NCBI RefSeq assembly: GCF_030028105.1
Contig: NC_092399.1
Span: forward strand, 24,572,881-24,636,880
Length of the DNA: 64,000 nt
Direction: 5' to 3'
From: Mobula birostris
Lineage: Eukaryota
In this document: positions 1-64,000 of the stretch, one piece after another
How positions within the stretch are numbered: position 1 is the first letter of the stretch
Layout of the letters: each line of letters begins with the position of its first letter
The notes under the pieces: model-generated
Databases searched by the model: none
Told to the model about the DNA's origin: nothing
The model's input: the letters and a program-made list of their open reading frames with translations, nothing else
Translations under genes and position numbers: made by a program

Positions 1-1800
1 GGTCTTTTTACCCTTGCAGTTCCTTAGCTCTATCTACAATGATTCAAAACCCTGTGTCACGTCTTTCAAATGATCTGATTTAATTTTTTACCAACAGAGC
101 AATACTGCCCCCTCTGCCTTCCTGCAAGTTCTTTCGATACAATGTGTATCCTTGGATGTTAAACTCCCAGCTATAATCCTCTTTCCACCATGATTCAGTG
201 ATGCCCTACCAATCTGTAACTGTGCTACAAATTCATCTACCTTATTCCATATACTGCGCTCATTCAAATGTAATACCTTCACACCCTTTCCAATTTTACC
301 CACCTTTTACATTTCAATTCATCCTGTTGACTGGAGTTCTGCCCTATCAATAGCCTCTCCTTCATTTCCTCTGTTTGTAAACCAGCTACCTCACCTTCAG
401 CACTATCATCAGCCTTTTCTGCAAAACTTGCATTGAAATATATGCAACTCAGGAAACTGGTTGCACCTTTCTCAACCTTTTAATTCCTAACATTGTCTGA
501 AGTCCTACGAACACCTGCTCCCACAACATCTCCACTAACTGCTCTGGCACGCTGGTTCCCATCCCCCTGCAACTCTAGTTTAAACCCTACTCTGCAGAAT
601 TAACAAACCTTCCTGCTAGGATACTAGTCCCCCTCCAGTTCACGTACAATCCATCCCTTCTGTGTAGGTCCCACCTTCCCTGGAAGAGAGCCCAATGATC
701 CAAAAATCTTATGCCCTCCGTCCTACACCAACTCCTTAGCCACGTTTTAAACTTCCTGGTTCTGGCCTCGCTAGCACCTGCAGGGTAGCAATCCTGAAAT
801 CACAACCCTGGAGGTCCTACCCTTTAACTCGGCACCTAACTGCCTGAACTCCCTATGCAGAACCTCGTCACTCACCCTACCCACGTCATTAGTACCTACA
901 TGGACTATGACCTCTGACTGTTCACCCTCCCACGTAAGAATGCTGATGACTCGAGCCGAGATGTCCCAGACCATGGCACTCAGAGGTAACATACCATCCA
1001 GAAATCTCATTCTCGCCCACAGTACCTCCTGTCTTTTCCTCTTATTAACGAATCCCCTATCACCACGATATGTCTTTTCTCTACCCCTTCCCTTCTGAGT
1101 CACAGAGTCAGACTCAGTGCCAAAGATCTGAGCTCTGTGATTTTCCTCCCTTAGGTCGTTACCCCCCATCCCCAACAGTATCCAAAGTGATATACTTGTT
1201 GTTGAGGGGGATGGCCACAGAGGTACCCTGCACTGGCTCCTTAACCCCTTTCCCCTTTCTGACTGTCACCCAGCTTCCTGTGTCCTGCACCTTGGGTGTA
1301 ACTACCTCTCTATATGTCCTATCTATCACCCCTTCAGCCTCCCAAATGATCCGGAGTTCATCCAGTTCCAGCTCTAACTTCTCAGCGCGAATTATTAGAA
1401 GCTGCAGCTGGATGCACTTCTCGCAGCCATAGTGGTCTGGGACACTGGAGTTCTCCTGGCCTTCCCACATCCCGCAAGAGGGGCATGCCATTATCCTGCC
1501 TAGCAACACTACTGTCCTAACTGAGCAGATATAAAGAAGTCAAGGAGAAAAAAAAACTTGAAGCTTTTCTTATATTTTGCTTTCTCTGACTGAAGTCTCT
1601 CTTCACCGAAGCCTCGACGAGCTGAAGTTTCAAGATCACCACTCAGATGATGTCCACTGCAATGATGGCCACCATGCTTGCCTCTGCCTTTCTTTAATTT
1701 GCTCTTGCTAATCAATCTCAAATGTGGATTGGTCGCCAGTCAAAGCTCTATTATGCTGCCCCATTGCTCTCTTTTTCTACTCAGGCGGTGGATGTTAGTG
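1..1800 (-). mobile_element. CR1-clade LINE, 5' portion (5'UTR, zinc-finger/SGNH-esterase ORF1, start of ORF2 AP endonuclease), degraded
   Basis: ORF 1159-1509 has CPSCGMW...CEKCIQLQLL; ORF 771-1175 has the esterase motif VIVHVGTNDVGR...VVISGLLP; ORF 88-303 has LHLNERSIWNKVDEF, resembling the endonuclease N-terminus. Confidence 0.85.
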
Positions 1801-2244
1801 AAATCCCCTCCTCTCAAACTTCCAATGTCTGGATTAATCACTGGTCACTATATATACTTACTGGAATTCACAGTTTCTGTTATTATGCAGCATTGTGCTG
1901 CTGCCACACAACAACAAATTCCACGACACATGCCGTGATATTAAGCCTGATTCTGATTCTGAAATTGAGAAAAATCTGCAGATGGATCTGATGTAAAGGG
2001 TTCCAGGACTGAAACATTGACTGTTACCGTTTCTACGGATGCTGCCTGACCTGCTGGATGAAAATATTTCCTGTTTTCATCTTAAATTTGTTTACGCACC
2101 ATTGATGTGTAAGTCAAAATATCAGTGCACCTTATTGTTCTAATCTCAACATACTTCCTCATTTCGGCCAATTGAAATCATGCCGGCTCAGCAATCCCTT
2201 TCCCCACTGTTTCACTGTAACCTATGCCCTCCAAGTTCTATCAC

Positions 2245-3165
2245 TCAGAGGGGAAGAAGCTGTTCCTGAATCGCTGAGTGTGTGCCTTCAGGCTTCTGTA
2301 CCTCCTACCTGATGGTAACAGTGAGAAAATGGCATGCCCTGGGTGCTGGAGGTCCTTAATAATGGACGCTGCCTTTCTGAGACACCGCTCCCTAAAGATG
2401 TTCTGGGTACTTTGTAGGCTAGTACCCAAGACAGAGCTGACTAAATTTATAACCTTCAGTCACTTTCAGTCCTGTGCAGTAGCCCCTCCATACCAGACAG
2501 TGATGCAGCCTGTCAGAATGCTCTCCACGGCGCAACTATAGAAGTTTTTGAGTGTATTAGTTGACATTCCAATTCTCTTCAAACTCCTAATAAAGTATAG
2601 CTGCTGTCTTGCCTTCTTTATAGCTACATTGATATGTTGAGACCTGGTTAGAACCTCAGAGATCAGAAAAACTGTTCACTTTCTCCACTTCTGATCTATG
2701 AGGATTGGTATGTGTTCCTTCGTCTTACCCTTCCTGAAGTCCACAATCAGCTCTTTCTTCTTACTGATGTTGAGTGCCAGATTGTTGCTCCAGCGCCACT
2801 ACACTAGTTGGCATATCTCACTCCTGTACGCCCGCTCATCACCACCTGCGATTCTACCAACAATGGTTGTGTCGTCAGCAAATTTAAAGATGGTGTTTGA
2901 GTTATTCCTAGCTACACAGTCATGTGTAAATAGAGAGTAGAGCAGTGGGCTAAGCACACACCCCTGAGGTGCGCCAGTGTTGATCGTCAGTGAGGAGGAT
3001 ATGTTATCACCAATCTGCACAGATTGTGGTCTTCTGGTTAGGAAGTTGAGGATCCAATTGCAGAGGGAGGTACAGAGGCCCAGGTTCTGTAACTTCTCAA
3101 TCAGGGTTGTGGGAATGATGGCATTAAATGCTGAGCTATAGTCGATGAACAACATCCTGACGTAA
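2245..3165 (-). mobile_element. Rex1/Babar-type LINE reverse transcriptase fragment
   Basis: [34 protein letters not shown] and KFADDTT RT motifs; C-terminal LLPSGRRYRSL...FRNSFFPS. Confidence 0.9.
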
Positions 3166-3454
3166 CTGGCCACTCTAGGAACTCAGATGTATCTCCTCTC
3201 GCGGCTCCAGTTCTCTTCCAACCTCATGCCACAACCTTGATTTTAAGCTTTTGGCCTTTCTCAATTCAGCAGGCAAGTCACTGTGCACTAAACTGGCATT
3301 CCATTTGACAAAGGAAAATAATCAGAGAATTTTTGAATCACAGAGTAAAGGTCACAGGTTGCTGGGGTCCGGATTATATTTATGGCAGATGAATTTATGC
3401 TCTTAAAATGCTACTCCTTTGCAGGTGGTGCTATTCAACAGATGGGCCTCATAA

Positions 3455-3718
3455 CAACATGCACAAAGTGCTGAAGGAGCTTGGCAGGTTCGCCTGGTCT
3501 GCTGAGTTCCTCCAGCATTTTGTGCGTGTTGCTCGGATTTCCAGCATCTGCAGATTTTAAAAACGCAAACACGAGGAATTCTGCAGATGCTGGAAATTCA
3601 AGCAACACACATCAAAGTTGCTGGTGAACGCAGCAGGCCAGGCAGCATCAATAGGAAGAGGTACAGTCGACGTTTCGGGCTGAGACCCTTCGTCATCTGC
3701 AGATTTTCTCTTGTTTGA
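3455..3718. mobile_element. Penelope pseudo-LTR fragments; a younger solo pLTR (3559-3693) is nested in an older one
   Basis: Same ctgcagatgctggaa...gaaacgtcgac sequence as the termini of the Penelope copies at 29216 and 34411; 14-bp direct repeat catctgcagatttt at 3545-3558 and 3694-3707. Confidence 0.75.
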
Positions 3719-3961
3719 GATGGGCCTCAGAGACTCCTTTTGTTAATTCTTAACAACAACCATAAAAGCTCTGTTGCCGAGACCTCTACCACTCACCTTA
3801 ATATTGCACCTCTATAATTAAATTCAGTTGAATATTTGTAACAAGGAAATGTTTTAATTAATGATACAAGATATGAAATGGAAACATTTCCATTGGATGT
3901 CTTTAATCAGAGATCAAAGTGAGCAGCATGCAGGAGTCTTTCGTAAGACAAGGAAACAGTA

Positions 3962-4715
3962 AGATGTTGTGTACATACATCTATTGATGCTTCTGGACAC
4001 ATCTTCAGTGATGTTCCTGGAATCTTCCGGTGTTTCGGGTCTTTCAACATCATACAACCTCCTCCAGGTGACCCAGCCGGGGCTGATCAGACCCCAGCTT
4101 GTGTCCAGATGGCTAGCTACTTATGACTCCATGGCTCCCCTCTTTTGAGCCACAGCCATCTTGAGGCCCCCTCTGTCACATCGGTGGTACTGCGGATGGC
4201 TCTCCTCTTCCTCTCTCCCTCGATGCCCAAAATGCTGAAAGCTCTAACTAAAGAATGGGCTACGAATCCCCTACAACCAACCTCCACTGGGAGACACCTT
4301 GCTCTCTATCCAGCCTGCTGACAGTTGCTGACCAGTCCTGCGTACTTGGAGAGCTTCCTTTCAAAGGCCTCCTCTAAGCTATCTTCCCATGGGACTGTCA
4401 GCTCCAGCAGCACCACTTGCTTAGTAGACTCAGACACTAGGACAATGTCTGGTCGCAGGGTGGTGGCTGCAATATGGTTGGGGAAATTCAGCTGCCCTTC
4501 GAGGTCCACCAACAGCTGCCAGTCCCTTGCAGAGGTCAGAATGCCTGCAGATGTTCTTTTGGCAGGTATTGGCTGCTCCCCAGCTCTGACAAAGGCAATG
4601 GTCTGCTTGGAGGGTCGGGACCTCTTCGCCCACTCAACTCCTGCGCTGACGGCTTCAGCGATGGTCTTCAGGACCTGATCATGCCTCCACCTGTACCGTC
4701 GATAAAGACTACTGG
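3962..4715 (-). mobile_element. Hero/R2-group non-LTR retrotransposon 3' end (restriction-like endonuclease domain)
   Basis: RYRWRHDQVL...LRPDIVLVS...LLELTVPWE...ERKLSKY motifs in ORF 4306-4740, continuing as PVEVGCRGF past a stop codon. Confidence 0.85.
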
Positions 4716-5252
4716 TAGTTAAGAAATCATGATGAAGCAAGGCATTAAATTACAATATGCATGGTAATTAATGCTCTGCCTTGTTGGAGCCGAGGAAGGC
4801 AAGGGCAAAGATTCATCCGAATGATACAAGTAATGAGACTTTCTAGTTTTGAAGAAAGTCTCAGGTCTGTGCTCTTTTTTTTGAATGGAAGAGAAATTCT
4901 CAGGATAGAAGATTGTCTCTATTGGTAACTGAAATGGTAATAAGGCAAGGAAAGATCTGGACTTAACAATGAATCTATAAAGGAGAAGACATACTGATTT
5001 TACACTCAGAGCCTTATTACAACATTCCAGTTAGAGATTTCCCAGCTCTCGTTTAATTCTTGGTTACAACCGACGGCAAGTCAGAGTGCACACTGAGGAA
5101 AAGGAAGGAAACCAGACAAGTTACTCATAAAACTTTATACCCTAATCATTTTAATTTTCCTGTCTCAGAACAACTGATGAAGCCAGCCACAGGCACAGAA
5201 AAGCTTAATCTAGAACAGAGGTTCGCAACAGAGCAGGGCAGAAATGGGACTC

Positions 5253-5908
5253 GCTCTCAGGGCCTCATGACCAACCGCTTTTCGATATGCCAAGGATGTG
5301 GCCTGGAAGACTAGTTCAGGGTGCCAGACTTTTCTGGCTCTGGAGACGGGCTGATTCGAGGCTGTTGCCACCGAATGATGTGTCGTGGGAGTACACAGAA
5401 TATCGAAAGCAGTGAGCTGGCTGCTGGCTGTGTGCCCAGAGATCCGCGTTCTTTGGGCACAGAGCTTGGAAAAAGCAACGCAACTGACTTTTAGCAACTT
5501 AAATCAGAAAGTTGTTTTGTTATGTCTCTCCTCTCACTGAGAAATGGGGACACCTCTTTTTCCCTTATTAGGGAGAGAGAGAGCCTGTGGTATGTCGGAA
5601 TATTGGGTGAATGAGTAGTCTTTGGGGTACTGCAAATCGATGTCTTTATTGATGCTTTGCTGCATGCGTGAGTTCTCCATTGGGGCTGCTGATGCTTGTT
5701 TGCTGGTGGGGGAGGGGGTCGTTGCTTTGCTGCTGCTTATGCATGGGAGGGGCGAGCTGGGGAGAGTTTGGGGTTCTAATGTTCAACTGTCAATCATTCT
5801 TTGGGTCACTCCTCTGTTTTTGCGGATGGTTGCGAAGAAAAAGAATTTCAGGATGTATATTGTATACATTTCTCTGACATTAAATGTATCTATTGAAGCC
5901 TATTGAAC
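5253..5908 (+). repeat. Non-autonomous retroposon with Rex1-like 3' tail
   Basis: Ends aagaatttcaggatgtatattgtatac...gacattaaatg, similar to the Rex1 tail at 54830-54900; no coding capacity. Confidence 0.5.
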
Positions 5909-6388
5909 CTAGGGTCCATGAATTTGGTCTATGGTATGAAAAAAGGTTGAGAATCCTTCATCTACCATCATTTACCACACTTAGCTACTAAGGCAATGAC
6001 TATAATCTTTACAAAAGAGAAACCTGATCCACATTCAAAATCATGATTACAAGCTCACATATACATGTTGTTTAATTTACAAGCTTTGAATATGTTCAAC
6101 AATAAATCCAAGACTATCTGAGCCACTATAGAAAATTTCAATAACACTGCCACTAAAACCATTCCAGGAGTACCAACAAGAAATAACATAACTCTAAAAT
6201 GACATGCTGCGATTTGATTAAAGTCTTCAACATAATTGGAGATATGATAGATAATACAGTGAAAAGTTCAATCCATTGGTTGGGTAGTCTCGAAGTAGCA
6301 AGTACAGCTTAAAATTAGAGGCAGGCCTTTCAGAAGTGACATTGGCAATCACTTCCGTGCATTGAGGGTGAGAGATTTTGGAAATAAC

Positions 6389-6984
6389 AGAGGTGGCCAA
6401 CCTATGACGTATGTGCCCAAGATGGCACATGCAAAATTGTGTTTGCACATGGCATGCAGTGCTGCACCCACATCCATAATAAAAAGAAACATAATGATTA
6501 TCTTTACTGCTAAATGAAACAGCAAATAATATTTTACAACATGAGAGCAGTGAGATGTTTTCACAGGGAATATCTCATCCTGACTTGGTGCCAGCTATAT
6601 GGTTGTGAGAACATAGGACATTTGATGATATGTTTTGAAATCCACGCAGACTTGGTGCACACATCAATATTTAGATAATAAACAGTTACAGTAACACTAC
6701 TGTTTAGAAATTATATTATTTTTCAATTGCCTTTTTAACGGATTAATGTTAATAACTTTTGTACAATTCATTTATTTCAGTCTCTGTTATACATTTATTA
6801 ACAGCAAAACAATGAGAACACATAAATAAGCAACAGAAATCCCTTTTCCATAAAAAGAGTTCATAATTATTGTTACTAATTCAGCAATCAATGATAATCT
6901 CTGCTCAAAATTACCATGGCTTGCAAGAGGATTTTTTTTCAGATGATTATCACTAATTTGGGCATAAACATTCGCCACCCTTAT
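6389..6984. mobile_element. hAT/Charlie-like non-autonomous DNA transposon (degraded)
   Basis: Imperfect TIRs cagaggtggccaacct ... acattcgccaccct; AT-rich non-coding interior. Confidence 0.5.
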
Positions 6985-7954
6985 GATAGAATGCTAATTT
7001 CATATTTCAGATCAGCATATTTCTGGTATAAACGCAGTAAGAGATGTGAGGAAAAGTGAGTTACCTGGAGTTATCCCACAGATTGATGAATGGAAGAACA
7101 GGATTGAGGTCCCAATTCATCTGTGCCCACAAGAGCAGGGCTATGTGGTTCTCACACTTAGAGATTTTCTGCAGAACTCATGTCAGGATTGTGAGCACTT
7201 GCCAGTTGGCCCTCAAGAAGCTCAAACACAGCTCAAGAGAAAGATTCTCTGCTTTTTAGTGCCATCAGCAATGGATTCAATACATCAAGGAACTATGACC
7301 AGAGAAAGTTCTATCTATAAAAGTAATTTACATTTATATAGTTTATCTTGCATTGTAAGATGTCCCATGATGCTTCACTGGAAGGTCAGCAGATTAAAAA
7401 AGAAACCAAATCAAAGGAGGCACTGGTAACGTTGGGCCACTTTTTAGGCAAGAATGTAGGTTTTAGGAAGCACCTTGAATGAGGAGAGAGAAAAGAGGAA
7501 AAAAAGGTTAGCACCAGGAAATGTTCATGGATAGTTCATCCTATAAAATGGCTTTTACACATTTATTTATTTTAATTATTTAGTTACAGAGCAGAGAGTA
7601 GGCCCTCCCAGCCCTTCAAATCACGCCGCCCCAGAATGGCACCAGAATTGAATTCTGAACTCTGGAATGCCCTGTGCCAAAATAGCATTAAGCTAGCCAT
7701 GACATTAGCATGGTGGCTATCTATTGTCCATCCTTCTGCCAAGGCTTTGCTCAGACCACCAGTTTCAAACACATTATCTCCTCTTGGTACTCCCCAGGTG
7801 CTGACGGACGGGATATTTCTTGCATTTCCCTTTTTGAGCCCTTTGAAGCTACACTATCGATTGCACATTTACACTCACAGATACTGCCTAGCTATTCTTT
7901 TTATTTCAAGTGAAGCAACCGCCTCCCTGGAAAGCAAAGTTTGCAAGGTTGTGG

Positions 7955-8235
7955 AATGGACAGTAACAGGGTTAGCGTAACCCTGTTGCAGCTCAGGGCA
8001 CCAGAGTTCGGAGTTCGATTCTGAGTCCATCTGTAAGGAGTTTGTATGTTCTCCCTGTGACTGTGTGCATTTCCCCCGGGTGCTCCAATTCCCACCCACA
8101 GACCAAGGATGTACCAGTTGGTAGGTTAATTGGTCATTGTAAATTGTCCTGTGATTAGGCTGGTGTTAAATAGGTGGGTTGCTGGACAGTGTGGCTCTTT
8201 GGACCAGAAGGGCTTGTTTGATGCGGTATCTCTGA
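7955..8235 (+). repeat. V-SINE (HE1-like tRNA-derived SINE)
   Basis: B-box-like gttcgattc followed by V domain gagtttgtatgttctccctgtg...cgggtgctccaattcccacccaca. Confidence 0.75.
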
Positions 8236-8243
8236 ATATTTAT

Positions 8244-8545
8244 AGGCATCCGTTAGTCTCATGAGACCATGGATTTGCGCCTTGGAAGGTTTCCAGGGCG
8301 CAGACCTGGGCAAGGTTGTATGGAAGACCAACAGTTGCCCATGCTGCAAGTCTCCCCTCTCCACGCCACCGATGTTATCCAAAGGAGGGGCATTAGGACC
8401 CATACAGCTTGGCACCGGTGTCGTCGCAGAGCAATGTGTGGTTAAGTGCCTTGCTCAAGGCCACAACACGTTACCTTAGCCAAGGCTCGAACTAGCAACC
8501 TTCAAATAACTAGACGAATGCCTTAACCACTTGGCCATGCACCAA
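8244..8545 (-). repeat. tRNA-CORE SINE with RTE-like tail, copy 1
   Basis: Closely similar to 16550-16862 and 51280-51580; A box tggccaagtgg, B box gttcgagcc, CORE-like gtccttgagcaaggcacttaacc. Confidence 0.8.
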
Positions 8546-9049
8546 TATAATTAAAATAGATTAAAGCTTAGAACATAAATCATCACAGGCCCCTTGGCCC
8601 ATGATGTTGTGCTGATCTTTTAACTTACTCTAAGATCAATATAACAATTAACTCTCCAACATACTGACTAAAAAAAAACTCTCAGATTCCTATGTAATAG
8701 TGCAAGTAAATTATCTTTGAATTATCAGGGCAATTGCAAGGTGTGTTGCTTAATTACGTATCTCTATGTCTCCCACTGATGAAGTTACTCCCTCTCTTCT
8801 GCAGTTTGGAATGATTACACACACCGAACGCGGTATCAGTTGAAATCTAGAAAAACAAAACCAGAAAAGTTGGCTGCCCACTGTCAATGTGTGGATGTTA
8901 CCACTGGCGTGATGTATTTTCCTTGAGATGCCAATAACTTTATAAAACTCATAGTACTCATCCAGCACCATGGAGGCAAGGGGAGGGGATGGTGGATGAG
9001 TGCATCTGCAGGGATGGAGACTAGTTTCGGTTATGCAACTCAGTTTGAG

Positions 9050-9375
9050 TCAAACCATGGCAGAACCATAGCTTCACAGACACAGTAATCTGGGTTCAGT
9101 CCCGACCTCTGGTGCTGTCTGTGGTGCAGTTCACATGTTCTCCCTACAGCTACGTGGAGTTCATCCGAGTTCCCTGGTTTCCTCTCTTATTCCAGACATG
9201 AAGGTTGATAGGTTAATTGATTACTAGAAATTGCTCCTGGTGTGTTGGTGAGCAGTAGCATCTGGGGTGGGAGGGGGGTGTTGAATATATGTGGGGTGAA
9301 TAAAAGAAAATGCAGATTTAATATAAGTGGGTGGTTGATGGGCCAAGCTGCCTGCTTTGGCGTTGGATTACTCTA
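9050..9375 (+). repeat. V-SINE, degraded
   Basis: gggttcagtccc B-box-like motif plus V domain gttcacatgttctccct...ggtttcctctc. Confidence 0.65.
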
Positions 9376-10629
9376 CAACCTGATGGTAAGGTATGAAAAG
9401 TGAAAATTTAGTATTTCTAAAAAAAACAATTAGTTAATCTAAGGGTGGTACTGGGGAATGAGCTGAATATGGGCAGGTTAATATAGAGGAGACAGACTTA
9501 GTGTCCCAAATCACATACTTAATGAAATGGCACTTATAGGGAGATATATCAATGTAATGTACAATTCAGCAATGGCATAGAGAAATATGAATTAGTCCTT
9601 TAGGATAAGATAGGCTTAAGTCAGGCTTATATTAAACTGACACTCCTTGCTTCAAACACGTTTTCCAAAGCAGCCATAAGAAATATTATAGAAGGGGAAC
9701 TAGGTGAAGCCATATAAATATGTAATTATAATCAGAATTGCAAGCTGCCAATCTAAAAGATTTAGTGATTGTTGCCAATCTAAAAGATTTAGCGATTGTT
9801 TCTATAAATGGGATATATTACATAAGTTACAATGAAGTCCTTTGGCTGGATTTTGAATTGGGACTGGTCTAATGGTGGAGACAAATATTCAAGAATAAAT
9901 CACCATTCCTTTTACGGAAAAGATTAGCATTTTATTAACCTTCACGGCATCTGTATTAAACAAAAGGATCCATTGACGTGCATTCAATAAATGATCTGGC
10001 ATCACCCCTTGCTCAGCTAAGTGTGGAAATCTGGCACTTGCATGTTAGATTTGTGGTGCCCCTTTTCAATCTTCAGTACACCGGTAGAAATGTAAACCAC
10101 TGCAGATGCTAAAGAGGGAGCATGAAAAAAATGGGAACACCTTGCTGGTCGGGCAGCATCAGTGGAGAGACAACAGAGCCAGATGTGTCAGGTTGCTGTC
10201 TCGATCACCTCCACCTCTCTCAGCTAAATCTAGAGGCAGTCTTGGCTTTAATATGATTAGAAATGATAGTGTTCAAAGAAAATCAGATAATACTGTCCTT
10301 GGTATTTCCGCATGGTTCTGGAGGTGTAAGTGTTCATTCCTGATGACTTTGAAACAGTCTCGGAGAACTGGAAAAATCCACCAACACTGTAAACACATAA
10401 GTAATGACTGAAATTCATTTAGAAAACACTTCAGGGATCGGGTACCAGGAGACTAACCTGTGAGTTTGAGCTCACGGTACTCCACCAGGCAGGGAATTCT
10501 AATTTCATGCCTGCACCAATACACCAGTTATTTTTCTCGTATTTCGGAATGAAAGAGAGAGTAGGTATTCAGCTCAATGAGCGACAGCCACCCAGCAGAA
10601 AAACCCATTCCCTTACTGATTACGACAAG

Positions 10630-10768
10630 AGACAATCTGCAGATGCTGGAATTGCAAGCAACGCACACAAATTCCTGGAGGAACTCAGCAGGCCAGGCAG
10701 CATCTATAGAAAAGAGTACAGTTGACATTTCGGGCCGAGAACCTTCATCAGGACTGGAGAAAAAAAGA
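10630..10768 (-). mobile_element. Solo Penelope pseudo-LTR with degenerate hammerhead motif
   Basis: Reverse complement contains cagtcctgatgaaggttctcggcccgaaatgtcaactg. Confidence 0.75.
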
Positions 10769-10852
10769 ACTGATTACCCTGCAACCCACTCCCCCACTAT
10801 CCTAAATACAACAAATTCTGCAGATACTGGAAATCAAGAGCAAAACTTGATG

Positions 10853-11393
10853 GGAGGAGGAGGAGAAGATGGCGGCGCGATGCAGCGTGCAGCGGCCACT
10901 CCGGTGAATGATATCTGTTATTTGTCACGTAGGGTACTGTGCACAATCCTGATTTGATGGAAACAGACATGAGAGCACGGAGGAACATCTGGAGAAACTT
11001 CTGAAATGCCTTCTTTGCTGCCGCTGCTACTGTGTGGTCCGGAATCTCCGGAGGAGGAGGCCCCGACTCCTCGGCTTTGCTTGTTGCTCGGTGGCCAGGG
11101 TGGAATCAAAGCGCTCGGCAGAGATGGTGCTCGGTGCTCGGTGTCGGAGGGCTGGTCGGAGGCTCGAAGTTTTCAGACGGACTCAGAGTCAGCTGTGGTA
11201 GGGTGCTTCCAATGCACCAGCAGTTGTCGGCACCTGGAGGTTTATGGCAGGGAGCGTTTCTCCCTTTTGCCGCCTGCTATTGGGACTATCGGGAGTCGAT
11301 CGGAACTTTAGACTTTTTTTTACCATACCCATGGTCTGCTCTTTATCAAATTCTGGTATTGCTTTGCACTGTTGTAACTATATGTTATAATAA
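10853..11393 (+). repeat. GC-rich non-autonomous retroposon family (5' ggaggagaagatggcg), copy 1, truncated by Tigger
   Basis: Homologous to 12975-13474, 39850-40270 and 44162-44780. Confidence 0.8.
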
Positions 11394-12972
11394 CAGGTTT
11401 CCCCCGCCATCCGAAGGTAGAGCGTTCTTATGAAATGGTTCGTAAGCCGAAATGTCGTAAAGCGAAGAAGCAATTACCATTTATTTATATGGGAAAATTT
11501 TGTGAGCGTTCACAGACCCAAAAATAACCTACCAAATCATGCCAAATAACACATAAAACCTAAAATAACAGTAACATATAGTAAAAGCAGGAATGATATG
11601 ATAAATACACAGCCTATATAAAGTAGAAATACTTCTCTACAATGATTGCCTGCACAGATCTCTGTAGCGAAAATCTCATGCAAGCGCTGTTGGCATAAAC
11701 GCGCTCTCCAGTAACCTTTAAACTATGAAGCTGCCAAATCTACCAAATAATACATAAAATACACAGCCTATATAAAGTAGAAATAATGTATGTACAGTGT
11801 AGTATCACTTATGGGAATTGGGAAGACATTGCACACACTGATGATGGTGTGTTAGACTGAGTCGTCGCAGGTTGGAGTGGTGCAGTGGCCCCCACCCTCC
11901 AGGCCGCCGACTGATACTTTGCCGTGAAGCATGCAGGGGTAGCCGGTAGGCACACAGCACATCTATAAGAAAGAAGCCAAAATAAACATACAATTAATTA
12001 GATTCTGTCCGGCACGTAAATGTCGGCGCAGATCAGAGGCGATTGCCGATTGCATCAGCACTGATCTGGGCCGACAATTACGTGCTAGGCGGCACCTAAT
12101 TGACTAGCATGTTTATTTTGGCTTTTTTCTTAAAGATGAGCTGTGTGCCTCCCGGCTACTGCTGCATTCTCCGCGAATCGGTACAGTATCTGTCCGGGGC
12201 CCGGGGGTTGGGGTGGTGGGACATGGGGGTGTCATCTCATCGTCGATCAGGGCAGGTAGCTCATCTTCTCTTATGACTGCCTGCCTCGATGTCGAAGGTC
12301 GAGGTTCGTCGTCTGCTGTGGCTGATGTGGAAGGCTTGCTTGACTGTTGAGCCTCACGCATTTTTCTATCACACAGTTCTTTGTAAGGACTCAAAACATC
12401 CTGCAAATATCCCCTAAACCTATGTACCTTTTCAAAATTAAAGTCGTACTTTATCATTGCAGCGAAAATCTCACGCAGTTGCTTCACGTTCAGTTCCTGG
12501 ACGACTTCACTTTCGCTACTGCATTCGGTTTCGATTGTTATCCTTTCCTCTTCCAATTGCATCAGCTCTTCATCTGTCAGTTCTTGGTCATGGGATGCCA
12601 AAACCTCTTCAACATCATCTTTGTCAGCTTTCACAAGCCAAACTCACTTTGTCCTTGCTTCGTTCACCACGATTGAAACACTTAATTATGTCTAGTTTTA
12701 CGCTAAGTGTAACACCCTTACGAGCTCTTTCAGGCTTTTCCGACACCTTAGAACTCATCTTGCAAACGGCTGCTCACAGGCTCGTGTTTAAGCAATGCCA
12801 TTCCGAATCCGGGTGAGAGCGGCTGCTCGGGGTGTGCGCTGCCTTTTATCGTGCGCTGCCTTTCTTTGTAACAGTGAAAACACCTTCTGAAAGCAAAAAC
12901 AGGGTACTAATGTAGGTCTTTCGTAACAGTGAGGTTTCATAAAGCGAACATTCAAAAAGCGGGGGACACCTG
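11394..12972 (-). mobile_element. Tigger/pogo DNA transposon, internally deleted (CENP-B-type N-terminus joined to TIGD1-like C-terminus, DDE domain missing)
   Basis: TIRs caggtttcccccgc / gcgggggacacctg with TA at 12973-12974; ORF 12113-12634 DDVEEVLASHDQELTDEELMQLEE...LSPYKELC; N-terminus MSSKVSEKPERARKGVTLSVKLDIIK near 12758. Confidence 0.85.
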
Positions 12973-12974
12973 TA

Positions 12975-13474
12975 CCGTAATCTGATAAAGAGCAGACCAT
13001 GGGCACGGTAAAAAAAAGTCTCAACGTTCCAATCAACTTCCGATAGTCCCGATAGCAGGCTGCAAAAGGGTGAAACTCTCCCTGCATAAACCTCCAGGTG
13101 CTGACAACTGCCGATGTATTGGAAGCACCCGACCACAGCCTACTGAGTCCATCCGAAAACTTTGAGCCTTCGACCAGCCCTCTGACACTGAGCACTGAGC
13201 ACCATCTCTGCCGAGCGCTTTGACTCTGTCCTGGCTGCCGAGCAACAAGCAAAGCCGAGGACTCGGGGTCTTCCCCTTCGGAGATTCTGAATCACACAGT
13301 AGCAGTGGCAGCGAAGAAGGCATTTCAGAAGTTTCTCCAGATGTTCCTTTGTTCTCTCACATCCGCCTCCCTCAAATCAGGATTGTGCATGGCACCCTAC
13401 TTGACAGATTACAGGTATCATTCACCGGAGTGGCCGCTGCGTGCCGCATCGCGCCGCCATCTTCTCCTCCTCCA
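12975..13474 (-). repeat. GC-rich non-autonomous retroposon family, copy 2 (inverted relative to copy 1)
   Basis: Reverse complement aligns with 10853-11360. Confidence 0.8.
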
Positions 13475-13529
13475 CCACAATTATGGTGTTGAATGCTGAA
13501 CTGTAGTCCAAGAACAACATTCTCCAGAT

Positions 13530-13698
13530 GTGTAAGGACGGTGTGTACCTCATTCTGGTTTGGTCTGAACAACTGGACCTCTTGACCATGTCTGCATGCT
13601 TTTATGCATTGAGTTACTGCCACATGATTGGCAAATTATAAATCTGCATTAACGAGCAGGTTTACGGGTTTGCCTAATAAAGTGGCCACTGAGTGTAT
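13530..13698. mobile_element. Tc1/mariner-like terminal fragment
   Basis: Ends cctaataaagtggccactgagtg followed by TA, a typical fish Tc1 terminus. Confidence 0.55.
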
Positions 13699-14129
13699 AA
13701 TAGGCTGTGGTAGAGCAACAGCTCTGCCTTTGACTACAAGGCGTTGTGCTTGATCTTGCATGAAAGCAGAAGAGATTAGTGGATGTTCTCAAATGACTGC
13801 ATTAATGATTCATAAATCAGTAATCAATTTTCCATTTGGGCATGTTCAATAACTCTCTATCATGTGACCTCCAACAATTTAAATCTAATTTGTGTCCAAA
13901 TGGAAACTATCTGAAACCAACCAACTCTTCAATTTGCAGTCCTTGATGAAAGCCCACCCAGGCAAGGAATCTGGTCTTTTTTTTTTAGCTTTCTCTGTAC
14001 CATTCTATGCCCAGCCTAGGATAATTGAGAGGGAGAATTCAATAGTCTGAATGCATTTTTCTTTCAAGTCTTTACTCTTTATTCCCTGTGGTTGGGTCTG
14101 ATGAGCAATGAACTAAAATACACTAACCA

Positions 14130-14818
14130 GGCCTCATCAAGGGATCAGCAGTGGAAAAGGTGAGCAGTTTCAAGTTCCTGGCTGTCAACGTCATTGAAGA
14201 TCTATACTGGGCCCAGCATATTGATGCGATTACAAAGGAAGTATCACAGTATCCGTATTACATTAGCGTTTGAGGAGATTTGGTATGTCACCAAAGACTA
14301 GCAAATTTATACAGATGTACTGTGGAGAGCCTTCTAACTGGTTGCATCCGCGTCTGGTCTGTAGAGGCCACTGCACAGGATCAGAAAAAGAGCTGCAGAA
14401 AGTTGAAAACTCTGCCAGCTCCATCATGGGCACTAGCCTCCCGAGCATCAAGGACATCTTCTAAAGGCGATCCCTCAAGAGGCGGCATCCATCGTTAAGG
14501 ACCCCCATCACCCAGGGCATACGCTCTTGCATTCTATGCATTGACCATCAAAGACATAATCACCATAACTTTGTAACAACTATCAGGGAGCCAGAAGACA
14601 CACAACGTTTTAGGTACTTCCCCTCTGCCATCAGATATTTGAATGGATGACGAACCAACTATGAACACTCCCTCTCTTTAGTACAATGAATTTAATCCTT
14701 TATATATGTATTTCTTATTGTAATTTATAGTCCTTTTTAATATATTGCATTGTACTGCTGCCGCAAAACAACAGATTTTACAACACATGCCAATGATATT
14801 AGCCTGATACTGATTCCC
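14130..14818 (+). mobile_element. Rex1-type LINE 3' fragment
   Basis: RRFGMSPKT, LYRCTVESLLTGCI motifs and tail ending tgatactgattc. Confidence 0.8.
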
Positions 14819-15971
14819 TAAATAGCATGAGTGCGTTTCATATAAATACAACTAAACAATTATTGTATCAATAAATGAAAGCTGGCAATTCAAGCTGGTT
14901 AATAAAGTTGGAAACATTGAAGATGTTCTTTAATTTGAAGAATATTGCTTAAATTCCTTTATATCATTACACGTACCGTGCCTTGGCATTTATCCTGTAT
15001 AAAATAGTCAACAGTAAGTAATATAAAACAAATTGTAGATGTATAGAAAATCATGCAGAGTATCAAATGGGTGAATGTGTTTTTCCCAGGAATAGAAGAG
15101 CCAAAAACTAGCCGGCAAAGGTTTAAGGTGAGACTGGAAAGATTTAAAACTCAGAGGATTTCTATCTTAAGTATTTCTAAATCACTAAAATACAAAGCAT
15201 CTCAAAGATAAAAATGATTTCTAAAACACAAAGGACTTCCAAAAAACAAGTACAATTCCTATTACCTAAAAAAGACGTACCAATGACCCGGACAAATGAA
15301 TTGTCCATTGCAGAGATTGAGGCCAGGGTAATGGTCTCTCTGTTCACATCATGTTTCTTCCATACTTCTCGATGTTCCTTACCCCATTCCTAAAAAGCTT
15401 GATCTTCCCGCTACATTTATACTCCTTTTCTGTCACTTGGGTGACTTCACAAACGTGTGATATTTTGTCAGATAACCTTTTAGCACGAACGGTCTAACAG
15501 CATCTTGGAGACACAGTTTCACAATTAATGCTGTAAATCTAACTTCTCTGAATACATAAAACTTCCAACATTAATAGATCAGTTAATGATACGCTAGATG
15601 GTATTATCCATCTGGTCTCCAGGCTTCCTTGAACTAAACAACTTAGTTAGCTTGTCTGTTTTGAAACAAGGCAAATTAAACAACCCATTGTCTTGTACTG
15701 CACCCTCTGAGCAATAAGACAGCATGCTGTGAGATAGCATCTGCTTTCCATAGTTCGAGTATCTATTGTCAGTGCTTGTTTTAACTTCAGATCGATTACC
15801 GCTTTCCATTTATATTTTAAGCACTTATGACTGAGTCTTGTTTATGACCAGAAACTAACCAAAGCAATGTAGTCAGAAGTTTACTTACCATCCTTGTTTT
15901 TTGATATTACACAACAGCTGCTATGTTTAGGAAGTGAGTTTTGTGGTAGAACAAAGGACCCCTATAGAAAA

Positions 15972-16036
15972 GCAACACACATCAAAGTTGCTGGTGAACA
16001 CAGTCGACGTTTCAGGCTGAGATCCTTCGTCAGGAC
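15972..16036 (-). ncRNA. Minimal type I hammerhead ribozyme motif in a 65-bp Penelope pLTR-derived insert
   Basis: Reverse complement gtc-CTGACGA-AGG atctcag CCT-GAAAC-GTC-gac has an intact core, stem II and stem I; flanked by ccctatagaaaa at 15960-15971 and 16036-16047. Confidence 0.7.
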
Positions 16037-16549
16037 CCTATAGAAAATCCCAGCAATTCTGAGCAATATTTCTCACCTTCTGCATGCCACCTTGGCTGAT
16101 CAGAGGAGCACTTTTAGTAATAGACTAAGGTAACTGCATTGCCCCAAAGAGTGCTTTATGAAGTCATTCTTACCCTCGGCTATTAGGCTCTATAATGAGT
16201 CAACCGATAGCTGGGGAAGCGATGATCCCCTCCTGTTAGGCTGTTAGCGATAACTTTTTTAAAATTTCTTTCTACTTCTCTTCTAGTATTTATATCTGTG
16301 CACTTCTAATGCTACTGTGACATGGTAATTTCCTTTGGGATCAATGAAGTAGCTATCTATCTAACCAAACCATTTGTGGCTACATTTTTGACAGTGTTGT
16401 CAAGGCTGGAAAATTATAATTATGAGGAAAGAAATGATAATATTGGGCATGTGTTCTATCAAACAAAATAAACTGATGGTAGTTTTGAAATAGGTGTATA
16501 AAAGGGTGAACAAGAAGCGCTTATTTTCTCCAGTAGATAAAAAAAGTCT

Positions 16550-16862
16550 TGGCGCATGGCTAAGTGGTTAGCGTGTGGCATCGGTCTAGTGATCTGAAGG
16601 TCGCTAGTTCGAGCCTCAGCTGAGGCAGCATGTTGTGTCCTTGAGCAAGGCACTTAACCACACATTGCTGTGCAACAACACCGGTGCCAAGCTGTATCGG
16701 CCCTAGTGCTCTTCCCTTGGACAACATCGGTGGTGCAGAGAAGGGAGACTTGCAGCATGGGCAACCGCTGGTCTTCCATACAACCTTGCCCAGGCCTGCG
16801 CCCTGGAGAGTGAAGACTTTCCAGGCACAGATCCATGGTCTCACGAGACTAACAGATGCCTA
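16550..16862 (+). repeat. tRNA-CORE SINE with RTE-like tail, copy 2
   Basis: A/B boxes, CORE-like segment and tail catggtctcacgagactaacagatgccta. Confidence 0.8.
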
Positions 16863-17065
16863 TATATGAGATAAAAAAAAAACAAGAGCTACAGATTTAA
16901 GTTAATTGGTTGAATTAAGGACATACTTTCACTCAAGTAATGGAGCTTTCGAGCTCACTGCTTGACAGAGGTAGAAGCATTCTCAATATTTACAAAGCAA
17001 CTGAATGAGCACTTGTACAACCAGAACCCATGTTGTTCTGAACCAATGGCATGGAAGAAGGATAA

Positions 17066-17670
17066 AACATAGAACATAGAATAGTACAGCACAGTACAGA
17101 CCCTTTGGCCCACATTGTTGTGCCAACCCTCAAACCCTGCCTCCCATATAACCCCCCACCCTAAATTCCTCCATATACCTATCTAGTAGTCTCTTAAATT
17201 TCAGTAGTGTATCTGCCTCCACCACTGACTCAGGCAGTGCATTCCACGCACCAACCACTCTGAGTAAAAAACCTTCCTCTAATATCCCCCTTGAACTTCC
17301 CATCCCTTACCTTAAAGCCATGTCCTCTTGTATTGAACAGTGGTGCCCTGGGGGAAGAGGTGCTGGCTATCCACTCTATCTATTCCTCTTAATATCTTGT
17401 ATACCTCTATCATGTCTCCTTGCATCCTCCTTCTCTCCAAAGAGTAAAGCCCTAGCTCCCTTAATCTCTGATCATAATCCATACTCTCTAAACCAGACAG
17501 CATCCTGGTAAATCTTCTCTGTACCCTTTCCAATGCTTCCACATCCTTCCTATAGTGAGGTAACCAGAACTGGACACAGTACTCCAAGTGTGGCCTAACC
17601 AGAGTTTTAGAGAGCTGCATCATTACCTCGCGACTCTTAAATTCTATCCTTCAACTTATGAAAGCTAACC
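17066..17670 (-). mobile_element. CR1 LINE 3' end
   Basis: LVRPHLEYCVQFW.PHYRKDVEALERVQRRFTRM; (aacatag)n tail. Confidence 0.9.
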
Positions 17671-17939
17671 TTAATCATCCATTTTTTTGCCAACATGAAA
17701 TTAAGTGGCCTTCTTTGACGTTGAAAATTCCCATGATCCTCTGATTCTATGTTTACCTGCTGGACTAGTAAGGCTGATTCACCTGAAACTGGATTGAGAT
17801 TGTGCACACGTGTTTCAGCTGAGTGACTGAAGAAACTCAAGCAATCATGTTACTGGTAGAGAAATAATACAAACAGGAATAGAAACATTTGAGAGAGCAA
17901 TTTTGATTTTTCTTGTCATCTTCCTTATCATGTTGTCAT

Positions 17940-18368
17940 GAGTAAAAGGCCTGAGTTACAGGGAAAGGTGACCCAGCTACCTCTTTATTCCTTGGAAAGC
18001 AGAATAAGGGGCAATCTTGGAGATGTGTTTACAATTATGAGAAGAATAGATAAGGTGGACAGTAACAGTTTTTTCCTCAAAACTAGGGGCAAATGTTCAG
18101 GGTAAGAGGGGAAAGATTCTGAAGGGGTCTGAGGGGCAATATTTTCATGCAGAAGTTGGTGAGAATATGGAATGTTCTACCAGAGAAAGTGTTTGAGGCA
18201 GGTACAACAGTATCATGTAAGAAGCACTTCTATTTGTACATGGAGGGGTGGGGCTTGGAGGGATATGGGCCAAACGGAGAAACTTGTGACTATCTATGTG
18301 GCTGGCATGGACTGCTTGGGCTGAATAGCCTTTATCCATACCGCATTGCTCTATGACTCCATGACTCC
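17940..18368 (+). mobile_element. CR1 LINE 3' end, degraded
   Basis: QKLVRIWNVLPEKVFEAG motif; ctatgactccatgactc tail. Confidence 0.75.
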
Positions 18369-18544
18369 AAGTCCGATCTACTAACCAAAAGTATAACAAT
18401 TTTTACCACTGAAGACCAACAACCCTTGCATTTAATTAACGTACCATGTGTGTTGAGACACCACAAAATGCTTTCAGAGATTATTTTCTGAAATGTGATA
18501 AATTTATTTTATTAATATTATTTAGTAATAACAGAGTAATGCCC

Positions 18545-21500
18545 TATGTTTTCAGCGGGCTGCAATCAGCATGAGAGTTGCTCGCTGGTGCAGCATTGTG
18601 AGGTATAAAAAGAGTTTGGTTGTGTTTAGGACTTATTGGCGGGCATACATTATCAATGGAGATTGTTCGTAGGTGATGCAGCATGAAGTTTAAAAAGACC
18701 TTAGGTGCTTTTTGGACTTTTTAGCAGGCTGCAATTATATCACTCTATTTGGCACCCAGCAGAGGCCAATAAAAAAAGTAGTGAGGCATAAACAGAGTGA
18801 CCATCGTGGGATCGACCATCGTGTGAGTGGACAGTGTTAGAGTGGTCAGGATTTGGCTCTACAGGCTTGGGTGAGAACAGACTTGGGCAAGAACAGGCAG
18901 AGTTTCTAAAAAAGTTTCTGGGAAGTTATTTTTTTGTTTGTACATAACTACTGTGCTGAGAACAGATCCAGAGTTAGTGGTGTGTTCCTTGTATTAGATA
19001 TGGAAACCTTGGGGAGACCTCTAAGTCTCCCTGATAGCCACTTCTACATGAAGTACGCTGAGCTGCATCCCCTTAGAGACCATGTTAAGGAACTGGAGCT
19101 ACAGCTCATGACCTTTGGGTCTTAAGGAAAACAGAGGAGGTGATAGATAGGAGCCACAAGGAGGTAGTCACCCTAAGTTACAGAAGGCAGGTACCTGGGT
19201 GACTGTCAGGAGAGGGAAAGGTAGCTGGCGATGCTCCCTTAATAATAAGTATACAGCTTTGGATACTGTTGGAGGGGGCCTACCAGGGGGAAGCTACAGT
19301 GACCCGATCTCAGGCACTGAATCTGTCTTCTATTTCTGGAATGCATTAATGATAGAAGATTCCATAATTATAGGAGCAGACAGCAGATTCTGTGGACTTA
19401 AAAGATACTGCCAGATTGTATGTTGCCTCAGGTGCCAGGGTCAGGGTTGTCTCAGATTGGATCCACAGCTTTCTAAAGAGGGAGGGTGAGCAGCTGGAAG
19501 TTGTTACACATATTGGTACCAACACCACAGGGAGGGAAAAGGGAGGAGGTCCTGAAGAGAAAATGTAGGGAGCAAGGTAGAAAGCTGAAAAGGTAGCAAA
19601 TTATTGCTACGAGGGTACTAATTTCTGGTTTTCTGCCTGTGCCGCATGCCAGTGAGGGTAAGAATAGGATGATTTGGAAGATGAGTGTGTGGCTGAAGAA
19701 TTGGTGCAAGGGCAGGGTTTCAGATTTCACAATCATCTGGATCTCTTCTGAGGAAGGTATGGCTTGTACGAAAAGGACAGGTTACATCTGAACCTGAGGG
19801 GGACAAATATCATTTGGGGCATGTTTGCTATCCATGCTAGTGTCTTTGCAGTGGACTGATGGAAAATGAGGTAGTCATGTGGGACAAAGAATGGTGGATG
19901 AACTTAATAAGAATTTTGCGTCTTTCTTCACTATGGAAGATACTAGCAGAATGCTAAATGTATGAGACTGTCAGGGGACAGAAGTGAGTGTTGTTGTCTT
20001 TACTAAGGAGAAGGTGCTTGGGAAGCTGAAAGATCTGAAGGTAGAGGAGTCACGTGAACCCGATGGACTACATGCCAGTGACTGAAAAAGATAGTTGAAG
20101 AGATTGTGGAGGCATCAGTAATAATCCTATCAGTTAGCACGACTGTGTTACAGCACAGGGTGTTCTAGAGTTTGGAGTTCAATTATGGCACCATTCTGTA
20201 AGGAGTCTCTCTACACCCTCTCTGTGGAGTGTATGGGTTTCCCTCAGTTCTCCAGTTTCCTCCCACAGTTCAAAGACATACCGGGTAGGTTAATCGGTTA
20301 TTGCAAAATTGCCCCGTGACTATGTTAGGGTAAATCATATTTGTCAGGGGTTGCTATGGTGACGTACCTTGAAGGGCTGAAAGTGCCTACTCTGTGCTGT
20401 ATCGCTAAAGAAAGTGTCACTAGGTTCTGGAGTGTTTCCAGAGTTCTGGAAAATTGCAAATGTCACTCCTTTCTTCAAGGGAAGGAGGTAGAAGAAAGGA
20501 AATTATAGGCCAGTTAGCCAGATTTCAGTGGCTGAAAAAATGCTGGAGTCTATTATAAGGATGAGGTGTCAGGCTACTTGGAGGCACAAGACAAAATAGG
20601 TCAAATCTGTTGGAATTCTTTGAGGAAATAACAGGCAGGATAGACAAAGGAGAGTCAGTGGATGTTGTTTACTTGGATTTTCAGAAGGCCTTTGACAAGG
20701 TGCTGCACATGGGGATGCTGAACAAGTTAGGCGCTCATGCTATCACATGAAAGGCACTAGCATGGATAGCAGATTGGCTGACTGACGGGAGGCAAAGAGT
20801 ATGAATAAAGGGGGCCTTTCCTGGTTAGATGCCAGTGACTTGTGGTGTGGTACAGGTGTCAGTGTTGGGACCACTTTGTTTCACATTATATGTCCATGAT
20901 TTGGATTAACGAATTGATGGCTATGTGGCCAGGTTTGTGGATGATACGAAGATAAGAGAAGGGGCAGGTAGTGTTGAGGAAGCAAGGTGTCTGCAGAAGG
21001 ACTTAAATAGATTGGGAGGTAAGAAGTGGCAGATGGAATATAATGTAGGGAATTGTATGGTCATGCACTTTGGTAGAAGGAATATATGTATGGACTATTT
21101 TCTAAGTGGGGAGGAAATACAAAAATCAGAGGTGCAAAGGGACTTGGGCGTCCTTGTGCAGGAATCCCTAAAGGTTAACTTGCAGGTTGAGTCAGTGGTA
21201 TGGAAGGAAAATGCAATGTTGGGATTCATTTTGAGAGAACGAGAATACAAATGCAAGGATGTAATGCTAAGGCTTTACAAGGCGATAATCAGACCACACT
21301 TGGAGCATTGTGAGCTGTTTTGGGACCTTTATGTAAGAAAAGATGTGCTGGCATTGGAGAGGGTCCAGAGAAGTTTCATGAACATAATCCCAAGAATGAA
21401 AGGGTTAACATAGAAGGAACGTTTGATGGCTCTGGACCTATACCTACTGGAGTTTAGAAAAGCAAGTGGTGATCTAATTGAAACTTATTGAATACTGAAA

Positions 21501-21850
21501 GTCCTAGATAGAGTGGATGTGGAGAGGACACTTCCTTTATTGGGAGAGTCTAGGACCAAAGGGCCCAGCCTCAGAATAGAGGGGCATCTATTTAGAGCAG
21601 AGATGAGGAGGAATTTATTTAGCCAGTTGGTAGTGAATTTGTGGAACTCATTGCTACAGACAGCTGTGCAGGTCCAGCTATTAGGTATATTTAAGGTGGA
21701 GGTTGATAGTTTCTTATTTAATCAGGTAGTCAAAGGTTACAGGACAGTGGGGTTGAGAGTGATAATAAATCGTCCATGATGGAATGGCAGATCAGACTCG
21801 ATGGGCTGAGTAGCCTAATTCTGCTCCTATGTCTTATGGTCTTATGGCCT
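18545..21850 (+). mobile_element. CR1 LINE, long degraded copy (5'UTR, ORF1 esterase, internally deleted ORF2 RT, 3' tail) with a V-SINE inserted at about 20130-20410
   Basis: ORF1 homologous to 771-1509; RT motifs YLDFQKAFDKV, RFVDDTK, IRPHLEHC; tail tcttatggtcttatgg. Confidence 0.9.
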
Positions 21851-22109
21851 TATTATTCCTGATCCTATTTCATATTTCATTCCATTTCATGCAACACAAC
21901 GAGTAGAATCAAGTAAGAAATAACAGCAGGTTATTTAACCCTCCGAGGTTGCTCTGCTATTCATCAAGATCATGTCTGATGATTTACCTCAATACCATTT
22001 CCTTCTGTTATCTACCTATCGCTTAATTCCTGAGCTGTTTAGAAGCTTACCACTCAGGGAGATTTGTTGGCCATCAAAATTTTAATGCCGAAGCATCGAT
22101 ATGGGCAGC

Positions 22110-22410
22110 TTAGAGCACAGAAGTTACCTCTCTGCTTCAGCAACTCAAATTCAATCCTAAACTTTTGTGTTGTCTGTATGGAGTTTGTACATTCTTCCTG
22201 TGGCTGCATGGTCCCTCCCATGTCTCTAAAAAGGTAGAGGTTAGTCGGTCAATATTCACTGTAAATTGTCATGTTGTATGTAGTTTGTAAAATATGGGGA
22301 ATTTGATGAGAATATGGGGAAAATAAGTAACAGATAAAATTAATAGAGTTGCTCTGTGAGTTGGCATTGATCTAGTGGGTCAAAATGGCCTCTTTCTATG
22401 TCATAAGGAA
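22110..22410 (+). repeat. V-SINE, degraded
   Basis: gtctgtatggagtttgtacattcttcctgtg V domain. Confidence 0.6.
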
Positions 22411-22939
22411 ATATGGAAATATGCAATGACTGAGTAAACATTCATAAATGCAAATGAATGATCTCTTCAATTGCGTGAAAATAACCTCAGAACTGTACGT
22501 GTTATAACGTAATTGCAAGAATTGGCTAACTTCTTTGGAGGCAATTACACTTTCAATCTCCGAAACATGGAGTAAAATTCATTAAATTTACTCAAGAGCA
22601 GTGTTGGACTGGGTGACTTTTACCGATATATAAAGTAGAAAGTTCAGATAAACATAGCCATAGGATCCACAATGAGGTTAAAAAGTATCTGGTTTTGTAA
22701 AAACATTATTAAATCATTTTAGAGTCAGCCACTAGATGTATATTGTGCAATATTGTAATAGAAATGTAGTTTTTTTGTTTTATGGAGTTAGGGAGTCTTT
22801 AAAGCAAATAAATTGTGACAAACATTTGAAGTGATTGTGCTTACTTTTGAGCTCCAAATGTATGGCTTCAGTTTCTCAAAATTATGTAGAAGCTGGATAG
22901 ATGTTTTTTTTTGCATGCTCCAGTGTTGAAGTTAGTCAC

Positions 22940-23137
22940 TGTTATGTAACTTCTATTTAAATGTACTGTGGGTTAACAGTAAAGAATCATATTCTGGAGG
23001 AATTAGAGAACTTTTATTTACAGTAATAAACACACACGTCTTAACCCAGCCACGTGCTGGAACATTGTAGCAATCCCGTGCATGCTCAGTACTCTGTCCA
23101 ATCATGTACTGGCACATCATTGCATGTCATATCACCA
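22940..23137 (-). repeat. 3' LTR (198 bp)
   Basis: Direct repeat of 24879-25074; preceded on the minus strand by purine tract aggaaaggaaga. Confidence 0.95.
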
Positions 23138-23139
23138 CA

Positions 23140-23151
23140 TCTTCCTTTCCT
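23140..23151 (-). promoter_or_regulatory. Polypurine tract (PPT)
   Basis: AGGAAAGGAAGA on the minus strand next to the 3' LTR; a second copy lies at 23343-23354. Confidence 0.85.
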
Positions 23152-23199
23152 TAAAAAGAAAAAATAATTAACAATGTTAATCAAAGCAAATACATAATT

Positions 23200-23338
23200 C
23201 CACATGTTTCTATCAGTCTCTCTGTGGGTTTACCAACACGAGTAGACCTTCTAAGTGGTACACACAGATCTTGTGTTTCCTTGTTATTATTTACATGTTT
23301 TGTCTCATCTGCATCAGTTAACTGACCCTCTGAAGAAT
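23200..23338 (-). pseudogene. Residual C-terminal tail of Gypsy Pol (post-integrase)
   Basis: VPLRRSTRVGKPTERLIET fits the RRSxRxxKPPxRL-type tail common at Gypsy integrase ends. Confidence 0.65.
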
Positions 23339-23378
23339 CACATCTTCCTTTCCTCAAAAAGAAAAGCAAATAAAAACG

Positions 23379-23999
23379 TTAACCAATAAACAAATCTATA
23401 TCAGCTAACTGAAACTTTGAAGTTGGCTCTTCACTATCTGAGCCATGACTCTTTTTGTGCTTCTTCTTTTCTGCGTTAAGCTTTTCTTTATGTATCTCAA
23501 CTAAACTTTTCTCACATGCCTCCCGGTTAGAATCTGGAATTTCGGGTAAGCAGTTCACGCTATCCTGCTCAGCAATCTGCTTCCCTGCTTCTGTTTGGAC
23601 TGTATCTTTCCTAATTCCTTCCATTTCCATTTGTAATGAAATACAAATCTTCTTTTCTTCATCTAATTCATTCAGTAACAGTGTAATCTCTTTTTTATGC
23701 TGAGACTTCATCATTTCAATACAACTTCTCAATTCCTTCACTTGTGCTTCTTCCTTATACTGTGCCCACTGTGAGTGTTCTTGCTCTAGCCGGTGGTTAG
23801 ACTGAATCTCATATTCTCTCAGTGACTCTTTCATTATTTCTTGCATTGAAGCAACCTCCTCCTGCCATCGCTTTTTCATATCAGCAATTGCCTCCTGTTT
23901 GGTCATCTCAGACACTGCAGCTACAACTTTTATATTCTCCATGTCAGCATTTTCATAAAGCGCATCTGCATAAAATTTCTCACGGTTATCTTCAATCAC
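23379..23999 (-). CDS. Open 206-codon chimeric frame: Gag tail + RABEP1 + SH3KBP1 + SLU7 fragments
   Basis: Uninterrupted ORF in frame with the upstream gag; internal ATG at 23942 (MENIK); segments recognised by recalled similarity to human proteins. Confidence 0.75.
23427..23594 (-). pseudogene. SLU7: Captured fragment of pre-mRNA splicing factor SLU7 (C-terminal Lys-rich region)
   Basis: TEAGKQIA...[28 protein letters not shown] vs recalled human TGEAGKEIV...QTLMELHQEKLKEEKKKK...KHRKSSSDSDDEE. Confidence 0.7.
23607..23747 (-). pseudogene. SH3KBP1: Captured fragment of SH3KBP1/CIN85 (C-terminal coiled coil)
   Basis: [47 protein letters not shown] vs recalled human [47 protein letters not shown]. 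Confidence 0.85.
23751..23948 (-). pseudogene. RABEP1: Captured fragment of rabaptin-5 (N-terminal coiled coil)
   Basis: [47 protein letters not shown]...[14 protein letters not shown] vs recalled human AEMENIKAIATVSENTKQEAIDEVKRQWREEVASLQAVMKETVRDYE...RLEQERTQWAQYRE. Confidence 0.88.
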
Positions 24000-24785
24000 T
24001 GCATTTACTTATTTCATTTCATTTTCCTTCTTTCTACTTCTACAGCAGCGCGAAAAATGATTAATCTTACCTCAGTTGTAGCAGATTTTGCCATATGCGA
24101 AACACTGATTTAGAGGATGTTCCCGCGCACAGCGATCACATGACTTTTTTCTTCCAAATGCTGTCTTACTCCCTGTCAGTTTTGTCGATGTATTATTATA
24201 TTTCTTGATATATTCGTGCTGTTTTACAGCATTTACATTGCAGTTTTCGACAAAAAGCTCTTCAGCCTGCGACATTACAGTCTCAGAAGCTTTGCAGAGC
24301 GCGAAAGCTTTTTCAAAATTTAAATCTTGCTCTCTCAACAGCCTTTTTCTTAGTGTATTATCTTGAATGCCACAAATTAGTCTATCTTTAATAAGAGAGT
24401 CTGTGAGCAATGCAAACTCGCACGTTCTTCTATGCTTTCTTAACTCAGTCACATACTGATCAATTGTTTCAGTAGCTCTCTGCGCACATGTGAAGAACTT
24501 AAATCGCTCATACGTTAAATTACGCTTAGGTATACAAAATACTTCAAATCTATCCATTATCAACTTTAAATTGAAATTATCTCCATCTTCAAAGACAAAA
24601 TTATTATATACCTCTACTGCGTCATTCCTGATTACATGGAACAAAAGCACAGCTTTATTTTTTTCCGATTTTCCTTCATAATCGATCGCTGATAAGTACA
24701 GTTCAAACTGTTGCTTGAATATCCTCCAATTCACAGTTACATTGCCAGTCAGCTGCAATTTTGCTGGGGGTTGTAAACCTTCCAT
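24000..24785 (-). pseudogene. Gypsy/Mag-type gag with two late premature stops
   Basis: MEGLQPPAKL...NWRIFKQQFELYL...ERFKF...ETIDQYVTELR...IKDRLICGI...RLLRE; zinc knuckles CDRCAREH and CYN*GKINHFSRCC; stops at 24072-24074 and 24009-24011. Confidence 0.9.
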
Positions 24786-24863
24786 TTTACTGTTTACAGT
24801 TTGAACTTTTTTCTTTTTTTGATTATCTTTGATTTTCGATTCCCCCGTATTAATCTTCCAGAA

Positions 24864-24878
24864 CCACTTCTGACACCA
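24864..24878 (-). promoter_or_regulatory. Primer binding site complementary to the tRNA-Leu 3' end
   Basis: TGGTGTCAGAAGTGG directly after the 5' LTR; complementary to CCACTTCTGACACCA of vertebrate tRNA-Leu(CAA/CAG). Confidence 0.85.
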
Positions 24879-25074
24879 TGTTATGTTACTTCTATTTAAA
24901 CGCACTGTGGGTTAACAGTACAGAACCATGTTCTGGAAGAATTAGAGAAGTTTTATTTACAGTAATAAACATACGTCTTAACCCAGTCACATGCTGGAAC
25001 GTTCTAGCAATCCTGCGCATGCTCAGTGCTCTGTCAAATCATGTACTGGCACATCATTGCACGTGATATCACCA
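24879..25074 (-). repeat. 5' LTR (196 bp)
   Basis: Direct repeat of 22940-23137, TG..CA ends, TSD adjacent. Confidence 0.95.
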
Positions 25075-25184
25075 GTCACTTTATCTAATTTCACATTCCG
25101 TGCTGGTGAATCGTAAACTTACAATGCTGTGGCTGCTGCTTTTGGTAATCATTAATTCTGAAACTTTATGCTTTATGCTGTCAT

Positions 25185-25610
25185 AGTCAAAGTCAAGTTT
25201 ACTGCCATATGCACAAATACATGTATGCACAGTTCATAGAATATTATAAGCAGCTACATCACTGATACATAGCATTTTATAAATGGTATTAAAAATACAT
25301 GTATTAAACATAACTTACATACACTTTTTCCGAGGCTAGAACACAATCAGAACAAAAACAATACAAAGTCTATTTTAGTGCAAAGTGATCAAAATGGACA
25401 TAGTGTTGTTAGGCTGTAGTGATTAGTTGTTAAGGTTGCTTCAAGAACTAAATGGTTGGAGGGAAGTAACTGCTCTTGAACCTGTTGGTGTGCAACTTCA
25501 GACTTCTGTACCTCCTGCCTGATGGTATCTGTGAGAAGATATCAAGGTCTGGATGATAGGGATTGTTGATGATGGATATTACTTTTTGTAGATGGCAGCA
25601 CCTCTTGTAG
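25185..25610 (-). mobile_element. Rex1-type LINE 3' fragment
   Basis: ttcagacttctgtacctcctgcctgatgg, homologous to 2285-2315. Confidence 0.65.
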
Positions 25611-25665
25611 ATTCTTGCAAAGTCAGAAATAAGATCTTCCCAATATAAGAAATAGAAGCAGGAGT

Positions 25666-26766
25666 TGTCACTGTCCGGTCCGTTGACTTCTCATTTCAGT
25701 TAATTTCTTTTTCCCCATGTTCTACCGGGCTCCTTGATTAGGGCACCTGATCCTCATCCAAACCGGCAGCATAAAAACTCCAGCTTACATCTACTCAGTG
25801 CTGGACCGTCACACTGCAGCCTGTGTGGCAATGCATGTTCCGGGGCCACCGAGAATGGACTCCTCAGCCAGTGAGGCAATGCAGGACACAGACACGGAGG
25901 TAACAATAACAGAAGTGTATCTTATTAATAGTTGCCAGGAAGGCTGGAGAGCGAGGATTAGATGCTTACATGGACGTAAACGTTGGACAACAAACCAGAG
26001 GAACCTGGACTTGGACTTGGCCACACAGCCTGGACTCAGACACGGAACCTGGACTTGAACTCGGATGCGGAACCTGGACTTGGGCCGCTGAGAATGGTAG
26101 ATTTTAAGTGGCTTCCCTTCTCCAGGAATTCTGTCTCTTCATGTTTAGCTAAGTGATTGCTGGCCATTTGCCGCTTCATGTGCTACCCCATGTCAAGATA
26201 TGAATTGTCTGCCGTTGTTGGGTTTTGTCATCTAGTGTCCAGCTGAGGATTGATGTCCATTTGCCCCTCCTCCGAGCCAAGACAAAAATTGTCTGTCGTT
26301 GTTGGGTTTTGTCGTCCCATGTCAAAGTCCGAGTCCAGGCTCCGAGTCCAAGTCAAGTCCGAGTCCAGGCTCCGAGTCCATGTCAAGTCCAAGTCCAGGC
26401 TCCGAGTCCAAGTCAAGTCCAAGTCCAGGCTCCGAGTCCATGTCAAGTTCGAGTCCAGGCTTCATGTCCGAGTCCAAATCCAAGTCCAGGTTCCACGTCC
26501 GAGTCCAAGCCCAAGTCCAGGTTCCGCGTTCGAGTTCAAGTCCAGGTTCCGTGTCTGAGTCCAGGCTCCGTGGCCGAGTCCAGGCTCTGTGGCCAAGTCC
26601 AAGTCCAGGTTCCTCTGGGTTGTTGTCCAATGTTTACGTCCATGTAAGCATCTAATCCTCGCTCTCCGGCCTTCCTGGCAACTATTAATAAAATATACTT
26701 CTGTTAATGTTACCTCCGTGTCTGTGTCCTGCACTTGGGCCCGCTCCCAAATGCCGCATTGTAACA
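25666..26766 (+). mobile_element. Solo Gypsy-like LTR with internal 30-bp tandem array and inverted self-duplication
   Basis: TG..CA ends; TSD ggagt at 25661-25665 and 26767-26771; aataaa near 26686; ctgcacttggg 3' motif. Confidence 0.8.
26320..26612 (+). repeat. Tandem repeat with a ~30-bp unit built from gagtcc/aagtcc hexamers
   Basis: gtccaggctccgagtccaagtcaagtcc units repeated. Confidence 0.9.
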
Positions 26767-27100
26767 GGAGTAGGCCATCTGTCCTGTAGATCTTGCTCTA
26801 CCATTCAATAAGATCATAGCAGATCTGGCAATGGACTCTGCTCTACTTACCTGCCTTTTCACCATAACCCTAATCCCCCTGCTATGTACAAATCTATCCA
26901 ACTGTATCTTAATAAGGTAGACTCAACTGCTTACATGGGCTGAAAGTTGCACAGATTCACTCTTCTCTGGGAAAAGCAGTTTGTCCTCATTGCTGTTCTA
27001 AATTTATTCCCCCGAACCTTAAGGCTATGTCCCTTGTTCTAGCCTTATGTACCAGTGGAAACAACATTCTTGCCTCTGCTTTATCTATCCCTTTCATAAT

Positions 27101-27790
27101 TGTAAGGGGGTTTCGTCTTTTATGTTACTGTGTAGGCTAATTAAAATGGCTTCTTTGTTATGTTATACTTAGGAATGCTTCTTTGTTATGTTAAACGCTG
27201 AGAAAGTCCTTCCCGCTAGCAGTTTGTTTTGTATTATCTATTGATATGAAGACGAATGAACCAATTAGGATAGTTGTTATGTTTTGGTGTATTTGAAGAT
27301 ACTGTATGCACGGGGTTTAGGGGCAGAAGGCGGGAGAGAGAGACAGAAAATGGACCAGGTGCTGTGAGTCCGCTAACGTGGTCGGACCCCTAGCGGGGCT
27401 TTCGGCGAGGAGATGGAGACGGACTCGTGTGAAGCATCTGGTCAACCACCGTTGTTGGTCCCAGGCGGCCAGTCGAGGTGGTCTAAGAGGTCGCAGGGTG
27501 AAGAGGGTCCAGAGCTCCAACTTTTTTGTGCACGAAGAGATTGAACTTTGATAAGTGTGGCACCTTTTATTTTCCTTTTATATTTTATTTTCTATTAATT
27601 ATATAGTTCCAGTAATATCTATAAACTGTAAATCATTTAATCGTATCTGGTGTATTGTCTGTTATTTGGGCGGGGTGGGGTACATCACACAGCATCCACA
27701 CAAACTAATTACCCAGATTGCAGGGGCCGAGGGCTGTTTCTCTAGACGACAGCGAGCCGAGTGACCCTAAGGCTGGCCTGGGAGGCTATA
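27101..27790 (+). mobile_element. Solo LTR
   Basis: Starts tgtaag, ends ctata (degenerate CA); 4-bp TSD taat at 27097-27100 and 27791-27794; interrupts CR1; related to 45160-45676. Confidence 0.75.
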
Positions 27791-29215
27791 TAATTTTATA
27801 CGTTGAGTATCGTCACAGATGATTCAATCACTCCTCATAGACTAATCCTTTACCTCTAAAGTCAACCTGGTGAACTCCTCTGCACTGTATCTTTCCTCAG
27901 TTAAGGAGACTAGAACTACACGTAGTTCTCTAAACACAGCCTCAACAGTAACCTGTACACTTGCAGAATAGCCTCCCTGCTTTTAAATTCAAGCCCTCTA
28001 GTAATGGAAGCCAACGTTCCATTTGGCTTCTTAACAACCTGTTCCACCTGCAAACCAATGTTTGTGATTCATGCATATGCACTCACAAGTACCTCCACAC
28101 AACAGCATCATGCTGTTTCACTATTTAAATGAAAATCTGATCTTTTTTTTACCTCCCAAAGTAGATAACTTAATATTTACCAACATTGTACTCCTTCTGC
28201 CAGACACTTGCCCACTCATTCAACTTCAATCTCTTCCTCTTTTTTCAACTGCCTCATTATATCCTCAAAGAACTCCAGTAAGTTTGTCAAACAGGATCTG
28301 CTCTTCATGAATCCGTGCTGTGTCTGCCTGATGGAATTACCTGCATCCAGATGTCTCATTATTGCTTCCTTAATGATAGCTTCAAACATTTTCCTGACTA
28401 CTGCAATTAAGATAACTGGTCTATAATTACCCAAATTTTGCCTATATCCTTTTTTTAAAGTGTTATGATATTTTCTGTCTTCCAACCATTGGGACTACCC
28501 AAAATCCATTGAATTGTGGTAAATTATCATAAGTATATCTGCTCTAACTTCCGCCATTTTTTCAGTACCAATGGATTCATCCCACCAGGACCAGGGGACT
28601 TGTTTACATTAGGCCCACCAGTTTACTCATTGCTATCTCTTTAGTAACAGTGATGGAACTGAGGTCCTCACCTCCCATCTCATCTATAACGTAAGTAGAA
28701 GGAGAACATCCATCTGTTCAGCCTCTATCTCATCTCATGTGTTCTTAAACAGAACTGGGATTCATCCATCGAGGCCATGCCAGCACATTCTCAGAAATCT
28801 GATTTTCCCACTTATTTCTATATAGCTAACCTCTCTCATATAAAGGTATCACAAAAATGGACGAGTTCGATGAACATGGAGGGCCATGTGGGAGGAAATT
28901 TCGGTGTGATGAATTGGGGGCGGATGGTGGAAGAGGAAGATGCTTCTGACAGTGGAATCCTATTCAAGGCGGTGGATGCTCTGCTGAATATGAAGGGTTG
29001 TGGGTTGGAATGATAGAACATGTTTTAGAGAGCTGAGAACAAAAGTGTGAGGTGAAGACTTATTTGGGATATAGTCAAATATGATAAGATGAAAGTCACA
29101 TCCAAGAAAAAAAAGGAAGACATCTCAACTACTCTGGTGTGGAAAGCCTTGTTTTCCCGATTAGCTATGTATGTTTGTGACAAAAAACAAAATTGGGAGA
29201 AAGCAATGGAAGTTG

Positions 29216-30545
29216 TAAACACAAAATAATCTGCAGATGCTGTTGTCAAAGGAACACTCACAATGCGCTGGAGGAACTCAGCAGGTCAGTCAGCATCAGC
29301 TGAAAAGATTAGTCGACGTTTCGGACCGAAACCCTTTGTCAGGACTGAAGGAAGAACTTTGGGGAGGGTTTGAAGAATGCTGGTAGTTGAAAAAAACAGT
29401 AATTTGAAAGACAAAGGGGTGGGGGAGGGGAAACAGGGAGGTGATTGGCAGGAGAACAATCGGAAGTAGTAGAAGGAGGCGGAACTATGAGGGAGCTGAT
29501 GTGAAATAGTGATAGAGGAAGGGAGGAGGAGGGAATTACCGGAAGTTGGAAAATTCTATGTTCATACCAAGGGGCTGGAGACTACCTAGACGGTATATGA
29601 GGTGTTGCTCCTCCAACCTGAGTTTAGCCTCATCATGGCAGTAGAAGAGGCCATGTATGGACATATCTGAATGGGAATGGGAAGCAGAGTTGAAGTGGGT
29701 GGCTGCCGGGAGATCCTCTCTGTTGTGGCGGATGGAGTGGAGGTGCTCGATGAAGCAGTCCCCCAACCTGTGTCGGGTTTCACCGATGTAGAGGAGGCCA
29801 CACCAGGAGCACCGGATGCAATAGATGACCCCAACAGATTCGCAAGTGAAATGTTGCCTCACCTGGAAGGACTGTTTGGGGCGCTGAATGGTGGCAAGAG
29901 AGGAGGTGTAGGGTCAGGTGTAGCACTTACGCTTACAGGGATAAGTGGGGATGGACGTGCGGATAAGTGAGTCGCGGAGGGATCGATCCCTGCAGAAAGC
30001 GGAGAGGGGTGGAGAGGGAAAGATGTGCTTAGTGGTGGGGTCCTGTTGAAGGTGGCGGAAGTTGTGGAGGATAATGTGCTGGATCTGGAGGCTGGTGGGG
30101 TGGTAGGTGAGGACAAGGGGAACTCTGTCCCTGTTGTGGTGGCGGGAAGATGGGGTGAGGGCTGAAGTGCAGGAAATGGAGGAGATGCGGGTGAGGGCAT
30201 CATTGATCACCGTAGAAGGGAAACCACGATCCTTAAAGAAAGAGGACATTTTAGATGTCCTGGAATGGAAAGCCTCATCCTGGGAGCAGATGTGGCGGAG
30301 ATGGAGGAACTGGGAATAGGGAATGGCATTTTTGCATGTGGCGGGGTGGGAAGAGGTATATTCGAGGTAGATATGAGAGTCAGTGGGCTTGTAGAAGATG
30401 TCAGTGGACAGTCTGTCTCCAGAGATGGAGACCGAGACATGGAGAAAGGGGAGAGAAGTGTCAGAGATAGACCAAGTGAATTTGAGGGCTGGGTGGAAGT
30501 TTGAAGTAAAGTCGATGAAATTGTCGAGCTCAGCATGGGTGCAGG
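29216..30545 (-). mobile_element. Penelope-like element, 5'-truncated (RT thumb, GIY-YIG endonuclease, pLTR), nested in an older Penelope (about 28890-31000)
   Basis: FTCESVGVIYCIRCSWCGLLYIGET...EQHLIYRLGSLQPLGMN; RVPLVLTYHP; TSD aagca(a/g)tggaagttg at 29201-29215 and 30546-30560. Confidence 0.9.
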
Positions 30546-31309
30546 AAGCAGTGGAAGTTGGTTGGTGGGAGTATAGTTGAAGCAGCAGTGGGAATTTGTG
30601 GGCTTCTAATGAATATTTGTTTTAGCCCTATTATCTATGATGGAGATAGGGATGGAGATATCAAGGAAAGAAAGGAATAAGCTTAATATTGACCATGTAA
30701 GACTAATATCAGAGTGGAGATTGGCAGCAAAAGTAATGAAACTTTTGAGCACTGTAGGAGTGTCGAAGGCAGCTGTAATAGAGCCATCAATGAAACTGAA
30801 AAGGAGGTGAGGGAGCTCCTTCAATAGAACTGAAACAAAGATTGCTTCACATATCCCATGAAGAGAGAAGCAAAACCCCATAGCTCCACCTTGAATCTGG
30901 AGAAACTGAGTGGTGTTGCCAGAGAGGGTGCCCAAATTAGAACCAGTTCAACTGGGTGGATCAGAGTAGTGATGGAGGGAGTGTGGTCTCTGTAAGGAAT
31001 AAAGGAAGGACCTTCAGCCCATCTTTAGGGGTAGTGTATCAATGGTGAAGGTGTACTGAAAGGGAATTCAAATAATGACAGAGGGCTTCAATGATGGCAC
31101 AGATGTATATGGCAAAAGACTGGATAAGTGGAGAAAGAAAAGATTAAGAGCTGGTTGAAAGAATAGATCCACCAGGAGATTTCAGCTTACGAATGGAGAG
31201 AAGACATTGAACTACATTCTGCATGGCTCTAGGACTGAGATGAGATAAAGAAGGCATGTTATTCTGGGAGAGTGACTGAGATACCGGTTGTCTGGGTCAA
31301 CATATATAA

Positions 31310-31455
31310 AAATGATGGAGGAACTCAGTAGCTCAGGCAGTATCCACAGAGGAAAATAATCCTGATGAAGGCTCTTAGATTGAAATGTCAGCGATTCATT
31401 TTCTTTCATATTTACTGCCTGACCTGCTGAGTTCCTCCAGCATTTTGTGAGTATT
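31310..31455. mobile_element. Inverted pair of Penelope pLTR halves with degenerate hammerhead
   Basis: tggaggaactcag ... ctgagttcctcca arms around cctgatgaagg...tgaaatgtc. Confidence 0.65.
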
Positions 31456-31769
31456 CATCTGGGAGAGTGACGATTTGGGAGACAAAAGTCTGATATCCAA
31501 TATGTTCATCTGTACCATTTTATACCTTCAAATACCTTTGAATAGAGGAGTATGCTCAAAAAGAACAAACGCCAACCTGCTGACAATGGCATACTGCGGT
31601 GATTTGATTAACTGAAATCTGATGAACTCTTGCAATGACCTCAGATACCCCCTCTCACCTCCCACAGGGTTATGACCCTCCATTGAGCAGCAGACCACTC
31701 AGTCACTGATCTCACTTTCTCCACAAACAGCCTCTATTCTTGGAGTCTGCTTTTGTTTCTGATTTTAAT

Positions 31770-32115
31770 GACGGCCATTCATAAATGTCAGCTTGGCTCA
31801 GATCTGGATTTCTTGCTTTGGAGTAATGCAGTAGTGGCTCCAGGCTTTATTGCAGCAAATGAGCATGTCAGATTGGTCAGTCAAAATGGTGTGCTTTCTT
31901 TTAGCTGAGAAGATAAGTTGGAATATTGCCCATTTGTAAATTAGATGCAAATGATCCCACTACGATATTAAGAGCAGACGAGTTTTTATGATGCACGTTT
32001 ATCCTAATGAAAAACTGATTAATTTTAACAACTGTGAGACCTTGATGCGCAAAATCACCTTTGCAATTCCAGATTTAACAGCAGCAAGTTGCTTCAAAAA
32101 ATAATTGAACAAGTG
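31770..32115 (+). repeat. Ancient Deu-domain-like SINE
   Basis: gtcagcttggctcag head; atcccacta and ctgtgagaccttg...caaaatca...cttcaaaaaataatt segments resemble SacSINE/AmnSINE; highly diverged. Confidence 0.45.
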
Positions 32116-33414
32116 GTGAACTTTCTTACATTTTATTAATAATTAATGATTTAAAGCAAAACATTTCAACCTTTTCCAACACCTTCAAGTATCTCTGATC
32201 ATCTGGGACATTTGGAGCCATGAGATACCATTGGCAATATTAGGAGTCGAAGTGCTATTGGGACTAGCTGTGTGACTTATTTGAGGAACATCTCAGATCA
32301 ATTGTTTGGGAAAGTCTCTGATCATCTCCTGTTCGGGACTTTCTAGCCTTCAAGATTCAGTGACATTTAGATTGTTTTCATTGTACTTCAAGTTTTCTTT
32401 GTCTCCACTCATTTACATTTCCTCTTCATGTTCTCTCATCACTACCGTCGGCAACATTTGATCCATCTTGTCCCAATTCTTCCCTTCTGTTCTCCACTAC
32501 CTTCTCTGCAATTTAAAACTCAGTTCTTTTTAGAATTGGAGAAATGTCGTCGACCTGAAAACTTAACTCTTTGTCTTACCACGTAGGTACTTCCTGACCT
32601 TCTGTGTATTTGTGAATTTGCAGTATTACTTTTTTAAATAGGGGTGGCACAGTAGTACAGTGGCTAGTGCAGTTGTCTTGGCCAATGATCACCAAGGTAG
32701 AAAAAATCTGCAGATGCTGGAAATCTAAGCCACACACACAATGCTGGAGGAACTCAGCAGGCCAGACAGCATCCACGGAAAAGTTTAAACAAATGTCATT
32801 TTGGGCCGAGACCCTTCATCAGGCCTGGAAAAAAAAAATGAGAAGTTAGAGCAAGGAAGTTGGAGGAAGTGAATAAGAAGTAGGAGGCGGTAGGTGATAG
32901 GTGAAACTGGGAGAGGGGAGGGGTGAAGTAAGGAGATGGGAAGTTGATTGTTGAAAGAGATAAAGGGCTGGAGAAGGGGGAATCTGATAGGGGAGGGTAG
33001 AAAGGGAAGATGGAGGAGCACCAGAGAGAAGTGATGGGAAGATAAGGAGATAACGTGAGAGAGGGAAACGGAAATGGGGGAATGGTGAGGGGGGGATTGC
33101 AATTACTGGAAGTTCGAGAAATTGATTTTCATTGCATCGGATTGGAGGCTACCCAGATGGAATATAAGGTGTTGCTCCTCCAACCTGAGTGTAGCCTCTT
33201 CACAGCAGTAGAGGAGGCCATAGAGTGACATGTTGGAATGGGAATGGGAAGTAGAATTGAAATGGGTGGCCACTGGGAGATCACGAGTTTTCTGGCGGAT
33301 GAAGCGCAGGTGCTCAGCGAAGCGGTCTCCCAATCTACGTTGGAGCTCACTGATGTACAGGAGACCGCACCGCGAGCATAGCTTAAGGTAAATGACCCCA
33401 ACAGACTCACAGGT

Positions 33415-34411
33415 TATTCTCCGTAACTTCCGCCACCTCCAACGGGATCCCACCACTAAGCACATCTTTCCCTCCCCCCTCTCTCTGCTTTCCGCAGGGA
33501 TAGCTCCCTACACGACTCCCTTGTCCATTCGTCCCCCCCATCCTTCCCCACTGATCTCCCTCCTGGCACTTATCTGTGTAAGCGGAACAAGTGCTACACA
33601 TGCCCTTACACTTCCTCCCTTACCACCATTCAGGGCCCCAAACAGTCCTTCCAGGTGAGGCAACACTTCACCTGTGAGTCAGCTAGGGTGCTATACTGCG
33701 TCCGGTGCTCCCGATGTGGCCTTTTATATATTGGCGAGATCCGACGCAGACTGGGAGACCGCTTTGCTGAACACCTACGCTCCGTCCGCCAGAGAAAGCA
33801 GGATCTCCCAATGGCCACACATTTTAATTCCACATCCCATTCCCGTTCTGACATGTCTATCCATGGCCTCCTCTACTGTAAAGATGAAGCCACACTCAGG
33901 TTGCAGGAACAACACCTTATATTCTGTCTGGGTAGTCTCCAACCTGATGGCATGAACATCGACTTCTCTAACTTCCGCTAATGCCCCACCTTCCCCTCGT
34001 ACCCCATGTGTTACTTATTTTTATACACACATTCTTTCTCTCACTCTCCTTTTTCTCCCTCTGTCCCTCTGAATATACCCCTTGCCCACCCTCTGGGTCC
34101 CCCTCCCACCTCCTTGTCTTTCTTCCCGGACCTCCTGTCCCATGATCCTCTCGTATCCCTTTTGCCTACCACCTGTCCAGCTCTTGGCTCTATCCCTCCC
34201 CCTCCTGTCTTCTCCTATCATTTCGGATCTCCCCCTCCCCCTCCAACTTTCAAATCCCTTACTCACTCTTCCTTCAGTTAGTCCTGACGAAGGGTCTCGG
34301 CCTGAAACGTCGACTGCACCTCTTCCTAGAGATGCTGCCCGGCCTGCTGCGTTCACCAGCAACTTTGATGTGTGTTGCTTGAATTTCCAGCATCTGCAGA
34401 ATTCCTGTTGT
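33415..34411 (+). mobile_element. Penelope-like element 3' portion (GIY-YIG and pLTR)
   Basis: ORF 33655-33981 has a GIY-YIG domain with CxxC/H residues; TSD tcacaggt at 33407-33414 and 34412-34419. Confidence 0.9.
34280..34315 (+). ncRNA. Minimal type I hammerhead ribozyme motif in Penelope pLTR
   Basis: agtc-CTGACGA-AGG gtctcgg CCT-GAAAC-GTC-gact: conserved core, stem II, stem I agtc/gact, GUC cleavage triplet. Confidence 0.8.
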
Positions 34412-35089
34412 TCACAGGTGAAGTGTTGCCTCACCTGGAAGGACAGTTTGGGGCCCTGAAGGGTAGTGAAGGGGGAGATGTAGGAGCAGGTGTAGCATTT
34501 GTTCCGTTTGCAAGTATGAGCGCTAGGAGGGAGATCAGTAGGGAGGGATGAATGGACAAGAGAGTTGCATAAGGAGCGATCCCTGTGGAAAGCAGAAAGT
34601 GGAGGCGGGGTGGGGGAGGAGGGAAAGATGTGCTAATGGTGGGATCCTGCTGAAGTTGGCGGAAGTTACAGAGAACTAGGTGCTGGATGCAGAGGCTAGT
34701 GAAGTGGAAGGTTAGGACAAGAGCAACCCTATCCCTGGTGGGGTGGTGGGAGGATGGGATGAGGCCAGATGTGTGCAAAATGGAAGCGATGTGGGTGACA
34801 GCAGTGTTGATGGTGGTAGAATTTTGTACATTCTCCTTGTGAATGTACAAAATTCCACCTGGTGCTCTGGTTTCCTCCCACATTCCAAAAAAGTATGATT
34901 AAAGCTCAGCATGTTATGCTGCTGGTGGAAGCACGGTGACGCTTGTGGGCTCCCCCAGCACAATCCTCGGCCTGTGTCGGTCATTGACGCAAAATGATGC
35001 ATTTCACTGTGTGATTTGATGCCTTGATGTACGTATGACAAACAAAGCAAATCTTTTAATATAGATAATGGGAACTTATTTTGGAGACC

Positions 35090-36545
35090 ACAATGGATAG
35101 AAAGATAGATTAATCAAGGGTAGTTAAGTTGACGTTGTGTCTGACTATCTTGGGCATGGTTTGTGAGGAGGTTACAACTTACAGTTAACAAGGACAATGA
35201 TTCTTCTATTCAAACACATGACTTCAGCAGTCAAGTTTCCACACAGTTGACTAGGCAGGAAAGCAAAGGCTTGCAGGATTCATGAGCAATATAAAACTTG
35301 GATCTAAAACTGACTCACCGATAGGAAAGTAAGGGGAATAGTTCACAGGAATCTTAATGATATGCAGTGGGGATTTGCAGGAATTTGAGCTAAAAACCTG
35401 TTTTCTCTTGGCATGATTCAAACATCTGAATGGAGGGCAATGATTGAAAGTTTGTAGATGATACTCAAACTGTCTTTATACTTGGTAGAGAGGAAGACAA
35501 TGCTCCAGACTGCAGGAAGACATCAGTGGATTAGTTAGGTGAGCAAAGTTTGGCAAAAGGAAATTAATCCATTTGAGGTTAAACAGGGCAAAAAAAAAAA
35601 TAGGACATAGGAAAATATCAGATTCACATCCAGATTTATTTATCACCCGTATATTGAAGCATACAGTGAAATGTGCCATTTGAGTTAACAATCAACACAC
35701 ACAAGGATGTGCTGGGGGAAGCCCGCAGGTTCCTCCACACATCACATGCCCACAATGCTCAGAAGAACTATACACAACAAAACAGAACATACCAAGTGAC
35801 AAAGCAACAACTGCAAGCCCCATTCCTCTACCAACCATGCAATACACAGTTCTCTACCAAAGTACAGGCTATCTTTGGCCTCAATCACTCAGCAAATGCA
35901 GTAATTTGCAGACATTGGGGCTTTCAACTTCCCCAGCAGACTCCCAGAATTCACAGATGTTGGGCTCTGGCCATGGAGCCTCGACTTCTGGACTTCTGAC
36001 TGACCTTCGGGTGTTGATTATCGACGTTGGACCAGGATTTGTTGATGATGAAGAATGAGGACCCTGGATGGAGACCTGAACCTCAAGCCTAAAACTTTGG
36101 ACTCACTGAAGACCGGACCCAAACACTAGTCCTTCGATTCCAGACATCAGGAATCTGTAGAAAACAATACTGCATGCCTAGTGATTCCTGCAAGTAGGTG
36201 GTAGGTTGACAAGGTGGTTAAGATGGCCGAAGGGATTTTATTTTGTACATGTTGTCCAACGTGCAAGATATTAGAGCAAGCAGGCCATGCTAAAATTGCA
36301 TTTGAAAACTACCACAGTTTAAGTACTATCATAAAGTTATGGGAAGGATTTGAAAGCACAGGTAAGAATATTGAAGAGATTTACAAGGGTGAAATGTAAG
36401 TGTGAGGTTGGGCTTACCTTAGATTGTCTTCTTCAGAAAATTGGAGAATTAATCAAACGGTAGCGTTGGGTAAATGAGGAAGGTTTGTTTCACTTCGTGG
36501 AATCATCAACAGTTAGGGACCTTAGACTTAAAGCAATAGGTTCAA
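35090..36545 (+). mobile_element. Highly degraded CR1 RT/3' fragments with interspersed repeats
   Basis: Remnants such as agtttgtagatgatactcaaact, caggaagacatcagtggattag and caagtaggtggtaggttgacaaggtggttaag. Confidence 0.55.
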
Positions 36546-36949
36546 AGCAACAGTTGATATTCTTATGAGTTCCATTTAATGGGTGGGATATAGTAAAATT
36601 TCCAGTAGTAGTTTTGTATTTTTGGCTAATGTGTTTGGAATGTTCTACATCAGAGTCATAAATTTCCTTGATTCAATATGCAACTGAAGAGGAAATTCTG
36701 CAGATCTTCATTACTGACAGTAGATGGCAGTATTTTGTCAGGAATGAGAATTGTGTGGCTTTAAGTTCTGTATTGGCATTGTCTGGTTTCTGATAATGAA
36801 TCAAATCTGAGAAATTTATATTGGATGACTTTCAGTAATTATAGGATTCGCTTGAGATGTTCTTCAAAATTGGAAGCAATAGACTAGCACCCTGAGGATC
36901 TACCCTGCCCCTTTGGTTGTTTTCTCCTGTTTTGCCAACATCTGGGATT

Positions 36950-37212
36950 TGGCCTCTTCTTGTTGTTACCATCAGGGAGGAGGTATAGGAGCCTGAAGAC
37001 CCATGTTCACCGGTTTAGGAACAGCTTCTTACCTTCTGCCACCAGATTTCTGTTTGGTCCATGAACCCAAAAAAACACCACCTCATTATTTTTTTTGCTT
37101 TATTTATTTATAGTAATTTATAGATTTTTATGTTTTTGCACTGTACTGCTGCTAAAAAACAACAAACTTCATGTCAAGTGTCAGTAATAATAAATGTAAT
37201 TCTGTTTCTGAC
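36950..37212 (+). mobile_element. Rex1-type LINE 3' end
   Basis: ttaccatcagggaggaggtataggagcctgaagac...tttaggaacagcttctt; aataaa...tctgtttctga tail. Confidence 0.75.
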
Positions 37213-37377
37213 ATATTCTGTAAATTAAAATCCCAACATATGAATTCCAATAAATTTGTATGATAAAAACCTCATAAACACAATTCAGGAAGCATGAACC
37301 ATAAATGTAATTAACTGTAATATCCCTTGTGTAACAGATGTAATTGTGCTCCTTGACTCCACAAAAATATTTATTTC

Positions 37378-38000
37378 TGCTCCATCCGCCAGAAAAGCAG
37401 GACTTCCTGATGGCTACTCATTTTAATTCTACTTCCTATTCCCATTCCGACATGTCAGTCCATGGCCTCCTCTACGGCTGCAATAAGGACATACTAGGGT
37501 TAGAGTAGCAACACTTTATATTCCATCTGGATAGCCACCAATCTGATGGTATGAACATGAATTTCTCAGACTTCTGGTAATTGCCCCCCACCTCAACATT
37601 CCCCATTCCCATTTCCCTCTCTCACCTTATCTGCTTGCCTGCCCATCACCTCCCTTTGGTGCTCCTCTCCCCTTTTCTTTCTTCCATGGCCTTCTGTCCT
37701 CTCCTATCAGATTCCCCCTTCTCCAGCCCTGTATCTCTTCCACCAATCAACTCCCCAGCTCTTCACTTCACCCCTCCCACTCCCAGTTTCACCTATCACC
37801 TATCACCTTCTACTTCTTTCTCCCATCCCCCTAACTTCTTACTCTGACTTACCATATTTCTTTCCAGTTCTGATGAAGGATCTCAGCTCGAACCATCGAT
37901 GGTTTACTTTTTTCCATAGATGCCACGTGACCTGCTGACTTCCTCCAGTATTTTGTGCGCGTTGTGTTGACTTCCGGCATCTGCAGATTTCCTCTTGTTT
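37378..38000 (+). mobile_element. Penelope-like element 3' end
   Basis: Homologous to 33780-34405; degenerate ctgatgaagg...cgaacc hammerhead. Confidence 0.85.
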
Positions 38001-39849
38001 CTGAAAATGCCTCTGTGTGGCCAGTACTTACCTTGGACGAGACCAAGCTGCTTGTAAGCTCAATGCCAAACTTGCCTGCTCTACGTAGAGCAACAGAGAG
38101 CAAAAGACACTTTATGTTAAAGCAGAAGGACCCCAAGCCAGAACAGGATATGATCAAAGATCATATTGCTCCAACAAGATCATTGCATGTGGAAGTGCCC
38201 CTGCAATAAGGGACACAAGAGGCAATGGAGAGAAAATCCAAACAGCAATATAGTAGCACATACTATCAAGTATATGAATTGGCATAGAATTATTCAGTGA
38301 AAAAAAATATTTACCTGGAATATCCACCTGGCATAAAGCAAATTCAATGTAGACAGCACTCTTTTTAAGACAAATGTCTGGAAATAATTCTTCATGTGTG
38401 AAGTAATCAAGATGTGCAACATGTTTCTAAATCTGTATAGGGGAGGTACTATCTCTGGCATCACTGGGGAAAGTATTACATATTGTAGTGAGAGGTGTCT
38501 GAATGAATAAACCAAATGAATCCAAGGTACTCCTCACCTCTAATCCTTTATGTGATCTGGCTAATTGCTGCTTGTTCAGCTCAATTTGTTTTTCACTAGA
38601 CACCCAGTCACTCAACTCCCTGCATCAGGGGTAAGTTACTTGGCTATAATGGCTCAGTGTCTTATTGGTTCTTATGCAATTCCTGGTCCTCCCATTGGGG
38701 ACAGTACTATACGACACTAAGATTCAAAGATTCAAAGTACGTTTATTTATTATCAAAGTATGTATGCAGTATACAACCCTGAGATTTGTCTTCTTCACAG
38801 ACAGCCACAAAACAAAGCAAACCTTGGAACCCATTCAAAGAGAAACACAACCCTCCCCCCATGCACAAGCTAAAACCACATAAGTGGCAATAAAACAAGC
38901 AAAAAACACAGAATATGAAACATCAGACAACAAAGTCATTGAAAGGGTCCAGGCATATTCGTTCAGTTCAATCTAGCGCTGGGTTGTTCGTTATCTGCAG
39001 GCCATAGAGCCAGTCTGTCCCAATCAAAATCACACAAAAATAGCAACAAAAAAGGAGGAACCGGATACTTTCTGTCATAGAATTAATCAGTTATATATCT
39101 CCACCGTGTTACTTGGCAGTTAAGAAGAATACCAATACAAAACTGAATCGATAAAATTTTGCTGCAATGTTTTAAAATATTTGAAAGAAGCTGTCATAAA
39201 TGTACCATGTTCAATTCATATGTATGTTTGATAACAGAACTGTGTTCTCTATAAATAATAGTGCTTTTAAGGTGATTTTATCTCTGACAATGTTACTTGT
39301 GAGTTTATTAATCTGTTTCATTCATAGATTCTTCTGGGTGACTGAATTCTCTACATGACCAGTGTACTAAATGAGACCAGTAATGATATTCTGATTATTT
39401 AGGTATCAGGTTTGTTTACAACATAGACTTCTTTGCATTCATTACGTTGTGCTAGAGTCTACAGTTACTTATCCATTTATTGAATATAGTTGAAACTTAG
39501 ACCAATTCTACCCAACATTGCGTTATCTATGGATAAATAAGAGTTTGAGACAGGACTAATAATCTGTTTTCTTCTACTATTAATCTTCCATTATGCAGCT
39601 ATAATGTAAAACAAAAGCTTTGGAGCTGTGGCTGCCAAGTATGAGGTGAAGGCAGAAGGTTGAAAGATGAGAGAAAGTGGTGTTGAGAGCAGTCAGAAAG
39701 GTGGAGAACAGAAGGACTGAAGAACTGTAAGACTATAGGCACCAAAAACTACAAGGCCATGTACCAGTTCTTATCACCACCTAGAGTGGAGCAGTCATAA
39801 AGGTATCATGCTCAATTAAGAAGAGGATTTGTTTGGGAGCTGGGAAAGG

Positions 39850-40272
39850 ATTAGATTAGATTAGATTATGAGGACAGTAAAAAAGTTCAAAGTCTCTCGA
39901 AAGTCCCACATCTCACGTAGACGGGAGAAGAAAGAAAACTCTCCTTGCCATGCCTGACCACAGTCTGACTCTGAGTCGTCTGAAAACTTCAAGCTTCCGA
40001 TCAGCCCTCCGACACCTAGTACCGAGCGCCATCTCTGCTGAACGCTTCGACCCCAGCCTTGGTCACCAGCAGCAGGCAAAGCCGGGGATTTTGGGGCCTT
40101 CCCTCCAGAGATTCTGGATCGCACAGTAGCAGCGGCAGTGAACCGGGCATTTCAGAAATTTTCTCCAGATGTTCCTCTGTGCTTCTCACGTCTGCCTCCA
40201 TCAAATCAGAATTGTGCACGGCACCCTACTTACAAATACAGTATCATTTCACCGGAGAGCTGCGCGCACGCA
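39850..40272 (-). repeat. GC-rich non-autonomous retroposon family, copy 3, with (TAATC)n tail
   Basis: Homologous to 44162-44780; gattagattagattag tail. Confidence 0.8.
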
Positions 40273-40997
40273 GGACGAACAAGTAAAAAAGATGCTAATG
40301 CCTCTTATAGCACAAGGTTTGTGGACCACCGACCCTTGAGGATGGCACAGTATTTGCTCTGTTACAACTTTGAGAAATTAACTCACTCCTCCGTGCAATT
40401 TTCCCAGGAGCATTGCAAGTCCCTGTGGTTCTTCTCGATTCTGACAGAGTGCGAACAGTGTTGGAATACCACCATCAGATCTCAGAGAGAGGAAATGTAA
40501 TACATCTGAAAAGCAAGAATGTAGCACTAAATTATAATGTTTATATGTGATGTATGAGTGGAGTTACTGCTGATTTTACATCCACAATAACATTAAATAT
40601 GCTCCTTATCCATCTAAAACATTCTGTACATATTTACTAATGAAGAATAAAAATGGTACTGTACATATTAACTATAAAATTGTAGGTAAATTTGAACAAA
40701 TTTATCTGATCCTCACTAATTGAAACACATTACTAACAATGTTTTATTATGTATGTGCAAATTGTTTCTTCGGAACTAGTTTACTCCTCACACAGTGATG
40801 GTTTAGCAAATATTGTTATATACAAGGTATGGATACACCCATCTGTAATTCAGTAACAATGGTGCCAATCTTGTTGTTTACTGATCTGGATAAATAGCAA
40901 TTTCTTTTTATAGTATTTTACCAGAGTAATATACCGTGGCATTCAGATGTGGAAGTGTATTTCATTGCTGTTTCTGTAACAATTTTGTTTTACCAGT

Positions 40998-41186
40998 CAG
41001 GGTTGTTAGCCTGGAGGACTGATAGACCACTCTTCGTCTGGCCTCTACCCTTTGACCTGTTTGGCACGGGTGACCCTACCAAGAGCCAAAGCATAAGGCG
41101 CTGACACCAGCCGACATAGCTCTGCGGGTCACTGAGGCACGCAAGTCTCCAAACCCAACGACAATGTTATGGTTCTCTTGGAGGAT
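40998..41186 (-). mobile_element. RTE-clade (Rex3/Expander-like) 5'-end fragment
   Basis: Reverse complement cttgcgtgcctcagtgacc...gagctatg...ggtagggtcacccgtgccaaacaggtc resembles the conserved RTE 5'UTR. Confidence 0.55.
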
Positions 41187-42119
41187 CAGGTAGCCCACAG
41201 AGGTGTAATTAGACAAAATCTGATGTGGACTCAAAAAAGGTGACATGGAGATAGTGGATGAAGTGACTTGTCAAGAAGGAGATGTTAAGCAGCATTTTGA
41301 AAGAGATTGAGAGGCAGATAGATTCAGGGGAGAGATTCCAAAGTTCCCTGATTGCACAAACATATTGGTGAGTGTTCATATGGAAAGGCAGAGAGACTGA
41401 AGGCATTTGAGGTTGATTCGACCTACAGGAGAGCTCAGAAACAGAGATAGATAAACATTATGGAGTGGGTGGACGTGGGGGGTGGGGGGATAGTGCAGAA
41501 CTCTGAATTGGGGGACAGGGACAGAGCTTAGGATTGGGTCTCAATGAATCTCGAGGTAGTATGTGTCTTTGGTAATAAAGTTACGTTGACTTAGACTTTG
41601 ACTTTGCTGGCTGAATTTGATGTTACCTGTCAAGATATGGAGAGTGAAATTGAGGGGTCATGGTGGGGTCAGACCTGTAGAGTCAGGAGGGTAGAAACAT
41701 ACAGATGAGGAGTTCAGCAGTAAAGATCCTTACAGCTTTGTCCTCCACCCACTGAAGTCACGAATGAGGCGTAACACTTGATTGTTATAGCCATATTATG
41801 AAGCGTCACAAGAACAAAGAATGAACAAGGAAAAGATAAAGTAAAAGAAGTTGTGGCTGTCTGATACTCAGAGGTAAAAGCCCATTCCATTGATAAGATT
41901 TAACCTATGAAATAGTCATATTCAAGTGTCCTGACACCTACTGCAGAAAAACTGAGAAACTGCTAGAAAATACAGGATCAGTTATAACACGATTACTAGA
42001 AAATTCACTGAAAAATCACACATATAGTATATAGGTAATTATATAAAAACTACAGCAAGCATAGGAAAGTTAAACTAGAAGAAAAAGGCAAGGAAAAACA
42101 ACATTCCACACCCAACCTA

Positions 42120-42460
42120 ACAACTCATAGAACCAGCACTGAAACCAGTCCTTCAGCTGACCATAACCATTCACTTACAGAATTCCTAATTAATCCAATT
42201 TTTGATTCTCCCACCTTCTCTTCAACTCCCCCCAAATTTTAATGCTCACCCACGCACTAAGGGCAATGCACCGTGGCCAATTAACGTATCGTCCCTCACA
42301 GTCTTGGATGTGGGAGGAAACCAGAGTACTCGGAAGGAACCCACGTGGGCACTGGGTGAAGGCAGAAACTTCGCACAGACAGCACCCAGGGACAGGACTG
42401 ACCCCAGGTCTCCAGCACAGTGAAGCAGCCGGTGAAATAGCTACATTGCTGTGTCAACTA
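42120..42460 (-). repeat. V-SINE
   Basis: ttggatgtgggaggaaaccagagtactcggaaggaacccacg (V domain, reverse strand). Confidence 0.7.
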
Positions 42461-43074
42461 ATACTCAACAAGTCAACCTTCTGATTCAATATTGCCAACT
42501 GCAGGTGTCCATTTCCCCCTCATTATCTCACATTAATACCATGAAGAATTATTTATGAAGCTGATTCTAGACAAAGATGTATTTTATGATACATTCCATC
42601 CCTGATGAGAATCAATTATTAAAAGAAAATTAAAAGCTTCTTTAATCCATTACAATGTGCAAATATTTCAACATGAAAGGAATCATATCCGTATATATTA
42701 TTTTCTGAAATTTATTCCAATAGCTGCCTGATAACTTACTTGAGATCTTAGATAAAATTTCTTATGAATGTTTTAAAAAGTGGCCTTTGATCTGAAGGTG
42801 ATTGCTGGAGGGAAAATTGTAACATTTTAATCTTCATGATAGTAACCACATCAATATCAGAGATAATGAGACCTTTCTTTTAAGTTGTGTCCATGTGGTC
42901 AGTTGGTTAAAGTGACAGATCACCATCTTTTCCCCAGGTTCTTAATTCTTCCATCCAGAACACGTTGGGTTAGGACTGCCAGCCCTACCTCGTGAAGCTC
43001 TTTGGTAGTTAAATAGACCAGGCTGATTTCGTCATTCAGACTCAGGTTATACTTCAACTACTTCAGTCATAAGG

Positions 43075-43352
43075 ACTCTAAATAGGGTAAATGCACATGA
43101 TCTTTTCCCCAATCTTGGAGAATAGGAACTAGAAGGTGAGAGGGTATAGATTTAACAGGAACCCGAGGAGCAGTTTTTTCACTAAATGCTCGTCTGTATA
43201 TGTAATGAGCTACCAGAGGAAATGGTTGAGGTGAATATATTGACAATGCTTAACAGATATTTGGACAATTACGTGGATAGGAAAGGTTAGAAGGCTGTGG
43301 GCCAAGGTGGACATCTTGACCGGCATGAACTGGCTGTGCTGAAGGGGCCCAT
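43075..43352 (+). mobile_element. CR1 3' end
   Basis: Typical CR1 tail ending tgtatgactcta. Confidence 0.7.
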
Positions 43353-44161
43353 TCCCAAGTTGTATGACTCTACTGATCAAGGCGGCTACACCCAAAATCA
43401 GGTCCAGTGAGAATTCATAGATGGTAAGGTTGTTGCCTAAGGAATTGCAGGAACGGTGATGCATTTTTAACAATTTTTTTGCTGGCCAGCTTTTTTTACC
43501 TGGATGCTCTATTAAATAAACCATCTCCTCTTCTCCATCCATACTCGATACATTTACTTGTGTGCAAAGTACCATTGCCATGATTTCCCATTGTTCTGAT
43601 ACTAAATGGGTTGTGTCTACTTTGCTAACTACTCCAGCAAATACACAACAATGTAATATATTGAGTGCTGCAATTTAATTTCATTGATCTCTTTGCTCAT
43701 TCTGTGTAAATTTTATTGCAGAAAATACAAGGTGTTCCTGCAAGGATTCTTAATAAGATCATAAAAAAGAAAGTCTGGATTTGATGTTTTCATGCCGAAA
43801 AGTGCGGGGAACCAGGCTGGCACCAATTTGCTGCTCCTGAGCTTCTGGACTCTTTCAATCATTTGTCTGTGATAGTGAATATAGAACATAGAAAAGGACA
43901 GGAGCAGAGCTTTCAGCCTTCAATATCTGTGTCAACCACGATGCTAAATTATACTAATCCCATTTGCCTGGACTTGGTCTATATCTGTCCATTCCCTACA
44001 CGTCCATGCGTCTGTCTAAATACCTCTCACACTACGATCATAACTGCTATGGCTGCCTCCCCTGGCAGTTTGTTCCATACACATAGCACTCTCTATATAA
44101 AAACCTTCTCTTACACATCTCTTTTAAGCTTTTCCCTTTCAGCTTAAGATTGTAGTATGAG

Positions 44162-44780
44162 GCAGGAGGAGAAGATGGCGCGACGCAGCGCACACAGCTC
44201 TCCGGTGAAATGATATTGCATTTGTTAAGTAGGGGCCATGCACAATTCTGATTTGATGAAGACAGACGTGAGAAGCAGAGGAACATCTGGAGAAAACTTC
44301 TGAAATGCCCGGTTCGCTGCCGCTGCTACTGTGCGATCGAGAATCTCCGGAGGGAAGGCCCCAAAATCCCCGGCTTTGCCTGCTGCTGGCGACCGAGGCT
44401 GGGGTCGAAGCGTTCGGCGGAGATGGTGCTTGGTACTCGGTGTCGGAGGGCTGATCGGAGGCTCGAAGTTTCGACGACTCAGAGTCGGACTGTGGTTGGG
44501 CATGGCAGGGAGAGTTTTCTTTCTTCTTCCATCTGCGTGAGATGTGGGGCTTCCGAGACCTTGAACTTTTTTACTGTGACCATGGCCTGTTCTTCATCAA
44601 GTTATGGTACTGTTGTAACTATATGTTATAATTATGTGGTTTTTGTTAGTTTTTCAGTCTTGGTCTGTCCTGTGTTTCTGCGATATCACACCGGAGGAAT
44701 ATTGTATCATTTCTTAATGCACGAATTACTAAATGACAATAAAAGAGGATTGTGTGTCCTCACAATCTAATTTAATCTCA
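44162..44780 (+). repeat. GC-rich non-autonomous retroposon family, copy 4 (apparently full length)
   Basis: 5' ggaggagaagatggcg; 3' aataaaagagg...aatctaatttaatct. Confidence 0.8.
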
Positions 44781-45159
44781 TGATTACATTTAAACTCTCG
44801 TCCAATCTCTCAGCGTTCCCTGTTGATCCGATTGTTTTTTCAAGCACGTTCAGTGTAGTCCTGCTTGACCCTCATTCAGATTTGGTTCGGTAGTGACCTC
44901 TGAGTCCGAATATGATTTCTTTAGAGCATTTCTTTAAACAGAAGCTACTTCAAAGAAAACCAAGAATTCTTCTCAGTCCCCTATTTAACACTGGACCTCC
45001 AGCAATTCTGAAACACAGAGGAATGGGAAATTTGCTTCATTGTTGTTTGTGGGGCCTTTGCATTGGCTGCTGTGTTTCCCACATTATACCACCAGCTGTA
45101 CTGCAAAAACATGACAGGAGCCTTAAGGTATTTGCAGGTTAAACAGCACTCGATAAATG

Positions 45160-45676
45160 TGGAACACCCTGGAAAAGGTTTGTAGAAGCAGTGTTCGGGT
45201 TATGGTTAGAGATAACAGGTGCTTTGGAATCTGAGTGGGTTTTTGCATTGTGTGTCTGACGCCGGTGTGAGCTGGGGCCTTTATTCGGTGGGAGATAAAG
45301 AGAGAAGATGCTGGAGAGAACCGATCATAGGATCTGACCGGGTGTTGACCGTGATTCGATGGATCTACTGAGGATCGGCGAATATGCCTTTTGGAAGAGT
45401 TGAGCTCCAACTTGTACACTATTGACCGTTTAATTATAATGGGCTCTTTTTGTTTTTTTTTCCCCTTCTTGTATTTAGTAACCCTTTAGTTAACATTCGT
45501 AAATACAGTTCCTTTAATCTTATGCAGTGTGCTGCCTGTTATTTCTTGGCACTGTGGTGTAACAGGGTAGCAAATTACACAGCAACCATACAAACTAGGG
45601 ATTGGGGTGAGCAAGCAATCCCAATCGCATGGATTTGGTGGGATTGGAATATGTATTGCCTTGGGGGGGTGGTTCA
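45160..45676 (+). mobile_element. Solo LTR
   Basis: Imperfect inverted ends tggaacaccc / gggtggttca; 4-bp TSD aatg at 45156-45159 and 45677-45680; shares motifs with 27101-27790. Confidence 0.7.
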
Positions 45677-46068
45677 AATGCATGTCTTTTTTTAAAATTT
45701 GAGTCACTTCATTTGAAATCACTAACTAGGAGTCATACTGTGCTTGCACCTGGCCACAAGTTTGCTAAGTGCTCTCCCCACTGCCGAATGTGAAGGGATG
45801 TCCCTGCTGCCATAGGACCAACTTTGGAATTCCTTCGAGAATAAAAACAGAGAATTTTGGAAAGACCAAACAACATCTAGGATAGAGAAACATTTCATCA
45901 CTTGAAATCCTTCCGGACATCCATAATGTTTGTCTTTGTTCACTCACCAACGGTTTCTCGACTTATTAAAACTATAGTCCTCTGGTGCTTAATTGAGGAA
46001 AGCTGTTGTCAACATTCACTGGAGGCTTTCTTAGTAATTTCATCTCCTGGCCACTTGCAGCTGCCTGC

Positions 46069-46138
46069 CCAATCCACACTGCTATTGGTCTCCTGACACG
46101 TCCATCTTAATAGTGCACCAACTATCAAGTCTGATTGG
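46069..46138. promoter_or_regulatory. Cluster of three CCAAT boxes, possible promoter
   Basis: CCAAT at 46069, ATTGG at 46084 and 46134 in non-repeat sequence; minus-strand donor TG|GTGAGT at 45948. Confidence 0.3.
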
Positions 46139-46428
46139 AGAATAGAAGGTTCTTCATTTCCTGACTGTATGCCTCATGATTCTCAGTTCCACAATATGCA
46201 TTTCATCTTTCTTATTCTTATAATTAAAAGTAGAAGAGATAAAAAGAAAATTATTGTAAACTGCATGCTGTTTAGTACCTGTGGCAGTATTCTGGAAATA
46301 AAACTTTGATCCAAGGAGACGTCAGGATGTTTTATAAAAGGCTGGTGAACTGGTAAAGTGATGATGGTTTTGGTGAAACAGACGGACACTTCTTTCACTG
46401 CAGATAGAGAATATCAAGGTGAAGTTAC

Positions 46429-46648
46429 AGACACAAAATGCTGAAGGAAATCATCTATGGAAAAAAGTAAACAGTTGACGGTTTAGACCGAGGCCCTTCA
46501 TCAGGACTGGTGAACGGTCCTGATGAAAGATCTTGACCTGAAACATCGACTGTTTACTTTTTTTCCATAGATGCTGTCTGGCCTGCTGAGGTCCTCCAGC
46601 ATTTTGTGTGTGTTGCTTTGGCTTTCCAGTATCTGCAAATTTTCTCAC
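46429..46648. mobile_element. 220-bp Penelope pLTR-only foldback insert with back-to-back hammerhead motifs
   Basis: 16-bp TSD atcaaggtgaagttac at 46413-46428 and 46649-46664; inverted arms tctatggaaaaaagtaaacagt / actgtttacttttttccataga. Confidence 0.85.
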
Positions 46649-47604
46649 ATCAAGGTGAAGTTACTTGGATCTGATCTGCTGGCTGAGTAAGCCATCAAAT
46701 GAAACAATGGCTTTGCTGAAGAATGGCTCCAGGCACTTCACAATCCCTTGTTGTTTACAGCATTGGTATCCAGTACTGCAGTGTATCGTGAACATCTGAT
46801 ATTTCCTTTCATAAGTTATTCTTTACACTGACAATGGTTATGTTCTTGATACTTAAATAGAAAATAAATCTAATACAGTTTCTTTCAATGACTCTTTAAC
46901 CAACTATTTTTGGTCATACTTCTCATTTATATCTATAGAAAACTTTGCCATAACTTATTTATAGTTTCCCTTCATATACGTCAAATTGTGATGAGTGACT
47001 TGATATTAGACTGTCAGTCAGGGAAGTGGGTTATGGGGAAGTAGGAGTCCTGGACAAGTAGCAACCAAACAATTCATGTGGCTCCAGTTCCTTTCAGCGT
47101 CACGAAAGGAAGCATTTAAAATTCTTTGGTGAACCCTTGATCCTGTTCCAATTGTTTTTGCTGAGAAGAGAAAATAGAATCCTTTGTGTGCCTGATGCAC
47201 TTGAATTGATCAGTAACCAATCCGTAGATTTACAATTGGGGGGAAGATATGCTTTAATTTATCATATGCTATCTGATTCCTCATCGTGGCATGGCACGGG
47301 GAAAATAATTAAAATCCCTCATTTTCAGGTGGAAATACACCCGTAAAAGTCTCATAGTATGTGGATAGAGTATAAGCTGGTTTGATTGGAGACATGGAAT
47401 TGAAGTTATCTTCGAATTGAGGCCAGGAGATTGAATTGTCTTTAGGTTTGGCATAGAGCTGGTGTTTGGAGCCTGTCTGGAGTTCTGGGCATGTCTGTGG
47501 TTCATCTAGTGTTCAGAGTTTATCAGATATGATACAAAATGTATGTTCACTGCTGACTTTCAACCAATTAGTTTCAATTCAAAAAAAGTTCATGTAATTA
47601 CTTA

Positions 47605-48440
47605 GTCATGGAGTCATTTAGCACGGAAGCAGCCCTGGCAGTCCAGTTGGTCAATACGAACAAGATGCCCTATTCAAGTTAGTCCCATTTGCCGGCATCT
47701 GCCCATGAACGCCTAAACATTTCCACTTTTAAAAGTTGCTTTTGCACCTACGTTAACCATTTCTTCAGGCAGCTGATTGCATATAAATACAACACTTTGT
47801 GTAAAAGAAAGTTGCCTCTCAAGTTCCAATTAAATCTTTCCTCCTCACCTTAGACCTGGTTCTGGTTCTTCATATCTTAATTCTAGGAAAAACAGACTAG
47901 GTGATTTACCTTATCGATGCCCCTCATGATTTTATGCACCTCTATAAGATCACCTTTCAGTCTCCTACACTGTGAGGAATAATTTACTCACCCGTTCAAC
48001 TTCTCCCTGTAACTTAGTTACTCAAATATTGGCAGCATCCTTGTAATATTTTTCTGCACTATTTCCAGTTTAATATAATCTTGTCTACAGCAGGCTGAAC
48101 AAGAGTGGACACAATACTCCAAGAGCAGTTTCACCAGTGAGCTATACAACTGCACCACAGCCTCCCAACTTTTATCCTCAGTAACATAACTTATAAAGGA
48201 CGTAGTGCCTGAAGTCGTCTTCATCACCGTATCTATTTGTGATTCTACTTCTTGTGAACCATGTGCTTGTACTCCAAGGTCACTCTGTTCTAAAACACCC
48301 CCCCAAGGTTCAGCTGTTCACAGTGAAAATCCTGCCTGGATTTGCCTTTCCAAAATGCAACACCTCACATTTATCCAAATCAAACTCCATTTGCAATTCC
48401 TTGGCCTATTTACTCAGTTGAACAAATTCCCCCTGTATTT
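47605..48440 (-). mobile_element. CR1 LINE 3' portion, degraded
   Basis: LYSSLVKLLLEYCVHS...KLEIVQKNITRMLP. Confidence 0.8.
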
Positions 48441-48473
48441 TTTTAACTTCTTTATTGCCCGTTATATCACCCA

Positions 48474-48740
48474 CTTATCCACACTAGACCGGATAATTTT
48501 GAAAATGCCGGTTTCGTGTAAAAATGATAGGCGTCCACAGCAGGGCGTTTTTGAAAATACCTCCGTCCATATTAAAACGGGTATTTGGGCGAATCTTCTC
48601 CTACTGGGCGTGCGCAGGTCACATCTACAGAAAACAAGCAAAGAGGAAATGGTATACTTGGTGTGCGTTTGTCCAGGTACAGACTAGAAAAACTTAAAAG
48701 GAAATTGCCAAACGACGGACGGCTGACGGACAGCTGTTGG
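48474..48740. mobile_element. PIF/Harbinger-like non-autonomous end fragment
   Basis: tccacactagaccggataattttgaaaatgc with repeated gtccac / ttttgaaaa subterminal motifs. Confidence 0.55.
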
Positions 48741-49045
48741 ACAGATGGCAGAGAAGGACTTCTGAGTGTGGAAAGTAGTGTAGGACACACCCAGCCCTGA
48801 GACACCAGGCAAGACCATTTGATTCCAAACAATTGCTTTATTGATCATTGCAGAATGTCTCTCTGGGGCTTCCTGCTCCCTCCCCTCTCCCTTCTCCTTT
48901 TCCCAACCATGATTCCCCTCTCCTTGCTCCCTTCCCACTTTCAGACCACAAGGAAAACCCATATCAGAATCAGGTTTATCATCACTCATGTAGGCCTTGA
49001 TTTTATTTCTGTGGCAACAGTACACTGTAGTACATATAATTACTA

Positions 49046-49088
49046 CAGTACTGTGCAAATGTCTCAGGTTTGTCTCAGGCACCCTAGC

Positions 49089-49120
<32 letters not shown>

Positions 49121-49168
49121 ATATGTGCGTGTGTGCGTGTGTGTATCTAAGACTTTTGCAAGTACTGT
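49046..49168. mobile_element. Tc1-like MITE containing (TA)n/(CA)n microsatellite
   Basis: TIRs cagtactgtgcaaatgtctcagg / ctaagacttttgcaagtactg. Confidence 0.65.
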
Positions 49169-51279
49169 TTTCCAGCTAACAAAGTAGTGTAAGCACAGTT
49201 TTTTAAAAATTTTTATTGATACACATTTAATTTTAGACTAATAGTTCTTAACACACATTTAAAATACATAAAGGATTTATAAAAGATTTTTGAATTTCAA
49301 AAGATTTATAAACTACAAAGGATTTCCAAACACAGGTACAATTCTTACGAACTAAAAGAACATACCAATGAACTACAGAAGAATGAGTTGTCCGTCACAG
49401 AAATGGAAGGTTAAAGAATGAAATCTACTTGTATTTACTGTCACCCTGTCTTTCTGTCATTTTCTTTGACATTTCTAACAATCCCCAAAGCTTTTTTTTT
49501 TAACATTTATACTGTTTTGCTACAAGCTGACAGTATCTGCATGTGATGTTTCTCAGATATCTTTGCTGGGACAATGTAATTCACATAAATGTTCTAAAAG
49601 CTTCTGGAGATAGAGAGCCCAGACTTCTAAAATTAATGCTGTGAAATCTGACTCTCTGAGTACACACATATCCCGGCTACTGATTGATCAACTATACCTG
49701 TGACCATGTTTGATGTGCTAAGTAACAAAATTAGCCTGGTCTACAAGCTTCCTTGAACTCAGTCACAATGGTGCAAATAACTTAGCCAGTGTTGATTTGA
49801 TGCGGGTCAATTAACCTAACCCCATTGCCTCATGTTGATTAAACATAGCTCTACAAGACCTCACTCCTTATTTGTTTACACCAAGAAAGTGAGCAAGGAA
49901 TATCGATTAGAAGTTTAACCTTGTCAAAAACAACTCGGACCCTTTGGAAGGGTGATGCTGATGCGCAAGAAATTTGCAATCAGCAATAAAACTCTTGGAT
50001 CCTGGAAAGTGACTATCCATCTCACCATAGCAGCCTACCATGTAGAACCTTATCAAAAGCTTTATTGAAGTCCATATAAATTACATCTACTATCCTACTC
50101 TAATCAGCTTTCTTGACCAGAATAGGGGCTATCAGTCCAATCAGAAGGAGAAGTGGCAGTGGACTTAGAGAAACACCTGAAGGGATCTTGTATCTTAGAT
50201 ATTTCATGATCAAATGCAATTCATTGATACAGTATAAAATGAAATTTGAGTAGTTTTCAAGCCCAAGATTCTTCTTTTGCAATCTTAGGATATTGCTCAT
50301 AAGGTCAAACTTTATTATTTGTCTTTAGTTTTCTAGAAAAACATGATGGTTTCTCACATTCCTGAACCTCTACGGTTGTATTGCTTTGTAGTACATATAT
50401 TTGACTGATTGACTGAAAAGGTCAATCCAACACATATTTAGCAATGAACTGCATGGGTTTGCAAATGATACCATATATCAGCTCTTAACCCAGATTTTTG
50501 AAGAACTCCTCAAGCAAATCTTGCAGAATTTGAATTGATTGTTTTAAGTTTGACCTTGGGTTGCCAGAGCATTAATATGCAATTACATAATCTACCCAAC
50601 TCAAATATTGTACTTTGAAGTTCTGATGAGAAACTTCGGTTTTATTCCCAGGTTGGCAGATTCAATTAATGCAGAGCCATATCAAATCAATGCTATTGGG
50701 GAATGGCAGAGGCTTCCTCAACAACATCCCAATGTAAGCATTCATGGGGGGGCAACAGTGATGCAGTTGCAGGCAAATAAAGTTTGAGTCTATTGTTCCA
50801 GAGACACAAGCTGGAATCCCACCATGACAGTTTGTGTTTCTGGATCAATAGTTTAATTCCAGCAGCTGAAATTTAAATTAAAATAATTAAATAAATCTAA
50901 AATTTGAAATAAGATCTAATCTCAGCAATACTAATTATGAAACTACCAGATTGTTTAAAAAATCCTGATGCCACTAACGTCCTTCAGGGGAAGAAGTCTA
51001 CCCTGCTTATCTTGTCTCGCAAAAATGTGACCATAAACCTATTCATGATAATCTGTCTAATATCAGAGCAATTTGTACTTAAATTTAGACTGCCAATTTC
51101 TATACTTACTGATATTACAGAAACCAGTTTTTAAAGTTATTTAAATAAATATTTCTGCAACCTCTTCACAAAACTCAAAACTGGATGTGAAAGAAAATTC
51201 TGAATAAAGAGTTAAAAGATCTGAGTTGCTAATGGGCTGCATCTTCATTTAATTAACAAACTATCTATGTGGTGCGTGT

Positions 51280-51580
51280 TGGCGCGTGGCCAAGCAGTTA
51301 AGGAGTTCGTCTAGTGATTTGAAGGTCGCTAGTTCGAGCCTTAGCTGAGGCAGCGTGTGTGTCCTTGAGCAAGGCACTTAACCACACATTGTTCTGCGAC
51401 GACACCGGTGCCAAGCTGTATGGGTCCTAATGCCCTTCCCTTGGATAACATTGGTGGCGTGGAGAGGGGAGACTTGCAGCATGGGCAACTACTGGTCTTC
51501 CATACAACCTTGCCCAGACCTGCATCCTGGAAACCCTCCAAGGTGCAGTCCATGGTCTCACGAGACTAATGGATGCCTAT
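51280..51580 (+). repeat. tRNA-CORE SINE with RTE-like tail, copy 3
   Basis: Same family as 8244 and 16550; (TA)n tail; flanking repeat atctatgtg. Confidence 0.8.
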
Positions 51581-51601
51581 ATATATATATATATATATCT
51601 A

Positions 51602-52141
51602 TGTGATGCTAGCCCCTAAACCTTAGTGCATAACACAGCTACGTAAACAAGATGAAGACAGTGAAGGTCATGAACTGTGGGGAGGACTCCGTGGGCTGTC
51701 AAGTCCCTGACCATTAAGAGGTGTCCTGGTTTTCCTTCCCCTGTTATGTACTGACACGTAAAACAAGTTACACCTTTGTACTTTAAGGGCTTAATGAACT
51801 TTTTATATTATTGTAAATAAAAATTCACTATTCAGCCTTAGGCTCTCAGTATGCTTGCAGTAATCTGTCTTAAGTTTCAAGGATGAATAACAAGTTATCC
51901 TTTTCTATTGTGGACATAATACGCTGTGTGACAAGACAGGCTGTCTCGAACAATTGTAAGTTACGCAGGATTTAATTATTTTAAACTTTGGTTGATGTAA
52001 TTGACTTTCTGTGTGCATGTATAAAAAGTCTATGACTGTTACTTTTTAGAAGATTGGCGACCGCACTTTTAGTGGTCATTCTCCCCTTATTCATAAAAAA
52101 AGATGTTCTTCAGAGTCCGTGTCCAATTAATTTCCCTCACA
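51602..52141 (+). mobile_element. Possible solo LTR
   Basis: tgtga...tcaca ends, TATA-like tataaaaa near 52020; no clear TSD. Confidence 0.4.
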
Positions 52142-52229
52142 CTGCAGCTCAAGATTCTTAAATGGAACAGAACTTGATAGTGACTGAAGTCTGATATTCT
52201 GAGAGGCACTATTTTGTTTTTCTCAGCTT

Positions 52230-53790
52230 AAGTTGGTAAAACCTGAGGTACAGGCACAGTCAAGCACATTCATTTCTCAATTGATAGAAACTTTCGGACT
52301 GTAAAAGTGGCATTTATTATTGTGGCTCTCTGAAGATTAGGCCCAATTGTTTAATGCTATTGTGTAATGACTTTGGGATAGCACCAGTTGTAGATATTAC
52401 TATTGAGACAATGCATACCCTGTTCATGTTCCATAGTCTTTCTATTTCCTTTTTTTACTTCGGCATATTTCTGGTGCTTTTCCTGTATTGATTTCTGTAT
52501 GTTGTGTGTAGTTTGGAATAGCTATATCTATTAAGCAAGTTGTTCTTACTTGTTTAATCTGTAATATTATATCCAGACAGTTATTATGGCTTGCCCTCTG
52601 TGTAATAATGGATTGATGGTAATATAATTTGTAGGACTCTAACACTAAAACTGGATCAACCTTGTATTTATAGTAAGGTATGCTGTCTTTCATGAGTTTG
52701 AATTTTAAAGCAAGATTTTGGTGAATGACGTTTGCAACTTGATTGTGCCTGCCTAAGTAATCAGATTGAGTTAAACTACTGCAGGAACCTGTAATGCGTT
52801 GGATTGTTTCTGGCTTCTCTTGGTATTTTCTGCACTTATCATCTTGAATTTATTGTTTGTTGATTAAGTATTTTTGTGTTTTTTTGTGTTAACCACCTGA
52901 TACTGTATTGCCATAAGGGACCCGTCTGCTTCTGGGAAGTGGCCTCCAACTCTGAGCCAGATGTTCAACACTTTCTTGTCAACATCTAATCTACTCAGAT
53001 CGTTGGGATGTCTTCAATGGAGGATCATACTTTTCCATTGGTTAACCATTTCTTCCATAGTGATAATTCTTCATTTTTCTGGGTCATGCTTTCATTTAAG
53101 TTTAATGATATGTATTTCTTATCAGAATTGTATATGCTTGCTTGGAGTGCTGATTCCTGTTTTCATTGATGAAAATATGACCTTAGATGTTTTATCTGAC
53201 TTTGTATAATTTTTAATGCCTGTTATTCCTCTTTTTCTTTCTGTTTTAGGTCATGTTAATGTAAACACATTCGAATGTACGTAGTGTTTTCTAAAATTTG
53301 TCATTACAGTCCTTGTTTTTCTTTGTAAATATTTCAGATAAGTTTCAGACCAAGATATTATTCCGAGAAAACACATTAGTATGGGTATAGCAAAAGAGTT
53401 TATTGCCTTTATTATATTTTTATTGTTGAGTTTTGTTTTGCAGATTTTCATAAGCTTTGAAGTAAATTCTGTTGAAATTTTTCCCTTTATCGCACTATGA
53501 TCGATTTTCTTTTCTTGTTACATATTCATCCGCTGGTTGTATTGTATCCTACTGCTCTGTTTTATATTCTACTATCTCTGTTGCATCCTTCTTTATATTT
53601 AATGTTCTGCAGTCATCGAATCCAAAGTTCATGTTTATATCTTTAGGAAACCATTCTACGATTTGAATGAATTGCTTCAGCTTTATTGCCCATATATAGA
53701 AGGTATGTCAAAGTGTAACTCATTTGGTAGTCTCTGATTTGATACCCAATTTTTGTCCAGTTTAGTAAATTAGAGAGTGGGTTTAAAACT
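52230..53790 (-). mobile_element. R4/Dong-clade non-LTR retrotransposon (RT thumb to restriction-like endonuclease), degraded
   Basis: KTKLNNKNIIKAINSFAIPIL; YKLYYHQSIIT...NNCLDIIL...CLIDIAIPN. Confidence 0.8.
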
Positions 53791-53884
53791 AGTCTAGTTA
53801 CAGAGTTGCCCTGAGAATTGCCTCACTTTATTTTGATAACAGTGGTTGTTCTCTCATCGTTGTTAATAGGGAGATTATAGTACA

Positions 53885-54905
53885 CTGGTGCTTCATCACA
53901 TTTTGGAGGAATTTCGCAATATTGGGCATGGATCGAATTAAAAGTGGTAATGAATCAGCATATGGGAGAGAGACTGAAAATTTGGCTGAGTGCTGCCATA
54001 GCAACAACCTCTTACTCAAAGTCTGCAAGATGAAGGAGCTGATCATTGACTTCAGAAGAAGGAAACCAGAGGTCCATGGGCCAGTCCTCATCAGAGGATC
54101 AGAGATGGAGATGGTCAACAGCTTTAAATTCCTCTATATTATTATTCTGGAGGACCTGTTCCTGGGCCCAGCATGTAAGTGCAATTATAAAGAAAGCATG
54201 GCAGCACCTCCGCTTCCTTTGGAGTTTGCAAAGATTTGGCTTGACATCTAAAGCTTTGACAACCTTCTACGGAAACGTGGAGATTATATTGACTGGCTGC
54301 ATCATAACCTGGTATGGAAGCATCAATGCCCTTGAATGGAAAATCCTGCAAAATGTAGTGGATATGACCCAGTCCATCACAGGTAAAGCTCTCCCCACCA
54401 TAGAGTACATCTATACGAAATGCTATTGCAGGAAAACTCCATCATCAGAGGCCCTCACCACCCAGGACCTGCTCTCTTCTTGCTGCCACCATCAGGAAGA
54501 AGGTACAGGAGCCCCAGGAGTCACACCACCAGGCTCAGGAACAGTTATTACCCCTCAACCATCAGGCTCTTGAACCAATAGGGTTAACTTCACTCAACTT
54601 CTCTTGCCCCATCATTGAAATGTTCCAACAACCTATGGGCTCACTTTCAAGGACTCTTCATCTCATGTTCTTGATATTTATTGCTTATTTATTTATTATT
54701 ATTATTTCTTTATTTTTGTACTATCTTGATCTGTTGTCTTTTGCACACTGTTTGAATGCCCAGGTTGATGTGGTCTTTCATTGACTCTGTTATGGTTATT
54801 ATTTTATGAACTTTTTTAACTACACCCACAAGAAAATGAGTCTCAGAATTGTATATGGTTACATATATGTACTTTGATAATAAAATTTACTTTGAAATTT
54901 CAACT
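53885..54905 (+). mobile_element. Rex1-type LINE 3' portion
   Basis: NESAYGRETENLAECC..NNLLL..KMKELIIDFRR; KKAWQHLRFL. Confidence 0.85.
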
Positions 54906-55307
54906 TTGTAGTTCATATATATTAATTGCTCCTATTAATCATGAGTGTGGAACAGAATCAAATACTTTTTGTTAGTCGATATAGCAACAGGAAAGATTTC
55001 TGCTTTTCCACTGAGCTTGACTTAGAATCTTGTTGTTCTTTACATCCTTTCAAACCCTTACGGCATCCTTTCTGCTCTTCTGTAAGTATATTTTGGTTGT
55101 CTAAGTGAGTGGTGATTCATTGTGAGATACGTGCTGTTACAATTTTATGTATAGTAAATAGGATGACATTTTGAATGGTCATTTGTGATTTCTCCTTCAG
55201 GTAAGAGATATATTTTACCTTCTGTCAAAAATTTGGCCATTTTTTCAGGATTTTAAAGAAATTTGTTGATACGCATTAATAGTTATGGATGAAGGTAAGT
55301 AAATTTT

Positions 55308-55915
55308 TATACTTTGTACTTTATTGTCACCAAACAATTGATACTAGAACGTACAATCATCACAGCAATATTTGATTCTGCGTTTCGCACTCCCTGGAGT
55401 ACAAATCTATAGTAAATATTAAAAGTTTAAATTATAAATCGTAAATAGAAAAGGGAAAGTAAGGTAGTGCAAAAAAACCGAGAGGCGGGTCCGGATATTT
55501 GGAGGGTACGGCCCAGATCCGGGTCAGGATCCGTTCAGCAGTCTTATCACAGTTGGAAAGAAACTGTTCCCAAATCTGGCTGTACGAGTCTTCAAGCTCC
55601 TGAGCCTTCTCCTGGAGGGAAGAGGGACGAAAAGTGTGTTAGCTGGGTGGGTTGTGTCCTTGATTATCCTGGCAGCACTGCTCCGACAGTGTGCAGTGTA
55701 AGGTGAGTCCTAGGATGGAAGATTGGTTTGTGTGATGTGCTGGGCTGTGTTCACAATCTTCTGCAGCTTCTTCCGGTTGTGGACAGGACAACTTCCATAC
55801 CAGGTTGTGATGCACCCTAGAAGAATGCTTTCTACGGTGCATCTATAAAAATTAGTGAGGGTTTTAGGGGACAGGCCAAATTTCTTTCGCTTTCTCAGGA
55901 AGTAAAGGCGCTGGT
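55308..55915 (-). mobile_element. Rex1-type LINE 3' portion
   Basis: HQRLYFLRK.KKFGLSPKTLTNFYRCTVESILLGCITTWYG. Confidence 0.85.
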
Positions 55916-56129
55916 GGTGCATAGTTATAAAATAATTATGAACATTAACAGTGCTGGTACTTTATTTGTGGGTATTTTTTATAACTGCCTTGAGCATATC
56001 CATTGTAACTTCAGGAGTCTACATATCTTCAATCATGTAAGTGTCTTCTTTTTCCTCCTTAAATCAGCTTGCTTCCTGATTGTGCATCGCCCTGTTTGAC
56101 CATTATTTACTTATTTGTTTGTTTGTTTG

Positions 56130-56392
56130 TTCATTATTGAGTAGGCCCTTCTGGCCCTTCAAGCCATACTGCCCAGCAGCCCTTAATTTAACCCTAGCCT
56201 AATCATGGGACAATTTACAAAACCATCTGGTGCTTGCTTGGACTGTGGGAGGAAGTCAGAGAACTCGGAGGAAACCCAATCAGTCATAGGGAAAACGTAA
56301 AAAAATACTTACCGACGGCGGTGGGAATTCAACCTGGGTCGCTGGTACCATAAAGCCTTGTGCTAACCACTACGGCTCCATGCTGCCCCATA
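56130..56392 (-). repeat. V-SINE
   Basis: tggactgtgggaggaagtcagagaactcggaggaaaccc with a tRNA-like head at the right end. Confidence 0.7.
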
Positions 56393-57257
56393 ATAATAGT
56401 AAATATTATTATTAATATCATCTCATAATACATTATCATTTAAGTCCTGAGGTTATACATGGTTTTATGTAAATTCAAGGGCTCCTACAGTACACCTGTA
56501 GAAAGGTAACAATACAAAACAGAATAAAACCAATTAACATTAAGGCCAACTAAATTATGAAATAAATTAAGCAACTAAATGCACTGAAATGAAATGTTTG
56601 TTGCACATGTCGCCTACATTTGAATTCATCAACTTTACTGCACAGCTTGTGTCTTATTGAAGCAGTTTAAGAGGTGCCCAAATTAATCAAGTAAGCATCA
56701 TCCACTTTCTTTCTTCCAAGAGCATTCAGAATATACAACCAGGATTTCCATAATTCATTGAATTTTAATGCCTGTGGAGTGTGACAAAATAGTTTTTTTA
56801 TATATTGTGAAGTGTTTGATGTGGGTGCACGTTCATTGTTTGAGCTCTCAGTCTTATTCGCCTCAAATTTATTAAGTAAAACAAAACACTCAGCACAACA
56901 AAACACCTTTGAATTTGCTTCATAGATTAATTCTTCTATAGCTTAGCAGTGTTCTTTTTGGTATTGAAAAGGATGAATGTTTCTACAACTTGCAGGTCTG
57001 TTAAGTACCAGCAATATTCTTCAATGTCGTGAATTTATTATTGTGTTCTTTGAAACTGAAAGGTCTGCTGCATCTTAACCGTTGTCCCCACTGTTGTAAA
57101 GTGGAAGTTTCCTATTGTCATATGTCCTGGCACTCAGTGTCTTTGTGCTTTCTACTTATCTTCATTCAAGGTGTGTGGAGGCTGCATTGCATTTGAGGTA
57201 TTCAAGTTGTGGTGGGCAACATAAGTTAGAAAATGTTTAAAGCACATTATTTTTATT

Positions 57258-57795
57258 TAGCAATGCAGCATGGAGTAGATCTTCTGGCCCTTTGAGCTAC
57301 GCCACCCAGTAACCCCACAACCCCGGTTAACGCTAACAAGACAATTTACCACGCCCAATTAATCTACCCGGTACATCCTTGGAATGTGGGAGGCAACCGG
57401 AGCGCCCGGGGAAAACCCGCACTTCCCAAGGGGAGGACGGGCAGAGTAGCGGTATGGCGCCGGAATTCAACTTTGAACGCCGGAGCGCCCCAAACTGTAA
57501 TAGCACCTCGCTAACTGCTACGCTACTGCAGTGCCCAAACACGCAGTGAAACATGCAGTTTTTGCGTCCATGGCCAACATAGTCCGGGGATTGTACGGGG
57601 AGGGGGTTGGCCTGCAGGTGTTGCCATGCCTGCTACTCATTGAGCCTTTGGGATGTGGGAGGAAGCTAGGGTCCCAACAGGGTCACCGGGAGAATGTATA
57701 AACTCCTCATAGACAGTGGTGGGAACCGAACCCTGATCAGTGTGCGCTGGCACTGTGAAGAGATTGTGCTCACCGCTACACTACCGTGCCACCCG
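57258..57795 (-). repeat. Cluster of V-SINE copies/fragments
   Basis: tggaatgtgggaggcaaccggagcgcccggggaaaaccc and a second V domain near 57650. Confidence 0.65.
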
Positions 57796-58324
57796 TGATA
57801 TCTTACGGGGGGCAAGAGAGACAGTGGATGCTAGTAATTGTAGCGATATGAGGAACTCAACGGGTCAACACTTCCTCTGCCTTCACCCTACAAATGCTGC
57901 TGTGGAGAAGGACATGGAAAGGAAATGTCAGCTCACTGAGTTCCTCCAGCTGATTGTTTGCTTCCTGACACCACATAGAGCAATCTACTTTGAGGGGAGC
58001 TCTGAACCACTCTTCCTCCCCCTTCTCACCACCACAGCCTCCCAATGTTTTTGTTCAATAAATGAAGAAATAATCCATCCTCGCTCTATTGGTGGTGACT
58101 CAAGGTACTCTCCCTCCCTGACTCCCAGCCCACCTTTGAGCTCTACCAATATTTACTCCTCAAACCCCAGTGCACTGAGAGAAAAAGAAGTGACTGTTAC
58201 CAACCTGTGTCTGGGGAGGAGATCCTTCAAAAAATTCAGTAAATAGCACAAGGAAAGGTGAAATAGACATGGCGCAGATACTCAGTAGTTCTGACAGTAT
58301 TAGTGGAGAGAGAAATAAAAGAAA

Positions 58325-59122
58325 GTAGAACATAGAAGAGTAGAGCACAATAGAGACCCTTCAGCTGACGATGTTTTGCCGAACTTATAAACTACTCTAA
58401 GATCAATCTAACCCTTCCCTCCTGCATAGCCCTCCCTCCATTTTTCTTTCGTCCAGGTGCCTATCTAAGAATTTCTTAAATGTTTCTAACGTATGTCCCT
58501 CTACCCCCATCACCAGCAGTGCATTCCATGCGCTTACTGTTCCCTATACCAGGCTGTGATGCGACCAGCCAATGCACTCTCCACTACACATAGAAAGACA
58601 GAAAACCTACAGCACAATACAGGCCCTTTGGCCTACAAAGCTGTGCCGAACATGTCCTTACCCTAGAAATTACCTAGGGTTACCCATAGCCCTCTATTTT
58701 TCTGAGCTCCATGTACCTGTCCAGGAGTCTCTTAAAAGACCATATCTATTCCGATTGGGATATCTATTACAGTTTGTCTCAGTTTTAGGTGTCATGCCGG
58801 ATTACCGCAGATTCCTAAGGGAGTAGACGTGCTGCCGTGCTTTCTTCACAATTGCTCTTACGTGCTGGGTCTGGGACAGATCCTCTGAAACTTATAGTTA
58901 ACGCCCAGGACCTTATAGTTGCTAAACCTCTCCACCTCTTCTGATGAGGACTGGCTCATGGACCTCTGGTTTCCCTTTCCTGAAATCTACAATCAGCTTC
59001 TTGGTCTCTCATTGAGTGAGAGATTGTTGTAAAGACATCATTCAGCCAGATTTTCAACTTCCCTCCTGAATGCTGATTCATCACCACCTTTGATTCAGCC
59101 CATAACAATGTTGTCATCAGCA
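58325..59122 (-). mobile_element. Nested CR1 3' ends and Rex1 fragment
   Basis: CR1 tails at about 58325-58530 and 58588-58750; Rex1 sequence homologous to 2490-2885. Confidence 0.7.
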
Positions 59123-59186
59123 AACTTGCTTAGCCACAGTCAGAGGTGTAAAGCAAATAGAGCAGGGGGCTCTTGTGGTGCAGTGT

Positions 59187-59187
<1 letters not shown>

Positions 59188-59228
<41 letters not shown>
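59188..59228 (+). repeat. (CA)n microsatellite
   Basis: Direct observation. Confidence 0.95.
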
Positions 59229-59235
<7 letters not shown>

Positions 59236-59299
59236 TTCGTGTGCAATACCTTGGCCTCAACGTCCACTTTTCAAGTGGTTGCCTTGGAGGAAAGATTCT

Positions 59300-59448
59300 G
59301 TGAGTGGTCCCCCACATCCTTCTCACAGCGCAGTCTTTTTTTTTACGAGGCCGAGTTGGAAAGCGTGCCGGGGAGCGGCCCGACTGGGTTCGAACTCGGG
59401 AACCTTCGCTCCGGAGTCCGGTGCTGATGTCATTGCGCCACCAGCTGG
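59300..59448 (-). repeat. tRNA-derived SINE
   Basis: Reverse complement has A box tggcgcaatg and B box gttcgaacc. Confidence 0.6.
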
Positions 59449-61106
59449 TACACACATACACACACTAAAAAACTGGAGGAACTCAACACGTCAGGAACTC
59501 AGCATCCATTGAAATGAATAAACAGTCAATGTATCAGGCCGAGACCCGTCATCAACATCCATAACTTTATACTAAGATTGTTAAAGGTGAATCCTAATGC
59601 TAAAGGAGTTATATTATATCGACATACTCCAACACTGCACCACATTACATATAATACATTCCAAAAGTGGACAATTCTCTGTACAACAGTGAAGGGTAGT
59701 TTCATTTTAACACAAGGGGTTAAAAGATAAATGCATTTTTAATGAAAGATTAAAGAAATCCAATTGAAAGAAACACAGTTTAATGCCTTGGGCTGTTGAT
59801 CTTAAAATTGGAAAACTAATTATTCAAAGAAACAAAATAAAGAAATAATTGTAGTTAAAGGTCAAGGCCAGAAATGTGTGCAAAGAAGTTGCAATCGTTG
59901 AAATCCTGGATTATAAAAAAAGTCACTTGATTGAAAACACATCTCAAATGACAAAAAGGTCAGGAAAAATGCCCAAGAACAGAGAGTGAAGTCCAAAGAG
60001 AATGGAATGCCACCAGGAACATTTGAGTTAATATAGTGCGAGCTCAGGTCACTGTTGCTCACTGTGTCTCATTAAATTCATTGGAGAAATCTGTGTACTG
60101 TCATTGCTGAAAAAACATGGCAAGGTCAGGGAGAACTGAGGGCATTGTAAAATTTGAGTTTTATTTGGGTGTTAATTCCCCTGTCAAAAACAGCCAGTGC
60201 GTCATTGTCATCAACAGAAAAATGGGCAGGAATGATTTCAGATAATAACTTGACTGAAAGAGATGTTGTGAGTGGAAGTGGTCAATCGTATTCAGTCTCA
60301 GCCAATTTTCAATTAAAATCATTGCCATGAGGCTTCTGTCTCTCTTTATTCCATGGTTGAATGAAGCTTATAATGATTGTATATGAAGACTCATTATCCC
60401 AATCTATATATCAAAATTATGATTATTAATTAGAAAATTTAAACCATTGTAGGAAGTTTTTGTAGCAAGTCTCACATGTTGACTTGGTCTTTTGTCTCTG
60501 GTAGAAAAGTAATAAGAGCACAACTGTCATGAGCTCTGCGGGCCTCTGCGGTGAACTGTAGAGTGTTGGGCCTCTTGGTGCCTCGGGCACCTGCCTTTAC
60601 TTATTGTTGTCTTAACTAGAGATGTTAAGACTTTGTGCTTTCTGTTTAATCTTTCAATATCTAGCTGTGGTGTATCTTGACAGGATGTTTTCTGTGGTGT
60701 GCCTTTAAAAATTGGCGAGGGTCTTCAGGGACAAGCTAAATTTCCTTAACCTCCTAAGGAACTAAAGGCACTGGTGTGTTTTCTTGGCGATAATGTCCAT
60801 GTGGATGGAGCAGTACAAATTTTTTTATGGTGTTATTACTATTTATTATTTATGGTGCAACTGTAACGAAAACCAATTTACCCCGGGATCAATAAAGTAT
60901 GACTATGACTATGACTATGTTAATTGTGACTGACACGGGTTTTCTGCATTCTATGATTATTTAACGCAAATCCCCCCTCCTCCTTTAGCGCTTATTGCGG
61001 GGTCCTTGTGTGGAGAATGATTTGTCTTGTGGTGTCGCTCAGTCATGCCAGTGATGCTCCGTTGATATTCCTGTGTATAATCTCTTGTTGTTGTCTCTAC
61101 ACAGAA

Positions 61107-61260
61107 GCCTGCCATTCCTCCGCACCCGAGTTCAGTCATTGCCAGCACTCACCCAGATAGAGTCTGCCATTCCTCCGCACCCGGGTTCAGTCATCGCCAG
61201 CACGCACCGTGACCAAGTCTGTCGTTCCTCCGCACCTGCGTTCAGTCATTGCCAGTGTCA
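61107..61260 (+). repeat. Three imperfect tandem copies of a ~55-bp unit
   Basis: ttcctccgcacc..gttcagtcat.gccag recurs at about 61114, 61169 and 61225. Confidence 0.8.
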
Positions 61261-61679
61261 CCATGACAACCACATTTTGATTGCTCTTCAAATTACATAA
61301 CGCTCAGTCCGGTGTTTGAAGCAGGGAGTTGCAAGTTTGGTGCAGTTAGTTCCTGCAGTGGATATTATGATTACTTCTATAAAATTACTCATTGATCACC
61401 TTAAGAAATATCAGGAATAAATAAACTATGCAATTACAAATTGCGTTCCTCTTGTGGAATATCATAAATACAACAGAACCAGAATCAGGTTTAATATTCC
61501 TGGCATGTGTTGTGAAATTTGTTAACTTTGTGGCAGCAATACAGTGCAATACATGATAACAGAGAGAAAAAACTGTGAATTACAGTAAATATATATATGT
61601 ATACATAATAGTTAAATAAACAGTGCAAAACTTAGGAAATAAAAAGTAGTGAGGTGGTGTCATGGGTTCAATGTACATC

Positions 61680-62720
61680 TCCAAAAATTTGTACTGCTCC
61701 ATCCACATGGACATTATGGCCAAGAAAGCGCCTTTAGTTCCTTAGGAGGTTAAGGAAATCTGGCTTGTCCCTGAAGACCCTCGCCAATTTTTAAAGGCAC
61801 ACCATGGAAACCATCCTGTCAAGATACACCACAGCTAGATATTGAAACTGCTCAGCCGAGACAAGGTGGTAATTACCAGCTGCAGAGATTACTGTCTTCA
61901 TGGCTGTGAACACACTTTTGTAAACATTATTCCCGAATGTTATTTGCTTACTTTTTTTTGCACTATTTGTTTTATTTTTGCACACTGTAGTTTTTTACTG
62001 GGTCTATTGTGTTTCTTAGTTTTATGGCTGCCTGTAAGGAGACAAATCTCAAGGTCGTATACATAATTTGTTAATTAATGTACTTTAAACAAGAAATTGC
62101 GAAGTCTATCATGAAAACCAGTCTCCCTTCCTACGTTCCCTCCAAGCTGTGCGGTCGCACACGTTTTTCAACCAGTGCACAAAGGAAATTAATGTGCGCA
62201 CAAAAGGTTAGTTACCTAAAATAATGTAGTAATTAATAATTATACTTACTGAAAATAATCTTTTAGCTAAATGTTTCTGTTAACTAGTCGGTTTTTCAAA
62301 CACCACAATACAGTTTTATGTCAAATATTTTGTAAACTTACATAAAATGTGCCATGTGAGCATTCAGTGCGCACATACTTTTGTCACAGGAAAAAATTTG
62401 CACAACATAAGATTTTTGCGCACAGTGACTACTAAAAATTGGAGGGAACATTGCTCCCTTCCATTGAATTTGTCTACACTTCCTGCTGCCTTGAGAAAGC
62501 ATTCAAGATGATCAATGACCTCTCCCAACTGGTCATTCTATCATCTTCCCACCTTCCACTGGGGACGAGATACCAAAGTTTGATAACACGTACTACCAGA
62601 CTCCAGGACAACTTCTACTCCGCTGTTAGCAGACTCTTAAACAGATCTCTAGCATGATAAAGATGATCTCTCAGCCTACCTTGTCATAGCTCTTGCACTT
62701 TATTTGTCTATCTGCTTGGC
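61680..62720 (+). mobile_element. Rex1-type LINE 3' portion, fragmented by insertions
   Basis: LPSIEFVYTSCCLEKA...LPLGTRYQSLITRTTRLQDNFY. Confidence 0.75.
62131..62453. mobile_element. hAT MITE
   Basis: TIRs ctacgttccctccaa / ttggagggaacattg; 8-bp TSD ctcccttc at 62123-62130 and 62454-62461. Confidence 0.9.
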
Positions 62721-63090
62721 ACTTCCTTTGTAACTGCTTTGCCATTTTCTGCATTTGCCAGGAATCAGAACATCACTGGCGTATTGCTGTAAAATTACTG
62801 TTTTGCAGCAGCAGTAAAAATACATATTTTGTTGAGTAACAAATAAAGCATGCATTATTAAAAGTTTCCATGTGAAGCCTATAAGCAGAACAACTGGATT
62901 ATCAAAGATTATCATTGGAGCTGGGATTTGTAGAAATTCATTCTGCTTGCAGTCTTATTTTGTTATATTTTAACTTCATGTGCGATAAAATAATGGTTCA
63001 TTTTGCCTCACAGTTCACTTATATTTCAATCACCTTGCACTTGGAGAGTTTCAAAAAAGGCTGCCAGTTCACTGACACTGAAAACAAATG

Positions 63091-63690
63091 TCAAATAAGT
63101 GTTTCTTTGAGCATTTCAAAACTGAACAGTGTTCCTTCTTTCATTATATTGCAAATAGCTGTTATTCCTTTAGCTGCCCATTCCTTAAATCTAGCATCTA
63201 GTTTGTTCGGCGTAAAATCTGAGTCATGTGCACACCATTTAAAAATTGCAATGTCTTTCCCTAGTTTATATTCTTTTATAATAGTTTTCCATATTTCAAG
63301 AGTCCATTTCACCCATGGGTTATCAATAGTATTTATGTAATTTTGTAGGTTGTTATCAGCCAAAATTGCCTGTATGGGGATGGAAAGTATCCTCTCCTCA
63401 ATGTTTTTCCATTGAGCGTCATATGATGGATTGCACCAGCACATCACAGCTCTCAACTGTGCTACAAGACAGTAATCTCTAAGAGAAGGTAGGCCCCATC
63501 CCCCCTTTTCCTTGGCTAATTGCAAAGCTTTGAGATGAATTCTAGGCCTTTTACCTTGCCATATATATCTTGATAGCATCTTGTTCCATTCATTGAATTG
63601 ATTTTGGTTAATCTCTATTGCTAGGTTCTGAAAGAGATATAGTAGTCTGGGCAGTATATTCATTTTAATAGATTCAATCCTTGAATGAGA
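63091..63690 (-). mobile_element. L1-clade LINE ORF2 fragment (post-RT region)
   Basis: SRIESIKMNILPRLLYLFQNL...RYIWQGKRPRI...KEKGGWGLPSLRDY. Confidence 0.85.
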
Positions 63691-64000
63691 CCAAGAAAAG
63701 GAATTAGGTTCCATCTTGTTATAAATTGTTTGATGATGAACTTCAGTAAAAAATAAATTACAAAAAAAAAGGTCAAAGTCAGTCAATGTGTAAGGGTACA
63801 CACCTTTGCTTTTAAGGTCTGCCCTACACTTCTTTTATCTGAAAGGACAGAGTTTCTATGAGTTCTTTATATATACACTGTACAATATGATAATTCCTTG
63901 ATTTAAAGAGCCAATTGAAATAATACTCCAGATTCAGAGTTAACTAACTCTTGAATTAATTATTTTTAAAAAGTTGTGTACTTTTTAACTTGCTATATCA

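Follow-up and report, generated by a model that had tools for sequence, protein, structure and literature searches.

The genome of Mobula birostris harbours a multi-copy family of LTR retrotransposons in which pieces of up to three host mRNAs, from RABEP1, SH3KBP1 (CIN85) and SLU7, are fused to gag, forming with it, in triple copies, a single frame of ~469 codons. The copies and their junctions make it likely that this cargo was assembled stepwise by template switching in the gag frame, and that its open frame was retained by selective amplification. One copy lies in the window, the 64,000-nucleotide stretch that was analysed (contig NC_092399.1, positions 24,572,881 to 24,636,880), to which all positions below refer. 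This copy is dead and represents a non-autonomous Ty3/Gypsy element, which we take to resemble the Mag clade.

The complete element spans 22940-25074 (2,135 bp) on the minus strand, on which all its parts are read, and displays the structural features of Ty3/Gypsy elements: paired TG...CA LTRs, a short target-site duplication (TSD), a primer-binding site (PBS) and a polypurine tract (PPT). The 5' LTR (24879-25074, 196 bp, TG...CA) and the 3' LTR (22940-23137, 198 bp) are 10% apart, with 19 substitutions and one 2-bp indel between them, and the TSD gtcac flanks them at 25075-25079 and 22935-22939. Both the PBS, immediately downstream of the 5' LTR (24864-24878), and the PPT (23140-23152) are readable in the sequence. 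A previous sequence-only reading had described such an element, with this TSD, PBS, PPT and gag, and all of these are real. The PBS presumably fits tRNA-Leu; a search for the donor tRNA gave 14 genomic matches to the short motif, with no tRNA found by ARAGORN in three of three loci and a weak tRNA match by Rfam (E 0.43). The gag gene starts with an ATG at 24785 (24072-24785) and is only weakly matched by Pfam (Retrotrans_gag, E 0.057), but it is homologous to that of a pol-bearing relative, L126. It is followed, in the same frame, by the end of gag and the gag-protease linker (23953-24071), after which protease is deleted. Stops at codons 238 and 259, the first of which ends gag, separate it in the window from the cargo, which lies in the gag frame; both are private, each being found in one copy only (1/27 and 1/31 triple copies). 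In triple copies the PPT region is also duplicated internally, ~200 nt ahead of the real PPT (23339-23386 in the window). Elsewhere in the window, tandem repeats of 30 bp with inverted arms form an array at 26000-26500, 1 kb from the element, and the segments 12113-12643, 20910-21413, 29914-30621, 33460-34898, 53793-54573 and 63091-63834 are presumably fragments of Tigger-type, CR1, Penelope-like, other LINE and L1-type elements. Translation of the long frames in the window revealed no obvious host gene.

The cargo occupies an open frame of 209 codons, stop to stop, rather than the 206 initially given. Its residues 20-86 (23747-23952) correspond to the N-terminal coiled coil of RABEP1 (Pfam Rabaptin, E 3.6e-25), residues 87-134 (23606-23749) to the C-terminal coiled coil of SH3KBP1, with 83-85% identity to ray proteins and a match to the coiled coil of PDB 5abs (E 3.3e-11), and residues 140-198 (23428-23591) to the Lys-rich region of SLU7, 68% identical pairwise to a skate protein. 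A homologue search with the cargo returned 44 matches, rays foremost, all of them RABEP1-family, SH3KBP1-type or SLU7 proteins. Pfam, PDB, homologue search and pairwise matches thus agree on the three donors named by the sequence-only reading, which are confirmed as partial, intronless pieces in one ORF. That reading also had them joined almost without spacer, which is not the case for SH3KBP1 and SLU7; these are separated by ~5 codons of integrase tail (23592-23605, with an in-frame 33-nt deletion), and more tail, with the stop of the fused frame, follows SLU7 (23379-23431). Its view that the cargo replaced pol is correct in that protease is deleted and host pieces stand in pol's place, but these integrase-tail remnants persist. 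In DNA, the RABEP1, SH3KBP1 and SLU7 pieces are 91.3%, 95.8% and 90.9% identical to the spliced M. birostris parent genes (on G000:C29, G000:C7 and G000:C8, respectively), and they are purine-rich (0.61-0.70 vs 0.56). The fixed differences between cargo and parents are too few for dN/dS.

Alignment to the parent loci bears out the proposed mRNA origin. The RABEP1 piece unites two parent exons that are 9 kb apart in the genome (junction 23828/23827), while the SH3KBP1 piece (23695/23694 and 23631/23630) and the SLU7 piece (23571/23570 and 23496/23495) unite three each. Each piece in the window therefore crosses one or two of five spliced exon junctions, and all of them derive from mRNA. When the parent exons are fused at their splice sites, translation is unbroken for all three genes; compared with Mobula proteins, the exons show 93-100% (RABEP1) and 91-100% (SH3KBP1) identity in four of five exon matches. 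The captured middle exon of SLU7 ends at a GC splice donor (G000:C8:121974739, L032). Among the homologues, a Narcine RABEP1 isoform (P0005) is listed with a reverse-transcriptase domain (PF00078).

The element is far from alone. When 40 of 970 candidates for the cargo region were scored, 39 other loci matched with 86-90% identity, in a few cases as two separate pieces, and covered 712-849 of the 851 bases of the query; the element is thus not an assembly chimera. A search with the SLU7 C terminus, in which all 125 candidates were scored, gave 93 matches and, after removal of four on the parent gene and three second matches, ~86 SLU7-bearing loci, all with the same SLU7 segment. To these we added a cargo-blind probe, a 33-nt motif at the PPT/LTR border with 138 exact matches, 86 of which were examined. 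Host cargo is present in 54 of these 86 copies (35 SH3KBP1-only, 4 RABEP1-only, 11 RABEP1 plus SH3KBP1 and, with SLU7, 2 triple and 2 truncated), the pol core in 29 (28 by script and L113 by inspection), and three are uninformative; judged from map gaps, none carries a fourth donor gene. A manual comparison placed 6 of the 64 SLU7 loci on contigs C1-C19 at a listed exact motif match, and scaling from this puts family ends at roughly 1,500 and cargo copies at roughly 900, figures uncertain by a factor of 2-3. Contigs C2, C10, C14, C15 and C17 are absent from the genome match lists, so copy counts may be low. The suggested search for copies and intermediates thus uncovered a multi-copy family with RABEP1-only, SH3KBP1-only, double and triple-with-protease forms; these, like the fusion of cargo to gag and the flanking pol remnants, had been missed by the sequence-only reading.

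The copies are dispersed. A 5-bp TSD of their own, with at most one mismatch, flanks 16 of 19 complete triple copies, which therefore represent independent insertions of a cargo element re-mobilised as a non-autonomous element. Median K2P distances between paired LTRs are 0.089 for triples (n=19), 0.062 for doubles (n=7) and 0.094 for SH3KBP1-only copies (n=17). The pol-bearing relative L126 (4,380 bp) encodes RT followed by RNase H (Pfam); with the protease seen weakly by Pfam in relatives, and integrase motifs recognized downstream by eye, this gives the pol order of an autonomous partner, and the layout of the pol-bearing relative contains no env. Among the sequencing runs listed, none is recorded as RNA. 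Contigs from three runs, presumed to be RNA, cover gag in part; their high depth over RABEP1 and SH3KBP1 continues into parent-gene sequence, and none of the contig pieces displayed, a minority, spans a cargo-cargo junction.

How was the cargo assembled? On a backbone map based on L126, RABEP1-only copies have the layout gag, protease, RT start, RABEP1, integrase tail, and the SH3KBP1-only layout is analogous. Doubles and triples have in common one RABEP1-to-SH3KBP1 crossover, found in 48 copies. Three junctions are common to single- and multi-cargo forms: the start base of RABEP1 and the tail junction in doubles are those of RABEP1-only copies, and the SH3KBP1-to-tail junction in triples is that of SH3KBP1-only copies. 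Since single-cargo families amplified alone and have these junctions in common with doubles and triples, recombination between element RNAs is indicated, and the serial capture of three mRNAs followed by integration as a unit, as first envisaged, is not supported in that form. The LTR and gag are of one type in single-cargo forms and of another in doubles and triples, and the backbones are mosaics of family lineages, as expected from repeated recombination between co-packaged RNAs. RABEP1 and SH3KBP1 thus probably entered different lineages and were brought together when elements recombined, with SLU7 added afterwards. The 64 SLU7-bearing copies, obtained by merging 81 stretches on a 50-nt key that may lose a few true copies, comprise 53 with the window layout, 6 with a longer RABEP1 piece and 5 broken at the 5' side. 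The SLU7 boundaries 85 and 269 recur in 56 and 55 of the 64, respectively, and therefore point to one SLU7 capture, while three of the six longer-RABEP1 copies visibly have the protease region and the doubles' junction, so protease was probably lost last. A direct precursor, with RABEP1, SH3KBP1 and tail joined by this same crossover but no SLU7, was not seen among the copies examined; L043 has this layout with a different crossover. No shared derived substitution links the SH3KBP1 pieces, and the common junctions could alternatively be reused microhomology hot spots.

Template switching, proposed at the outset, is supported at the junctions themselves. Cargo replaces internal element sequence with microsimilarity at the switch points, and the junctions of the window copy show microhomologies of 3, 4, 7, 2, 4 and 4 nt. 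A recurrent SH3KBP1-to-tail junction (L092, L094, L101, L111 and others; 9-10 copies) contains, in frame, a ~12-nt filler, which reads as an inverted copy of the adjoining backbone, that is, a fold-back switch.

The junctions that amplified obey a frame rule. Of the junction types mapped in 102 cargo copies (103 when the SLU7 parent locus L114 is counted), the 20 that recur, each in at least two copies, all keep the gag frame in their commonest form. These types were hand-picked once one duplicate row and the reciprocal chance-seed rows, some of which were out of frame, had been removed, and their mutual independence is incomplete. By a hand tally, the frame is kept at only 9 of the 16 junctions that occur once (Fisher p 0.0014). 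Exact matches of 3-8 nt that arise by chance between these sequences fall in frame 37-56% of the time, against which 20/20 has a binomial p of at most 9e-6. Substitutions were analysed by simple site counting, with CpG-prone sites excluded and L114 left out. For gag, omega is 0.48 for variants in at least three copies (116 N, 83 S) and 1.24 for singletons (573 N, 160 S; p 5.5e-8), that is, gag was under purifying selection in the family. Purifying selection on the amino acids of the cargo is not clearly seen, with omega of 0.70 for shared variants (36 N, 18 S) and 1.20 for singletons (337 N, 98 S; p 0.09, or 0.04 when variants in pairs are pooled in), although the value of 0.70 may reflect weak selection on the cargo protein. 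Stops account for none of 253 shared changes (at least three copies) but for 52 of 1,220 singletons (p 9e-5); for the cargo only, these numbers (0/54 and 19/454) are too small to decide.

We therefore propose the following scenario. RABEP1 mRNA would have entered one element lineage and SH3KBP1 mRNA another, through template switches guided by microhomology in the course of reverse transcription, and each lineage would have spread. A crossover between the two element RNAs would then have united RABEP1 and SH3KBP1, after which one branch would have crossed back into RABEP1, giving the double form, and another would have taken SLU7 into its integrase tail, giving a triple with protease that became the window form by protease deletion. 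Source elements would have been transcribed and translated, producing their own Gag, while RT and integrase, because pol is missing, would have been supplied by pol-bearing relatives. Selection would act on Gag and on the open frame, with the cargo as a tolerated filler; versions broken downstream of gag would have failed to amplify, and that the cargo is in frame is likely explained by the multiplication of unbroken versions only. The likeliest reason for such a requirement is a putative effect on RNA stability or translation-coupled packaging.

The cargo protein might instead have been useful, its coiled coils and Lys-rich stretch helping Gag in particle assembly, co-packaging or nuclear entry, and Gag-cargo forms might hence have out-replicated their helpers. 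A selfish element would then have made a new Gag-RABEP1-CIN85-SLU7 protein from host parts, to the benefit of its own assembly or packaging, and exon shuffling would have been selected at the level of the transposon and not of the host. Every piece is indeed sense and in frame, two are coiled coils, the SLU7 piece stands where a basic integrase-tail stretch was, and SH3KBP1-only derivatives repeatedly drop upstream parts yet keep the first half of the coiled coil or more. Moreover, by eye, the RABEP1-SH3KBP1 crossover is in heptad register, the cargo omega is below 1, and cargo forms outnumber pol-core forms 54 to 29. We nevertheless find a useful cargo doubtful, and the resulting replicative advantage equally so: constraint is not significant at the main cut, the coil is cut in half in some forms, the return crossover is out of register by eye, purine richness could account for the capture of these pieces, and short non-autonomous elements commonly outnumber their helpers anyway (PMC5131818). 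About as improbable is that each piece was taken directly from mRNA into the same element, serially and without element-element recombination. The pieces are near the parent genes and carry no diagnostic shared change, and multi-gene capture from mRNA has been reported (PMC5131818), but the same three microhomology junctions would have been used twice, in the presence of single-cargo families as abundant templates, and the mosaic backbones argue for recombination.

That the frame rule is a mere by-product of purine-rich codon runs biasing microhomologies, with no selection, we consider very unlikely. The in-frame share of chance matches does climb with their length, from 0.37 to 0.56, but 20/20 is improbable even at 0.56 and neither the one-off junctions, barely half of which are in frame, nor the lack of any stop common to at least three copies would be expected. 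Least credible of all is a domesticated chimeric host gene or an assembly artefact, even though NCBI models stingray copies as genes, one of them named RABEP1-like. The window copy has two private stops and diverged LTRs, singleton changes are neutral, only 8 of 34 triple copies retain an open frame across the cargo, and the same junctions occur at dozens of loci and in other species. Indeed, predicted proteins of Hemitrygon and Hypanus include double and SH3KBP1-only forms with junctions identical to those of Mobula (the triple form is absent among the four stingray protein matches). With the same chimeras found in two stingray genera, the age of the double and SH3KBP1-only forms must be considerable, and M. 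birostris is not alone in having them. The gene models in question are P0047, P0048 and P0050, one of which is annotated as rab GTPase-binding effector protein 1-like, and a practical consequence is that annotations of ray genomes list family copies as RABEP1-like genes.

The preferred scenario, stepwise assembly with amplification of open frames, makes the M. birostris genome a rare complete record of exon shuffling by a vertebrate transposon, with single, double and triple chimeras and their junctions. Chimeras with an open frame can be sifted out by selection that acts on a replicating element, and hundreds of in-frame fusions, each with a promoter, can be seeded in this way, a point of relevance to the origins of chimeric genes. 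Why a non-autonomous element must hold its frame open past gag also becomes testable.

Several known systems resemble this family in part. Plant TR-GAG elements are gag-only, non-autonomous LTR elements that have lost pol and whose gag is constrained; the ray element likewise keeps a constrained gag without pol but, unlike them, has host coding pieces in pol's place, fused to gag. Oncogene-transducing retroviruses acquire host mRNA by template switching, as in-frame gag-onc fusions, and depend on helpers. Host mRNA is similarly fused in frame to gag in the ray element, whose helper dependence is part of our proposal, but the ray family spread in the germ line, the layout of its pol-bearing relative has no env, and there is no sign of its cargo acting on the host. 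LTR-mediated capture, including multi-gene cases and re-mobilisation, is described in fly, mosquito, zebrafish, chicken and mammals by Tan et al. 2016 (PMC5131818). As in the ray family, those retrocopies are partial, intronless mRNAs in place of internal ORFs between two LTRs, with microsimilarity at switch points, later retroposition as non-autonomous elements and at least two donors (a mouse case has four). In contrast, they are, as presented there, young loci with one or few insertions, as opposed to ~86 triple loci and the much larger number of cargo copies estimated here, and the ray family differs from them by its series of intermediates, by recombination between cargo-bearing elements, and by a rule that concerns the gag frame at amplified junctions, theirs concerning the frame of the parental protein. 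Maize Bs1, with three donors, 1-5 copies and identical switch points, is transcribed and translated (PMC5131818, PMC13317346). Like the ray element, it carries three host genes as a chimeric ORF in one LTR element and underwent secondary retroposition; unlike it, the ray family is found in a vertebrate, has many more copies and many junction variants, and is known from genome sequence. A three-donor LTR chimera as such has precedents in Bs1 and the four-gene mouse case; for sharks or rays, where the sequence-only reading was aware of no such case, nothing relevant was found in the open-access literature searched. The mechanism of capture is thus already known; the novelty lies in its scale, in the survival of intermediates and in the frame rule, all of them in a vertebrate.

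Follow-up and report, generated by a model that had tools for sequence, protein, structure and literature searches.

Can host gene fragments that a transposon has captured be of use to the transposon itself? Most known cases of host-gene capture by LTR elements are rare and low in copy number, and they are interpreted either as accidents or as material from which host genes can arise. We analyzed a 64,000 nucleotide stretch of the Mobula birostris genome (the window; contig NC_092399.1, positions 24,572,881 to 24,636,880), in which a minus-strand frame joins a retrotransposon gag to pieces of three host genes. The element that carries this frame is a decayed copy of a non-autonomous, pol-less Gypsy LTR family of a ray. 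It is a fossil family with hundreds of copies that keeps its intermediates, so the permitted rearrangements can be counted and this long-standing question becomes testable by census. The counts point to selection inside the element on the Gag-host fusion.

Anatomy of the element and its host-derived cargo

The window element is 2135 bp long, with two LTRs of about 197 bp that are 89% identical (Table 1). Structural features of a Ty3/Gypsy LTR element are present: two TG...CA LTRs, a 5-bp target-site duplication, a primer-binding site, which we take to be of the tRNA-Leu type, and a polypurine tract. In this subfamily, gag has no protease after it. Against Pfam, the gag gave weak Retrotrans_gag/PNMA matches below the cut-off, and a PDB sequence search with the gag returned no solved relative.

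Table 1. Features of the window element, numbered from the first base of the window.
Feature	Positions	Strand	Remarks
5-bp target-site duplication, upstream copy	25075..25079	(-)	identical 5 bases flank both LTR ends
5' LTR, TG...CA, 196 bp	24879..25074	(-)	89% identity to 3' LTR
Primer-binding site	24864..24878	(-)	directly after 5' LTR; from sequence
gag, ATG to end of NC linker	23953..24785	(-)	85-87% identical to gag in the full-length relatives that retain pol
Two zinc-knuckle-like motifs, codons 216-228 and 235-248	24042..24140	(-)	second broken by stop in window copy; from sequence
Stop, codon 238	24072..24074	(-)	post-insertion decay; present in 2/42 other copies
Stop, codon 259	24009..24011	(-)	private to window copy; 0/42 others
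Spliced RABEP1 fragment, native frame	23747..23952	(-)	two exons joined across ~9 kb intron; 90-92% identical to the exons of the host gene
Spliced CIN85/SH3KBP1 C-terminal coiled coil, three exons, native frame	23606..23749	(-)	PDB 5ABS and 2N64 matches; 94-98% identity to first two exons
Short integrase-tail stub, element's own	23592..23605	(-)	
Spliced SLU7 fragment, charged, Lys-rich, three exons, native frame	23428..23591	(-)	
Integrase-tail piece and family-wide terminal stop	23379..23431	(-)	stop in 39/40 copies
Rest of integrase tail, downstream of stop	23190..23335 (lower end approximate)	(-)	
Polypurine tract	23140..23152	(-)	from sequence
3' LTR, 198 bp	22940..23137	(-)	
5-bp target-site duplication, downstream copy	22935..22939	(-)	

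The frame reads as the sequence-only reading had described it: from 24785 down to 23379, there are 468 codons and a stop with no frameshift, interrupted by internal stops at codons 238 and 259. That reading had also placed the first stop at a zinc-knuckle cysteine, and codon 238 is indeed the second Cys position of a CX2CX4HX4C motif (C235, H243, C248). We compared the frame with 44 other copies of the window architecture, 42 of which were aligned for the internal stops and 40 for the terminal stop. The terminal stop is common to nearly all of them, while the two internal stops are rare or private (Table 1), and their attribution to decay after insertion is borne out. The description of the frame as an ancestral 468-codon fusion needs adjusting. 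The fusion frame is family-wide, but 468 codons is the length of the window copy itself: 27 of 29 sister copies are longer by 6 and 9 nt at two sites and most are longer by 6-12 nt at a third, always in frame, and in-frame deletions have left the window copy short of most of its sisters by 15-27 nt.

Copies of the window architecture have 2.3 internal stops on average. Codon-by-codon inspection of 29 copies showed all of them to be broken, each by its own set of lesions, and one natural open stretch of 448 codons spans all of the joints. Stop density is alike in gag (5.4 per 1000 codons) and in the host-derived cargo (3.8-6.7 per 1000 codons), a point against the reading, given below, of a selected Gag-coil polyprotein. 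Two sets of shared lesions were considered as inherited and rejected. At the codons of the shared stops, 94 and 141, CG occupies the first two positions in 20-22 of 39 copies, which indicates parallel CpG decay. The frameshifts found repeatedly around codon 211 and within an A-run of the CIN85 segment lie in runs of variable length and occur across subfamilies.

The three donors are RABEP1 (residues ~278-345 of the fusion), the C-terminal coil of CIN85/SH3KBP1 (346-393), and SLU7 (399-457). All three pieces match exons of single-copy host genes in the same genome with the introns gone. Two exons are spliced together in the RABEP1 piece and three in each of the other two, so the pieces are derived from mRNA. 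At the protein level, the RABEP1 and CIN85 exons of the host are almost or completely identical to devil-ray entries, which marks the host as a ray. Three capture junctions, each keeping the native frame of its donor, had been proposed. The native frames stand for all donors, but there are more than three joints, integrase-tail pieces flank SLU7, and the joint between gag and RABEP1 is a secondary deletion of the protease. On the order of rearrangements proposed below, this joint is not a capture joint.

The cargo consists solely of coiled-coil and charged segments, in agreement with the earlier description of the donors. The RABEP1 piece is itself coil-like, and the hydrophobic heptads continue in register across its joint with CIN85. 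The SH3 domains of the parent are absent from the CIN85 piece, whose proline-rich part has been deleted repeatedly. The human CIN85 coil is described as trimerising in the relevant passages of PMC10786037.

We noted several other features of the window. At 23190-23400, the 3' end of window-type copies is rearranged into an integrase-tail piece, a polypurine-tract-like stretch with the stop, and the integrase tail again, and this repeated tail is mostly in one frame across the terminal stop. A tandem array of 19-31-nt units (26316-26613) lies within a 201-nt inverted repeat with 90% complementarity (25880-26733), and three 55-nt tandem copies (61106-61270) lie within a 121-nt inverted repeat with 95% complementarity (60652-61847). 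Short dispersed repeats in both orientations, presumably SINE-like, are found at 3499-3695, 10625-10718, 32699-32828, 34281-34412, 37867-37998, and 46447-46641.

Nested subfamilies and the order of captures

Genome-wide, the cargo region has 598 candidate matches (40 scored) and the RABEP1 piece has 269. The SLU7 piece has 88 matches, one of which is the host gene, so there are at least 87 SLU7-bearing loci. We also examined eight loci of autonomous relatives that have the same LTRs and gag, are about 4.5 kb long, and encode a single gag-PR-RT-RH-IN frame; all eight are decayed, and no env-sized frame was seen in them.

We observed the following architectures among the derivatives, where the counts mirror the queries used and not genome frequencies: gag-PR(-RT stub)-CIN85-IN tail in 46 loci, gag-PR-RT stub-RABEP1-IN without CIN85 in 5 loci (deliberately sought), gag-PR-RABEP1-CIN85-RABEP1-IN in 8 loci, gag-RABEP1-CIN85 in 3 loci, gag-PR-RABEP1-CIN85-SLU7 in 4 loci, and the window type in 45 loci. 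The capture family with RABEP1 and without CIN85 (loci L230-L234, L208, L239, and L266) has trimming deletions of its own.

These subfamilies nest, and we infer the order of events from the nesting rather than from dates. CIN85 and RABEP1 would have been captured separately and then brought together by recombination, after which SLU7 would have been captured, apparently in exchange for a basic part of the integrase tail. Deletion of the protease would have come last. The cargo is near-identical across subfamilies, but up to 43 non-synonymous and 35 synonymous net changes separate their gags, and therefore the cassettes moved between gag lineages.

Target-site duplications of 5 bp were found in 24 of the 70 loci with both LTRs. 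Median LTR divergence is 0.081 for the window type (n=29), 0.094 for CIN85-only copies (n=27), 0.099 for the autonomous relatives (n=4), and 0.063 (n=4) and 0.069 (n=3) for further subfamilies. We tried to order the subfamilies by these values and dropped the attempt, as a spread of 6-10% gives no order. Contigs from four sequencing runs, which we guess to be RNA and to which we give no weight as evidence of expression, cover the family and the host mRNAs.

Retention of the frame and of the coil

A jumping alignment of 173 loci to the natural donors yielded 112 unique cargo loci. Among these 112, there are 15 classes of junction that lie inside the frame and occur in at least five copies, and all 15 are in frame in most or all copies (for example, 57/57, 51/51, 45/45, 42/42, and 37/39). 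A sixteenth class is in frame in four of five copies. When eleven of the classes were recounted with an anchor-based method, the majority of copies was in frame in 11/11. Chance microhomologies among the same donors would be in frame in a share of 0.36-0.45. At 0.45, 16 of 17 in frame, counting one -1 exception, has P = 3e-5, and 16 of 18, counting also a second -1 nearby, has P = 1e-4; both values assume independent junction events, which is plausible where the breakpoints are distinct but unproven. As controls, private small indels are in frame in 22/97, and a deletion that several copies have in common beyond the stop is out of frame in 6/7.

The exception lies in the final heptad of the coil, where 14 of 40 CIN85-only copies, versus none of 50 RABEP1-bearing copies, have a -1 shift. 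Two further copies have a common -1 near the same site. The shift looks inherited, so the frame of the tail would be dispensable there. Copies with the variant (L036, L054, L061, L122, and ten more) do not cluster on a tree of CIN85-only copies, which is star-like and cannot place the variant. Their new frame starts like the beginning of the coil and ends in a basic tail, and the variant spans several 5' junction types. Two single-copy trimming joints are also out of frame. Three further out-of-frame calls, at the joint between CIN85 and SLU7, were rejected as an alignment artefact; two of them were checked against the window copy and show no indel.

Could such a pattern arise with no selection at all? 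Purine-rich charged codons might favour template switching as well as in-frame microhomologies, with founder effects in addition. The cargo is 65-70% purine, compared with 57-58% for gag and pol, and all ten joints that we inspected lie at short purine-rich microhomologies (for one joint, on the right side of the donor only). In addition, yeast mini-Ty1 and mini-Ty3 elements move without coding capacity, according to the part of PMC4974528 that deals with them. Translation is therefore no general requirement, and the frame excess needs explaining. However, the measured bias raises the in-frame share only to the values given above, at which the P values stay between 3e-5 and 1e-4, and the deletion after the stop is out of frame. 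We regard an origin without selection as improbable, and as largely refuted already.

The next question is whether the cargo itself is kept, or only an open frame. In CIN85-bearing lineages, one of 14 distinct deletions enters the coil, whereas uniform placement would put 5.2-7.8 there (P 0.012 to 3e-5, for deletions listed by hand with the parent architecture assumed, six of them single copies). Several of these deletions stop just short of the start of the CIN85 coil. We then counted copies that had lost pol without gaining cargo. When loci were picked by the integrase tail, 22 had cargo, 2 were cargo-free pol deletions, and 41 had pol or were interrupted (n=65, comprising the top 30 matches and 35 lower ones, passing over those already sampled or known to carry cargo). 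When the top 30 loci were picked by gag, 22 had cargo, 6 had pol, 1 was cargo-free, and 1 was cut short. Of the three single cargo-free pol deletions (L207, L262, and L287), one is in frame and one is out of frame.

It may be that an unbroken frame alone mattered, with RNAs that carry early stops being degraded or poorly packaged, and that two founders passed on the host pieces as inert filler. Several observations are consistent with this. The cargo has no detectable amino-acid constraint, deletions inside the cargo and in the integrase tail are likewise in frame, seven copies share a deletion of the last third of the coil, and the -1 variant shifts the stop by just a few dozen codons. What such an account leaves unexplained is why cargo-free deletions, which need one jump and not two, did not spread (2 versus 22 and 1 versus 22 in the two samples), and why deletions halt at the start of the coil. 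On this evidence we consider it rather unlikely that the frame alone was under selection. Against a need for the coil stand the seven copies that lost its last third and the RABEP1-only lineages, which did spread without the CIN85 coil, although the RABEP1 piece is coil-like too.

Per segment, the stems from parent gene to family hold 0.2-6 non-synonymous and 0-4.8 synonymous changes, and the net cargo change between subfamilies is ~0-1.5 substitutions, too few in both cases for dN/dS on the cargo. The parent-to-family synonymous changes can be the drift of the host gene itself, and the parent-to-family dN/dS of 0.14 for RABEP1 can likewise be the constraint of the host gene. At the tips, dN/dS values of 0.73-1.09 were obtained for the cargo, and their intervals reach or include 1 (kappa 3, all codons). 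Net dN/dS between lineages is 0.41-0.47 for gag and 0.10-0.19 for protease, and this constraint may come from autonomous lineages through recombination. The suggestion of selection on a Gag fusion protein is therefore supported in part: the frame is retained far above chance and family-wide, while there are too few changes to speak to amino-acid constraint on the cargo.

While the family was still spreading, selection likely maintained both the frame and the host coiled-coil segment. We think it reasonably likely that a Gag-coil polyprotein was translated and selected during replication, probably by helping its own RNA assemble with helper Gag-Pol particles. Under this mechanism, spliced host fragments would have replaced pol in frame with gag, by template switching inside helper particles; reverse transcriptase and integrase would have been borrowed from the autonomous family, and the fusion would have been translated as one polyprotein. 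The coil is predicted to act as an oligomerisation module on Gag, aiding assembly or co-assembly with helper Gag-Pol around its own RNA. More tentatively, this Gypsy lineage may have captured host coils twice independently and then swapped, stacked, and trimmed them as an assembly module that let it out-compete cargo-free defectives for helper particles, for the benefit of the transposon and not of the host.

A role for the host is a different matter. RABEP1 and CIN85, two of the three donors, are endocytic adaptors, which could suggest that the fusion recruited endocytic machinery or served the host as a domesticated or gag-onc-like gene, and some copies are annotated as genes in stingrays. 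Yet every copy examined codon by codon is broken (29/29), the tip dN/dS of the cargo is that given above, the SH3 domains were not captured, the proline-rich part was lost again and again, and the third donor, SLU7, is a splicing factor. The endocytic role that had been speculated on finds no support in these features of the cargo, and we give very little credence to a host function of either kind.

Comparison with known systems

Transducing retroviruses have helper-dependent genomes with host sequence fused in frame to gag, and the likeness to gag-onc fusions that had been proposed holds for this architecture. It does not extend to the parent, which is a Gypsy element of about 4.5 kb with no env-sized frame seen, and the ray cargo is structural, not a signalling domain as in gag-onc, with no sign of infection or transformation. 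The ray element is not a transducing retrovirus. The TR-GAG elements of plants are short non-autonomous LTR elements that keep gag, with or without protease, and lack reverse transcriptase and integrase. The ray family resembles them in what was kept and lost, and differs in its vertebrate host and in having gag extended by host coils.

In the LTR-mediated retrocopies of animals, spliced host mRNA lies in the internal ORF and a template-switch model has been proposed (Tan et al. 2016, PMC5131818). The ray family shares with them, as far as the relevant sections of that paper describe, an internal ORF partly replaced by pieces of host mRNA that lack introns, microsimilarity at the joints, chimeras of several parents, and secondary retroposition with common joints. 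The retrocopies described there are young and occupy one or few insertion sites, and their frame is judged against the parent gene. The ray family, in contrast, has hundreds of copies, nested subfamilies, and a frame kept with gag through 16 inherited joints.

The closest precedent of the ray fusion is maize Bs1 (Elrouby and Bureau 2001, 2010), whose hybrid ORF derives from three unlinked host genes, as summarized in PMC5131818 and PMC7264820. Both are LTR elements with three host donors in one hybrid ORF and copies with common switch points. In those two summaries, Bs1 has 1-5 copies, has one donor out of frame, and is described as a functional host gene. The ray family is widely amplified, has all donors in frame, and its examined copies decay neutrally; instead of a low copy number and a maintained functional copy, we find the many SLU7-bearing loci and uniformly broken copies reported above. 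The extra ORFs of bdelloid LTR elements are separate frames, mostly untraced to host genes in the portion of PMC5408684 concerned with them. We found no description of this ray family in the literature that we searched, which excluded most subscription journals and repeat databases.

The family's joints recur in annotated proteins from two genera of stingray, and therefore the captures likely predate the split of these genera from this ray. The family yields false 'RABEP1-like' gene models in ray annotations: stingray models named 'RABEP1-like' or 'uncharacterized' (P0044, P0045, and P0076) are decayed element copies that include the protease and show these joints. In an electric-ray RABEP1 isoform, a precomputed Pfam match to reverse transcriptase is perhaps a case of annotation running into a retroelement.
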